A stretch of DNA of 63,886 nt, the filler included, from Rhabdomonas costata (Eukaryota): NCBI GenBank assembly GCA_019059605.1. It is 45 parts of 45 records of this genome, joined end to end, with 100 filler letters (N's around TTAATTAATTAA, not from the genome) between each part and the next. Parts side by side here need not be neighbours in the genome. Positions count along the whole stretch, not along the records: positions 1,424 to 2,746 come from JAHMHO010019418.1; positions 2,847 to 4,169 come from JAHMHO010019419.1; 43 more parts are not named here. One strand, written 5' to 3'. Shown here piece after piece: positions 1 to 63,886 of this stretch. Positions within the stretch are counted from its first letter, which is position 1, and each line of letters opens with the position of its first letter. The notes beneath the pieces were generated by a model. That model was not told the DNA's origin and did no database searches. It saw nothing but the letters and a program-made list of their open reading frames with translations. The translations under genes were made by a program, and so were the position numbers.

Positions 1-12
1 TTGTTTTTTTAC

Positions 13-775
13 CAGTTCCAACACTTCAGCTCGCGTGTTCTCCGGCTCCAACAGGTCTACCACACCAGAGCCCGAGGTGTCAGCTTTCAAAACATAGGCA
101 TGCACCTTGAGTACAGCTTCTTCAGGCAAGGCGTCTGCAGAGCCAAAGACTTGCTGCAAAGTCCGATGAATGACTCCGGGCTGGCCACTGTCACCCGACG
201 CCCCGAAAATAAACTCCTTCTTGGGAGTATACCGGTCCCCGTAGCTGTATATTACTGTGTTTCGTGAGTTCTGCACAAAATCCTGAGCCGCCTGTGAGAG
301 AAAAACGAAAACACGGACAGCACTGAAAACGCCCGAAAAAGCGCAGTTGAGAAAATCCAGGAAATGCGGGACCGCAATTGTAAATATGGACGCGTCTCCG
401 TTTGCGTTTTTCACAAACAAAGCATAGTTTCACAAAACAGAAAACACAAGACGATTTTAACTGTTCGCCCGACGTCCAACGACAACACGCGTGAAATTTT
501 CAAATGGAGGGAATCAAACGTCCATGCGCATTCACGGCAACTTTTCTGTGGCAGCTTCAAGTAATTGAGCTTACCCTTGAAAGAGAGCCGGGGCGCAGCT
601 CTTGGGCGGATCGAATGAGGGAGACATTCTCGAGACCAAAGGCCAGTGAAGCCGTGGGAAACTGCTCCGCCAGCAGCTCAGGAGGACATGAAAACTGCAC
701 AGTTCTCTCATCACCACAAGCAAGGAAAGTGTCCGAAGAAGTGCACACAAGGCCGACTGCAACGTCCACCTCCAT
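13..775 (-). CDS. Divergent kinesin motor-domain-like protein, 5' part (2 exons)
   Basis: Exon 775-575 (ATG; MEVDVAVGLV...LAFGLENVSLIRSAQELRPGSLSR|GTAAGC), phase-0 intron to CTCTCACAG, exon 291-13 (AAQDFVQNSRNTVIYSYGDRYTPKKEFIFGASGDSGQPGVIHRTLQQVFG...LKVHAYVL...VVDLLEP|GT). Order and spacing match the kinesin pattern VxVAVR...FxFD...GYNxTIFAYGQTGSGKTYTMxG...GIIPR...V.VSY...DLL. Confidence 0.7.
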
Positions 776-1323
776 CAAAAGGCAACAGCTTTGATCAGTT
801 CCACGGCCATGCAGGCAGCATCACGGAAACACCGGAAACACGAAATTCTAAGCAAACTGCAAGATCGGACTACAAATGCGCTGAGTGGGACCCACACCGA
901 CACCGCCTCTCTTCTCTTTAAGCTCCAAGTTATGTAGAGGGGCCACCACAGCCGTTTCGAGGTCACCGCCTATTTTGGCACTCCCCCTGCTGTTGGGCGG
1001 GGACAATTGCGACGCTAACCAATTCCACACGAGGCCAACTTTCCCACTCGACCGCGAGTTTATGAGCTTTCCTTTAGCAAGAATTTTCTCAGAACTCCTC
1101 CGCTGGGGTGAATTGCACGAGGCAGGCATCGCAAATGTACCCCGCCCTTCAGCGAGTACGGCCGCCGCTGTAAACCTTTGCACACTCCACGAGGCACATG
1201 CTCTGTTTTCAAGCTCATTCGCGGATAGCTTTTCCAAAGCTACTGCATTGAAAAAAGCATGTAAAGCCCAATTTCGAACACGTTAGCAACAGTATTTCTG
1301 ATTTCAAATGAGTCCACCCACCC

Positions 1324-1423
1324 NNNNNNNNNNNNNNNNNNNNNNNNNNNNNNNNNNNNNNNNNNNNTTAATTAATTAANNNNNNNNNNNNNNNNNNNNN
1401 NNNNNNNNNNNNNNNNNNNNNNN
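1324..1423. other. Artificial contig spacer (N44-TTAATTAATTAA-N44); first of 44 recurring about every 1.42 kb up to 62465-62564
   Basis: The same 100-nt block recurs 44 times; TTAATTAATTAA gives stops in all six frames; flanking sequences are unrelated in composition and gene content. Confidence 0.99.
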
Positions 1424-1529
1424 TGGTGTGTATAATTATAGAATTATTTACACATAAACCAGTACTTACAATAGAAACGGACGATATTACAGTATCATCC
1501 TATAAAAAATGGATACAATATTGAAAAAA

Positions 1530-2034
1530 TTAGTGATTACATACTTCCAATGTGTACTCGTCTTTATTTCATGAGCTTCTGGTAATCCCAATGTTTTCAA
1601 TATTGTATCCATTTTTTATAGGATGATACTGTAATATCGTCCGTTTCTATTGTAAGTACTGGTTTATGTGTAAATAATTCTATAATTATACATACCAATG
1701 ACCATATATCACAAATTGCAGTTTTTGTAATTCCCATTAGTTCTTCGGGCGATTGACATATTGCAAGTGTTTTTGTATTTTCTTCAAATTTATGCATACA
1801 TACATCTCTTTCAAAACTTGTACCAATATTTATTTTTATTTTGTTATCTTCTACAACAAATGTTCGAGGTGTAATATTCCCATGACATGTATTAATACTA
1901 TGCATAAATGTAAGTGAACTTAATATCTCTATTACATTTTGTTTTATTGTTTTATAATCTAATTCTATATGATGTTCTACCAATGGATAGACAGATCGTT
2001 TCTCATGTGTCGCTATAATATTTGTACAGACCAT
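1530..2034 (-). pseudogene. CMGC-like Ser/Thr pseudokinase, intronless, AT-rich, frameshifted; giant-virus-like
   Basis: ORF 2034-1597 has kinase C-lobe motifs (LTFMHSINTCHGNITPRTFVV, INIG for DFG, QSPEELMG, DIWSLVCIIIELFTHKP). One extra A in the A6 run near 1612-1617 would continue as MDTILKTLGLPE (CMGC LGxP). The N-lobe is absent (in-frame TAA shortly upstream). Confidence 0.7.
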
Positions 2035-2128
2035 TATTTTATTTTTATCACCATGTTATAATATGTTATGTAGATTATAAGTATAATGTTTTTACTCGAA
2101 ATCAGTGTATGAAAGAGACATTGACATA

Positions 2129-2501
2129 ATGCCTGTCGATTACGATTCGGTTCGTTTCAACACGAAAAATATGATGGCTGACGTTCAGAAGAAACTGTTT
2201 CTCACAAGTACGAAATCCGTTGTTGTTTGCCAATGATGTTGACGAAAACTTTGAGAATCTGCTTCAAAGGTTTAAAGATGCCCAGAAAACTTTTGTGAAG
2301 GCAGACCTTAAACTTTCTGCGGAAATGTTCAACCTTGCCAAGGCAGAAGATAAAGAAGCTCATCTGAGCAAGTCAGACAACTTGCTCAAACAGAGTATGA
2401 GAGCATCAATGAACTTGTTATACAACCTTTGGAGCGCAACGAGCTCTGATAACTTGATGGCATTCATAGAACTGCTGAGACTGTTATATAGTACTAGCTG
2501 A
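2129..2501 (+). CDS. Hypothetical intronless helical protein, apparently frameshifted near 2220
   Basis: ATG at 2129 (MPVDYDSVRFNTKNMMADVQKKLFLTSTKS) runs into ORF 2220-2501 in another frame (LFANDVDENFENLLQRFKDAQK...); divergent from the kinase. Confidence 0.45.
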
Positions 2502-2516
2502 ACCGGCGAGCACTGC

Positions 2517-2552
2517 TTTTTATATATCAAAAATACTTTTCATATATAAAAA
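2517..2552 (+). terminator. AT-rich palindromic hairpin just after the stop codon; resembles a Mimiviridae-type polyadenylation hairpin
   Basis: TTTTTATATAT-C-AAAA-ATAC-TTTT-C-ATATATAAAAA: 11-bp stem, C.C mismatch, 4-bp stem, 4-nt loop, 15 nt after TGA at 2501. Confidence 0.45.
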
Positions 2553-2662
2553 TGATGATATTTACTCTATTTTGCTTTTTATATATTAAATTATGTTCAT
2601 AAAAATAACAGTGACAGTAAATTTTAATTTTATGTTGTAATGTATTAACATTTCTTTGAATA

Positions 2663-2670
2663 AAAATTGA
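2663..2670 (+). promoter_or_regulatory. AAAATTGA motif, matching the Mimiviridae early promoter
   Basis: taAAAATTGAaatata in an AT-rich intergenic stretch; any downstream ORF is cut off by the contig end. A chance match in AT-rich DNA is possible. Confidence 0.45.
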
Positions 2671-3280
2671 AATATATATCTGTTATAAAACCTATATATT
2701 GAACCGAAAATAAATAGGATTATTAAATTCTTCGTCAACACCACACNNNNNNNNNNNNNNNNNNNNNNNNNNNNNNNNNNNNNNNNNNNNTTAATTAATT
2801 AANNNNNNNNNNNNNNNNNNNNNNNNNNNNNNNNNNNNNNNNNNNNGGTGGGCTGGACACGTAAGGAACAATCAGGGCCTCGATGGGATCGAGGGCCATG
2901 GGGGCGCTGTCGGGCCTCCGCTCTTCCTCACGTGCGCGCTTCCCGCAAAGGATTGGAAGTTCGTGGGCACGGTCCACCTCCATAACTGGAGCTTCCTGGT
3001 CAGCTTCCGTTTCCGAATCCACATGCATGGGTTGTTCTCCAGATCTCTGGGGTTCGTGCTGTGGTGGTTGGGATGAAGGGATGCTGCGGCGGCGGGTGCT
3101 TGTGGCTGCTGATGCTGCTGCCGCTTTCCTGGCGGGCTCCTGTGGCGCTCAATGCAGGTATTGGCTTGGAGTGTGTGGAGCGCGGGACCCTTTGGTCCGA
3201 GGGTCAATTCAAGTGGAGCGCTGTCTTCCTTCATACCAGACTCCCGCTGGGTTACTAAGTCCCAAGCCTCATCGACGGCT

Positions 3281-4000
3281 TTAATAGTACATGGTGCAAA
3301 AGTCCACCGTCACCCTGGTGAAGTAATTCACGCTGTCGATGCCCCAAAACACTTTGATCCCTTCCTCCGGCGGGTCTTGTCCTTCTCCCGCTGGGCGTCC
3401 TTGATGTGCCTGGCGGACCTCGTAAATGGTTGTCGGGGAGATCTTGCTTGCTGGCAGCGTCTCGGGGTCTAGGGCATGACCTTGTGCCGGCGTTGGACCG
3501 GAACTTGCCCCTGTTGGGCGCCGTTGTAGACAATTCCGGCTCCTGTGGTGAAACCACCTCGCTCATTAAACTTTAGCCTCATCACAACGTCCCGCCCGGT
3601 CTTGCCGACGGGCTCGAAGACGTTGTTATCAGCGAAGTATTTCGCCATCTCCCTCTGGTACCACCGCTTTGACACCAAAAAAAAAGCCGTGTGGCGCACG
3701 ATCATCAAGCAGTCGTACGAAGTCTTGTGTGCCTCATTTATCACGCGGCCAATGTGCGGGTACCCAGCGGGGTTATCCGGCAAAACGCCAGGGCTCTGCA
3801 GCTTCTCGGCCCAATTTCTCCGTCAGGGCTCTTCGGCGTAGTCCTGGTCGGCTATTACGTAATCCATGTCGCCGTCAAGCCTAAATTCCCAGCCGCGCGG
3901 AACTTGGGTCCGGAAGTAAGGGTGCACACGGGTGTCCACGGTACCCACACGGCCATCCAGGTTCAACTGTTCTAGGGCGTGCCTCAACACAGCCCCCTTC
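3281..4000 (-). mobile_element. Decayed Penelope-like retroelement, reverse transcriptase region
   Basis: Frameshifted pieces in PLE order: GRVGTVDTRVHPYFRTQVPRGWEFR; AFFLVSKRWYQREMAKYF; PNRGKFRSNAG (cf. KxRFIAG); KVFWGIDSVNYF; VTVDFCTMYY* (cf. TxDFSTLYT). Confidence 0.6.
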
Positions 4001-4964
4001 CCCCCCCCACATACACACAAACCAGGGTGTGTGTTTTGGCGTGTCCCCGTGCTTGTTCTGCGCCCCTTCTGCCCACCTGTTTTGTTTGTGGTGGTGGGCC
4101 GGCTCTTTGATGACCTTGTTTGTCGGGCGTAGGGTTGGGGCCGCAGCGCCCCCCACCCACCCGTCCACTNNNNNNNNNNNNNNNNNNNNNNNNNNNNNNN
4201 NNNNNNNNNNNNNTTAATTAATTAANNNNNNNNNNNNNNNNNNNNNNNNNNNNNNNNNNNNNNNNNNNNATGTTGTGTGTCACGCTGGATGGGTTTGGTC
4301 ATGGCGTATGCCAGAGTAAAGAACTTTTCTTCTCTCAGCTGGAGCTCAGATAGTTCTTTACTCTGGCATACGCCATGACCAAACCCATCCAGCGTGACAA
4401 CAACGCCAAAATGAATCAGCGAATTACCCCGTGTACATGAGCGTGTGTGTTAGTCCACACAATGCCGAGCATTGACCGCGTGCGAGCATGTGTGTGGTGG
4501 TGTGGGTGGTGGGTGGGTGTGATGTTGGGTATGCGAGCGGAGCTTCTGGGAATCCCGGGCTGAGACCAAACCACGCAGAAATGCAGTGGTTGGCTAACAA
4601 GCTGAACTGAACATGCGTCAGTGAGGATTTCGAAGTTTGTAAATAAAGGGAGAGGAAGGCCGCGAACATCAAGGACAATATCAGGCAAATATTTTTGTTT
4701 TGTTATTTGGTGTGATGCCATTGGTGTCCCTTGAAGCCGCGATAGAGCTCGTGGCGTCCCTACCCCCAAGTGCAAAACAGATCTCAATCAAACCAGAAAG
4801 GCGGGCTGTGTTGCTTGTATGCAAAGCCAGTTTACGTGTCCTTGCTTTTTTATATTGTTATTGGCTTCTCTGTTGCAAGTTAAAATCGAACTATGGTGCA
4901 GTACTTGTGATTATTGGGGAGGATGTACAAGTTTTGGACTGAGAAGCTGGGCACGTTTTCTCAG

Positions 4965-5592
4965 GCGTCGCGAGCTGGCGGAGCTGAAGAAGGAGCGGGC
5001 CTTCCTGCGAAAGGTTGTGTTCGAAAGGGAGGACACCACGGCGTGCACCAATCTTCAGCTGGACGAGGTATCGAGCGCGAATGTGGAGGAGCGGGCGGTT
5101 GACGTCCCAGATAATGCGAAGATAACTGACGTACCATTCTGACGTAGCACACATCGAAATTGAAGTTTCATTTTCCTTGTGTGTTGTTTGCTGTTTGCTA
5201 TTTGCCGTTTGCACGTGGGTCTTTCGCTTAACAGTGGTGACGCTGTGCCGTGAATTGTTTTTGTTATAAAAATATTGAAGAATGAGGTTTATTGTGGATC
5301 GTATTGCGTGAGGCGAACATCTGGAAAGGATATGAGAAATCCACCCATTGTGCGCAACTTCGTGTGTGTGTGTGTGTACGTGGACTTTGGACTTTGTGTT
5401 TCTCAGCTGCGGCAAGAAAACGCCAGGCAGCTCCGTGCTCTCCTAGCTTACGCACGGAAGTACAACGACGAGCAGACCTGGGCCACCGCTTTGGCCGGGC
5501 CCGCAGCCACTGCGCCGTGCACTGTGCCCCAGCCCCAGCCGCAGCCTCCTCTGGCGGCCACCGCCGCGGCGCACACCGCACACACACACCCC
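4965..5592 (+). CDS. Hypothetical coiled-coil protein, 2 exons
   Basis: Exon 4965-5067 (RRELAELKKERAFLRKVVFERED...QLDE|GTATCG) joins in phase 0 to exon from 5407 (TCTCAG|LRQENARQLRALLAYARKY...); GC3-rich codons. Confidence 0.55.
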
Positions 5593-5695
5593 NNNNNNNN
5601 NNNNNNNNNNNNNNNNNNNNNNNNNNNNNNNNNNNNTTAATTAATTAANNNNNNNNNNNNNNNNNNNNNNNNNNNNNNNNNNNNNNNNNNNNTGT

Positions 5696-5794
5696 GTGGT
5701 GGCGCAGGGCATCCAAGAGAAGGTGACGACCCAGGGCTACGTCCCGCCGACGTTTGGCCCCAACACGGTCACGACGTTCCCGGAGGACGAATGA
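5696..5794 (+). CDS. Terminal exon of an unknown protein
   Basis: VVAQGIQEKVTTQGYVPPTFGPNTVTTFPEDE* with GC3-rich codons, followed by T-rich UTR-like sequence. Confidence 0.45.
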   Translation: MVAQGIQEKVTTQGYVPPTFGPNTVTTFPEDE

Positions 5795-7199
5795 CGTTGC
5801 GTAATGGAGGGCATCTTTATGGAAAGTGTTTTTTCTATTCTACGGTCCTGTCTCGCCTCTCAATGGTTTGGTTTTTTTTTAGGGTTTTTGTCATCGTAAG
5901 GATTCCACCCCACTCTGTGTACGGTTGCGGTGATACTTGAGCTTGTCATTGGCGAAAGCTCATTGGTGGATTTTTTGGAACTTAGTTCCATTCACCGCAC
6001 TTCAAACAAGTGACATCTGTTTTGGTCTCTTTTTTGCTGTTTTTGTTTTTGTCTTTTTTTTTTCTGGCGACGAGCTCTTCGTTGGGGGAAGGGAGGGAGG
6101 GGAGAGCTGAACCATTCACTGCCTGGCCGTCAAATGGCAACCTTATAATGGCGCTTAAGTTTGCTGTTTGTACGGTTGTTAGAATGTGTTAATGTCCTTA
6201 TAAAGTGGTCAACTTTTGATTACCCCTCTCTTTCCCCGCCCCCGTCCAAAAATTTATGCAAATTCTGGTCTGCCTCAACCGATAAGTTGCCCATGTATCA
6301 ATTTATTCCATTGCAGAAATTGTTACCTGGCAGGTCAGGGGGCAAGGTCAGGAGTCAGATGGCTGCCATTGTGGAAAGGAGGCCTGACTTTCAGCCCACA
6401 AAAAGACGCTGGTAGGCAACGCTGCGCCTATCCCCCTCATCCCTCAAAGATAGGTCCACAGTCGCTCCTTAGCCGTTGGTTCTCACCACAGATGTCAAAA
6501 GACGGGAACACCCCTGGCCAGGCTGTGATTCTGCTCAACGCCACTGGATTCAGTCTGGGACTGCTGTATCCACTGCTGTCTCCAGCGTGGCCATTGGGAC
6601 CTGGGTCTATGCCACCCTGCTTTTCCTTTCGCTCCGCTGGATTGCTTTTGTAAATTCTTGTATCTCCCCTATCGTTCCAATGTATGCAAAATAAATAGTG
6701 ACCGCAATCAGTTTTGGCGAAGTGCCCAGCAGCATTTGTGTTTTTATTCCAAATGCTTAGCACCATTTTGATTATAGCAGAAGTGCTGTTAAGCGTTTTA
6801 GAGTTGTGTGGTTATGCTCGAAGCATTTCGGATTTCAGCAGAATTGCCGGCTACGCCGGCTACCGATCCGGGTGTTATCAAAATTGCTGAAGAGCTTTTC
6901 TGATTCTTGCGAAGATGACGCCCGTTCCATCACCGAGCATCAACTCCTTCGTTCCCTCACCCGCTCATCCTTTCTCTGCCCTTCTCCTCTCCCCCACACC
7001 ACACACACCCAACACNNNNNNNNNNNNNNNNNNNNNNNNNNNNNNNNNNNNNNNNNNNNTTAATTAATTAANNNNNNNNNNNNNNNNNNNNNNNNNNNNN
7101 NNNNNNNNNNNNNNNTTGGGGTTGGAGGGTGATGGAGGGTCGGTCTCGTTTCTGTATGGGGATAAAAGGAGCTTCCCTTCACCACACCCTTACTTGCAG

Positions 7200-8196
7200 A
7201 ACAATCGGCAGTACTCCACTGAAGTCGACATCTGGGCCTTCGGGTGTGTGTTTGTGGAGTGCCTGACCCGGAGGCCGCTCTTCAACCTCCGCGGCACGCA
7301 TGAGGGGAACCATAGCCTGGTCTGCGCCTGGGCCTCTGCGCTGCCCATGGGGTCGCGGAAGGAGCTTCGGGGGCGCCCTGCGGAGGTCGTGCAGGTGGTC
7401 GAGCACTCGCTCGTCCTCCAGCCCTCGCTGCGAGCCAGGTGGGTAGGGCCGTGGTCTGTTATTCGTGTTGCGTCAGTTGAAAAGTTTCCATAAGAAGCTT
7501 TGTCGTTGAGGTTGAGAACAAAACAGGACCGCCCTGTACGTGCATGTTCCATCTGTGGATGTTCTTCGAGGGCATCGTTTCGAAGGCATTGATAGAGACA
7601 CTAGGAACGACGGTTGTACAAGAGAGGATTGCAACTTCCTCAACTGAATAGCGGGTGATTGAGATGAATCAGGATCGTCGCCTGCTATCAAAGCAAACCG
7701 CGTGGAAGTTCTGGGCTATGAACCTCCTCCACGAGTGGCCGAAGGATACGCGTGACTGTAGTGTGTGGCGTTGTTTGAAGTGTTTGGATGAATTCAGGTT
7801 CGCTGCATAAATGCAGGGTATGCATGAATGGGAAGGTCTCAGGTTGGGGCGGTGTGAAACGGGTCTCATTGCTGCTGCGAACTTTCAATGACATGCTCAA
7901 TTCAATGTCATCCTTGTGTTGAGTTGGGCCTTCCTTTCCACTTGAAACGCCGTCAAAACTTCTTTGGCATGCCCACAGCCCCACACTGCTTCTTTCCCAG
8001 CGCGGCGGAGCTCTTGGCACTGCCGTTTTTCGCAAGCGTACCGGTGGCCCTGGGTGCCAAATCAGAGGGCAACCCCACTCCCGTGTTTGTGGATTCTGTG
8101 GCGGAGTGGAGCCCGGAGGAGCTGCGACAGAACTTCCTGGCGGAGGTTAGGCACCTCCATGACTCGTGGATTGCACGTTCCGTGGGGACGGAGTGA
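7200..8196 (+). CDS. CMGC/MAP-kinase-like protein kinase, last 2 exons
   Basis: Exon 7200-7438 (YSTEVDIWAFGCVFVECLTRRPLF...LQPSLRA AG|GT) and exon 8001-8196 (phase 2; SAAELLALPFF...EELRQNFLAEVRHLH...*): subdomains IX-XI plus a MAPK-like tail. Confidence 0.85.
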
Positions 8197-9010
8197 TTTA
8201 CAGGTTTCATTGCTTCGGTTGCCTTTGTTTTGATTGTCATTCCATAAACGTCCGAGCAGCTCTCGGCATTGTTGTTCTATGGAATAGTAAGTCTTGCTAT
8301 TTTTGGAATCTATTGCGTTCACACGTTAGCAGGAAAACATTTCAGACATTTGGTTTTGTACGATTAGCTTGTGGAGAACTGTGCAAGCGAATCATGCAGC
8401 AGCCGCGTTCTCAGCACCGACAAGCAGTACCCAAACAANNNNNNNNNNNNNNNNNNNNNNNNNNNNNNNNNNNNNNNNNNNNTTAATTAATTAANNNNNN
8501 NNNNNNNNNNNNNNNNNNNNNNNNNNNNNNNNNNNNNNTGGTGGTTGGTGCTGCACCACAGAAGAGATGCACGCGCACAGACCGGCCTCGGGTTGGGGTT
8601 AGCGAGCGGAGGGAGTATCGTGCCGGGTCTTCCCACGAGGACCGCAGTGACCGAAGAATACTTCAAGTTCGGGGATACTATAGAAGGTGAATGCACTATC
8701 GGAAAAACCTCTGCACCGCTGTGCGACCGAATGCACAGAGTTCTAAAAACTAGGTTGCAGGAGTCGCCCCAGGATGCAACACGATAATGAGGATTTCCAT
8801 GCAAGCAACCATACGCAGGACGGGTAGGGCCGCTGACTTCTGTTTTCGGCCTTTCTTCTTTCAGCCCTCTCTGTCTACCCAAAGCCAAGACTATGGGGGT
8901 TGCTGGGCAGAAGTGCCTCCGAGGTCTGCTGATTGCACCGCAGAGAGCGAGCTGGGGCTGAGTATAAAGAAGTGTGGGACTTGTGGAGCAGTGAGGCATG
9001 CAGCGCCGAC

Positions 9011-9157
9011 CTGGCTTCTTCCCCGGCTTGCGGAACAGGTTTGTGAGGGCGGAATTGGGGTAGATGTTGAAGACTCGAGCCACCAGGCAAGAAAAGAACG
9101 CGAATAAGATCAGCGGCACCGAAGACCAGGACTGCTTGTACAGAAACATCGCCATCC
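9011..9157 (-). CDS. Na+/H+ exchanger (CPA1/NHE family), internal exon
   Basis: CAG|GMAMFLYKQSWSSVPLILFAFFSCLVARVFNIYPNSALTNLFRKPGKKP|GT matches the NHE CLxxRxxNIxPLxxLxNxFR segment; phase 1 at both ends. Confidence 0.8.
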
Positions 9158-10081
9158 CTGCAACCCAGACCCACCACAGACCAAAGGCCCACCCACCGGC
9201 AGATGAGGGCAACGAAACAACAAGGAGTGAGGATTGTTGCACAAGGAGACGCTCCCCCTCCTCTATGGACTCCGGTGTTTCATGGACAGCATAACTAAAA
9301 CTGCATCACAAAGCAGCTGTTGGGCTCATCGGCATCCAGGGCTGTCAATCATGATTCTTTGCTGAGGTGCAGCACACAGCAAATTTGTGAGGGATATTTG
9401 TATCCACGGCATTCTAGCTGAGTGACTTTTTTCATCCATTCACCCAGAAAAGCGGGACATACCCAGATAAACAAACACGAAGCTTTCAGCGAGCTGGGCG
9501 AGAATCTTGAAGAACTGCCGGGAGAGAGCTTGACCCTCCTGTACAAAGGCAATCACACAGTTTTACTAATGCCTTTTCACATTGCCGCGCAAGCCATGCC
9601 TCTAGCTCTGAAGAGAATGTTCAAATCAAGTGAAATCAAGCCAGGTCTCAGGGTGTTTCAATTAGCATGCTCCAAAATGAGCCTTTACCGAATCCTGAAG
9701 CCATCCCGATATGTCTGCATAGGAATACCCACATTTTGCCGCACTGCCGACTTACTGGTCATCGCGTCTTCGCTTACTGTTCTCAAAAGCAAACTAAAAG
9801 GAAAACAGTTGATGTGACAACCGCAGCCATCAAGCACCTCACACACCAACNNNNNNNNNNNNNNNNNNNNNNNNNNNNNNNNNNNNNNNNNNNNTTAATT
9901 AATTAANNNNNNNNNNNNNNNNNNNNNNNNNNNNNNNNNNNNNNNNNNNNATCCGCAGCGGTCGCAACATCCATACCAGTCCTGAGCACGAAGGGGCCGA
10001 AGGGGTTCGGCTTCCTGGGGCCGAAGGGGTTCGGTTTTCTGCGAAGACCCATCCATGTTTGCTGCACGCCTTTGCCTTCAG

Positions 10082-10950
10082 CTGCGGCTCTCCAGTGGAG
10101 TGCTGGTGAGTGCCTCTGGGCTGACCCCCGCGGTGACGCTTTCCTTGCAGTACACCATCGCCAACCTCTCTAAGCCGCTCGTGTGCAGGTGTGTGTCTTT
10201 CTTGTTAAACTCACCGCCACCTGTAGTGGCTGACATTGTGCCATGAAGTTTGCTGGTGACATTGCAACATCATTTATACTGAGTTTTGTTGTAATGATTG
10301 GACAATTGGCGCTTGTATGCTTTCTCGAAATTCAACAGCTGAGGTGACCAATGCTGGGTCTTAAGTTGGGGTGAGCACGAACCCCATCGAAATAATTACG
10401 CACTGTTGCACAGGTGTTCTTCGCCGTTCCAAAGGCTCTCTGTACCACAGGGGTCCATTTTTTTTTGCCTTCGGTAATGCGGTGGGGATGCAGGTACTTC
10501 AATCCCCGCACTCACCGGTGGTCCACGGATGGGGTCAAGCTGGTGGGGATCTCCACTGTGGCCACCGGTCCGGGGTACACCGTGGCCTCGGTGCAGTGCA
10601 ACGTCACCCATTTCACCGACTTTGCCGTCAGCACACTGACGGTGTTATCCGATATCAACACCCTACTGCAGGTCCGCCCCCCCCCTCACCACCATCACTA
10701 GCCTGCTGCCTGCGCTGTGCTGTTGGACGCATTGCAGGGAGTAACTTTTCGTCGGCGCATACGGCGCATACCTCAGAATCGTATTAAAGTGCCCCGCCCC
10801 CCTTCGCTGTGGCAGGACGAGTCGGGGGACATCATGCTTGCGGTGGTGGTGATCGCCTGGGGGGTCTTCATTGTGGTCGTGTCGGTGGCAGTTGCACTAG
10901 ACCTCGGGGTGATGTTTCCTGGGTCTGCCTACGACCTGAGGAAGGCCTGG
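10082..10950 (+). CDS. GPS (GAIN) domain membrane protein, polycystin-1/adhesion-receptor-like, 3 exons
   Basis: Exons 10082-10188, 10494-10671 and 10816-10950 join in frame: LVCR|YFNPRTHRWSTDGV...VQCNVTHFTDFAV (GPS), then a TM helix IMLAVVVIAWGVFIVVVSVAVALD. Confidence 0.85.
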
Positions 10951-12057
10951 GTATGCGCCAACTTGTCCTGGTTAGACCTTGTTTTGGGGCAAAAAAAATA
11001 GAAACGCGGAGAGAGTGGCGTAACCCTCTAGCAATGCCCATTACGCGCCAAAGCCATGCGATGCCAATCTTACCTACTCTTCTCTCCTTTCAATGGCACG
11101 CGAATACATAGGGAGCCACGCACACGAAAGAGGGCTGGAGGAGCGCAGGTTAACCGCAATGGAAGCAAGCAGATACCAGGGCAAAGAGACACCTGCCTGC
11201 GGTTGCGGTAGTGTTTTCTCTCGTTTTGCGCTATTGTAGCCAGTGGAGCAAAACGAGAGAAAACACCACCACANNNNNNNNNNNNNNNNNNNNNNNNNNN
11301 NNNNNNNNNNNNNNNNNTTAATTAATTAANNNNNNNNNNNNNNNNNNNNNNNNNNNNNNNNNNNNNNNNNNNNCCGGGAGCCTTCGTTTTCTTCCCCTGT
11401 GGTTTACTGGGAAGAATAGTACCACAGGTAAGTGTTCCCCCCTCCTCCTCCTCCCGCTCCCCGCGCAAGCATCCGCTTGCACGCGCGCAACGGCACAGAC
11501 ACACACACACACACTGCTCTAGTCTTCCCAAGAACAAAAAAGGGGAACATCCAAAAACGGACACGTCAGTTACGCAACCGTTGCGAAGACACGGGAGGTT
11601 TGGTTTCCGTCCCTACTTGACTAGTGCGAAGTTACAGGGGGCACGAAAAGAAAACAAACCCATCATTCCGCAAGGGCGTCGGCCTCAGTTGACGTTTTCA
11701 GTCACACTGCTCTCCTTCCATTGAATCCCCTCCCCTCACCCGCATCCATTGCACTCTCATAACACACATAGGTCTTCATCCCCACCATCACCAAAAATAA
11801 TCCGTACTGCAATGAAGCACGGATTATCTGAAAAAAAAAACAGCAGCTGCGCAACGAAGGCCCGGGACTCGTGGGGCAGAAGGGAGGATGTTACCATGCT
11901 TGGAACGTCGCGTGGTGAGCCGGTACCCCGTTCGCTCGGAAGGTACCTCTCGCACCCATGTGGCCAATAGCGTGCGCCCGTCAGTCTACAGCGGTTCCCC
12001 AATAATGAACCAAAAGCCAGCGCGCCCTGCACCCCATACGCACACATGCACGCATAG

Positions 12058-12285
12058 GACTTCATCGGTGGGGCAACCCAGCCGGGGATGCTGGCCTTGG
12101 GTGAGGAGGAGCTCGTGGAGACGGCGAAAGAAGCCCTGAGCCGGCACCTGGGGCTCAGCTTTGGGCCCAATCCGCAGGGCCCCAATGGCAGCGGAGCCTC
12201 CGCAGCGCCGTGCGAGGTGGTGTGGTCCTCCGTCAGCCTGAACTGGAACTGCATCCCGCAGTACAACCTGAACCACCGCAAAATT
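12058..12285 (+). CDS. PPOX: Protoporphyrinogen oxidase (HemY/PPOX type), internal exon
   Basis: TAG|DFIGGATQPGMLALGEEELVETAKEALSRHLG...VSLNWNCIPQYNLNHRKI|GTATGG matches PPOX C-terminal IGGAT...EELV...IPQYxxxH. Confidence 0.8.
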
Positions 12286-13111
12286 GTATGGGGTGCACAC
12301 GAGGACACACACTGTCGGCATGACATAATCCCACCCACTGGCACACATCTCGATCGCGAACACACACGCACATGTGCCAACAAACAAATAGCACACTCTG
12401 CATGCCGCATCGCTATCCTGGTCCTTCTTCATTCGCCAACAGTCCTTCAGGCAACAGCCAGCGCGCCATGAGCACAACATACACATGCATACACACACGC
12501 ACACACTCGCTCACTCACTCACTCACACACTCACCTATGGGTCCCGCAGCTGACCCACTGTCTCCCTTTAGATTGTTCACGCCAGCGGACAGTGGCCTTC
12601 AGTAGGTGACTGTGAACCGTGTGCGCAGCAGAGGTCAAGGGCAGGAGGACAGCTGGGGTCGTATTCCTGACATATCATCCGATCCCCACAACANNNNNNN
12701 NNNNNNNNNNNNNNNNNNNNNNNNNNNNNNNNNNNNNTTAATTAATTAANNNNNNNNNNNNNNNNNNNNNNNNNNNNNNNNNNNNNNNNNNNNACACAGC
12801 CAACACCAACTGTGTACAGCTAGGATTAATAAGCACTGAAGATACAACCATATGCGCATACAACACTCACACCAAAGCCAAATCCGTATTCCGCAACAGT
12901 GAAAACCCTCAGCCGTTTGGGTCTACTCAACACTACCCACGACAGCAGTTTGCAAGCCATTCCCAAATCCCAATTCACCAGGGAATGCTGTGAAGAACTC
13001 CAGGTCGTTATCCAGGTCCACAAAGAGCATATGCCGCACCCGGGACACCCCGCGAGCGGCCGTCGCCGCAGTTCCAACTGCGGCTGCTGCGGCTGAGCAG
13101 CGGAAGTCTAC

Positions 13112-13620
13112 CTTCAGCTTTAAAAGCTGGGCCTCCCTTAGAGCAGGGTCCTCCGGGGCCACAGGCAGCGAGCCCAACACGGCCTTGTGGCGCACCGCGC
13201 GGACAGAGCTCTCCAGAAGAGCCAGCTGCACGTCGGCCGAGCAGGGGCAGGCCGGGCAGCCCGCCTTTGGTAAGTCAAGATGGATCCTTGCCTCTCCAAT
13301 TTGGATTGCATGGGAACAACACTTTTTTTCTCTCTGAATCACTGAATTCATCAGCAGCTTAACAAGCGACTGCTCAGTAGTTATAAATCCATCTGTAGAA
13401 ACCCCTTGGAGATCAATCAGCTTGTTTTTTCCAGCTGCAACCCCCGGAACGGCAATAGGGTCGGGGAACACACCACCCTGGCCTGGCTGGAGGGCAGGCT
13501 GGGGGTATCTGTCCAGCCTGCGCGGCGGCGGCATTCCTTCAGCTCCTGCAGAGCGTCCCTCCGAAGCTGTCCGAACCGAAGGCAGCCGCCTCGACGGGGC
13601 ACAGAGGCGCAGCATCCACC
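13112..13620 (-). CDS. Hypothetical protein, 2 probable exons
   Basis: GC-rich blocks bounded by AG/GT: about 13620-13478 (LRFGQLRRDALQELKECRRR) and 13264-13112 (AGCPACPCSADVQLALLESSVRAVRHK...LLKLK|GT). No family recognised. Confidence 0.35.
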
Positions 13621-14819
13621 TTGTCCAAAAAGAGATGGGCTGCTTTACTACATACCCGGGCGACCGGGGGAGATTCGGGGCACAGGAAACCTGAAAGGGC
13701 CTGTTTGCCGTAAGTAGCCCTCCAATGCCCCCCCCCTCAGTCTGGAAGTAACCACTTTGGTTGGGGTTAAAGGTCACTGTTCGTGCCCCGAAATCCCAAG
13801 ATTCTGTTTAGAAAGCGGTCCGCGTTTGCCCGGGGTGTTTCAAAGCGTGGCGATGTTAATGCTGAAAAGATAAGTCCGCAGCCGCATGATCTCACCTGGT
13901 GCTGGTTTCCACTGTGATAAGCCACACCAAAAGGTCAAAATCGATTCGGTAGATCCACAGGGGGCCAAAAGGGCAAAGGGCGAGCACTGCCGCTTACAAC
14001 TTGCAACGCTCCTGATACTAGTCTGACTCGAGTGAAAAAGGACTCCTAACCTAATCAAGCCCAGAAAACCTGCGATCCGAGTCACACCGAGACTCAAACC
14101 AAAGCCGGCAACCGATNNNNNNNNNNNNNNNNNNNNNNNNNNNNNNNNNNNNNNNNNNNNTTAATTAATTAANNNNNNNNNNNNNNNNNNNNNNNNNNNN
14201 NNNNNNNNNNNNNNNNGGAGGCACGCCGCCCCGCCCGCCCCCCCGCCCGCGTTTGCATTGCACGTCTCTTGTAGAGAGCACTCTTTCTGTATGCTGCCAA
14301 ACCTGAACAAGCAATCCGACCATTTCGGAAGATTTCGTACCCTTCAGAAACACTCCGCGATGCTTTCTTGCTGCCTGTAGTTCTGTGCTTGTATGTACCC
14401 GTGAGGTGGGCGTGGGGACTTGTGGTATATGATGGGGTGTGACGGAAAGCTGTGAGCGCGGGTTGAAGGGATTCGTTGCCCGGGAGGGAGGGAGGGACGT
14501 GCGTTTTCTCGTGCTTGTTGCCTTCCTTGGGCTGTTTTGATGCTCTTGGTTTGGCTCGATTTCCCTGTGTCTTCTTGTTCCCCCCCCCCACACACACACA
14601 CACAGACACATGAAACCTGGGTGTCTGTGGTGTGGCACAAGTGTTGAGGTGGCGGGTGCGTTGTGGTTGATGTCACGCACAATGCATCAGGTAAACCCGA
14701 GACGTGAAGAACAGCGTGGCGTGCGGTCAGCTCCGCAGCCACATACCCATACATCGTCTGTGTGTGTGTGTATGTGTGTGTGTGTTTTGGCTCCTTCACG
14801 TCTCGCGCGGCCACCACAG

Positions 14820-14938
14820 GGGAGGCCCCTGCGGCGCCAGCGGTGCGGCCTGCGTCGGAAACGGTGCCGCGGGAGGAGCTGCAGCAGCCCATCTTCCCCC
14901 CGTACCATGAGGACATCCTCTTCCTGCTCCGCCTCCTG
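14820..14938 (+). CDS. Hypothetical protein, internal exon
   Basis: CACAG|GEAPAAPAVRPASETVPREELQQPIFPPYHEDILFLLRLL|GTACTT; GC3-rich. Confidence 0.4.
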
Positions 14939-16576
14939 GTACTTCGTTCGTGTGTCTTGTAACCGTCTGTTGTCTGAAAATATGCCAATATATGCTGTGC
15001 GCCGGACTTGAACACCAGGCGATGTTTGCTTGTTTGGCTGTTTTGCATGTATATGAGTGTGTGTTCTTAGGCCAGCAAGCCTCCGTTTGAGAGGGAGGGA
15101 CCATCACGAATCCAGTAAGGATGCGAGCGTGGGTGAAGAAAAGGACAGTTTTTTGAGCATATGAAAATTTCTGCGTTGTGCTGGGCGGGGCTCTGCGTTG
15201 CGCTGATGGACGGATTGCTGGGCAGGGAGGGACGGAGGGCTTGCGTACGTTCCTTTTCTCCCGCTCTTTATGCGCAGGGGTTTCCAATATACACAAGCAC
15301 GAAACGAAAACCTATGGGGATCTCGACTCCCGCGACGATCCCGCGATCCTTGTTTTCCCCCAGGGAGCTCCTGTGTGTTCGGCACAGTTCGGGAGGGGAG
15401 CATCCCTCCAGTGATCACGCTTGGCACACCCCACCCATCAGATTCTGAGATGCTGGAACGGAAGACACTGGAACGGACCACACATCAGATCATCTAACCC
15501 ACTGCATTACACACAAACCAAGCACCGAAGTCACCAGCTNNNNNNNNNNNNNNNNNNNNNNNNNNNNNNNNNNNNNNNNNNNNTTAATTAATTAANNNNN
15601 NNNNNNNNNNNNNNNNNNNNNNNNNNNNNNNNNNNNNNNGTGGTGGGGGGGAGGTTCCTGGGGGTAGCCCCGTGGAAGTCCCTCGGTCACCGTACTCCTC
15701 GGAGCTTCCTCGGCTGATTCCTGTGTCTCAGCACATGGGCCCCCCATCTGTACCATGACTGTGAGGGGAACTTGTGTCCCTGTGCCTTACAGGGTGATCC
15801 AGGGTGAGCTTTTTGGGTGGTACGGGATGGATGGCTATATGTCTCGGGTCTCAAAATACGGCACTGATTTACGAAGAGATTTTTGCACGAGTCTCCTAAT
15901 GCTTGTTGTATTTTCAGGTCGTCGAGACGAACGCCTTTGTTCGGCAGGGTCCCAAATATCTTATCTCGGCTCTTTCTTGTTTTGTGGCTGTAGGGAGTGT
16001 GACAATTTTTTTGTCTGCATGTGACAGCGACTGTGTACTGAACAGGTGCATCCAGAAGCGTTTCTCAATTTCTGGAGTGTTTAGCTGTTTGTTTTTCCTA
16101 CTGCAATTTGACGGCTTATGATGGACTTTGCACTGGTTTTGAGATATATGCATTCGGCGTTGAACTGCAACTATTTCGGCGCCATCCTAAAGGTATTCTA
16201 CTTGCCGGTTCTGGCACACGCATTCAAAAGGGTAGCCAGCGCGTTGTAAATTAATATATGCCATCCGTTAATCTATTCCTAATCATGATCAAAATCTATT
16301 CCATCCCTCTGTCCATTGGCGCAAATACGGCAAATCTATGATAGCTTTTCTTCTGTCCGCGCTTGGGCGTGGTGCCCAATCCGCGTGGGCATGTCATCCG
16401 GCGGCCTTTCCTGTGGGCAAGGCTAAACGGGCAAGGCTAAACGTCTTGCATGAGCCTGGTGTGCCTGCCCCTTTCATTCCCGGGTCGAGGGTCTTTTCTT
16501 GTGTTCGAATGATGCGGTTTTCTTTACACAAAGCAAGCAGTAAGTATTGGTGATTATTTTAGGCCGTTTTTCGTGA

Positions 16577-16660
16577 ATGAGTGACTTGGAGGCCTTGGTG
16601 GAGAAGCTGCAGGATGGGCACTGCCTGGAGGAGTTCGAGGTGAAGTTCGTGTGCGCTAAG
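16577..16660 (+). CDS. PP2A/PP4/PP6-family Ser/Thr phosphatase catalytic subunit, first exon
   Basis: MSDLEALVEKLQDGHCLEEFEVKFVCAK|GTCTGC resembles the family N-terminus (DLDxxIExLxxxxxLxExEVKxLCxK). Confidence 0.75.
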
Positions 16661-18499
16661 GTCTGCGCGTCCGTGACTTCGTCTTCGGTCGTCAGTCATA
16701 TCCTCGAAGGCCCGCCGAGGTCTCATTTGATGTATTCTTGCACCCTCTCCTTGGAAGACCCTCCTCCAAGGGCAGGGAGGTGCTAGAGAAAGGATAGACT
16801 CTTCTCGAATCCGGGAGCTGACAACTGCACGATGGCGACTGTTGCCGTCAGAGTGCGTTCGCCGGTCGCGGGGGCTCTCTTTTCTTTGATTCTTAATTTT
16901 TTGCTGCTTAATTTTTTGATGATAGGGTATCCGACAGAAGAACGAGTCTTTGCACAACCCACCNNNNNNNNNNNNNNNNNNNNNNNNNNNNNNNNNNNNN
17001 NNNNNNNTTAATTAATTAANNNNNNNNNNNNNNNNNNNNNNNNNNNNNNNNNNNNNNNNNNNNGGGGCCCTAGGGTGTATTTGCTGGTCGCATCTCCCGT
17101 TGGTCGATGCTCCCTAGATGTTGAACTCAGAAGCGTAACCTAAACCCGCAGTGCCTTTGACAGTTTAGCCAGGGTTCAAGGCAGTACGCCGCAGCAAAAA
17201 CACAAAAGGGCCGAATCTAAAAGAGGGGGGGCTTCTAGTGGCGGCACAGCATCGGGGAAGTTTAGAAGTTCTAGCACAAACATGACTTCATAGGGCTCTG
17301 TTTTGGCACGTTATTCTGAAATAACTTGCTGCTTGAAGCGCCAAAATGTCTTAATTACTTGACACGCATGTGCTACCAGTCAATCTGTTACTGAGGCCTC
17401 TTCAAAAGCACCAGCAGAATTGCCGTGTAAATATTTTCAGGAACAAAATAACCAGCACGGTTCCTAGTTTTCCGATAAATCTGACAAATCTGTCACAAGA
17501 GCTCCCTTTACATCAGCTTCTATCACTCTGAGTCTTTTGAGAAAATGATACTTCTGAAACGGAATCTCGACTTCTTGTATTAAAAAACTGTTCCTTCAAT
17601 AGCTCTCTTAACTCTGAATTCATAATCCACAACTAAAGTACACCAATGTCTGAAAGTAGGTGGTCTGTAAGATTAAGACTAATCCACAGTCACTCTTGCG
17701 TTTATATTGAATTGCAAATTTAACAACGGAACTGTGGTAATCCGTAACCCACATCCGAATACTTCTGGCATTTGCTTATGCATACCAATATGGAACCTTC
17801 TTTGAAATCTTCATCTACCACACTCTACTCTAGCAATTATGTGGAACAAACTGTCTTAACTGGATACTTTATAATCTTATGAGAATGTCCAAATTGCTAT
17901 TCATGATCATATTTCTTCTTCTGCTACAACACATTTAACTTGTGGTTTTGTACATATTTGAAAACCGCTGTAAGTGGTTTGTGGCCACAATCGCAGACTT
18001 TATGTTAGTGAGCAGTTATACAGTTATATACATGGATATGTTTCGCAATTCTTGTTTGATATTTGCCGATTCAGGCTCTTCATTAATACCACTATGAAGC
18101 TTCTGAATCAGTACTTAGCAGAAACGCTCTGCATCATATGAGCACACTCATTTGTGGTGTTGTTAAACTGATATTTTCTTCACAACTTGTTCCAAGCTTG
18201 CCTCTGCATCTGAAGCAATGGATGGGTCATTTGATCGTTCCCACACCACAACAAATTTTGAAATTTCTGGAATAACAGGCACATCAACGGACAATTGTAT
18301 TTCAATGTGACGCTGTTTAATTCACCGCACTGCTCGCCTTATTCCTCTCCGTCATTCTAAAACTTTTTGACCCAAACACACCAACANNNNNNNNNNNNNN
18401 NNNNNNNNNNNNNNNNNNNNNNNNNNNNNNTTAATTAATTAANNNNNNNNNNNNNNNNNNNNNNNNNNNNNNNNNNNNNNNNNNNNTGTGTTTGTTTGA

Positions 18500-19760
18500 G
18501 TTGTAATTCTAGAGGGAAACCGGGTCAGGTTGAACTCGGGTAGTACACAAGCAAGTAGTTGGAGTAGTTGAGATCAAAGTTGAGCTGGTGAGGATGTTGG
18601 TGTAGGAGGTCGTAGCAATTGGTTACCTTTTCCTGAAAAATATTGGTGCAGTGCTTGTGCAGTAGTGCAACATTTACGACCATTTTACTGGTATTGTATC
18701 TGAAATTTAGTGGATTAAGTACTAGGAATGTCATAAGTGACAGCAAGACCATGTGTGGTGCCACCGGCGGCTTTTGTCGTCCACGTATGGCTGTATGGAC
18801 CGTAGGTTTGTGACTCATTTGTCTCTGGTTGACTTCTAAGACTCACGACTATGTGTACTGGAATTTTTCACATTCATGTGGGCTCTCCAAGCGTTGTGTA
18901 CGTGTTGGCAAACATTTACAAATCACTACATTCCAGTAGGCGCTTCAGGATCCTTTTTATTACTAAGCAGTGCGCTCAAAGCTCTACACACAAGCCTAAA
19001 GTGAGGTTGAAATTGTCACAATTTTTGACGTTCAGTGGCGAACACAGCTGTGTTGAACAACACGCGTCTACGGACGTACTCAATATAATATCAGTTTTGC
19101 TGCTGAAGTCCATCGATTCTACCTGTAGAGCTTGCTTATGTTTCAGTCATTTTTTAGACCCGTATGCTCACGACCGAGCATACACCGTGATTTGGAGGTC
19201 GGAAACCAAGTTTCAGTGAAATCCACGGTAGGTCTGCTTCCAAGGTCATCCATCTGTGTTTCCTCACCTAGAGACGTTTTGTACATTTAAGGAGTCTCGT
19301 CACAACATGCGGTATTTGTTCAAATTGCTGTAAAGCAATCTTGGTAAATCTTTTCAAGAGCGCAGATCGATCCACTTCCCAGAGTGCAATCTACTCCTTG
19401 AGTGCGTAGAGTCCTCTGAGATTCCTTAGGATGCTCAGTTAATGCCTGGAACAACTTCTTGTGGCACGTGCCAAAGCTGGCAAGGCGATCAGTGTAAATC
19501 TTGTACAAAAGCCTGGCTAGATAGTGCAACTGTGACGTGTTGAAAATTGATCTGCTCTGGAACTGGCGCAGTGTCAAAGTTGAATAGCTGCCAGATGTAA
19601 ACGTTTGGCGGGAATGGTAGTGCTTGAGTGTGGTGAGTGCAATGGTAGTGAGATATTAGTTTCAGGTTGTGTGTGTTGAGGTCGTGTACTAACGCGCGAC
19701 GTGAACAAAATGAATGTCTGAAAAACGAAGTGACAGTACACTGTTAAAGAAGATAACAAG
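18500..19760 (-). mobile_element. Possible decayed LTR-retrotransposon 5' end and gag region
   Basis: Stop-riddled coding-like sequence; minus strand ...TTCTTTAACA at about 19742 resembles an LTR end; remnant LHYC...TNCYDLLHQHP resembles a broken zinc knuckle. Weak. Confidence 0.25.
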
Positions 19761-20451
19761 ACAAGAAAAAGACAATCTAGCGCGACTATACAACCTAATT
19801 GATCTACTANNNNNNNNNNNNNNNNNNNNNNNNNNNNNNNNNNNNNNNNNNNNTTAATTAATTAANNNNNNNNNNNNNNNNNNNNNNNNNNNNNNNNNNN
19901 NNNNNNNNNTGTTTCGCAAAGTGCAAAGTTTGTTTTCCGGTGGTCGCTCCTCTTTCTGCTTTTTTAAACTGCTTTTTACTGTGCCTTGTGCCTTCGCATG
20001 CTGGGTTTCGAAAAACTTGTCATGCTGGAAAGATACAGTCAACGTGGACCCCAAGCTGGCGACCAGGCACTGGAGAAACAGATTTCTTTTTTCTCAGATT
20101 GATTTCACATCACCCAAGAAAAAGCAGAAAAACAGCAAAACTTCGTCAGGGTACCAAACCTCCACAGTGAACACGCAGGAATGTCACGTTGAAAGAAAAG
20201 TTCGGTTTTCTGCTTTGCACACTGTCCTCTAAGGTTCTAACACCGTGCTTCAGCACCCCAGCACGGCAGCCTGCACCGCCACACCGCTGCACAGACTTGC
20301 TCTGACTTTGCAGGGCTTTGTTTGCGTTCAGAAAGCTTCTGGTGTAATGTCAGCCAAAAGCTCACAACCATAACTGCTGTAACGACGCCAAGCGAGGAGC
20401 GGTCGTTGTTGCAGGTCTGGGGTGAAACGGGATGAGCGTTTGAGCCCGCAC

Positions 20452-21232
20452 ACCGATGTACAAGACGACGGTGACCAAGAGAGACGCCACAATGGACACA
20501 GGCATCGTCCTCTGTGGGTCCCGAGCTTCTTGGGCGAGCTGTGAGGGAGACACATAAGCACGCTCAAAGTCAGCACAAAAATACTTCACAAAGCCATCAC
20601 GGGATCAGATACAAGCAAGCAAACTCAAGAAAGTGCAATCTGGGTTGAGTCAAAATGGCACAGAAAGCTTGGTAACCACCTTCATAAAAAATACTCTGAA
20701 CATCGGGCTAAGCTTGCGTCACCACTCCACAACCCCGCAAATGCAGGTGCGTGTGTGTGGAATGGGGGTAGACGATAAAGGAACTTTCCCATGAAAAATG
20801 CTCACATGCCGCGTGAAAAAGTGTTGCCCATACAACAAGAAGGGGTTTCGCGAATGCTCCCCACCCTCTCCATAGCCCAGTTCCCCAGGGTATACCGTGC
20901 TCACGCTGTCAAATCCGATGTACGCGAAGAAGATTACGCCCGCTCCCCGCAGAACGCCCGAGGCGCCGTAGCGTCCAAATGTTCCTGAAATGGAAAGCAA
21001 CCAACACCCGAAAAAAAAAAGAGGCTGTTGGGTTTAAACACAAGGATGGGTTCACGACAATGGTCTTCACGCTCAGAAAGTGACGGGTGTTCCGCAGCAG
21101 AAAGCGACAAATAAAAAGCACAGTTCCACCACCGAAAAAGAGGACCAGTGCCCCTGTGAATCCCGCTGCACCTGTATTGGGCGGCACAAATGGGCTGAGG
21201 TTCTCCCCCTTCACGTGGCTCACCCCCAACAA
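20452..21232 (-). CDS. APC-superfamily cationic amino-acid permease (CAT-like), 3 exons
   Basis: Exons 21232-21172 (VKGENLSPFVPPNT), 20984-20896 (GTFGRYGASGVLRGAGVIFFAYIGFDSVST) and 20538-about 20452 (LAQEARDPQRTMPVSIVASLLVTVVLYIG); FFAYIGFD...AQEAxxPxR signature. Confidence 0.93.
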
Positions 21233-21578
21233 NNNNNNNNNNNNNNNNNNNNNNNNNNNNNNNNNNNNNNNNNNNNTTAATTAATTAANNNNNNNNNNNN
21301 NNNNNNNNNNNNNNNNNNNNNNNNNNNNNNNNGCAAAGCCTGATGCACGAGGTACTTCTAGAGGGGATGTTTCTCTGAAGGATAGGATAGAACTACACGC
21401 TTCGCATCGTAGATTTGAATCAACAGACCTGACCACTGTTCTACGGTTTTCTGCTGCGTTGACCCCAATACAATGTAAGTGGGGGATATTTTGCCCCAAC
21501 CCTCTCCACTTCCCAAGTAATATGGAAAGTTATAGTCCTCCTATAGAGCTCCTAACATACGCACACATACGCACACAG

Positions 21579-22089
21579 CGCTTTGATGAGCTCCGGCAGA
21601 AGTTCGACGCTGAGCACGCCTCCAGAGTAAAAGCAGAGTCCTCCGCTGCCGTGGCAACTCAGACCCATGGGGAGTTGAGGTGTTTCCTCCCTACTTTCTG
21701 CTTGTCGGTCCCATTTCTCAGGCGCTATGTGCTGAACTGTCATGAGAGCTCATATTCTGGCAGAAGAAGAAAGCCCCATTTCACAGCGTTTCAAGAATAT
21801 TTCCGGTTCAGAATGATCCATAGATACACCGGTTGGTGGGCTAAAGAAATGAAAATTTTGGCGTCTATGGTTGGCTGGATGACTTCAAATTTATCCTTGT
21901 TCAGGAGGTGTTGTTGTGGCAGAGTTTTGTGCTGTTTTCTCTGCGGACAGAGGTTGTGCCCGGTGTGCCACAGAGGGTTTACTCTTTGCATCATAATGGA
22001 CGGCTCAGCAGCGAACTCCGATATTTTTCTCTTGTTTCATCACAGGAAGAGGTCAGATCCGAAGCCACGCTTCCGAAGTCTCTGGCAGA
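21579..22089 (+). CDS. Hypothetical coiled-coil protein exons
   Basis: CAG|RFDELRQKFDAEHASRVKAESSAAVATQTHGEL(R)|GT at 21579-21679; a second small AG/GT-bounded block at about 22045-22089 has unresolved frame. Confidence 0.35.
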
Positions 22090-23469
22090 GGTGACCAACA
22101 ACTGTGACCCGCCAAGGTGTCCAACTTATGCAATTGGGAGGGCTGGAAGGTTGTGCTGCCGTATTTAATGGTGAGCTTGTGTTCACTGACGCAGCCTTTG
22201 CTCGTGTCGCTCCCGTGGTTTCAGCCATCTAAACGAGATCACCTGACCTAATTCAAATCTCCTCAGGTCCTCAGTTCGCGAGGCTTGTCCTCGTGAGCTT
22301 TTTTTCTGAAATGCGTGAAGGACCCGAACGGCCCCGGCATATGCCAGCATTGCGAGAAAGGCAGAAATCAGAATCGAGAAAAGGGGGAGGGGTGGAGAAA
22401 ATCTCAAATCTCGAATTGATAACATATTGATAACATATTGTTAACATTCACGTGGCACCGGCGGTGGTAATCAGCGGGGCCAGCAACGCTACTCAAAGAA
22501 TTCGCGACTGTGAAACGTTGCAACGCGTGGTCCCCTGGTCCCCCACCCCCGCGCAGGGGAACGAGGTGGGGGAACAGACCAGGCCCATTACTCAGTTGTC
22601 GAGTCCGCGATGACTGCGTTTAATTTCCTCCTCCGCCCTGACCCCACCCAAAACANNNNNNNNNNNNNNNNNNNNNNNNNNNNNNNNNNNNNNNNNNNNT
22701 TAATTAATTAANNNNNNNNNNNNNNNNNNNNNNNNNNNNNNNNNNNNNNNNNNNNTTGTGGGAGTGTCCAAAAAATACGTGAAGAATGCTCTCCCGGAGC
22801 TGGGTGTCAAAGAGGCGCAGAAACCATAGATAAGTTTGGCAGTTAACCTTGAGCCAGGGGGAAATTGTTTTCTGGAATTCGTCAGTTTCTTGACCTATGG
22901 ACCTAGGAATCCAGGTTCGTTTCTGCCTTGACGGCGAAGGCCCACGGGGAACCCGACAGTAACTCAGTAAGGTTCCTTCGGTGAAAAATCCGGGTCGCAG
23001 GTAAATGGGACACGTGGACCCACTTTCGTTGCCTCTCTTTGCCTCTCTTTTGGAACCTGTACCGACGCCACACGTTGCACGACGTGAGATGGTGTGTGTT
23101 ACCACCACAGGGCTTTGCATATTCTGAAGGTAAATCGCCTTACGTCACCCTTCCTTGTTATCCTCACAGGGAATGAGAAGGGCAAGGGGGGCTTCAACCC
23201 AGAACCCATTTCGCTCCCTGGTAGAAGAGGTAAAACTTGCGTTGAGAGGAAAAGAGCAACTACCAAGTCCTACCAAGTCTCCTGTTACTCAGACGTGATA
23301 AAGGAGGATGGAGGTCCGTCGTAAAAAGCGCCGTGGAGTATGTGAGCTGCGTGCAAGCCAATTGAAACCTGTTTGAACTCAGCTTAACTGTCAGAGAAAC
23401 ACAACCAGAGAAAGCTGCGCGCAACAAAAGTGCTAATCAATAAGTAATTCTTGCAGACGGAGCACGTAC

Positions 23470-24003
23470 TTCAGTAGCGCCTGCTTCAGGCGAGCGGGGT
23501 CTCCCACCAGTGAGGGCAACCTCGGGGGGCACCTCAGGTCCACCCACACCCCCTTCCTGGTGGCAAGATTCTGCACCATAGCCAAGGCTTCCCGGCAGAC
23601 CGTGCCCAGGGAGAAGGGCACCTGCTGAAGCACCACCTGCTTCTGAGTCAGCCGCGAGTGCTCCTGAGAGGCAGAGCAAAAAACGTAAGCCTTCCCAAGG
23701 AAGGCGTTACCCAATCAGTCGCAGTCTGTAAAACCTCACTCCAAATTTATGGACGCACATGCCAAGCGGGTAAGTGAAAAAATTTTGCCTCCCCGTGAGA
23801 CTTGGGGGAAAATTTTCAACTTAGCCTGCCAAGCTCCCCACACGCACACACACACACACACACACCAGAACGAAGTCCACGTTGTTCGTGATCTGCGAGC
23901 CGCACACCATCATCAGGTCGACGTACTCGGACTGCTCCTCAGTCAAAATAGTATCTCCCAGCAAGGTGCAGCACGAAAGCAGGGCGTTGAGCGGGGTCCG
24001 AAC
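23470..24003 (-). CDS. Sensor histidine kinase (HisKA plus start of HATPase), 2 exons
   Basis: Exon 24003-23866 (VRTPLNALLSCCTLLGDTILTEEQSEYVDLMMVCGSQITNNVDFVL) and exon 23663-23470 (EHSRL...VPFSLGTVCREAL...LVGDPARLKQALL+AA, completing the N-box Asn). The phospho-His would lie in the missing upstream exon. Confidence 0.88.
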
Positions 24004-24940
24004 CTGTGCAGCACATATAAACACCTCACGTGCACCCGGTACATAGGCCACACCTGGGCGAAGGAAACCCATCGCAGANNNNNNNNNNNNNNNNNNNNNN
24101 NNNNNNNNNNNNNNNNNNNNNNTTAATTAATTAANNNNNNNNNNNNNNNNNNNNNNNNNNNNNNNNNNNNNNNNNNNNTTTTGCCCCCCTCAACGCCCCT
24201 CTTGCCCTCACGTCTACCCACATGCCACATGCCTTTTCGCGTTTGCCTTCCTCCTCCGCCACTCAGAAGCAGCCTCCATCACCACCGCTGACCTCGACCA
24301 AGGCTGCCTGGGGCTACATGGACTACAAGCACTTTGAGGTGCCTTTTTTTTGACGGCAATCTTCAATATTGTCAGGTGTTTGTTAGCAGAGAGCAATAGA
24401 TTTCAAGGCACAGAAGCAAAGCTGACGGCCAGGAGAAAAGCAGGAAAGAGAGAAAGTGAAAAATGGCAATGCAGAAGACCAAATCAAAGAGAACGAGTGA
24501 AGCACGACAGCGAACGGGTAAGCACGAGGGCGAAAGGGGGGATGGGGTCAAAAGAAAAGTTTGAAATGTTTGAGGTGCCTCCTTGCTTGTTTTTTGGGAG
24601 AATTCAGGGCTCAAAGTAGTCAGCGAGGAACCAAAAGAAAAGGTGTCGTATAGAAGAAAGAGTGGTGGCGATAAAATGCTGATCGGAATTCGGAGACCGA
24701 AAGTATACCCGAATTATCACTTGTTAAAGATAAACCGTTGCAGGGACAGCGAATCCGTTGGACTCTCAGCAGGCTGAAGAATTTGAAGATTTTGCAATGA
24801 CCACGCACACACACATCACTCATTCACTCATGTTCCCATCATTCCGTGATGATGTCTGATTTATGACCATACTGTTGCTGTTGAAATAAATCATAGTGTT
24901 TCGCTCGCTGGGACGCAGGTTTTGTTTGGGAGCCGTGCAG

Positions 24941-25496
24941 CCGGAAGTGGGTCTCCGCCGAGCTCCCCGGCGGGCCACCCGCTCGCTGACTTCACGGTGT
25001 TCGGGCTGGACCTCAGCGGGCAGCTCAGTGAGCCTGTGCTGTGGTTCGGCTCTGCCGGTGCAGACACCCCGTGCCACATGGACACGTACGGGTACAACCT
25101 GGTGGTGCAGATCTTCGGCCGAAAGAGGTTGCTGTTTCTGGCAGCGGAGAACAACCATTGCCGCACCCCTTTCACTGCCGAACGTTTGGTGGGCGTTAAA
25201 GTTGTAAGGCACGGGTGGTGATGCTGTTTGAATGGGGGTTCTGTGGTCAGTTGTCTTCTGGCCAGTGCCTGGGACCTGCGCCAGGAGAGGTCCCCTGTCC
25301 TGGGGTGTTCAAACTGAGACGGGTATTCGTGTTTGCAGCGGAAGAGTCGCCGTGTGCACTGTGGTCAAAGGTGGATCATGTTTGCTCCCTCGGACACCAA
25401 GCTCCTGTACCCCACTCGCCTGCCGTACGAGGAAAGCAGCGTTTACACTCCAGTGAACGTCGCACGCCCTGACCTCCGAAAATTTCCGGACTACCC
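24941..25496 (+). CDS. HSPBAP1: HSPBAP1-like JmjC-domain protein, 2 exons
   Basis: Exon about 24941-25127 (VLWFGSAGADTPCHMDTYGYNLVVQIFGRK AG|) and exon from 25371 (RWIMFAPSDTKLLYPTRLPYEESSVYTPVNVARPDLRKFPDY); TPCHxDxYGxNLV and LYPTRxPYEESSV are characteristic. Confidence 0.9.
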
Positions 25497-26460
25497 NNNN
25501 NNNNNNNNNNNNNNNNNNNNNNNNNNNNNNNNNNNNNNNNTTAATTAATTAANNNNNNNNNNNNNNNNNNNNNNNNNNNNNNNNNNNNNNNNNNNNTGTT
25601 TTCCTTTCCTTCCGTTGTGGTCTTCCCGATTAAAATAAATATGGCGGGGGGGGGGCGTCAGCTCACTTGGAGCTTTAGCGCCAACTGACACAACTGTCCC
25701 TAAGTCAAAGAATAAAACTCAATTGGATCAACCCGTTGTGATTTTTCACAATAATCGGAGTTTTTCGAGAGGACCTTTCATTGCTCTCGGTTTTACACTG
25801 ACCCGCTGCAAGTCTTTGTGTCTTTGGTTCGGGTGACTGGGACATGACTGGGAAAAAAATCTCTGTGTTTCCTCTAACTTACTTACGAGTGTCACTTCGT
25901 CGGAGGCTTCCGGGTACCACTTTTGCGGTGCGTGCTGCCCTTTGTTTGTTGGTGTTGGTGTTAACGCCCACTTTTACTCCACATCCCCAGAGATTTGGGT
26001 GTGTTCTGCAAAAGTTTCAATTTAGAACTGTATGTGGTGCCCCTTGTTTCGTTTCTTCGTTTGCACTGGTTTACCGTTCTGTTATTTTTGGTGTTTTGTT
26101 AGTCCCGCTTGATCTCTCTCGCGTTCCTTCTTGTACATTTTTGGGTGACGCTGCGTAGCGCATATAGTTGTGTTCTCCCATCCCTGTAATTAGGTTTGGC
26201 GTGTTTCCGGTATACAAGGCCCTTTGTCTTTTTTGGATGCCCCCCAATGGAAACTGGAACCCCGTCTGTGTGTTCTGCAAAAAAAAAAAGCTTTGCACTT
26301 CGACTTTTTCTTCCTTGTTGTCGTTGAGCAGTCTTTACGGTAAATCGCTCTAACTATGCAACCCCCGTTGCATTGCCCCGTTTTTATTTTGATTTGCTAC
26401 GTCACAGAGCGTTTCAAAGTACCCCGCACACACGCGCACGCTTCTTTTTCTGTTTCTCAG

Positions 26461-26798
26461 GGGCGCCGCGGCTGCTGTCGTCGTTTACGACATCACAAGC
26501 TACGAGTCATTTACTCGTGCCAAGGCTTGGGTCAAGGAGCTCAACCAGCGAGCTGATGCCAACATTGTAATAGCTTTAGCTGGCAACAAGTCGGACCTCG
26601 CTGAGAAGCGAGCCGTCGAGGAAAAGGTTGCTTGTTGCCGTCTTTCTGAAAGAGCCAAAGGCACAGTCGGATTTTTCGTGGCTGCGTTTTTCCTTTTCTT
26701 TTAGGAAGCCGCGGCTTACGCTGAAGAAAATGGCATTATACACATGGAGACCAGTGCCAAGATGAACCACAACATCACCAAGTTGTTCCAAGCAATTG
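26461..26798 (+). CDS. RAB5: Rab5-subfamily small GTPase, 2 internal exons
   Basis: Exon 26461-26626 ([55 protein letters not shown]), 78-nt GT-AG intron, exon 26705-26798 ([31 protein letters not shown]). Not resolved in the ORF track. Confidence 0.93.
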
Positions 26799-27135
26799 GT
26801 GCCATTTTGCTTGATTTTTGTGCACGTGCTTGGCAGACTACCAAATTTCTCACTTTTTTTCTGCATAATGTCGCGTTTTTTTTTGCTGTGGTCCTTGGAG
26901 GACAGATGTACCCAAAACCNNNNNNNNNNNNNNNNNNNNNNNNNNNNNNNNNNNNNNNNNNNNTTAATTAATTAANNNNNNNNNNNNNNNNNNNNNNNNN
27001 NNNNNNNNNNNNNNNNNNNTGTGGGGTGTGTTTGGGTTGTTGGGTAGGTATTGGTCGCGTGGGGGCTCATTTGTTTCACTGCTCGTGGTGGATTTCTCGT
27101 TTTCGTCCTTTGATCGGGTGGTGCTGTCTCGGGGA

Positions 27136-27924
27136 ATCTTGGATGGGACTGATGGCATGTCCTTTAATCTGGAGGGCAACACCTTTGTTTGTCCCTTGCC
27201 CCCGATCCCGAGCTGGGTGAAAGTTAGCTCTTGCGTAGGTATTGGTCGCGTGGGGGCTCATTTGTTTTGTTGCGTCTCAGGTTTCTTCTTGCTTGACAGC
27301 CCTCTAAGGTCTTCTGTTTCGTCGCTGTCGCTCCGCATCGACACACCAGCTCTTCGATACAGCTCGCTTTTGTGATGACTTTCTGGTTTCCTTTGACTCG
27401 TTAATTTTTAAAGGAGCCAAGTACCCCCAGTGCGACCCGTAGGCAACAGGGATGCAGGTGTTTCACAGGAACAGACCAATCTAACCATATGTTACAGTCA
27501 GGAATGCGAAGGTTGATAAGTATGAAGTTATTCATGCCTTTCTGAGGGAAGCTTTAGAAAAGCCTCCTGCCCCTTTGCATGTGTAGTCGTGCATGTTTGA
27601 GGCTGCGTTTGAAATGCTTTAACACTATACGAAGTGAACATCCTCCAGTCTCCGGAATGACCCAGGTGGACCACTTACCCTGGGGTTCAAGTGCGACCCA
27701 AGTGTCTCCTTGGGCCCACGCCACTCTTTTTGCTGCGCCTTTGCGTAGTTACCCGGTGTGGCATTTGATTGACGTGACTTGCAACCGTCGGCCGGAAGTT
27801 ATGATTGCACACGGACGCTCATTTGCTCAGGCAGCGACATGCTCGCGACGGTTGGGCAGCAGCTGCGCTATTTCATCGCCCCCTTGGCTGGATGCGGCCT
27901 TGTGAACGGCACCTGGGACATCGG
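27136..27924 (+). CDS. Probable LRR-cap-containing surface/receptor protein, exon fragments
   Basis: SFNLEGNTFVCPLPPIPSWVKVSSCV G|GT (ends 27238) resembles the LxGNxFxCPLP LRR C-cap; phase-compatible exon 27831-27924 (GSDMLATVGQQLRYFIAPLAGCGLVNGTWDI). Confidence 0.45.
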
Positions 27925-28496
27925 GTTGACACCCGTCTTTTTGTTTCTCGCTTTTTTTTGTTCTTTGAAAATCTTTTAAACTTTGTGTTTGTTCTACCTT
28001 GTGCCTGTTGCTAACCTGATGAATGATTTGCTAACCTTGGTATCGCTGCAACGCCCTATTAAAATCCACAATGCAACTTCAACAGGCCGTGTGCCTCCTT
28101 CCCCAAAATTAACTTTTATGTGGAAGTGGTGCAGCCCAGTCTTATGCAATTACCGGTTTTTTTTAGCGCGAAATTCCCCGTTTTGTTTGGAATCTTGGTC
28201 CAACTGCTGGAAGCGCCGGACTTGTGTTTCTATCTTTATGTTTCCCTTCCGCGGTGGGATGTTCGTTGACCTTAGCTGGGCCGTTATCGGCTGGGGGAGT
28301 TTGATTATGGTGGGGGCAGGTATCCATGCCTCCAGCCCTGGGNNNNNNNNNNNNNNNNNNNNNNNNNNNNNNNNNNNNNNNNNNNNTTAATTAATTAANN
28401 NNNNNNNNNNNNNNNNNNNNNNNNNNNNNNNNNNNNNNNNNNTTCTATTGTTTTTCGAAGCCAATTACCCTAATTGGCGAGTTGTTTTTCTCGCAG

Positions 28497-29065
28497 CTGG
28501 CAGCCCGGCGAGCACTTGATACCCTGTGGCAGCTCCGATCCTTCCTGGGCCTCTGGGGCAGTGTCATTGATGTCACCACTGGTTCCTTTTCCCTTTTTTG
28601 AAGCCCACACCACAACTTAATTGGACAATGTTGTTTTCCCCCTGCTGTTCTCGTTTTCAGGTGTTCAGGTGTTCATGTAGCCATGCTTGCTTCGTTATGC
28701 CCTGACTGTCGGGTCTAATGGGGGTCCTCACTTTCATTGTGTTTGATGATCAATTGTTTGCCAGCATGAACAGTTTTCTAACCAGCATCGGCGTAATGTG
28801 ACGTGCCGTGGCAACCATGCTTCTCCAGAGCAGCGTGAGCAGTGGTATCTGAGCGGACGAAGACAGGCGGGGCGGGGCGGGAAGAAACCGGTCCCCCAAC
28901 TTCATTGAATCATCCCATCACAATGGCTCTTGTCCATTTGTACGTTTAGCGCAGTGGATGGTGTACGATGCTGACATCGGAGCTTCCACCGACTCCTTGT
29001 ACGAATACCTCTTCAAAAGTTACGTCATGTTCAATGACGAGCACTACCTGAACCTTTTCGAAGAA
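28497..29065 (+). CDS. GH47 alpha-1,2-mannosidase, EDEM-like, 2 exons
   Basis: Exon 28497-28581 (LAARRALDTLWQLRSFLGLWGSVIDVTT) and exon 28950-29065 (AQWMVYDADIGASTDSLYEYLFKSYVMFNDEHYLNLFEE); GH47 IGAxxDSxYEYLxK motif. Confidence 0.9.
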
Positions 29066-29219
29066 GTGCTTGTTTGTTTGTGTGGTTTTTTTTTGTTTGT
29101 TTGTTTGTGTGTGTGTGCTTGTATTCCGTATTCTCGCTGCTCTTCACGTACCGCCGTACACGCATGCATTGCGGATGATATCAACCACACCGCACGTCCA
29201 TGCTCACCTCGCGTCTTCT

Positions 29220-29221
<2 letters not shown>

Positions 29222-29255
<34 letters not shown>
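29222..29255. repeat. (GT)n microsatellite; shorter CA/GT tracts also near 5362, 11497, 14589, 14759 and 23845
   Basis: About 17 consecutive GT units. Confidence 0.95.
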
Positions 29256-29258
<3 letters not shown>

Positions 29259-31879
29259 GAGGGGTTTGTGTGTGTGTGTGTGTGCGTGCGTGTTCTCTAA
29301 TACCTTTTCAATTGTCACGGTGGTAACAAAAGGACGATTGCGGGGCATGTTGATAACGTTCGCTGTCGTCTTTTGAAAAACGATGGGAACGCTATACCAT
29401 GGAAGGGGAAGGGACTACGCATTGCAGGCAGCTGTCACTGTCATCTTCGTCAAGTTCTTTTGAGGATGTTTTTGTGTGAAGGTGTTGGGTTGTAGTGCTG
29501 GGATCTCACAGGCGTACTCGGCGGCTGAACAGCATCTTCGAAAGGATGACTGGTACGTCAGAATAAACCACCACTCGGGTATCTTGCCCTAAGAGGAGAA
29601 TCCAGGAACGGAAGGAAGGACGGAGAGGTGAGCAGAGTGGAAGAGTAACTGAAGTTAGCGCCAGTCTCTTGCTGCTTTCCCCTGCCCTTTCAGCCCTCAT
29701 TAGAATTTTCTGTGGTGCACCTCACCTCCCACCCACCCAACCCAGTTGTTGTGACAGAACCGCGGACTGCTGTNNNNNNNNNNNNNNNNNNNNNNNNNNN
29801 NNNNNNNNNNNNNNNNNTTAATTAATTAANNNNNNNNNNNNNNNNNNNNNNNNNNNNNNNNNNNNNNNNNNNNGTGTAGAGTAGTAGTTCGAGTGCAGGG
29901 TCGAGTTTGATCTACTGGACAATGGAGCGACAAGCAGTATTACCGCTAAGGAACGGGGCCCGGTTTTTTGTTTCTCCCTCCCGCACACGCACACAGTATT
30001 CTCTCCTTCCGCGAGTGTCTTCCACCCCAACAGACCACGTACCCCGTCCCGTGTTTAGGGTGCGCGGTGCTCATCCAAAAGTTCATTCACAATTCACGCA
30101 TACAGACGTACGCTATTGGTGTCGTTATGCTAGGGCAGTCGTGTAGAGTAGTAGTCCAGTTGATTTCAGGGTGTGTACGGTCCCCAATTCCAGGGAACAG
30201 GTGCATCGTCATGTAATCCCCTGCAATGTAATTTGTAATTTGGCATGTAATTTGGCCATCTTACCCCAGGCAAATGTGCAGCGCAACCTAAACCCAGCGT
30301 TGGCCAAATTCCGAGGCTGCGCGATGGTTTTCCGGTCGAATTTCTGTCACTCCATTCAAAAACTAGTTCCGATGCAGAGAAAAACGTTCTGTGGTTCTCG
30401 ATCGAACGCAGCCCGAAAGGAGCTGGAGGGGCGAAGAGAGGCTTTTGTATCTTGAAGCCCATCACCGGGTTAAAGCATCATGCCTACCAAAATATGCCCG
30501 AGCATGTCGACAAAACCAGAAAGCAAAAAGGAAGAGGAGGTCTCAGGGAGCTTTCCCCGGGAAATGCAGGCATAACCAGAAAAGCCGACGAAAGGCACCC
30601 ATCAGGAACTTCGTAGTGCTAGTTTAACATGGTTTAACCACTTAATGCCCCACCCCCCAGATTCAATCATTAACTGAAGACCCCACACACACCGCATTGG
30701 CAATGACCTTCCATTCTGAGACACGTGTCTTTGCCTTCTCCTCTCTGGTGTCATCGCTGAGAGGCAGACCAATAAACAGGAACATCAACAGTTACACCCA
30801 GCGCGTTGCAAACCGTCCAGAACCCGTCGTCCCACATCCAATCCGAAAATAATGGATGCTGGGAGACCAAAAGTTCCGCAAGACAGGCACAATGCAAGCA
30901 TCCGGGAGAGAATAAAGAAACGATAACTGGAAACTGTGGCACAAATATGGGTGTGGTAACCGCAAAACATTCTCTGCCCCGTGGAAATGCAGGAGACTTC
31001 CTGGGATATATCCTCTGGAAGAAGCACCTCAGACGCAGAGGGAGTGGGAAACGGGCATAGCCCTTCAACCTCTGCCTCCGGACCCTCGTTAACACCACCC
31101 CCGAGAGGGCATCTACATAGCACAAAGAAAACCAAAAAGGGGAGAAATAGTGCGAAGATGGCAACATCGCAAATACAACAAACAANNNNNNNNNNNNNNN
31201 NNNNNNNNNNNNNNNNNNNNNNNNNNNNNTTAATTAATTAANNNNNNNNNNNNNNNNNNNNNNNNNNNNNNNNNNNNNNNNNNNNGTTTTTTTGTACATC
31301 GCATGGGGCTGACCACCATTGTAAATGTCAAGAGCGGATTCCATTATTCGAAGCAACGAAGAGTTGGCTGTCAATGCGAAAACGCCGCTTCAAAATTTCT
31401 TTGCAATTTCCGACCACCGACGACGGGCTGTTTTTTTTTTCGCCCGAATAACCTGTGCTGTTGCTGTTTCAAATTGTATTTCAGCATCCTTGTGGGAAGG
31501 ATTCGAAAGGGCCAAATTCAGACTGTGCCAAACCCACCACTTTCGAAATCTCGCATACAAAACATCGCTTGGTCCCCCATTTTCCCGCGATTATGACTGG
31601 CCGTCCCGAATACAGTCTGCTTCAAAAGGCAATGACCCCTTGATCATCGTTTTCTCTGTCTTGAGTATTTTTTTTTGTCCCGGTGGGACTCATTTTGACA
31701 GTTTCCTCCCTTCCATTCTGCCATATTTTCAGTATAAGGTCCGAAACCTTGACGGCTCTGAGCACTTAATTCGAGTTAACTTATTAGCTAACTGATTTCC
31801 TTGAATGGCTTTTTCCTGCTTCCCGATGCCCGGAAACTGAAAAAGAAAACCTAAAAGAAAGGAGAAGGGAAGGTGAAAC

Positions 31880-32550
31880 GACCTCATGGAAAATGTTACA
31901 CTTTCGGAGAAGAAAGCCCATCTAACAATGAGAAGGAACAAAGCCAGTCAATTAGACCAGTGAGCGGAAAAGCCGAGAGAAACTGATACGCCCTGGAAGG
32001 AAATGGTGGAGTTGTAGTTGGGGAACGGAGATCATCATAATAGCCTCTGAAATTCTGGCACGTGGATGCAGGTGCATTACAAGAATTGGCATCACGTACC
32101 ATGTACCTTCTGACAACCACAATGAAGCCTTAGTATCACCAAAACAGCGGTTGGCTTCCATCGGAAAGGAAAAAACAGGTCCAATAGTTGTGTGGTAGTA
32201 TGGATGCATTGATCAACCCAACGTGGTCACGCGCGGCTGATAGAACCCAGCCGCTCCAGAAAGTGCGGGAAACTTTTTTTGCTTCACCACGAAGTGGGAC
32301 TGCAGGGGAGTAACCCTGTATTAAGACTTTTGATGAGTTCCCTACAAGAAGATGACAGCGACTGCGAAATGCACACAAAAGACCGCCCATATTGAGCAGA
32401 AGCGCGAAAGAACCTTAGGAAAACTGGAAGCAAAGTCCAGACAAAATATCTGGAGCAATCACCATTATTGTCATCACGTCTGGCACACCAAGCGGTATTG
32501 CATGTCGGACTATCGAAGGTATCAGGCGTTAAACGCTGAACACGGGTAAG
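31880..32550 (+). mobile_element. Possible decayed APE (EEP) endonuclease of a LINE-type retrotransposon
   Basis: Interrupted motifs in plausible order: LEGNGGVVVG (GGV), IGITYHVPSDN (Y.P), GPIVVW* (where IVxGDFN is expected), then WSNHHY...SDY. Many stops. Confidence 0.3.
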
Positions 32551-32773
32551 ATTTGAATGCCATTTCCTTTCGAAAGTCATTGTTACGTGACATCCCGCCG
32601 CTCGTCCNNNNNNNNNNNNNNNNNNNNNNNNNNNNNNNNNNNNNNNNNNNNTTAATTAATTAANNNNNNNNNNNNNNNNNNNNNNNNNNNNNNNNNNNNN
32701 NNNNNNNGGGGTGGTGGTGTGGTGTCAAACTGGGAAGGCGGATCCTCCGCAGATCGATCCCGGGGTTGCTCAC

Positions 32774-33656
32774 CACCTTGGCGTACATCACCGGGAACTC
32801 CCCGCGGCACAGCGCCAGCCACAGCTCCGGGATCTCAGCCAGCCTGTGCAGCCTGGCACAGCACCGGCCCACCTGAGAAGGACCCCATGGAAACATTTGG
32901 TGCACACTCGGAAGTGAACCCGGAGTGCAAAAAGGTCAGCGTCAAGAGGATCGAGGAGGAACCTGGCGGTGGGGGAAGATTTGACAAATCAATCGACTCA
33001 AAGCCATTCAGGTGGCATCTTTCGAAGAAAAGTTCGGTGCGTGCGCGTGCATGGCTGCGCACGAGAGAGGAGGTCAGTGGGGTGCTGGGTGCCTTGCCGT
33101 GTCGTAGGAGGGCGCAAAACCCGCTTTGCGATGACGAATGTGATGTGTAATTCGTGAATGAGAATGAGCTACAGCAGGCTACACCGTATCTGGACAGTTT
33201 GTGACGTTACGTCATGAAGGGACAGCATATGCTACCAATGTCCAGTGGCACATCTACAGGCCAAAAAGGCTTCATTTCGAAATGTTACACGTTACCGACT
33301 AAGTTTTGGATTTCGAGGTGTAACTAGGCTTAACTTTCCGCTCCACACATCCAACTTTTAACTTCAGAGGCGCAACGTCAACACTAAAAAGACCGGACCC
33401 TCGCAGACGGCTAGCCAAACCAGACAAGAGCGAACCACCGATCCAAAAATCCCTGAATGTGAAGCTCACATACGGCATGGAATAGAAAATGAAAGAAACA
33501 AGGGTCGCAGATGAGATGAGGGAGCACGAGGGGTTAGGGTCCCTAGACCTTGGTCAAGTCCCTGCAGGGCAGAAACGAAAGCACCACCAGGTGCACCTCG
33601 GAGGGGATGCTCAGAAAGGCCGCCCTCGCCACCTCACAAGGAAGCAGGCCCTTCAT
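32774..33656 (-). CDS. F-box protein, first 2 exons
   Basis: Exon 33656-33549 (MKGLLPCEVARAAFLSIPSEVHLVVLSFLPCRDLTK|GT) joins in phase 0 to exon from 32872 (VGRCCARLHRLAEIPELWLALCRGEFP), completing an F-box motif. Confidence 0.85.
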
Positions 33657-35949
33657 TCTTCAGAGTACAGCAATACGGCAAAAGATGAGCGGACAGGCTG
33701 CACCAAGAGAATGAAGAAAAAATACCGCAGGAGTTGGCAGGCTTCAGTAGCATACAAAAAACAGAGCAAGTCTCGGCGCGAGCAAATCAGCGCACGTTGT
33801 AAAATCGAGCACACTTGAATGCAGCGCACTGAAAATGCCCATTAACATTCACAATGAATTTGCATTCATTGCATATGCAGCAAATAGGTATGTTAATTGC
33901 AGCGCTTTGAGCCAAGCTCCATTACCAAGCTTGTCCAAAGAGCAAGCCAACTTCACCAAAATTCATCTTATGTGCGAGGTGGTGGGTCATTGCTTTCCTC
34001 CCGACCGGCCGTGTGGTGAAAAAACCACANNNNNNNNNNNNNNNNNNNNNNNNNNNNNNNNNNNNNNNNNNNNTTAATTAATTAANNNNNNNNNNNNNNN
34101 NNNNNNNNNNNNNNNNNNNNNNNNNNNNNGGGGTTGGGGGGTGGGTAAAACTTATTTCGTCTCAAAACGTCACCCAATTCGCTGATTAACACCCCATGGT
34201 CATTCTCGGACAGAGGACATAACATTGACCTCAGAACGTGAGCTAGAGTGGTGGGTTGAGGCAAAGTGGAACGCTGGTTCTACTAGGCCGGGTGCACTTT
34301 CAAAGCAATTTTTGGGTCTTTGCAGGCATACTGTGCTTTCAAACGGGCTGCTTTTTTTTGCACACCTGAGTGTTGCCTTCTAGCACCGAAGAGAGCTTGC
34401 TCATTAAATCTCCGGCTTGCTTTGCTCAAGAGTAAAAACGTACATGTGTACAGTGTGGAGGCACGAAGCGTAGCGGTGTAGGAGGTGGAGGAGCGAGTGA
34501 CGGCATTCTCATGCCGTCATGCAGCCACTCTTCACTCACACTTGGGGTTGGTTATGGGTAGTGGTCTTGTTGGCTCAGTGACATTACGACACTAGCCGTG
34601 CCACTACACCAGTGCCCACTTCACTACATTAGGTACGCTGGTACCACTATGGGTTGGTGAGTGGGTTGTAGCAACGCCGCCACCGCTCTGACACCACCAC
34701 CGGATGATAGCAAGGGTACAACACATCCTAACCACTCCTTCAACACGAGGTGCTAACACATGCCACACCACCACCACCACCACTAAGTATGGGGATATAC
34801 ACCATGACTTACCACAGTGTACCAACACTCTGCGCCTATACCAACACCTGGTAGTAGCACACATACATATGGAACTACTAATAGGGTAACCATGCCCCTA
34901 CGTTGGTTCTACACACATATGCACTATGGTGTTGTGTCTCTGGATACATGGGGTCAAAAGCGTGTGACAACCTGTGAGGTACGCCCTTGACTCTCCCCAT
35001 GCCAACTGTGGGTCACCTCGGCACCTGCACTTGACCAACCTGTGGCGTTCGTGCATAGCCTAAGCTCACCAGTTACCAGGTACCGGTAGTACTCCACATT
35101 CCATTTCCTTGTTTCGTACGTGGGAACTCAGCTTAGTCGTGTGTATTCATGTTGGCGTCGTTTCCTAGGTCGTAGCAGTACGCAGGTAGTGACTATTGCA
35201 TGGTAGCACAGTCCTCCTATCCAATCACTTCAACTATGCTCGACGACACACACCGCAGCATACACACAAATCCCGATTCCATCGCATAGATGTAACCCCG
35301 GCACCAGATGGACAAGATTGGCATGGTTGACTAAGAAGCGTTTCCGCACAGCAACGAACACATATACACACAATACCCCACGCACAGATCGGCAGTCACA
35401 GAACCCTAGCCCCACTACAACCCCTTGCATAGATATATATGGCATCGGGCGANNNNNNNNNNNNNNNNNNNNNNNNNNNNNNNNNNNNNNNNNNNNTTAA
35501 TTAATTAANNNNNNNNNNNNNNNNNNNNNNNNNNNNNNNNNNNNNNNNNNNNGGTGGTTGTTGGTCCTTTTGTACGGTTGCCTGCACAACAGAAAGCGAA
35601 CCCTTTCTATATCTGTCTCATAGGTTGCCGCGATCTGTTACGTTGTGCTTCTGTAATTTTTTTGTGAGTTGGCAACTGCCTTCTCGCAGCCTGAAAGTGT
35701 AACAACCTTGTAATACCTAAGGTATGTGTGTGTGGTGTAGCATGGTTGGTGGTAGTAGCATGGTTTCACATTGTTGCTTCCAGGCTTGGTGGACTCATGG
35801 CGTCATCTCACCTGGGCATCGGTCGTAACAAGCCGTGTTAGTCTAGTGACTGTGAGGTGATGTGATACCGCTGGTGGTCATGGCGTGGTATCCCAGGTCG
35901 TGTTAGGTGTGTTAACCCCTACACACTGATGTTGTACCCAATCTTGAAG

Positions 35950-36874
35950 TGCGGTGGTGTTGGCATCCGTACCGTTGTCATCACCTCAATGCTTTCCCTA
36001 CCTGGTGCATCATTCCATGCTCTGTGTCAAAGCAGCCCCTCCCCTAACCCAACACAGCCTCAAAGCGTGATGGTGGTGCCAAGTGAGCTAAGGGTGCATC
36101 TGACACACATCTGACACACGCAACCTACTCCAACCTGGTGGAATGTCAACCCCGGCACTAAGGTAGCTTAGTTTGTGAATGATGCCCTGTGTTAACGAAG
36201 GCTACAGCCACCGCAGTGTTGGGAAGTTGGCACCTGGGGAGGTTGGAGGCTGCCTTAGGGTGATCGATGCCACCACTGCGTCATGCTGGATGGTGGGATG
36301 GCCAGGTCACATGTAGGGACTGCCAACCCTAACCCACGATGTCTTGCCGATGTGGTGATGCTAACTGAAGTGAGGGAGCGTAAGGATGCAGCGAAGCCAC
36401 TCCAACCCCTCATGCTTGTGTCATGGTGTGTATCGATGCTGCTACGCGCCATGTCAACCCAAAGCTACGCTGGGGTTTGCATGCAACCTAGGAATGAGCA
36501 TCAGCGGGCGTAGCGAGTGAATTAACACGCACAGAAACATCCTGAGGGGTTTCTAGCGTTCGTGATATTGGACTTTATCCAAACTCACTCACTCCATGCT
36601 GCAGATGATGTTGAGGGATGCCGAGATAGTCCCTGGGTGAATCCTGCGCTCATGATCTTCGGTACGACCTCGAATCATGTCGCAAACTTGCCTCAGCTTG
36701 GCAAGCACCTTAGGTTGGTGGAACGACGACAAGGCTGCTGATGTCTGGTCGTTGAGGCTGCCAGCAGTGTTGATGGCTTCCCTGCTGCATGACCCGAGGT
36801 GACCATGACGGCATGGCAAGCACCACCCCAGAAGGGCTACAGTACGATCTGAGGGGCCATCTGGCCCACACACA
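35950..36874 (-). mobile_element. Decayed RLE-type (CRE-like) non-LTR retrotransposon, C-terminal region
   Basis: Remnants in expected order: EGLEWLRCILTLPHF (cf. AGAWL..P), RGLGLAVPTC (cf. RLGLP..C), GHPTIQHDAVV (cf. RHDxV), PGLTFH (cf. RPDL), SDVCQMHP (cf. DVxVxHP). Confidence 0.5.
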
Positions 36875-39012
36875 NNNNNNNNNNNNNNNNNNNNNNNNNN
36901 NNNNNNNNNNNNNNNNNNTTAATTAATTAANNNNNNNNNNNNNNNNNNNNNNNNNNNNNNNNNNNNNNNNNNNNGGATCATGGAGAGGTACCCCACTGGG
37001 TTACAGCTTCCCTTTGTGGAACTTTGAAGGTGGCGTTGTATTCTGTGTTTCCGAAGTCAGCTGTGTGATGCCGAGCAGTCTTTTCGAAGGATTGTGAATT
37101 GCGTTTCTCGGCCTTCGCTGCGTGAGTGAGGAAACTTTTTCCTGTACGTGTGATGTGCGATGCGAAGGGTGGGTGGTTTTTGCCTCTTGTCGCCGCCTCT
37201 TGTCTTGATCCGTTGGTCGTGCCGGTGCAGTTTATTTTTATGATTTATGAGTTCTTCTAATTTCTGGGTGTGGAGGTGACTCTACGTCCTCAATCCATAC
37301 ATTCACCCATCAATCACCCATTGCGCTTGTCCTTTTTTGCCTGTGGGCGTGTGCGGGTATGTGTGAGTGTCTTGCTTTTGTTTTCTCCAGCACTACCCTC
37401 TACTACTCTCTTGCAAAGCATCCCATACATGTCTGGTCGGATTTGGTGCCTCTGATGAAGAGCATCATTCCCCTCCCGCGGCATTAGCTTGAAGGACTCG
37501 TTTCTGGCTTCTATTCCACGTTCCTCCCCATTCGCACACTCGTGAGGTGGGGAAGGGCGGTGAGATCTTTGTGAGGCCGAGCTCTTTGTGGATAAGTGAC
37601 CCCGGGCAATGTTCGGGGCCCGTGAGAAAAGCACATTGTCACCCGGTCCTTGGGCTGTGTGGGTATGTCTGCGTCAATGTAAGTTACCTTCATGCTGTTG
37701 TGCCATCTTTCCTTACACCGTGATGTCTTTTTTCCATTTGCCGGTGCGCGCGAAAGTCTAGTTTTTTTCATCGGTGCTTGCGGTGGTTGAGTTGGGCAGC
37801 AAAAGTTGCACAAGAGTTCAATCGAACCACAACCCGTTGGTCCAAAAACACCCTCAATAAGAAAGGCTGGGATCATTCGGAACAGCAGCCTCCCGGTTAG
37901 CTGTGATTTGCGATGTTCGTCACGGAACCTTGCTTGACTGAATTATTATCGCTCCTGAGGGAACCGCCGGAAAGCATTGGAGAGAAATGACGTGGGAATG
38001 AGCCCTGAGGGTAGGGGGGCATGTAAGTTGCACGCAAGCAAATTGGAGCATTCCAATAGAGGCGGAATCCTTCCCCCCGCCCCCCGTCCAAGATTGCCAA
38101 TGGTGCGCGTTCTGGGGACACCCTGTGCAAGCCAGGACCACACGCTTCAGGCTAAGCCCTGCGATGTTCAGATTTATCCAGCATTTGGAGTGCTTCCAGG
38201 GTCGGGCGGGTGTGCCAATGGGTGTACGTTCTTCCAACTTTGGCCCTGGCAGTGTGGCTTATGCAGGCTTTCTTTTCTAGTTTTTTTCTGTCTGCTNNNN
38301 NNNNNNNNNNNNNNNNNNNNNNNNNNNNNNNNNNNNNNNNTTAATTAATTAANNNNNNNNNNNNNNNNNNNNNNNNNNNNNNNNNNNNNNNNNNNNGTGT
38401 GGTGGGTGGAAAACCAGCAGGATGCTGATTGCTCAGGAGTGTCGGCAATGGCAGCATTCTTTTACCAGATCCTTGTGACGACTCCTTGGATAAAGCGTAG
38501 TGTATTGGCTTGAGGCCGAGAGCTGCGAGTGCCGCTCCCCGGAAACGTTTTTCTTTCTGCAATAGGGCCGACGTGCGGGTTAGGAATTGACTGAGTGTAG
38601 ACCCACCTCTTCGTGATACCGAAACCAGCCACCGGTATGGCTAGTTTTGATTTGGATGCCGCTGACCCGATTGCTAACGAATGCACCACAAGAGAGCAAG
38701 AGAGCTGATCGTTTTGACGACGCTGTGAAGGAGCACCGCGGAGCTTGGAACTCACGGCGAAGTGTGGCCAGGAAGATCACACTGGGAACGAGCGATGTCT
38801 GGGCGGGATTTACTTTTTGTGTTTCTTCGGAAAAAGGTTAAAGCCTAAGTCATAAAGTTTAGAACTTTTTGTTTTCGGTTTCAGCAGTCGCGAAAACGAC
38901 TCATGACGTACTGGAGTGGGGCTTTCCTTTACTTTGACAGGCGTTTCTCTTCTTTCTCTTTCCCCTCCTCCCTGACTGCCTGTTATTTACTTGGAAGTCG
39001 GCCAATCGAAGG

Positions 39013-39237
39013 ATGTCGAGCGCCGTGTGCCACGACGGAGTGACCCCCGAGAAGCCAGAGCTCGTATCCAGCCCGGGCTCCAGCGTCGGCCACAATGGGA
39101 CGCCGGCTTTTCTCCCCGTCACCGCTGCCCATGGTGAGCAGGATGGGCGCTCAACCTCTGGGACGGCTGGCGAGACCGCGCGGATGCTGGAGTTCAAGGA
39201 CCAGTGGACGACTACTATTGAATCGTATCGCGGTGAG
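39013..39237 (+). CDS. Hypothetical protein, first exon
   Basis: ATG after a polypyrimidine tract; MSSAVCHDGVTPEKPE...ARMLEFKDQWTTTIESYRGE|GTGTGT. Confidence 0.5.
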
Positions 39238-40370
39238 GTGTGTCACCGGCCCCACGCACGCAGCCACGCTTACACGCAAGCTTCCATCAAGAGGTGCACC
39301 AACTCTCAGTGCAGGTGTACTCGCACCATTTGCCTTTCGCTCTAGATGGGTACCAATTTTTTTTCTGAAGATTGAACAGAACTTTACCGGTGCCCGCAGC
39401 ATTCTCTCAACATACGCCGAACCCAATCAGACGCTGGCAGTGCTCTGATATTTGAGGGAAGTTCCACGAAACATCGCTGGCCTTTACTTGGGAGAAAATG
39501 TGGTGGTTTTCCACACCGATAGTGATGAGTATGGGAGTTTGGGCGGGGGTAGTGGGGACGGCTGGCAATGTCATGCACTGCGGTGGAGTACGGGTATGAA
39601 GACTCAAGTTTAGTCGTATGAATAGAACGTAGGTTTAGTCGTAGAAATAGGCGCGATTTTGCAGAACATTTCCGGCCTCCCCAGCATGCTCCAACACACG
39701 CCGGATACCACAAACCCNNNNNNNNNNNNNNNNNNNNNNNNNNNNNNNNNNNNNNNNNNNNTTAATTAATTAANNNNNNNNNNNNNNNNNNNNNNNNNNN
39801 NNNNNNNNNNNNNNNNNGGGGTTGGGGGTCACTTTGGAAGCGAAAGCGAAGGAACCAGACAGTGGATCCAACTGCAGGTAGAGTTTTCACTGCATATCTG
39901 CGCACACAAAGGTCCTTGTCGTCTTCTTTTAGCGGCGTGCACACATTGAAAGTAGCATAGTACACCTCCTCATTCCTGTCTCAAAAATCTCCGAAATTCT
40001 CCGGCATTCCTCGAACTACTGCCCTTGCCACCTCAAATGCGAAACTTAAAGTCGATGATACCAAAAAGGTCCAGGATTTTGAATGGTCACAGAGAGTTAC
40101 GGAATACTCAAAAATGCTCCATCGTTAATTATGTGAGTCGGCCGCTGCTTTTGTAGCGCCACCTTTGACTTCCGCCTTGAAAACATCTACTAAATTTTCT
40201 TGGTATGAGTGGCGTGGACATGGTTGGTTTCTTAACTCTCAATTTGGACATGAGTCAATCTCGGATTTATTAATCATCCAAATGGCGCAGTCATCCGTAC
40301 GTCGTGAGACAGGTCCCGGCTGACCTATTTAGCTGTACAGTTGCGCGCCAAAGGCCAAAACGCCGAAAAC

Positions 40371-40743
40371 CTTGACATCCGACCACAAGCCCCCCAGGCG
40401 GCTCTGAAAGGTGACGTAGGGGGCATGTTGCGCGGCGAGATGATCGGCCGCGGCTCGCAGAGAGGGGGCCGGGTCGAACAGCAGGTCCCAGAAACACGAA
40501 AACCAGCAAGACTCCCCGCACCCCTCGAAGCCCAAGGTACGGATCTTCTCCTTCAAACGGAAGGGAAGAGATTACAAAGAAAACGGGTGGCTGTTCGAGC
40601 CGACACATACAGAGGGACAAAAATTGCAGCAGTTGTATCACACGGGCTCACACTGTCCCCTGTTTTGCGATAGGAACCTCACCGTCGCCTATCCAAGGGG
40701 CACTGTTGAGATCGGGAGGATATTTGAGCGTGCTCAGCACTGC
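40371..40743 (-). CDS. Possible GT-B fucosyltransferase-like protein exons
   Basis: Exon about 40743-40678 (AVLSTLKYPPDLNSAPWIGDGE) and exon 40544-40371 (IRTLGFEGCGESCWFSCFWDLLFDPAPSLRAAADHLAAQHAPYVTFQSRLGGLWSDVK); resembles C...LFxPxxxL...YxxxQ/HxRxG of GT23/POFUT-like enzymes. Confidence 0.4.
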
Positions 40744-43101
40744 CTGTCGGAAGGGGGGGGTCATAACTCCGTATGAGTAGGGAAAGTAACTCATGGTGCC
40801 CAAATCGATTGAACAAAACACCACCCACCCACTCATAAAAGCAAGTGCTGCCATCTGACTGCGGTGAGGTCCCACAAAGCCCAACAAACGGATGTCCATT
40901 CTCACAGAGTGCAGCGCACTGAAGTGAGTGGATGTGAAGGGAGAGGCAATTTTACGTTGGAGAAACCACGCAACATCTCACCTATTCCAACAGATAGGCA
41001 CCAAAAATTCGAAAGGAGTCGACCCCAACACCACCAGACTTCAGGTCTACCTTCCAGCGGGGCTGGTGAGACATCCAGCTGTGCCAGTCCAGCTTGCACG
41101 TAGTCCACTGAACCTCAGCTGGCCACTGACTTAGCACGTNNNNNNNNNNNNNNNNNNNNNNNNNNNNNNNNNNNNNNNNNNNNTTAATTAATTAANNNNN
41201 NNNNNNNNNNNNNNNNNNNNNNNNNNNNNNNNNNNNNNNTTTTCTGCAAATTACATGCTACCTTTCCAATGTCCTGCTGTTTCTTCACTCGTTTTTTGTG
41301 TTGTTACAGTTTTTGTGCACCATTGTCATTTTTTATTCCTTGCGCACCGCCTGTTACGGTGCTATTGCTTTTGTTAAGCTATGTTAAGCTATTTTGTCTG
41401 TGTGTTTGGGGCTTTGTGTGCAATGCTTCTGGCTCTTTGCCATGTTCCTTATTTATGACGTACTCATGCTTTTGTTCACGAATCTGCGTGTTTTATTTTT
41501 TTGTTCCATTGCTTCATATTTCCTTCCAACAACACCACCTCCGTGTATATTCTTGTTTAGCTGCTTTGGATTGGTTTGTTGTGATTCATCGCGCGCGTTT
41601 GGTCACAACATTCCCAAAGAATTACGTTGTGATGTTGCTGCCGGCCTTTCCCCCCCGTTTGTTCCAAAAAGTACCTGGCCATAACCTCCGCGCACATGTC
41701 CTGCGCTTGCCTCGACTTGGAATTTCTTCAGCCCTGTGTCCTAGGGGGGGCGATATTAGAAAGGAGGATTTTGCGCGGTGGGCAAAAGCCCAGGGACACA
41801 AGGGAAAGCAGCGGGCGCTGTGGTGACGCCGCGGCTATTCAAGTTTTCCTATTTGCCATTAATGACCAATATAAATATGGTCGGTGCGTTTTCCCGGCTT
41901 CCAACGGGGGGCTACTTCCCCACACGGGGCGCTTCCTTGTGGCATTCTGCGCGCCGCGTGCCAAAGCGTGGAACACCGCAAAAGGTGCTGGCTCCTCCAA
42001 AACGGCATTGGGCGGCGATGGTTCCATTTAAATGCCCAAGGAACCCCGGCCCGGGATTTTCCAAGGAGGAAACTTTAGGAATCCATGAAACCAGCCATTT
42101 ACCTTTGCACCGGCGGTAAAAATTGGGCCAGCGTCCCCCTAGGGGGTTCGACGCCATTTTTTCACCTTTCATAAAGTGAGGGATCAGCGGAAGGCGTTGA
42201 GTGCAAAAGGGGCCGGCGGAGGAACACGCCCTTTACACGCGGGAAACTATGCTTGCATTTTCAAAAACGTGAAACAAGGACGCTTCGTATCAAATAAAAA
42301 TACACCAGACAACTTTGTGAGCCCATTCCGTTCCGCAGAAAAAGGCGCACCAACCGCGGAAAGTTGCCAGGGGTACCCCGCACGGGCATGGCGCTTAAAC
42401 CTCGGGCAAGAAATGTACTTTGATCCTTTGGGCCAAGATTCCGAAGGGCGACCGTACAAATATTCTCTTTCGACTCCGCCTTATGATTCCGAGGGGGCGG
42501 GCAGGCAGGTGGCAGTATTCATCGGCGAAGGGCAGCGGCAGTGCGGGAACCACAACAACCCNNNNNNNNNNNNNNNNNNNNNNNNNNNNNNNNNNNNNNN
42601 NNNNNTTAATTAATTAANNNNNNNNNNNNNNNNNNNNNNNNNNNNNNNNNNNNNNNNNNNNGTTGGGGGGGGTCGTCGTTAGCACCATCGGGGCTCTGGT
42701 TTTTGTCGAGCGATAGGAGACCGCGCCAAGCGGTCCTCTTCCCTATTCCGCCGCCCACATCTATTTTTTTGATTTTGTGAGTTTCCTATTGGGAGTGCGC
42801 CCAAAGCGAGCTTTCAAAAAAGAAAGAAAGGAAGCCCCAGTAAAAAAACGCGCGGGGGGTGGGGTTCCGTAATTGAAGCGCGCGATGCTCGAACCGCAGT
42901 TGCGGTTTCGACGACAACTGAGTTATTCAGCAGGATGAACAACAACGAAAGAAGGTACAATCAACAAAAGGTCAAAGCAACAAAGCGCTCCAACTGAATA
43001 ACATGACTCAACAACACTACGGGGACCGCAAATTTCTCTTCTCAAAGCTTGTTTCTCCCAGCCCGCAGGGAAGCCCGTGCAGCAGGAGGGGATGTCCACA
43101 C

Positions 43102-43983
43102 CTGAGGAGTCGGGCGGCTGGAGATCAATAGCAGAGGAGGTGGGTTGGTCCTCCGGAAGCGAGAGCCCGGAGGCAGCTACGGAGGTGAGCGAGCGGGGCT
43201 GCGGAGTGGAGGACCCTCCAAGGCGGGAGCGGTACACCTTGCGCTCAATGCTCTGCATTATCTGGAGGAGAAGCATCACGAGAGACCCGATGAGCATTGG
43301 GCACAGAGCATCTGTAGATTCATTCCGTGCCTGTCAGGCCGTGCCAAGGTCCCTTGCGCATATAATTAATTTAGGCACGAGTTGTGGAAGCATTGGCCAC
43401 AAAATTTACTGAACTCCCTTTTTCCCACTTGATATTAATCTGTTTATTTGTGTCGCGATTGCAGGCAACCCTTACGAAATCGAAATCTTTCTATTCAGAG
43501 AACATCCCTGCCAACCACTCGTTTTCCACCACGTCGACGAGAAGGGAGGGCCGGAACAAAATTCTTTGCCAGTACAACCACGTATCCTTCGAGAATTCGG
43601 TCCAGACCACCACCACTCGATACCCCCGGCGTCTATCAGCGGGAGGATGAGTCAAAATGAGGTACCCGAAATTCTTACTAGAGGAAACAAATAGAAATGA
43701 CCAAGGAAAGACGAACAGGCACATATATACACACGACTAGAGTCTAAGGGTAATGCAAGCAGTGGGAAGCACGGTGGGAAGCAGGCGGAGGGCAATTAGA
43801 GCCCCGTGGCACCACCTTTTCGGCGTCCGCGGCGCGGTGGTTCATCAGCAGCCACCGGGGGCTCTCGCTGATCCCAAAACGCAGCACCACAATGCCCCCG
43901 CCCACCACGGTCGCAAACAGGAAGGGCAGCCGCCGCCCCACCATGGGCGAGAACCGCTCTGGGTTCATGAATATCACAGCGGA
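43102..43983 (-). CDS. MFS transporter (sugar-porter-like), 2 exons
   Basis: Exon to 43816 (GRRLPFLFATVVGGGIVVLRFGISESPRWLLMNHRAADAEK) with the PESPRWL-type motif; phase-0 exon 43261-43102 (IMQSIERKV...). Confidence 0.85.
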
Positions 43984-46032
43984 NNNNNNNNNNNNNNNNN
44001 NNNNNNNNNNNNNNNNNNNNNNNNNNNTTAATTAATTAANNNNNNNNNNNNNNNNNNNNNNNNNNNNNNNNNNNNNNNNNNNNGTGTGTGTGTTCTCGAT
44101 GGTGGTCAATGGTCAATGGTTCGTGATGTGTTGGGTTTGTCGGCGAGGTGGTTTTGGGTTCGTGCGTGAGGGTTCTGTTAGGGTTCCGTGGTTAGTTGTT
44201 CTTGTGGTATTGGGCGTGAGGGTATCTGGTGTCGTGTGGGGGGTGAGGGTTGGGTTCGCCACTCTGGGTCAGAGTGAGGAATCAGGGTTTTGCTTGCGTG
44301 TGCGCTTGGTGTGTGCTTGTGGTGTGCTCCGAGCCAGGGTTCGTGTAGTGGTTCGGGATTCGGGGTTCGGGGTTAGTGTCTGTTTCTTACCCACGGCGAT
44401 GTGTTACTATGAAAGGTGCCGTGTCTATCACTTTGTGGCGTGTATCTTCGTCGCACATATCTCCACGAGAGCACAGAAACTGCTCTCTCTTTCCATCCGC
44501 GTTGGCCCCAGTACCATGCGTAGAACATTCTGCATGCGAAGTTGAGGAGACCGCGCTGGACGGAACGGGGCGATGGCACGACGCACGCTGGTAAACCACA
44601 GATGAGGCCATCGTTCCCTAAGGCAGGATGCGTTTAGGTCATACGGCGAACCGTATGTATGCAGTAGATGTGTATGTCGTAGATGTGGAAGCCCCAGGTT
44701 GAACCCAGGGTATGTTGTGTGTGTAATTGCTCCGGATCTAAGAGACCACATGATGTAGGGTTGGGCTGAAGTGAGCCATGTTTTAACCCAACGCAGGGCG
44801 ATGCATCATGGCCTCAGTCAGTGGTAGGACACTTCACCCTAGCAACATGAGGGCGATGTCCACCAACCTATGGGCATGGTAGTAGTGAAATGGGTCCCCT
44901 TGTGGGTTAGGGACTGGTTGTGAGGGCTTACCTTGCTTAGAAACTTAGCTACTGTTCTATGTGTAAGGTGTTGCGGCTGCACCCGGCGTCGATGATGTCT
45001 TGGGCTCCGTGGTGGTGGTCAGGAACGCTACAACCCATTCACGGTCAGCACCCTAAGCACAAGCAACCGCCATGGCGTCATGGCCTCCCGTCATGGATTT
45101 GAGGCCGTGGATGTGGTGACCTGGCCGATCCAACAAAGCATGTCATCACAAGGTGTTTCAAGAACCGCACGTCAACCACCATAGGATGATGCGCCGCCCC
45201 AAGACGCTGAAAAGCAAAGGGGTTATGGTACGCTCTCTCTCTGTTGATGGTTTTTTAGAAACGGGTTTGATTTTCGTCTCACATGGGTCAGACCAGTCAC
45301 ACGGACCAACGCGTTGGAAGGGCCGAGGGAAGATGTCGAAGGCGAAACCCATACTCAAACCCGTTTCTAAAAAACCATCAACAGAGAGAGAGCGTACCAC
45401 AACCCNNNNNNNNNNNNNNNNNNNNNNNNNNNNNNNNNNNNNNNNNNNNTTAATTAATTAANNNNNNNNNNNNNNNNNNNNNNNNNNNNNNNNNNNNNNN
45501 NNNNNGTTTTTTGGGAACTGTGGCGCTTTTTGGAAATTCCCTCCGAGTTTTCCGCTTGGGGAAATATGTCTGTGAAATGTTGGGTTCAGGAGAGGTTTTT
45601 TGTGGGGGCTTGTTTTTTTAAGCTCGCTTTGGGTGCAAGAGAGTTGGTTCAGGAATTAATTCTCGACCGAATGAACCGGAAGTGAAAGGAGTGAAACTTC
45701 TCTTATACAACTCACCAAAACTCACCACAAAACAATTATTCACCAGAGAGGGTGCTACTGCGTGGCTGTTACCTAGGCCACCAGTACCGAGCCGTGAAAG
45801 ACAAGATCGTTTCCTGCTGAAATGGAATACGTGATTCTGATTGGCCTTGACGGGGTCAGAGCGTTTCAACGGTGGCTCTCTGTTTGTTTTGCGCCTATTC
45901 GCTATCGGACGCACCAATATAGTTTCTCCGGGTTTTCTCCGGGTGACGCACGCGTTGGATATCTGCTTTTTGAAGTTCCTTTGTGTTTTTTTTCTTGTGC
46001 GCTGGCTTTTCGGGGGCACTGTGTCCCCCAAA

Positions 46033-46461
46033 ATGGGGAACAGCTGCTATGGTCGTTGCTGTTTTGGCTGCACGGATCCCTCCCCTGCACCAGTTGCTTC
46101 TGTGGCGGGTTGGCCCAGCCACCGCCCTTCCGCGGTCGTCGAACCTTCTGACATTGCCTGTTTCCCAACCCCACCCGTGAAGGTCCCGTCCATTTGCAAT
46201 GCTCGTGTGGCGTGGAACGGAAGCGGGGAGGAGCGAGCTCTCCCGGTTTCTTCGAATCCAATAGCTGCAGCCACGCGGAGGCTTTCCCGGGTTGTGGACT
46301 CCCCTTGGGGCTCCCAAAATGGAAGCCCTAAGCTGGTGGGCCTCCCATGCTTCCCTGAGGAAGGAAATGCAGAAGGCGTTTTACAAGCTGTCTCCCACTT
46401 TGAGCTGCAGTCATGTGAGCAGGGTTTGGCTCAGCAGATGAAACCCTTTCTTCCCTCATGG
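46033..46461 (+). CDS. Hypothetical protein with predicted N-myristoylation/palmitoylation, first exon
   Basis: MGNSCYGRCCFGC... open to a GTAAGA donor at 46462 (or to the stop at 46590). Confidence 0.5.
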
Positions 46462-48385
46462 GTAAGAACTCAGACCCTGGAGCTGCAAAAGGTCATGGGC
46501 TCTGGACTTCTCGTCCCTTCTTTGCATTTTGAGTTTCGACGCGCAAAGAACGGAAATCCCTCCACCTCACTTCGGGATCGGAGGATATGAATTGTATTCG
46601 TGTCGTGCATCGCAGCGATTTAGCCTCACAACAGTTCGTTTGGCAATATCGTGCCTTTTTTTAGAATTATAATGACACCTAATTACCTGATTGTGGAATT
46701 CTCTTACTGAAGTGTGTGATTGCTGCGAGTTTCTACGCACGCAAGCGCGCGCGAAGACAAAAAAACAAGGGGGACAAAGCGTTCATCTGCCGATGACGAT
46801 CAAGGAATGACAAAATACCCAACAAANNNNNNNNNNNNNNNNNNNNNNNNNNNNNNNNNNNNNNNNNNNNTTAATTAATTAANNNNNNNNNNNNNNNNNN
46901 NNNNNNNNNNNNNNNNNNNNNNNNNNGGGGTGTGGGTCATGTGCCTTGGGCCTCTCCTCTCTCTCCCTCCCTTTCTCTCTCTCGCTCAAAAATGCCCCAA
47001 GGTAAAAGTAAAAATGGTCCATCACAGTGCAAAACGGATTTCTCCTTTCCTCCTTCGTTTCTTTTTCTTGGTAGAACGAAATCGCGAGATGGAACAATGA
47101 ACGCGACGAGCCACTGACCCCACGGTAGTTCACACACTCCACCCCTTGGAAACAGGGCACCCTTGCGAAAGAGTCGTGGACAAGGCTGAAACATTTGAAG
47201 TGAACGGCTTCTGGGCGAGGGGGGGGGCCTGTCTAACGGGTGTTGGACGGTCGTCTAACGGAACCTCAAGCGTTCCCCAGACGTCTAACAGTGTTAGACG
47301 ACAAACACGTGTCTTACGGACTTCGCGTGGGCTTGCTCCTTTCCAAATGTGACGCTCGCGCGAGATATTCGCCCCAGGGATACCAATAGAGGTTTTGAAG
47401 GGGCTCAGGAAAGCTAGAAACGTTTTAATTGAGGCTTTGCAAGGGGTTAGGAAAGCGGGACACGTGCCCCCTAGGATTGCAGTAAGGTTTGCAGGGGCGA
47501 CGCAAGTACGGGGGGGATGGGGGTCTGGCCCCATCCTAGTGGTCTCATGGCAACCGCCGCAAAACGCACACCGGCCACCGGCGTTGTGGCACCGGCCGAG
47601 GATTGGTCTGCTCACGGCGGGAGGGGATGCACCACCGAAGGGTACATATGGCGACCTACTCAAAGTGGACAGAAACCGGTGTCGGACACAGCAGACCACA
47701 GGATACTAAAACGGGCACAACAGCACACCACCGGCAGAGAAGACTATCCACAAATCCAAAGTAGAAGTGAAGCTCGCGAACAAAGGGCATGCCCCCACAA
47801 AGGGGAACTAGTCCTCGCTCCACTCCCCACCCTCACCCGAGAACCGAGAACGACCTGGTCTGCCTGGAGGAGTCCGCCGTCTCTGATCTTTGCCCCCGGC
47901 TCCTCTGCGGGCCCTTCGGGGTTTCGCCCAACCTACCTGCGCATGATGCTGACTTCCGGTCCCTCACAAGTGCAGTCAGACCTCGCGCGCTCTTACCCTG
48001 GTGGTCAACACACGCTAACGTATGCGCTTCCTTTTTTGCATGCGCACGCTTCCTTGGGATTAACTTCTGTGTGAATTGTTGGGTTGGGTACCCCCGAGGA
48101 GCGCGTACCATCCAACACAAGAAAGTCATTCCAGCCTAAAAGCAAGTCTAATGACCCTAAAAAAGGAACCAAATACTAGTATTTACCCAATAACATTGGA
48201 TGTGATTATTTATTTTATTTTTTAGAAAAAGTTCTTCCACACCCACANNNNNNNNNNNNNNNNNNNNNNNNNNNNNNNNNNNNNNNNNNNNTTAATTAAT
48301 TAANNNNNNNNNNNNNNNNNNNNNNNNNNNNNNNNNNNNNNNNNNNNGGTGGGTGGTGGTGGTGCTGGTGGTGCTGGTTGCACAG

Positions 48386-48963
48386 CCCCTTGGTGGTGGC
48401 TGGCTCGGTGGCGCTGTTTGCGCTGATGCTGCTGTTCGCGCGGAGCACCGTGCGGGCGCAGACCCGCAGCCTGCAGCTGGCCAGCGCGAAGCAGTTCGCG
48501 GACAACATGCTGGCCAGTGAGGTCGCGGGGCGAGTCGCGGTGTGTGGGCTCACCCCATCCACTCCCGCGCCTCTGCGTTCCTCATTGTAAATGCTCCCCC
48601 ATGGCGAGATTAGGCACGACTGTGATTCAAGAAGGAAGAAGTGCCCTGGTGCGCTGTTTAGTGTAGCTAGCATCGGGGATATCGCGGTGTGTTTTCGTGT
48701 TGTCAAGTGTGGTTTAGTGCGTAAGGAGGTCCGCCTATGTTGCGTCTATGCCGTGCCAACAGCAGAGTAGAGGAGCGCTCCTTGTGCGACGAGGGCGTTA
48801 ACGCTGATCTCCTGCTTCTGTGGGGCTTTGCGTGACGTGGCGAGGAGCAGGGGGGGAAGTGATATCAGTTGGGTTGGTTGGGTCGATTTCCGCTCTAATT
48901 CAGGTCATGGAGCTGGACGACCTCGACCAGCTCCTGTCGAACGAGCACAGCCCTCTGTTTCGA
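48386..48963 (+). CDS. Hypothetical membrane protein, 2 exons
   Basis: Exon 48386-48521 (PLVVAGSVALFALMLLFARSTVRAQTRSLQLASAKQFADNMLASE) and phase-0 exon 48904-48963 (VMELDDLDQLLSNEHSPLFR). Confidence 0.55.
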
Positions 48964-50223
48964 GTTTTGGGGGTCTGCTCTTGCGTACGGGTGGAGTGGG
49001 AGCCTCTTCCTTGCCATTTTTTGCGTTGCTGAAATGGCCCATGCTCTTTGGTCGCCCGTCTCCCCCGATCTCAGCGCCGCTGCCGCCCCACCATCCATGC
49101 CGCCTGCTTCGACATCCCACCCCTCCGGTCACACCGAGCTTCTACCTTTTACCTAATTGTTCATCGCTGCATTGCCCAGCTCCTCTCCTCTCCCTCGCAT
49201 TGCCTCATCTGCTCATAACATTTCCTCCTCCCCTTCGGTGAGACAGTCAGGGACTGCGCAAACAATCACAACCAGGCAGTGCGCACCCAGTGACCACACA
49301 AACAAAAACATACAACCAATCAAACTACTCTCCCGAAGTCGAATGACGAGCGTCCGGGCAAACGGAGCTGTCCGCACCAAACCGAATCCCATACTTTCAT
49401 CCTGAAAGCTTGGGGAGGGGGGGGGATGCTGCAAAAATCTCGAGCCCCGACTCCATTTGTGTGGGTATATGTGTGTCTGGGGGGGAATGAAAGAAGCGGT
49501 CCAGCAAAGAAGGTCGCTTTGGCTCGGGGATGCTGCGGCAAGCAGAAAAACGTCCAAATCTATTGTCCAGGTGATACAAACTCACCCCATTTCAGGAAAG
49601 GGTGGTGTGAGCACGTTCGCAACAAACACAGAGCTCTTCTTTGTCCCTTGTCCGCGCCAACCCCAACCCNNNNNNNNNNNNNNNNNNNNNNNNNNNNNNN
49701 NNNNNNNNNNNNNTTAATTAATTAANNNNNNNNNNNNNNNNNNNNNNNNNNNNNNNNNNNNNNNNNNNNATGTCCAGATTGAATACCGCGGGAATTCGGA
49801 ACGTTCAACGGGTCACCTCGAGTGAAATAAATGGCATTCAGCATTTGTCAAAACAGCGAGCCAAAACATGATGACTGGACCGAGATTTTCGGCCACAGTG
49901 GTTTTTAGGAAGAACTACTGAGCCATGAAAGCGCTTTCGTTTGAGAAATATTCCTCCGCTCAGTGAAGCAATGAAGCAGCCACGGGTCGAAGTGGAGGAA
50001 TTGGGGTCAATGTCACGGCCAAAGGCAACGTATAGAGCCAGGAGGACGTGTGTGGTCACTCCCGACAAGTGAGGAAGAGCGAGAGAGGTGGTGCACGGAA
50101 GAGAGGGATAGAGGGTGAGAGAGAGGAGGGGCACCGCTGGCCCCCCATATGAAGGAGTCCAGTCAAGAAAGGCTGTCCCCGTTCCCAACTCACCCCCGAC
50201 TTTCTCCCCTGCCACACACTGTC

Positions 50224-50421
50224 TCATGGCGGCAGGAGGGGGTTCGCGACTGGGGTAGGAACGGAGGTCGCGTTTCCAATCGGCAGCAACGGCAGATGGA
50301 GCTGGGCCGCCGAGATGGAAGAGGCACTGGATGACCGCCGCAGCTCGATGTCCCCGGCGGTCACGGTGCTCCCGCGGGTCGAAATAGCACGGTCCTCCAC
50401 GGAGAGGTACTCCAGGATGAC
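50224..50421 (-). CDS. Probable terminal exon of an unknown protein
   Basis: AAAAG|VILEYLSVEDRAISTRGSTVTAGDIELRRSSS...PLLPP*; GC3-rich. Confidence 0.35.
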   Translation of the reverse strand, partial: VILEYLSVEDRAISTRGSTVTAGDIELRRSSSASSISAAQLHLPLLPIGNATSVPTPVANPLLPP

Positions 50422-52959
50422 CTTTTTGTAGGGTACGGGGTGCATAGGAGCGTGGGGAGCTCATAACCCGCTGGCTGATGCGGAGCTGATGTCTTCACAC
50501 AATGCCGGGATCTTCGATGCAGGAAAAGGCGTCCCGCATGTTCCTGGCTCGGGCGTGGCCTGCTGTTCTAATTTGGTGGGCTAATTTGGTGGGATGATTC
50601 GGCTGGCGTGGGGGCGAGCGCTCGTTTGGAGCATTTCGGTGTTGTTGCATCGTGACCACTTGAAACCTTACACGTTTTGTTTACAAATATGTCTGCCGGG
50701 TCACGTACCCGGTCCCATGTGAGATATCAGGAAGGTGATCTGGATAGGAGACCTGTGTGGAGCCTTTCCCGGGCGACCATTGTCCGAGGGCTTTTCGATC
50801 CTAAGGCACAGTCCCACCCCCCTGAAATTCCTTCTTATACCTTCCCTTGCTCGCTTATGACTATTGATTGTTATCGATTATTTGACACAAAACAACTACG
50901 CTCATTAAATGCTCAAAGCCGAAATAATGTTCAAAAAAAACAAGTGGGAAAAAGGCATCTTTGCGCTTAAATAGCATCTGCGTCTTCAATTTCGCCAGCC
51001 TCTCCTTATCCCTCCAAAGGTCAACGTCAACGTTGATATTGGTCTGCGGTATGCAACATTGAGAACACACACCCCAACCACACCCAACACNNNNNNNNNN
51101 NNNNNNNNNNNNNNNNNNNNNNNNNNNNNNNNNNTTAATTAATTAANNNNNNNNNNNNNNNNNNNNNNNNNNNNNNNNNNNNNNNNNNNNAGCATGGCAA
51201 CGGAACTCACCTTGCCACGGTGTGAATTACAGCAAGTCAAAGCGAAACGTTTCAGTTCGACGGAGACAGCATGTCTTTCCAGTGCATGGAGGCACCGTGG
51301 GCTAGGAGGTGAGAAGCTGACCACCGTGCTCGGCAAAGCTGCGGATCAGGTGGTGGGACAGAGTGTGAGGTCCAGGAACCCTTAGCGTGGTAGGGGACGA
51401 TGAAACGGCCTCCGCAACCTAAAAGATTATAAATTTGCAAAAAAGAAAAACAGCTCGCTCAGAATAAACCACCTTCAATCCAAAAGGGAACAGGACCTGC
51501 GACTCCTATGATAAATCCGAAGTGTCCAATTCAATTCCATCCAACACGGCCCACTTTGTGTCATTCGACGGGGGCATCAAAATGGGTACATAGGAGACAT
51601 AAAAATCAGCTTTAAATCGGTCTACTGGGAAGATCAGTAAAAATTATAGACATAATGAGCACTCAGACATTGAGCACACACCTCAGTTCGAGTAAACCAT
51701 CGAACGTCCTCCATCTCCTCAGGGTCAACCACGATATCCTCGGTCATTGCCCTCCCAGCGCATCCTGAATTGCAAATGCAAAGCGGGTGTTCTAAAAACG
51801 GCAGACAGTACTTGCGAGGTGAGAGGGAGACCGGATACGTATTGGACTAACCAAGCGTTGAAACGCAAAGCCACAAACATTTGACTTAACAACAGGGGTT
51901 CGCGACTGCTTGCTTGGCCCGCGCCACTTTTCGGGGTTTTTTGGGACCCTTGCTGCACAAACTCGCTGGGTGCCGGTCATTGCACCCTTGGCCGGTATCT
52001 GCATGCCTGCGGTTGGGTAGCTCGCTGGTCTTTTCGCGCACCAGTGTAGTATTAGGGTGTATTCCAACGACCAAATAACCAAAGATTCGTGTGCTCTGCG
52101 CGGTGAAAGCCAAATGTGCTGCATGGGCCGGATCAGCCCAGGACAGGAAAAAGGCAACAGGGAGAGAGGCAAGGAAAGGAGAAGGGAAGGGAACGTGTGA
52201 GATTCGGGCGAGCTCATGGAAACAGCAGAATCACATTTTTCTTCCATCGGATGGACAGCCGACGGATAAATATAAGACCCGCGATTTTCGTTATCACCCC
52301 ATATTCACCCCATATTCACCCACACATTGTTTGCAAACCGATATTAAGAGGAACTGGAATGGAAACTTGCAATGCTGTGGACCAGTTCACAGGACCAACC
52401 AAAACTTCTTGCAAAAAAGAGAAAATCACACGAACAATGTCGTACAGATCCTCCGCCTCCAATAACTATGATCTTCTCAAGGGGCGCGAACGCACTCCAT
52501 AACGACGCACNNNNNNNNNNNNNNNNNNNNNNNNNNNNNNNNNNNNNNNNNNNNTTAATTAATTAANNNNNNNNNNNNNNNNNNNNNNNNNNNNNNNNNN
52601 NNNNNNNNNNCTGTTGAAGTGAGGAAGGGTGGAAGGGAGTGAAGAGGAGCGTACCACCTTATGGTGGGAAGCGACGATGAGCCTCTAGCCCTCCGGGGGG
52701 TTTCTTGCTGTCGTCATGATGCTCAGTGCCTTCGCATCATTCCTCCTAGATGCAGTGGTTCATGCATTCCACCGCCCTAAGGCGCTTCCATGCATTCACC
52801 TAATACATGTAAGGGTAGATGCTGATACCCCATGCCCATTCACTGCGTTCATGGTCATGGGGCCCCCGAGATGTCTTTGCTGGTCGTGATGCCTCCCTCC
52901 GGTCGTCATCACTCCCTAGAAGTGATGCTGAGGTCTCTCCACCGCCCTAAGGTGCTTTC

Positions 52960-53604
52960 ACTCCCTCGATGCCTTCACCACGGGGTGACATCCCGGGAAT
53001 GCCATCGCCTGGAGGAGGTCATGTATGACCGCACCGAAGAGGGCTGGTGCCCAACAGTCACCTTGCTGAACTCCAGTTGCGCAGGGGATGGGCGGTTTAT
53101 TTAGTTTGGCTGTTAACTTGGGCTATATTTCAGTTCTTTTTGGCAATACGTTGTTTATAATGTCCGCCACCTTCAGGGGACAATATTCCGTCCCAGAAAA
53201 CGCAGCTTGGTTCCACGAGGCACCAGGAAGCCGAGTGATACAAAAGAGCACCACAGAAAAAAAGGTGGTAAGCCCTGGGGAGTGGTGATGGACCTGCAGA
53301 CAGCACTTGACGATCACAGATCCGCTACCCAGCTTCGAACCGTCATCATTGCTGCTTGCGACCATGGACCTTTTCCTCCAACGGCGATGAGGGCTCGGAG
53401 CACCTCAGAGCAACCACAATCCTTCCGGACGGGCTCTAGACGGCCACCGCAGAGGTAGGGCTGCAGGCTGCCTGCCAGGACGTTGTTGGCGAGAGTTGTA
53501 AGGGCGTTCAGCAGGTCGTCCTCGACTGACATCTTGTCCTCCATGTTGGCACGGAGGTGTTCTGTGCGGAGTCCGGAAGGGCCGGGGGCTTGGTTTGTCA
53601 TCAA
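52960..53604 (-). mobile_element. Decayed CRE-clade-like non-LTR retrotransposon, reverse transcriptase
   Basis: APGPSGLRTEHL...LLNALTTLANNVLAG...LCGGRLEPVRK...EVLRAL, then PIPCATGVQQGDCWAPALF (RT motif GVQQGDPLxPxLF) at about 53030-53095; deletions and an apparent insertion. Confidence 0.75.
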
Positions 53605-54032
53605 GCCCCCCTCTTTAATAAAATTTTCCCTTTAAAAAATTGTAGCGATCGCCAAACTTATAACTATTATAGCGATGCTAGAATAATTCAATGTTCATGG
53701 TGATCGCAACGCTGAAATTTTCCTGAATTTTTTTCAATTTATAAAATTTTTGTAGGTTCAAAATTTTTTCATCGGTGCAATAAAATTTTTTGGCAGTGCA
53801 AAAAGAATGTGCTGCCGGAACACGAGCACCGCCCCCTAACCCCCTGCGAGACCAAATAACCTCACCTCGGGGAACCTTTTCGGAGACTGCAGTGCATTAG
53901 CACCTGGGACATCCCGGAGAAGCAAAAAAAACNNNNNNNNNNNNNNNNNNNNNNNNNNNNNNNNNNNNNNNNNNNNTTAATTAATTAANNNNNNNNNNNN
54001 NNNNNNNNNNNNNNNNNNNNNNNNNNNNNNNN

Positions 54033-55239
54033 ACGCTCACGGTCACGCTCACGGTCGCGGTGGGAGTGGTGGTTCCGCCCACGGGAGGGCTGACGTACAG
54101 TCTGAGGTACCTGTAACGTAGATGAGCAACAGCCGATTTGTTTTCCAGTGGTGACCTGAGGTGAGCGATTGTTTTCAAGTGGTGACGATGAGAGAACGCT
54201 GCTCAAACACACCGGTAAAAGGAAGACACTGCGGACACAGGCTGGAATGCAAGCAATTCTGTGGAAGGCAAAATTGGGAGCAAAGAATTATGCAAGACAC
54301 ATGTTTGGCACTTTTCTGGACTCGTAAAATGGAATTCTATGTAGGGCCACGAAGGGGAATAGTCGGGGAAATAGTCGCTGGGCTTTGGCGGACGAGTGGG
54401 TAAGTTGAATTCGCGGGGTGGGGGCGGGTGGCAGAGTTAGGTTGTTCAAAGGTGTGGACACTGGACCATTAGCGCTGAACGACCGAACAGAGGGAGGTTA
54501 TTTTTCGGCACTGGAATTTGGTAAACTGTGTCAGCGACTCCCCACTTGGATTTCTGCTGGCAAAAGAGCTGGCAAAAAAAAGCGTGCTGTGCTTGTGCCC
54601 CCGTGGATAGATATAAAATAAGGGGGATTAGAAGGGTGGGACACCTTTATAGAGGGCAAAGCCGAAGCTGGCGTGGGGTCTTTGGGGGGATTAGAAATAC
54701 CCCTTTTAGGGAGAAGTATAAAAAAAGCATAAAAATGATATAAAAAAAGGGAATTCGTAAAAAACAACCCGCATGGGGTTTTTATTGGTTTGGACAGCTG
54801 CGGGCTACAGTCGAGCAAATGGATTCCTTGAGAAGACAAGAGACAAGACAACACGTCGATCACACCACACAGCCAGATAAACGCGTTCGAGTGGGTTCCG
54901 CTCAGCCTGGTCTCAGCGCACGCAGGTTGAAGCAATGTATCCGACGAAGAAAGCAACCCAACCCTAACCCATAATCACAACGAAATCAACGAAAGGAGAG
55001 GAGAGAAAAAACGAAAGGAGGGGGATGGGTCAAAAAGATAAAAGAAACGTAAAAAGAAAAAAAAACGAACGTTGATGTAGAGCTCCACAGTGCCCCGAGC
55101 CAGCCTGCCGTCCAGCGCGAGCAGCTCCTGAGTGGCATTCGCCGCGGTCTCCACAGCCTGAACCAAGCTCTGCACAGTCTGCACCACGGCGTCGGGCTGA
55201 AGGGCGAGCTGCGCCGTCTGCTCCAAGGCTTGCATGACC
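54033..55239 (-). CDS. Hypothetical protein exons with a Thr/Val/Ser-rich repeat
   Basis: Exon 55239-55071 (VMQALEQTAQLALQPDAVVQTVQSLVQAVETAANATQELL...ELYIN|GT) and exon from about 54110 (YLRLYVSPPVGGTTTPTATVSVTVS). Confidence 0.45.
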
Positions 55240-56082
55240 CTGAAGGCACCACATCGTAGCAACTACTTTTTAATTTGGCAGGCCTAAAAACTAGCCGACA
55301 AGAATTCGACGGAATCGTGGCAGATGCTGACAGAGCACCGCAAGCCACAAAACCNNNNNNNNNNNNNNNNNNNNNNNNNNNNNNNNNNNNNNNNNNNNTT
55401 AATTAATTAANNNNNNNNNNNNNNNNNNNNNNNNNNNNNNNNNNNNNNNNNNNNTTTTTGGGGTAAAGTGCTGGGATGACCTGTGACGAAGGAAAATAAG
55501 ATGATATTGTGGGAAATTCCCTCCCCGTTTTGCGCTTTGCGGAGGCATTGTCCCACAATATCATCTTATTTTCCTTCGTCACAGGTCATCCCAGCACTTT
55601 ATCCCAAAAGAAACGTAAAACCATTGCTCGCCATCCACTCAAATTTATGCCCACAGTTCCCGAGAGTGGCAGTTCACAACAACTAAAATCCTCCATTTCA
55701 TCTCACACCGATTACCGATTGCAACTGTCAACAATTTTTCCATTTGCAGTATATATATTGGTGAAGGGCCCCCCAGGTCACGTTTTCGGCCACGGCCCGC
55801 TTCGGCCGCGCCGTGTCGCTGACCTTTGCACCTAAACAAATGCTGACATACTTGTCCTACAACCCGACGTTCGGCTAGACCTTAGCCACCACCGGATTTG
55901 ACGTGCAAAACTACGAATACTCATCCGGGGCACATTCTTACATCAAAATAAAGTAATCCCCCCCCCAAGCCAGTCGGGCCCAAACGAGAGAAAAGAGCAA
56001 GACCTCGAGAAAGAGCCCTCGGGAACCCTACCCTCCACAACCCGACACTTTGATTTCGACAGAGCATTCAGTGCAGAGCAAC

Positions 56083-56349
56083 CTCCCCACTGTAGGCCAC
56101 CGCCTCGACGCTCAGCCGATCAAACACCGACAGAAAGTACAAGGAGTCCCGCAGGACCACCTTCACAGCCAAAGTGCACGAGTGCGACAGGGCCCCAGCA
56201 CCCGCGCCAGCTTCACTCCAAGACGGCATGGCGCCATTCGGGGCCTGCAAGAAGCGGGCACTGCTGGGTGGAAGCCCCGGCAGGGGGCCCGAAAGGAGTG
56301 CGGTAACTGAGGTCGAGTTAGAGCAACCACCCTCCATCGACACAGTGAC
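56083..56349 (-). CDS. Hypothetical protein, 267-nt internal exon
   Basis: CTCTCAG|VTVSMEGGCSNSTS...CTLAVKVVLRDSLYFLSVFDRLSVEAVAYSGE|GTTGCT, phase 0 at both ends. Confidence 0.5.
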
Positions 56350-56876
56350 CTGAGAGGGGGAGGGGGTAAACCGCGCGCAGCGGTAATAGGGCATTTGGTG
56401 TGCCCGCGAAAAGTTGCATGGGGTGTCATCGCGATTGTATGTAATGCCCCGAAGCCCTGAAAATGAGAAATTTGACTTCAACTTTCCGAACTGAAACCCC
56501 CCAACCAACCCGATTATCACGCCCTTGGTCTCAGGTTGAAGAACCCCACGTTTACGGTGGAGGGTAACATGTAGAATACCTTGGGTTCCTAGACAACGCC
56601 TCACACTCTGAGCACACTCACACCCACTCACCCACACACGGAATCACATAAAATTTCAAACGGAATTTCTTCGTGGTTCTCTCTTTCCGTTCATTCTGAT
56701 CCAAGGGAACCTGTTTTCCTTTAGAGCAGTTCGGTTGGTCGCTCTTGTCCGCAGTGGGTATGAGCGACCACCCAACNNNNNNNNNNNNNNNNNNNNNNNN
56801 NNNNNNNNNNNNNNNNNNNNTTAATTAATTAANNNNNNNNNNNNNNNNNNNNNNNNNNNNNNNNNNNNNNNNNNNN

Positions 56877-57880
56877 CGAGGGACCTGCCCCTGCTCGGTG
56901 TGAGAGACCGAGGTGAAGGTCTGCTCCAGCTTGTCCGCCAGCTGGGTGTCTGCCGAAAGCATAATCGTGGTCGACATTCGGGCTCCGTTTGGATCCATTG
57001 TTCGAACTTTTTCTTGAGGAAGCTCTCTCTTTGGATTTCTGGCAGGGAGCGTTCAAACAAAATGAGCTGCGGAAGTGGGAACGTAAAATAGCGTCACGAA
57101 AGCGCAGCCCCACTTCTGTAAAGCTCCCTTCAATAAAGGCCTCCCTGATCGAAGGGAAAACCCAGCACCAGAAGGACAGCCAAACTAACGGCTCTCTGAA
57201 GTGCCGTCCTGGGAACCTGAGCCTACCAAATTGTATACCGATGCCACAAAACCGGTTGTTGCCGTGGTGTTAGTGCGGCGCTGTAAGTTTTTGACAAGAT
57301 ACGGTGGGTTTCAGGCCGCAGCACTTGCAGGGCTTTCCATCGAGGCCGCATTTTTATATTGGCTCTTGCTTGCTAATCGAAAGTACAATCCTCAGCTTGC
57401 GGAAGCTGAGCCGAGTGTTTGTAGGTCCATGAAATGCAGTGGAGAGGGTTGTGGCGTAATTTCCGAGAAAGCACAGTCACCAGAATTGTGCTTGGGATCC
57501 AATGAGAGGCGGGGACATTCCACGAAGATAATCGTCGCAGACGTGGATAGCTCCACATTATCCAACGGTAGCGAACACACCTGCAAGGAAACCACATAAC
57601 CCTCCGTCTCATCCAAATCCAAGGTGGGAATCTCGTGAAAGGATGCCCGTGAGAGGATACCCCTCCCGGGGGGACGGTGAGATAGAGAGGTAGCCCAGCA
57701 CGAGCTCAAGCCCCCACCCTCAGTGACTCTCATACTTCGGGCACATCTCTCCACAAAGGCACGCCACCAAAGCTCCAGGGCCTTCGCCGTCTGCGCGCAC
57801 CACGACGCGGACTCCACCACGCTGGCCAGGTTCACGCCGTACAGCTCGGCCAGCGCAAGGGCGAGCTGGAACTGACGCTC
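56877..57880 (-). CDS. Hypothetical alpha-helical protein exons
   Basis: CAG|ERQFQLALALAELYGVNLASVVESASWCAQTAKALELW from 57880; second exon from about 56949 (TQLADKLEQTFTSVSHTEQGQV). Family not established. Confidence 0.4.
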
Positions 57881-59720
57881 CTGCGCGGACAGCCGCAGAC
57901 AAACTATCCGGACTTCGAGGGTTCCCGTGGAACGGTCAGGCCCGGGACGCTGTGCGGGAGGTACCCTGTGATGCTCAGTACGCAGGACCAAAATTTCGAG
58001 GCAAGAAGGCTAAAAAAGGAGCCCGTGACAGGCAAAAATGACCCTATAAACCTCCTTACGCAGCTTTAAATAGAAGAGTTCAGGCCCACTCCGGCGCCAG
58101 TATGAAGCACTCCTGGGCCTACCCTTTGGCTTGCAAAACAGGCCCAGGGTCAGTTTGCCGGAAAATGGAAAAAGTACTCCCAGAAAAAGTACTCCCACNN
58201 NNNNNNNNNNNNNNNNNNNNNNNNNNNNNNNNNNNNNNNNNNTTAATTAATTAANNNNNNNNNNNNNNNNNNNNNNNNNNNNNNNNNNNNNNNNNNNNGT
58301 TGTGGTGGAAAAAGCGCGTCTCATTCGGGTGAAAAACGCAACTGCGAAGCCGTTGCTTCTGCGGGTGCCTGTGGGTTGCCCACGCGGTCTGGTTTATCAA
58401 AACATAGCCGACCGCCTGACACGAAAGAAACAGAAGCCACTCAATTGCCCGGCCGAGCTGATTTGAACAGCATCGCGCTTTTACACAAGCGAAAAAAATC
58501 AACGCGATCAAAACGGCACATCCCAGCTACGCGGCAGACCTGGCTTCGGGAGTTCCCAGGGGGCGAGACCAGAAAACTCTGCGCCTGAAAATGAAGAGGA
58601 GCGCGAACATTAACAAACTGCAGAACGATAGCCAGGCACTAGAGCAAGTCCGGTGGCATCCGAAGAAAATACTTTCACCTAAGCGCTCAGATCGGCGCTG
58701 CGGTTCGGCGCAGTGAGTACTCCACAGGAAACGTGTAACACCCGCAACAACCTGCACTGTTCAATTATGTTGCTCTAAGAGTTGGAGGTGGAGGTGGAGG
58801 TGGTGGAGGTGGAGAGGGTATGTTTCTGTTCACCAATAGCAATCGCGACGGAAACGCAGGTTTTGAGGACTTATCTTCCAACATCCACCCTCACCTCACC
58901 ACCAACGAACAACCCAGTTTGCCAGAAAAAAAGAAGGGCGGGAATAGCCAAAGAAATTCGGGGCAGAGCGGGGCAAACCATGCTCGGGGGCTCAACACAA
59001 ATGGAGCCTGGGAAGCCCTGTGATGAAAAGGAGGGGAGGCGCCCAAGCCGTGGGCCAGACCAAAAGGGCCCGAGAGGAAAGGAGGCGCGCATCCAAAGAG
59101 CAGGGGCGCTTCACAAGAAGTCGAGGGGAGAAGTTGAGGGGAGAAGTTGAGGGATCCGTTTCTGTCTACGTTTTAAACAACTTGGAAAACTTGGATGGGT
59201 GCGGAAGTGAGATCAAGAACAACCTGGCTCAACAGATCAGCGGTAAGCGGACTCTGGATGCCCTGCAAGAAGCAGCACAAGAAGAAACCCAACCCAACCC
59301 AACCCACAGTATTACGCTGGAAAACGAGAGCACTTCGCCAACGCAACAGACAGAATTAGGCAGGCAGGGGACAAGAGCCTATTGAAGCAGGGAAGCAGAG
59401 GAAATCGCTGAAGCCCTTCCAAGACCGAGCTGCTCTGTCACGAGTTGAAAAAACCGACGCAGAAAAACAAAAGAGCGCAATACATCAACTACCGTCTCGT
59501 CCGTCAAATGCAGGAGCATTTGGTGCAGCGCAAGTGCTTCTTCACGCCAGATCTGCACGCCCCACCCCACCCCCGTCTTCGTGCCCACATCTCACCCCGA
59601 CATTTTCACGTTACAAAACTNNNNNNNNNNNNNNNNNNNNNNNNNNNNNNNNNNNNNNNNNNNNTTAATTAATTAANNNNNNNNNNNNNNNNNNNNNNNN
59701 NNNNNNNNNNNNNNNNNNNN

Positions 59721-60535
59721 TCCTCCAAGATCCGGCTCAACTGCAAGAAAATTCTGGGTCATGGAACCTGGGGCACGGTGTTTGTTGGGCTGAACGAAGC
59801 CACAAGGGAGCTGATCGCAGTGAAAGAGGTGCGGAATACCTTTATTTCAATCAGTTTTGCCTTTTGGATTAAAGTCAGTGCTCATAGCGCATCGCCCGGG
59901 TGGCTTGAGGGTGGATCAGCTTTGGCTTTGAGCTACAGGGCTGTTATATGTGTGCATATGTGTGCTTTGAGGGCCGTGTTGAAACAAGCCGTGCTGTTTT
60001 GGTCACGAGCAACGGCTTGCTTTATATTCCTCATTTATTTCTGAATCCTCACTGGAGAAAGGAAGACCCCCTGGCGGAGAGCAGATCGTTGGATCGCGTT
60101 GGGATTCGCCTGGGGTTCTCACACTTTGCTTGTCAGGTCATCTTCAGCACCAAGGAAGAAGTGGAGCAATCTGCTCGGGAGATCCGCATTCTGAAAAACA
60201 TGGACCACCCCAACATTGTCAAGGTATTGCGGGAGAAAAACGACTTGCGGCCGCGCCCGCGTGGCGCCTCAGCTCATGTCCAGCCCGCAAGTCTATAGTT
60301 ACTTCCATCCGCCCCCGCCCCTTTTTTACAGTATCTCGGTGCGGAGCGTGACGGCAACACCCTGAAGATCTACATGGAGTACATTGATGGGGGCTCCCTT
60401 GCGGGGCTGATCAAGAACTTTGGGGTGCTTTCAGAGGTTATGGCGCAAGGGTACTGCCTTCAGGTTCTGGATGGGCTGGCCTACCTGCACAGCAGGAACA
60501 TTGCGCACCGGGACATCAAGTGCGACAACCTTTTG
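59721..60535 (+). CDS. STE11/MAP3K-like protein kinase, 3 exons
   Basis: Exons 59721-59828 (ILGHGTWGTVFVGLNEATRELIAVKE), 60137-60223 (EIRILKNMDHPNIVK) and 60332-60535 (YLGAERDGNTLKIYMEYIDGGSL...YLHSRNIAHRDIKCDNLL); all phase-0 GT-AG. Confidence 0.93.
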
Positions 60536-61973
60536 GTGTGCTCCCAGTTTGGGCCTCTTGCTCTCGCTCTCTGTGCATCCATCGCGTGGACACACACACA
60601 TACACACAGACCCCACAAGGATATAGCGGTGCAATTCAACCTAGGAACGCGCGCAGACGAGCCCTGACGACTACTGCGGGAACCCGAAGGACCCGGGCAC
60701 TACAACGAAATCATGCGCAGATTGCGGATGCGGCAGAAGAGGACGTCGGCTGCGGTAATGGGACAAGTGAGGGTCCAGGATCTTCCTCAGAAACGCAAAA
60801 CATTGACCGCACTCCGGAGAGCCCACCCGTGGAAGAGAAGTAGGGTATGCTTCTACCAACGGGAATCGACAGTAGCCGCAGACGCACCAGGGCAAATAGT
60901 CAATGAGGCAAGGTTGAGGAGATTCAGCGGAAGTTCAACCATGAGTGATCTGGCATGACAACGCCTGCAGATACCGGTGTTGCCCATTCACCCATCCAAA
61001 AGAAAAGCTCAAAGGGACGTTTCCGAAAAGGCACCCCCACCCNNNNNNNNNNNNNNNNNNNNNNNNNNNNNNNNNNNNNNNNNNNNTTAATTAATTAANN
61101 NNNNNNNNNNNNNNNNNNNNNNNNNNNNNNNNNNNNNNNNNNGGGTTTTTGTTTTTGGCGTTACACCTGTTGTCGGTTATGATCTCATTTTCCTGCCCGT
61201 GGATACCACCATTGTTGCTTCCCCTCCCCAGTGCCTCCTTCCTACTTTTTTCTTCCTGATCGCACACAAACTTTTTCAACTGCTACTTTTCCAGTACATT
61301 ATTACCTTTCCCTCGTCCAAAATGTGAACGTTACTACTGTGATGGAGGTAACTGTCTTTTTGTATACTTAGAATGGATGATCCTCTAAAAGTGAGCTAGT
61401 GGCAGACACACCACGTAATCCTTGTAGTGCGCAGCCCAAGAAGACTCCAACTTCGCCACCACAGCGGCAGCATACACGAGATTTCCGAACTGCACGCCGT
61501 AGGCTGAGAGATCCAGCATGGGCAGCAATGATCCAATGCACACCACATCTCCATTCTGCAATGCGTATGTAAACTCTCTCTTTCCGTAAAAGCACGAGGT
61601 TCTGAAAACGGGAGAGCATCACAGCTGATACGCACCCCTCCGTTTTACACTGTATTTAGCCGGGATTTTCTAATATTTGGATAAAGTGCAGGTCAATGAA
61701 CACCAGCACCAGCAAGGCGATGCGTGGAGGGTGTGGTGTGGCGTGGTACGGCGTGCGTGAGTGCAATAACCTGTATGGTGCATCAAACCAGGGCTGGGAA
61801 AAAATGAAAAAAAAATGGGCGAGAACAAAAATGCGATGCAAAAAAAAAATGCAAATTTTGCAGGTTGCACTTTTTTCCAGCCCGGACCAAACCTCCCAGG
61901 GAGGACTGCATTTGTGTAAGTGTGGGTGATCCTCCATTTCCTAGCCTCAGTGAGAGTGTTTGTGCAGCGAAAC

Positions 61974-62220
61974 CATAGAAGAACGTGTTGCCGAACTCCG
62001 CAAAGGGGTCGGCCACGGCGGGACACTCGGAGCGCTGCGGGCGGTTGATGCACCGCCCCGCGTAGCGGTTGTAGGTGCACCCGCACGCCACCATTCCTCC
62101 CCATGTTGCGTCGTACACCAGGGCGTTGCCTCGGGTGCTGGGCATCAGCCACCTCGTGGTGTACTGCTTCAGAGTGGACAGCAGTGAGGCACTCACAGAG
62201 GTTTCCTTCAGCTCATGCGC
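61974..62220 (-). CDS. GH81 endo-beta-1,3-glucanase, internal exon
   Basis: CAG|AHELKE...LVYDATWGGMVACGC...CPAVADPFAEFGNTFFY G|GT; YDxxWGG and FGN motifs preceding the GH81 DHHFH motif. Confidence 0.85.
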
Positions 62221-63397
62221 CTGAGAGACAAATCTCACCCCGCTCACTTTCAGATTCACTCCTCCTAACCCAACTCTCTGCGGTGCTTTCCCAGTGCGTG
62301 CTGAGGTAGTCGGCCCACCCCCCCCCCAAGCCCGTCTCAACTTCAAGCACAGCTGTTTTGTCAAACAAACGGGATCTATAAGTGTACACAGAAGAGAGTT
62401 CCTGAGGGCGAAACCGAAGCAGGCCAGGGGTCTTCTTTGAGATGTGCAGTGGGTCTCCCAAAAANNNNNNNNNNNNNNNNNNNNNNNNNNNNNNNNNNNN
62501 NNNNNNNNTTAATTAATTAANNNNNNNNNNNNNNNNNNNNNNNNNNNNNNNNNNNNNNNNNNNNTTTTTGGGTAGGGCCCACGGCATACCTCTGCAGCGC
62601 ACAAACAAACGAGACCAGCATAGATGGTCCTCGCCCACACATTGTTATTGTGGTCCTCGGTGAGGTACCATCTCAGCAGGCACAACCCTCAGTCATCAGT
62701 GCAAAGGCGCCACAGTCACAGAAAGTGCGTGGCCCAGGCTTCCACGATGATGTTAACTTTCGAATTGAGAGGGTCGGTGCGCGTGTGATGAAAGTGGGTC
62801 GAAATGAGTGGGTGCGTGCGGGACGAGAGCGAGGGGCGCCGACCCGTCGCGGAAGTCGGAATACAGCGACAGGTTCACAGAAAACATCCACGGGCTGGCG
62901 TTGATGATATTCACCAGAACCTTTGGAATACAGGAGCAGGACAGGAGCAGGGAAGAACCATCCTCTCTACACCTGCTTGCTTCAGTGTGCTGATGTGCGT
63001 CCTTTTCTCTTCCCTTTTCTCCCCCCTGTCCCCTCCCTCCTCTTCCCTTCTATTCCTTCCTATTGTGGATCGAGGGTAACGCAAGAACTCCACACCCACA
63101 CAACCCCCGGAAAACGGCAAAAAGGGATTTCTTCAGTAAAAACAAACCTGAGCCAGAAGCACTGTTGCGATAAGTGCCTCCCTTGCCCTCCGAGCACGTC
63201 TGTTATGACCGGGGTCCGAGCATGGCTGCTGTCGTTGTCGCCAAGCAAGGTATGTGCAGGCGCTTAAGGGCATTGGCGACCCGGGGGATTATCATGGGGA
63301 GGGCTGTTAATAACCACTTCCTGTTACAACGGTAACCGTAAGGGTAACGGTGACGGTGATTCTGACGGTATTTCTGCACTTTGAGCGGGAACGAGAC

Positions 63398-63583
63398 CTG
63401 CTGGAACTGGACCACCACGGCGGAGGTGGCGGGGGTAACCGCGGAGCCGTCGCTGGTCAGCACCCCGCTGGAGTTCAGGTGCCCCACCACGAGGTCCATG
63501 GCGGTCTCACCGCGGTCCACGAAGGCCTGCAGCGTGGACTGCACGCTGGTCGCCAGGGAGTCCTGCAACTGGGCGGAGACTCC
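63398..63583 (-). CDS. Hypothetical protein exon, possibly the start of an extracellular sensor domain
   Basis: TAG|GVSAQLQDSLATSVQSTLQAFVDRGETAMDLVVGHLNSSG...VVVQFQQ|GT; 186 nt, phase 0, GC3-rich. The domain call is a guess. Confidence 0.5.
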
Positions 63584-63886
63584 CTACCCCAATAGGAAAG
63601 AAGGTACAAGGGGATGTGCACTACATCACTGCAGTTAGCCACCCTCGTGGGTTGAGACACCAAACAATGCTACAAGCACAGACAGCCAAATAATTCTGGG
63701 GATGACACCACACAAACTGCACACGTTCGTCTGGCCACCCCTTCCTATACTGCTGGGCGGAGTTGCTCAGAAAAGATCATTGGCGCATTAGAGCCGCGGA
63801 TTGATGGGCGCTCAATCTCCCCGCTTGCACAGCGCATCAGTTTCCAAGGATGGCCTTCACACTGGCTCCTTTTTCTTGCCCTTGCA

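What the first reader, a model, noticed from the sequence alone, without database searches (positions are those of the whole stretch)
1424..2746. Giant-virus-like (Mimiviridae/Imitervirales) contig inside a protist assembly
Seen: much more AT-rich than other contigs (roughly 70% AT by eye), intronless, two closely packed divergent ORFs, an AAAAATTGA motif at 2662-2670 and an AT-rich palindrome right after a stop codon. Known: AAAATTGA is the Mimiviridae early promoter, mimivirus transcripts end at 3' hairpins, and these viruses carry divergent kinases. Inference: DNA of an undescribed giant virus, either co-sequenced or endogenised. Both ORFs appear frameshifted, which would fit a decaying endogenous element.
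Basis: partly seen in the sequence, partly recalled or inferred. Interest (0 to 1): 0.7.

Follow-up and report, generated by a model that had tools for sequence, protein, structure and literature searches.

The report
Orphan AT-rich scrap with dead kinase
A 1.3-kb AT-rich piece of foreign DNA among a eukaryote's contigs carries a broken kinase remnant and an orphan reading frame, but nothing on it shows that it comes from a giant virus.

Summary
The window is 45 contigs of about 1.32 kb joined by spacers. Contig 1424-2746 is the compositional outlier: 29.9% GC against 40.5-59% for the other 44. Its first 108 nt are an inverted copy of 1590-1697, a terminal foldback also seen in 3 other contigs.

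The minus-strand ORF is only the C-lobe of a CMGC-type kinase (Pfam 34.8 bits). It has no N-lobe, HRD reads HGN, DFG reads NIG, and a frameshift sits at a T6 run. The plus-strand frame (2129-2501) has no relatives. It forms a 40% GC island with GC3 of 48%, against 13% in the kinase.

AAAAATTGA occurs once, at chance level, and not upstream of either ORF. The palindrome after the stop codon is real (0 of 1000 shuffles), but it is not typical of 49 IMG/VR kinase loci.

The best kinase relatives are 27-33% identical. They are scattered over eukaryotes, unnamed metagenome proteins and giant-virus contigs alike.

Verdict: foreign AT-rich DNA with dead gene remnants, source unresolved. Giant virus is possible (about 0.3) but not shown. 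Low interest.

The parts
1424..1531 (.). Artefactual inverted copy of 1590-1697 (terminal foldback); not independent sequence
   Evidence: 108-nt arms, 98% complementary, with 58 nt between them. The same kind of terminal foldback is found in 4 of 45 contigs of the window. Rfam gives only sub-threshold miRNA-precursor matches, on both strands, on this hairpin.
1532..1615 (-). Continuation of the kinase in another frame (KMDTILKTLGLPEAHE...), reached through a frameshift at the T6 run 1612-1617. It runs through the 58-nt loop of the foldback.
   Evidence: Six-frame translation. hhalign places it at kinase profile columns 212-229, directly after the main frame's 86-208; the score is weak, E 0.08.
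1597..2055 (-). Kinase C-lobe remnant: 152 codons stop-to-stop, first ATG at 2032-2034, TGA at 1597-1599. HRD reads HGN, DFG reads NIG, SPE and DIWSLVC are kept. GC3 is 13%.
   Evidence: Pfam Pkinase 34.8 bits (cut-off 31.7), profile positions 72-204 of 263. No N-lobe is found even when reading through stops. Best solved relatives are CMGC kinases. Only 2 of 1000 shuffles of the unique contig give 152 or more open codons. Codon-position GC.
2035..2128 (.). 94-nt spacer between the two divergent ATGs, about 27% GC, with no AAAATTGA on either strand
2129..2236 (+). Possible N-terminal part of ORF2 (ATG 2129, frame 2, TGA 2234-2236), GC1/2/3 .46/.29/.49
   Evidence: no Pfam match
2175..2501 (+). 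ORF2 main frame (108 codons, frame 3, TGA 2499-2501): an orphan, predicted helical, forming a 37-42% GC island with GC3 of 48%
   Evidence: No Pfam match. No homologues at near or longer lengths. None in IMG/VR or JGI metagenome contigs. Atlas gave none. AF2 pLDDT 59, three long helices. BFVD gave 0 matches at E <= 0.001. GC3 is 52/108 against 20/152 in the kinase, Fisher p 6.6e-10. Its length alone is weak evidence: 125 of 2000 local shuffles reach it.
2517..2552 (.). A/T-only palindrome (16-nt arms, 1 mismatch, 4-nt loop), 16 nt after the ORF2 stop. A third copy of TTTTTATATAT lies at 2576-2590.
   Evidence: 0 of 1000 dinucleotide shuffles of 2502-2746 reach 16-nt arms. The RNA folding energy of 2490-2620 is not unusual, z -0.57.
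2502..2746 (.). 17-22% GC tail without a convincing ORF; holds the single AAAAATTGA at 2662-2670 (+)

Best explanation
What is shown. This is about 1.2 kb of unique DNA from a genome other than the roughly 50% GC, intron-rich eukaryote that makes up the rest of the window. It went through the same library and assembly, because it carries the same kind of terminal foldback as three host contigs.

It holds the C-terminal lobe of a CMGC-type (DYRK/CDK/GSK3-like) protein kinase. That remnant cannot be catalytic: there is no ATP-binding lobe, both catalytic Asp residues read Asn, and the frame is broken at a homopolymer. Beside it lies a possible 124-codon orphan gene, also out of frame, whose codon composition differs sharply from the kinase's.

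What is inferred. Nothing on the fragment 'works' in the sampled organism; these are inert gene remnants. The source I rate most likely is an unsequenced AT-rich cellular eukaryote present in the sample (prey, co-infecting or symbiotic protist, or contaminant). Such genomes commonly hold kinase pseudogenes and genes of very unequal GC3. The coarse claims (foreign DNA, a foldback artefact, a dead kinase) I hold at about 0.85. The cellular source I hold at only about 0.4.
For: - Composition: 29.9% GC against 40.5-59% for the other 44 contigs. There is no similarity to the other 44 contigs.
- Foldback: arms 1424-1531 and 1590-1697, recurring in 4 of 45 contigs. It has the form described for MDA chimeras, which are more than 85% inverted with an intervening deletion (abstract of PMC1855051).
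- Kinase: Pfam covers only profile positions 72-204 of 263. No N-lobe is found by Pfam or hhalign on the stop-read-through. HGN and NIG stand where CMGC kinases have HRD and DFG (alignments). The frameshift is supported by colinear profile columns.
- Nearest rows in a 240-row C-lobe tree are an unnamed ENA protein, a Babesia microti kinase, a JGI kinase/cyclin protein and two Paramecium kinases. No clade is supported.
- GC3 is 13% in the kinase against 48% in ORF2, p 6.6e-10.
- The host contigs look eukaryotic and largely non-coding. I scanned 47 of the 127 ORFs of 110 aa or more. Only 1 of those 47 has a Pfam match, a GH47 exon-sized piece.
Against: - No named cellular relative is closer than 27-33% identity among 1.84 billion representatives: 267 at E <= 0.001 and 0 at E <= 1e-30. 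The 'cellular' label therefore rests on no specific kinship.
- The nearest neighbours are all from AT-rich sources and may be drawn together by composition or by long branches (FastTree, no starred clade).
- Giant-virus contigs carry kinases scoring nearly as well: 54-57 bits by tblastn against 61.6 bits for the best of the 160 stored database hits. One of those records holds two NCLDV capsid matches.
- A non-random palindrome just after a stop codon, a 94-nt divergent spacer and an ORFan all fit Mimiviridae-like genomes.
- Frames that are open under the standard code argue against a Paramecium- or Tetrahymena-type code. That is my inference from recalled codon usage, not a test.
Confidence: 0.4

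Rival explanations
1. This is a fragment of an undescribed AT-rich giant virus (Imitervirales-like), either co-sequenced as virion or infection DNA or present as a decaying endogenous copy. The kinase would be a degenerate viral DYRK-like paralogue and ORF2 a viral ORFan or a recently captured gene. The palindrome would be a hairpin-type transcript end, and AAAAATTGA the early promoter of a next gene lying beyond the contig end.
For: - The contig is 30% GC. The median GC of 86 IMG/VR kinase-bearing loci is 29%.
- Those loci include DYRK-like kinases at 27-29% identity and 54-57 bits, with KI(I)D(F/L)GSSF against KINIGTSF here. The record behind L010 has Capsid_NCLDV matches of 211 and 54.5 bits.
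- The palindrome 16 nt after the stop is non-random.
- The 9-mer AAAAATTGA is present: 3.4% of shuffles of the non-coding parts show one, and it is 2-fold enriched in the IMG/VR loci, 17 against 8.7 expected.
- The literature passages on the motif, on palindromes after ORFs and on kinases agree (listing and abstract start of PMC4402537).
- ORF2 has no relatives anywhere.
Against: - No hallmark gene is on the contig.
- No close relative turned up in IMG/VR, by two peptide-pattern scans and two exact DNA scans.
- ORF2 is absent from the one giant-virus record that could be searched.
- 0 of 2 visible upstream regions carry the motif, and the 8-mer is at chance both here and in the IMG/VR loci.
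- Long palindromes after the kinase stop are rare in the IMG/VR loci: 2 of 49 have arms of 12 nt or more, and 0 of 49 have 16 or more.
- Both frames are broken and the kinase has lost half its domain. I recall this as uncommon in replicating giant viruses; it was not tested.
- The GC3 contrast of 13% against 48% is unusual for one viral genome.
- There is no host-like flank to support endogenisation.
Confidence: 0.3
2. This is an AT-rich island of the host's own genome. It would be an old insertion or a degenerate repeat region that assembled as a separate short contig.
For: It shares the library artefact (terminal foldback) with host contigs. The genes are dead. Two other contigs of the window are also below the norm, at 40.5% and 43.6% GC.
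Against: There is a 10-point GC gap to the next lowest contig. Neither contig end has host-like sequence. There is no similarity to the other 44 contigs. The kinase frame's codon-position pattern (GC3 13%) is that of a gene evolved in a very AT-rich genome.
Confidence: 0.12
3. The contig is itself a mosaic made during amplification or assembly. AT-rich DNA would have been joined to an unrelated 40% GC piece (2084-2517), so that the 'divergent gene pair' and the truncated kinase are artefacts of joining.
For: The contig demonstrably holds one chimeric join, the foldback. Such joins are common in this assembly, in 4 of 45 contigs. GC3 switches sharply between the two frames. The kinase homology stops abruptly at the hinge, with nothing upstream.
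Against: The GC island coincides to within about 30 nt with ORF2's own ATG and stop, and it has AT-rich sequence on both sides. That would need two joins placed just so. MDA chimeras are mostly inverted copies of nearby sequence (abstract of PMC1855051), not insertions.
Confidence: 0.1
4. This is DNA of an AT-rich intracellular bacterium that carries a eukaryote-like kinase effector pseudogene.
For: The composition is low-GC, the genes are broken and the spacing is compact.
Against: No relative was found in one genome for each of 185,579 prokaryote species, by a peptide-pattern scan that reaches only close relatives. The best relatives are CMGC kinases of eukaryotes. Sigma-70-like sites are at chance level, 11 against 10.0 expected, and the palindrome has no G-C pairs and is not called as an intrinsic terminator.
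Confidence: 0.05

Closest known systems
CMGC protein kinases (DYRK / CDK / CDKL / GSK3). The best solved matches are 9cmz_A and 8u2o_A 'Protein kinase 6', then CDKL2, GSK3 and CDK1.
   Same: The C-lobe is colinear from the hinge to beyond helix F. The SPE (APE) and DIWSxxC motifs are kept, and a CMGC-like 'ILKTLGLP' follows in the shifted frame. The match is above the Pfam Pkinase gathering score.
   Different: There is no N-lobe: no G-loop, no VAIK lysine and no helix C. HRD reads HGN and DFG reads NIG. The frame is broken at a T6 run, and the 3' end is lost in the foldback. Identity is only 27-33%.
DYRK-like kinases on AT-rich IMG/VR contigs (L010, L011, L012, L023). The record of L010 carries NCLDV capsid genes.
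   Same: About 28-30% GC context, 27-29% identity over 103-111 residues, and a similar 'KI.D.GSSF' activation-loop start.
   Different: Those are full-length (296-356 aa of open frame within the loci) with intact HxD and D(F/L)G motifs. The similarity is no higher than to cellular kinases. No tree clade is supported.
Mimiviridae early promoter (AAAATTGA / AAAAATTGA) and 'hairpin rule' transcript ends
   Same: One exact 9-mer sits in AT-rich spacer, and one significant A/T palindrome lies 16 nt after a stop codon.
   Different: The motif is at chance frequency, lies downstream of ORF2, has no ORF after it within the contig, and is absent from both visible upstream regions. Function as a promoter or terminator is untested.
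Inverted (foldback) chimeras of whole-genome amplification or library preparation
   Same: An inverted duplicate of adjacent sequence abuts the contig end and is separated by a short unique loop. It recurs in unrelated contigs. The form matches the abstract of PMC1855051.
   Different: The method used for this assembly is unknown to me. No reads could be inspected.

Membership tests
Nucleocytoviricota / Imitervirales genome fragment | Hallmark genes (major capsid protein, PolB, A32 ATPase, VLTF3, etc.) on the contig or in the same compositional bin | tested here: not met
   On the contig, the only Pfam family found is Pkinase. No other contig of the window is below 40% GC. The rest of the assembly could not be searched, so the bin itself is untested.
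Nucleocytoviricota / Imitervirales genome fragment | Proteins closest to those of known or metagenomic giant viruses | tested here: inconclusive
   No close relatives in IMG/VR. Distant viral kinases score 54-57 bits against 61.6 bits for the best stored database hit. No clade is supported in the tree.
Nucleocytoviricota / Imitervirales genome fragment | AAAATTGA-type motif enriched within about 150 nt upstream of start codons | tested here: not met
   0 of 2 visible upstream regions hold it. The single copy elsewhere has chance probability 0.26 (8-mer) or 0.10 (9-mer).
Nucleocytoviricota / Imitervirales genome fragment | Palindromic hairpin just after ORF ends | tested here: met
   Met for ORF2: 16-nt arms, 0 of 1000 shuffles. 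It cannot be judged for the kinase, whose 3' end is lost in the foldback. The feature is rare in 49 IMG/VR kinase loci, so its weight is limited.
Nucleocytoviricota / Imitervirales genome fragment | AT-rich, compact, intron-poor coding | tested here: met
   29.9% GC, a 94-nt divergent spacer, and a kinase C-lobe colinear with the profile. This is shared with many cellular AT-rich genomes.
Protein kinase superfamily (Pfam PF00069), CMGC group | Match to the Pkinase model above the gathering score, with best relatives in CMGC | tested here: met
   34.8 bits against a cut-off of 31.7, covering only part of the model (72-204 of 263). Top solved matches are CDK-like, CDKL, GSK3 and CDK1.
Protein kinase superfamily (Pfam PF00069), CMGC group | Complete bilobal domain with G-loop, VAIK lysine and helix-C glutamate | tested here: not met
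   Pfam and hhalign on the read-through with X at stops align only from the hinge onward.
Protein kinase superfamily (Pfam PF00069), CMGC group | Catalytic Asp of HRD and metal-binding Asp of DFG | tested here: not met
   HGN and NIG at the aligned positions. It is a homologue of kinases, not an active kinase.
Amplification/assembly foldback artefact | Inverted duplicate of adjacent sequence at a contig end, recurring in unrelated contigs | tested here: met
   (4 of 45 contigs)
Amplification/assembly foldback artefact | Junction supported only by chimeric reads | not testable with these tools

The most novel reading that the evidence does not exclude
The contig is the only visible piece, in this window, of an undescribed Imitervirales-like giant virus associated with this eukaryote, or a relic of one. 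It would use the AAAAATTGA early promoter and hairpin transcript ends. It would carry a DYRK-like pseudokinase next to a compositionally foreign ORFan (GC3 48%, near the host's own GC) that it captured recently, possibly from the host.
Probability: 0.25. Interest if true: 0.4.

Novelty: new member of a known kind. Interest (0 to 1): 0.2.

Why it matters
If the fragment were viral, it would flag a giant virus associated with this eukaryote. It would also mark a possible host-to-virus gene capture, which would justify binning the whole assembly.

As it stands, it is mainly a caution. An AT-rich contig with a kinase, one AAAAATTGA and a palindrome is not enough to call a giant virus. Short contigs of this assembly also carry foldback artefacts that mimic hairpins and miRNA precursors.

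Tried and rejected
1. Hidden N-lobe or alternative genetic code. By eye, the frame upstream of the kinase looked like a decayed N-lobe interrupted by three TAA codons and one TGA. Pfam and hhalign on the read-through do not align it, so I rejected this.

2. ORF2 function. Nothing was found in any of these:
- Pfam;
- homologue searches at near and longer lengths;
- Atlas;
- IMG/VR and JGI metagenome scans;
- the giant-virus record G001.
AF2 without an alignment gave pLDDT 59. The BFVD fold search gave 0 matches at E <= 0.001, which means little at that confidence.

3. Close relatives of the kinase. None turned up in IMG/VR, JGI metagenome contigs or GTDB genomes. The same held for its neighbours P0004 and P0054.

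4. Alignment-based scan of IMG/VR. It was technically not possible because no stretch was conserved enough. I replaced it with a degenerate motif scan.

5. Tree placement. No supported clade. The input was 283 domain pieces. Rows with more than 30% gaps, or 80% or more identical to a kept row, were dropped, leaving 240.

6. RNA gene. Rfam gives only sub-threshold miRNA-precursor hits on the foldback, on both strands, so I rejected this as an artefact.

7. Bacterial promoter and terminator reading. Both are at chance level.

8. Inverted repeats I2 and I3 flanking ORF2 (26 nt, 81% complementary). By my own rough estimate they are about as frequent as chance in AT-rich sequence, so I did not pursue them.

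9. A short intron in place of the ORF2 frameshift. No GT..AG interval of fitting length and AT-rich make-up lies in 2175-2255. This is by eye and is not a formal test.

10. Whole assembly, sequencing runs and earlier findings were not available.
Full report
**What the window is.** The 63,886 bases are 45 short contigs of 1312-1331 bp. They are laid end to end with N...TTAATTAATTAA...N spacers. The finding covers exactly one contig, 1424-2746.

That contig is 29.9% GC. The other 44 range from 40.5 to 59.0%, and 42 of them from 45.8 to 59.0%. The compositional observation is therefore confirmed.

I scanned 47 of the 127 open frames of 110 aa or more. Only 1 of those 47 matches a Pfam family, an exon-sized piece of glycosyl hydrolase 47. 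The bulk of the window thus looks like intron-rich, mostly non-coding eukaryotic DNA. I did not verify that it is a protist.

The whole assembly, its sequencing runs and earlier notes were not available.

**An artefact at the left end.** Bases 1424-1531 are a 98% reverse-complement copy of 1590-1697, with 58 nt between them. The same kind of terminal foldback occurs in 4 of 45 contigs, three of which are ordinary host contigs. This is the form described for inverted chimeras of multiple displacement amplification (abstract of PMC1855051). I do not know how this library was made.

Three things follow:
- Only about 1.2 kb (1532-2746) is independent sequence.
- The 3' end of the kinase gene is lost.
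- The AT-rich DNA went through the same library as the host DNA.

Rfam's only matches on the contig are miRNA-precursor models on this hairpin, on both strands and far below their gathering scores.

**The kinase.** The minus-strand frame 1597-2055 (152 codons, first ATG at 2032-2034) matches Pfam Pkinase at 34.8 bits, against a cut-off of 31.7. It covers only profile positions 72-204 of 263.

- *No N-lobe.* I read the same frame upstream through its stops (TAA at 2056, 2092 and 2140; TGA at 2185), with X at each stop. This does not extend the match in Pfam. It does not extend it in a profile-profile comparison with 30 full-length relatives either; that comparison aligns columns 86-208 only, with probability 99.2%. 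An N-lobe that I thought I saw by eye under the ciliate code is therefore not supported.
- *Lost catalytic residues.* At the aligned positions HRD reads HGN and DFG reads NIG. SPE and DIWSLVC are kept.
- *Frameshift.* The frame ends at a TGA (1597-1599) just after a T6 run (1612-1617). The peptide in the neighbouring frame, KMDTILKTLGLPEAHE..., aligns to columns 212-229 of the same profile, directly after column 208. The score is weak (E 0.08). Together this supports a one-base frameshift in a homopolymer. It may be a mutation or a consensus error.
- *Group.* The best solved relatives are all CMGC kinases: 'Protein kinase 6' (9cmz, 8u2o; I recall this as Plasmodium PfPK6), then CDKL2, GSK3 and CDK1.

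The ORF is thus a homologue of CMGC kinases, but it is not a possible enzyme.

**Where the kinase comes from.**
- *All-against-all HMMER search.* Against 1.84 billion representatives there were 267 proteins at E <= 0.001, 5 at E <= 1e-10 and none at E <= 1e-30. The best scores 72.6 bits at 27% identity, and it scores high because it has several kinase domains.
- *Named hits.* Of the top 10, 8 carry organism names, and they are scattered: a dictyostelid, a pseudoscorpion, a nematode, a chytrid, Paramecium, two basidiomycetes and a yam. Of 20 further hits looked up, the ones with names are a Babesia microti kinase, two Paramecium kinases and two JGI metagenome proteins. The rest are unnamed.
- *Scans for close relatives.* Nothing was found in IMG/VR, JGI metagenome contigs or one genome per prokaryote species.
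- *Viral kinases.* To give them a fair chance, I scanned IMG/VR with a degenerate DIWSx[G/V..]CIxxE pattern and got 86 loci with a median GC of 29%. The best four (L012, L010, L011, L023; DYRK-like) give 54-57 bits at 27-29% identity. The best of the 160 stored database hits gives 61.6 bits. The record behind L010 holds two NCLDV capsid matches, so it is a giant virus. The other three records were not held.
- *Tree.* I built a FastTree of 240 C-lobe rows (41 viral, 198 database, 131 columns) from 283 domain pieces. Rows with more than 30% gaps, or 80% or more identical to a kept row, were dropped. The tree puts the query next to an unnamed ENA protein, the Babesia kinase, a JGI kinase/cyclin protein and two Paramecium kinases, with no supported clade around it.

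The kinase is equally far from everything. It is compatible with a giant virus and with an AT-rich cell, and it favours neither.

**ORF2.** The plus strand has an ATG at 2129 and an open frame to 2236. A second frame is open from 2175 to the TGA at 2499-2501.

- *Composition.* The two frames have the same codon-position GC pattern.46/.29/.49 and .42/.32/.48. The 37-42% GC island they form begins and ends with them. This fits one gene with a frameshift.
- *Weak support from length.* 125 of 2000 local shuffles give 108 or more open codons.
- *No relatives.* Nothing was found in Pfam, in 5.8 billion protein clusters at near or longer lengths, in the Atlas, or in IMG/VR or JGI contigs.
- *Structure.* The single-sequence AlphaFold model is three helices at pLDDT 59, and it finds nothing in BFVD.

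What was not noticed before is that its GC3 (52 of 108 codons) differs sharply from the kinase's (20 of 152), with Fisher p 6.6e-10. Three readings fit this:
- ORF2 arrived recently from a genome of moderate GC.
- The source genome has very unequal codon usage.
- The contig is a mosaic.

I cannot decide between them.

**The two 'mimivirus' signals.** AAAATTGA lies within 150 nt upstream of 45% of mimivirus genes (passage in PMC5294985). AAAAATTGA, palindromes after ORFs and many Ser/Thr kinases are reported for Bodo saltans virus (passages in bioRxiv 10.1101/214536). Polyadenylation at hairpin-forming palindromes appears in the abstract start of PMC4402537 (search listing).

*The motif.*
- The 8-mer occurs twice in the window against 3.9 expected.
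- It occurs once in the contig. At least one copy appears in 26% of 2000 shuffles. For the 9-mer the figure is 10%, and within the non-coding parts alone 9% and 3.4%.
- The copy lies 160 nt after ORF2's stop and 76 nt from the contig end, with no ATG behind it. The 94-nt spacer that should hold both visible promoters has none.
- In the 86 IMG/VR loci the 8-mer is not enriched either (28 against 23.5 expected). The 9-mer is enriched about 2-fold (17 against 8.7 expected; 16 of 86 loci).
- One copy therefore shifts the odds by a factor of about two at most.

*The palindrome.*
- It is real: 16-nt arms with one mismatch, and 0 of 1000 dinucleotide shuffles of the 245-nt tail reach that length.
- It is made of A and T only. 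The folding energy of the region is unremarkable, z -0.57.
- Among 49 IMG/VR loci with a complete 80-nt tail after the kinase stop, only 2 have arms of 12 nt or more, and none has 16.
- It fits the hairpin rule of Mimiviridae proper. It is not a general giant-virus mark, and I have no control from AT-rich cellular genomes.

**Weighing.**

For a virus:
- the composition;
- the compact divergent pair;
- the ORFan;
- the palindrome;
- the 9-mer.

Against a virus:
- no hallmark gene;
- no viral relative closer than cellular ones;
- both frames broken;
- half a kinase with its catalytic residues gone;
- discordant GC3;
- no motif where promoters should be.

There is no host flank, so 'endogenised' has no support.

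My odds:
- AT-rich cellular eukaryote in the sample: 0.4.
- Giant virus, free or relic: 0.3.
- AT-rich island of the host: 0.12.
- Amplification mosaic: 0.1.
- AT-rich bacterium: 0.05.

The coarse statements (foreign DNA, foldback artefact, dead CMGC kinase remnant) I hold at about 0.85.

**Novelty and verdict.** The sequences have no close relatives, but the kinds of things present are all known: a pseudokinase remnant, an orphan frame, a foreign low-GC contig and a library foldback. Interest is low (0.2).

The boldest reading still allowed is a fragment of an undescribed Imitervirales-like virus with a recently captured gene. I give it about 0.25. It would merit binning the full assembly, which is the decisive step I could not take.

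Papers recalled but not opened: Suhre et al. 2005 (the motif), Byrne et al. 2009 (the hairpin rule) and Fischer et al. 2010 (CroV).

Noticed in passing
window 4270-5592 (5' end), 44084-45405 (3' end), 55455-56776 (5' end): Three host-composition contigs also begin or end with an inverted copy of adjacent sequence, like the target contig. This assembly carries foldback chimeras that can mimic hairpin RNAs or terminal inverted repeats.
   Followed up: partly
window 17064-18386 and 18487-19809: Two contigs are at 40.5% and 43.6% GC, below the 46-59% of the rest. They have only short unremarkable open frames. The window's second AAAATTGA is at 19543-19550.
   Followed up: partly
window 28853-29257 (+): This is the only Pfam match among 47 long open frames of the host contigs. 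It is a 39-residue piece of glycosyl hydrolase family 47 (27.9 bits), probably one exon of a eukaryotic mannosidase gene.
   Followed up: no
window 2361-2392: A 14-pair inverted repeat (core GAGCAAGT / ACTTGCTC) lies inside ORF2. The terminator scan flagged it on the minus strand. Its meaning is unknown.
   Followed up: no
window 2513-2527, 2541-2552, 2572-2590: The unit (TGC)TTTTTATATAT occurs twice in direct and once in inverted orientation within 80 nt. The palindrome after ORF2 is thus part of a small local repeat family.
   Followed up: partly
proteins P0004, P0007, P0011 (unnamed metagenome proteins, 590-657 aa): These are tandem kinase-kinase proteins whose first domain is degenerate (for example HGNLTP in P0004) while the second is intact. 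P0054 (252 aa) is also a short kinase-like protein with HSN and no DFG. The query's best matches include several such pseudokinases.
   Followed up: partly
IMG/VR loci L001-L086: In 49 giant-virus-type kinase loci, long palindromes within 80 nt after the stop codon are rare (2 of 49 with arms of 12 nt or more). AAAATTGA is not enriched overall (28 against 23.5 expected). Both 'mimivirus signals' are lineage-specific rather than general NCLDV marks.
   Followed up: partly
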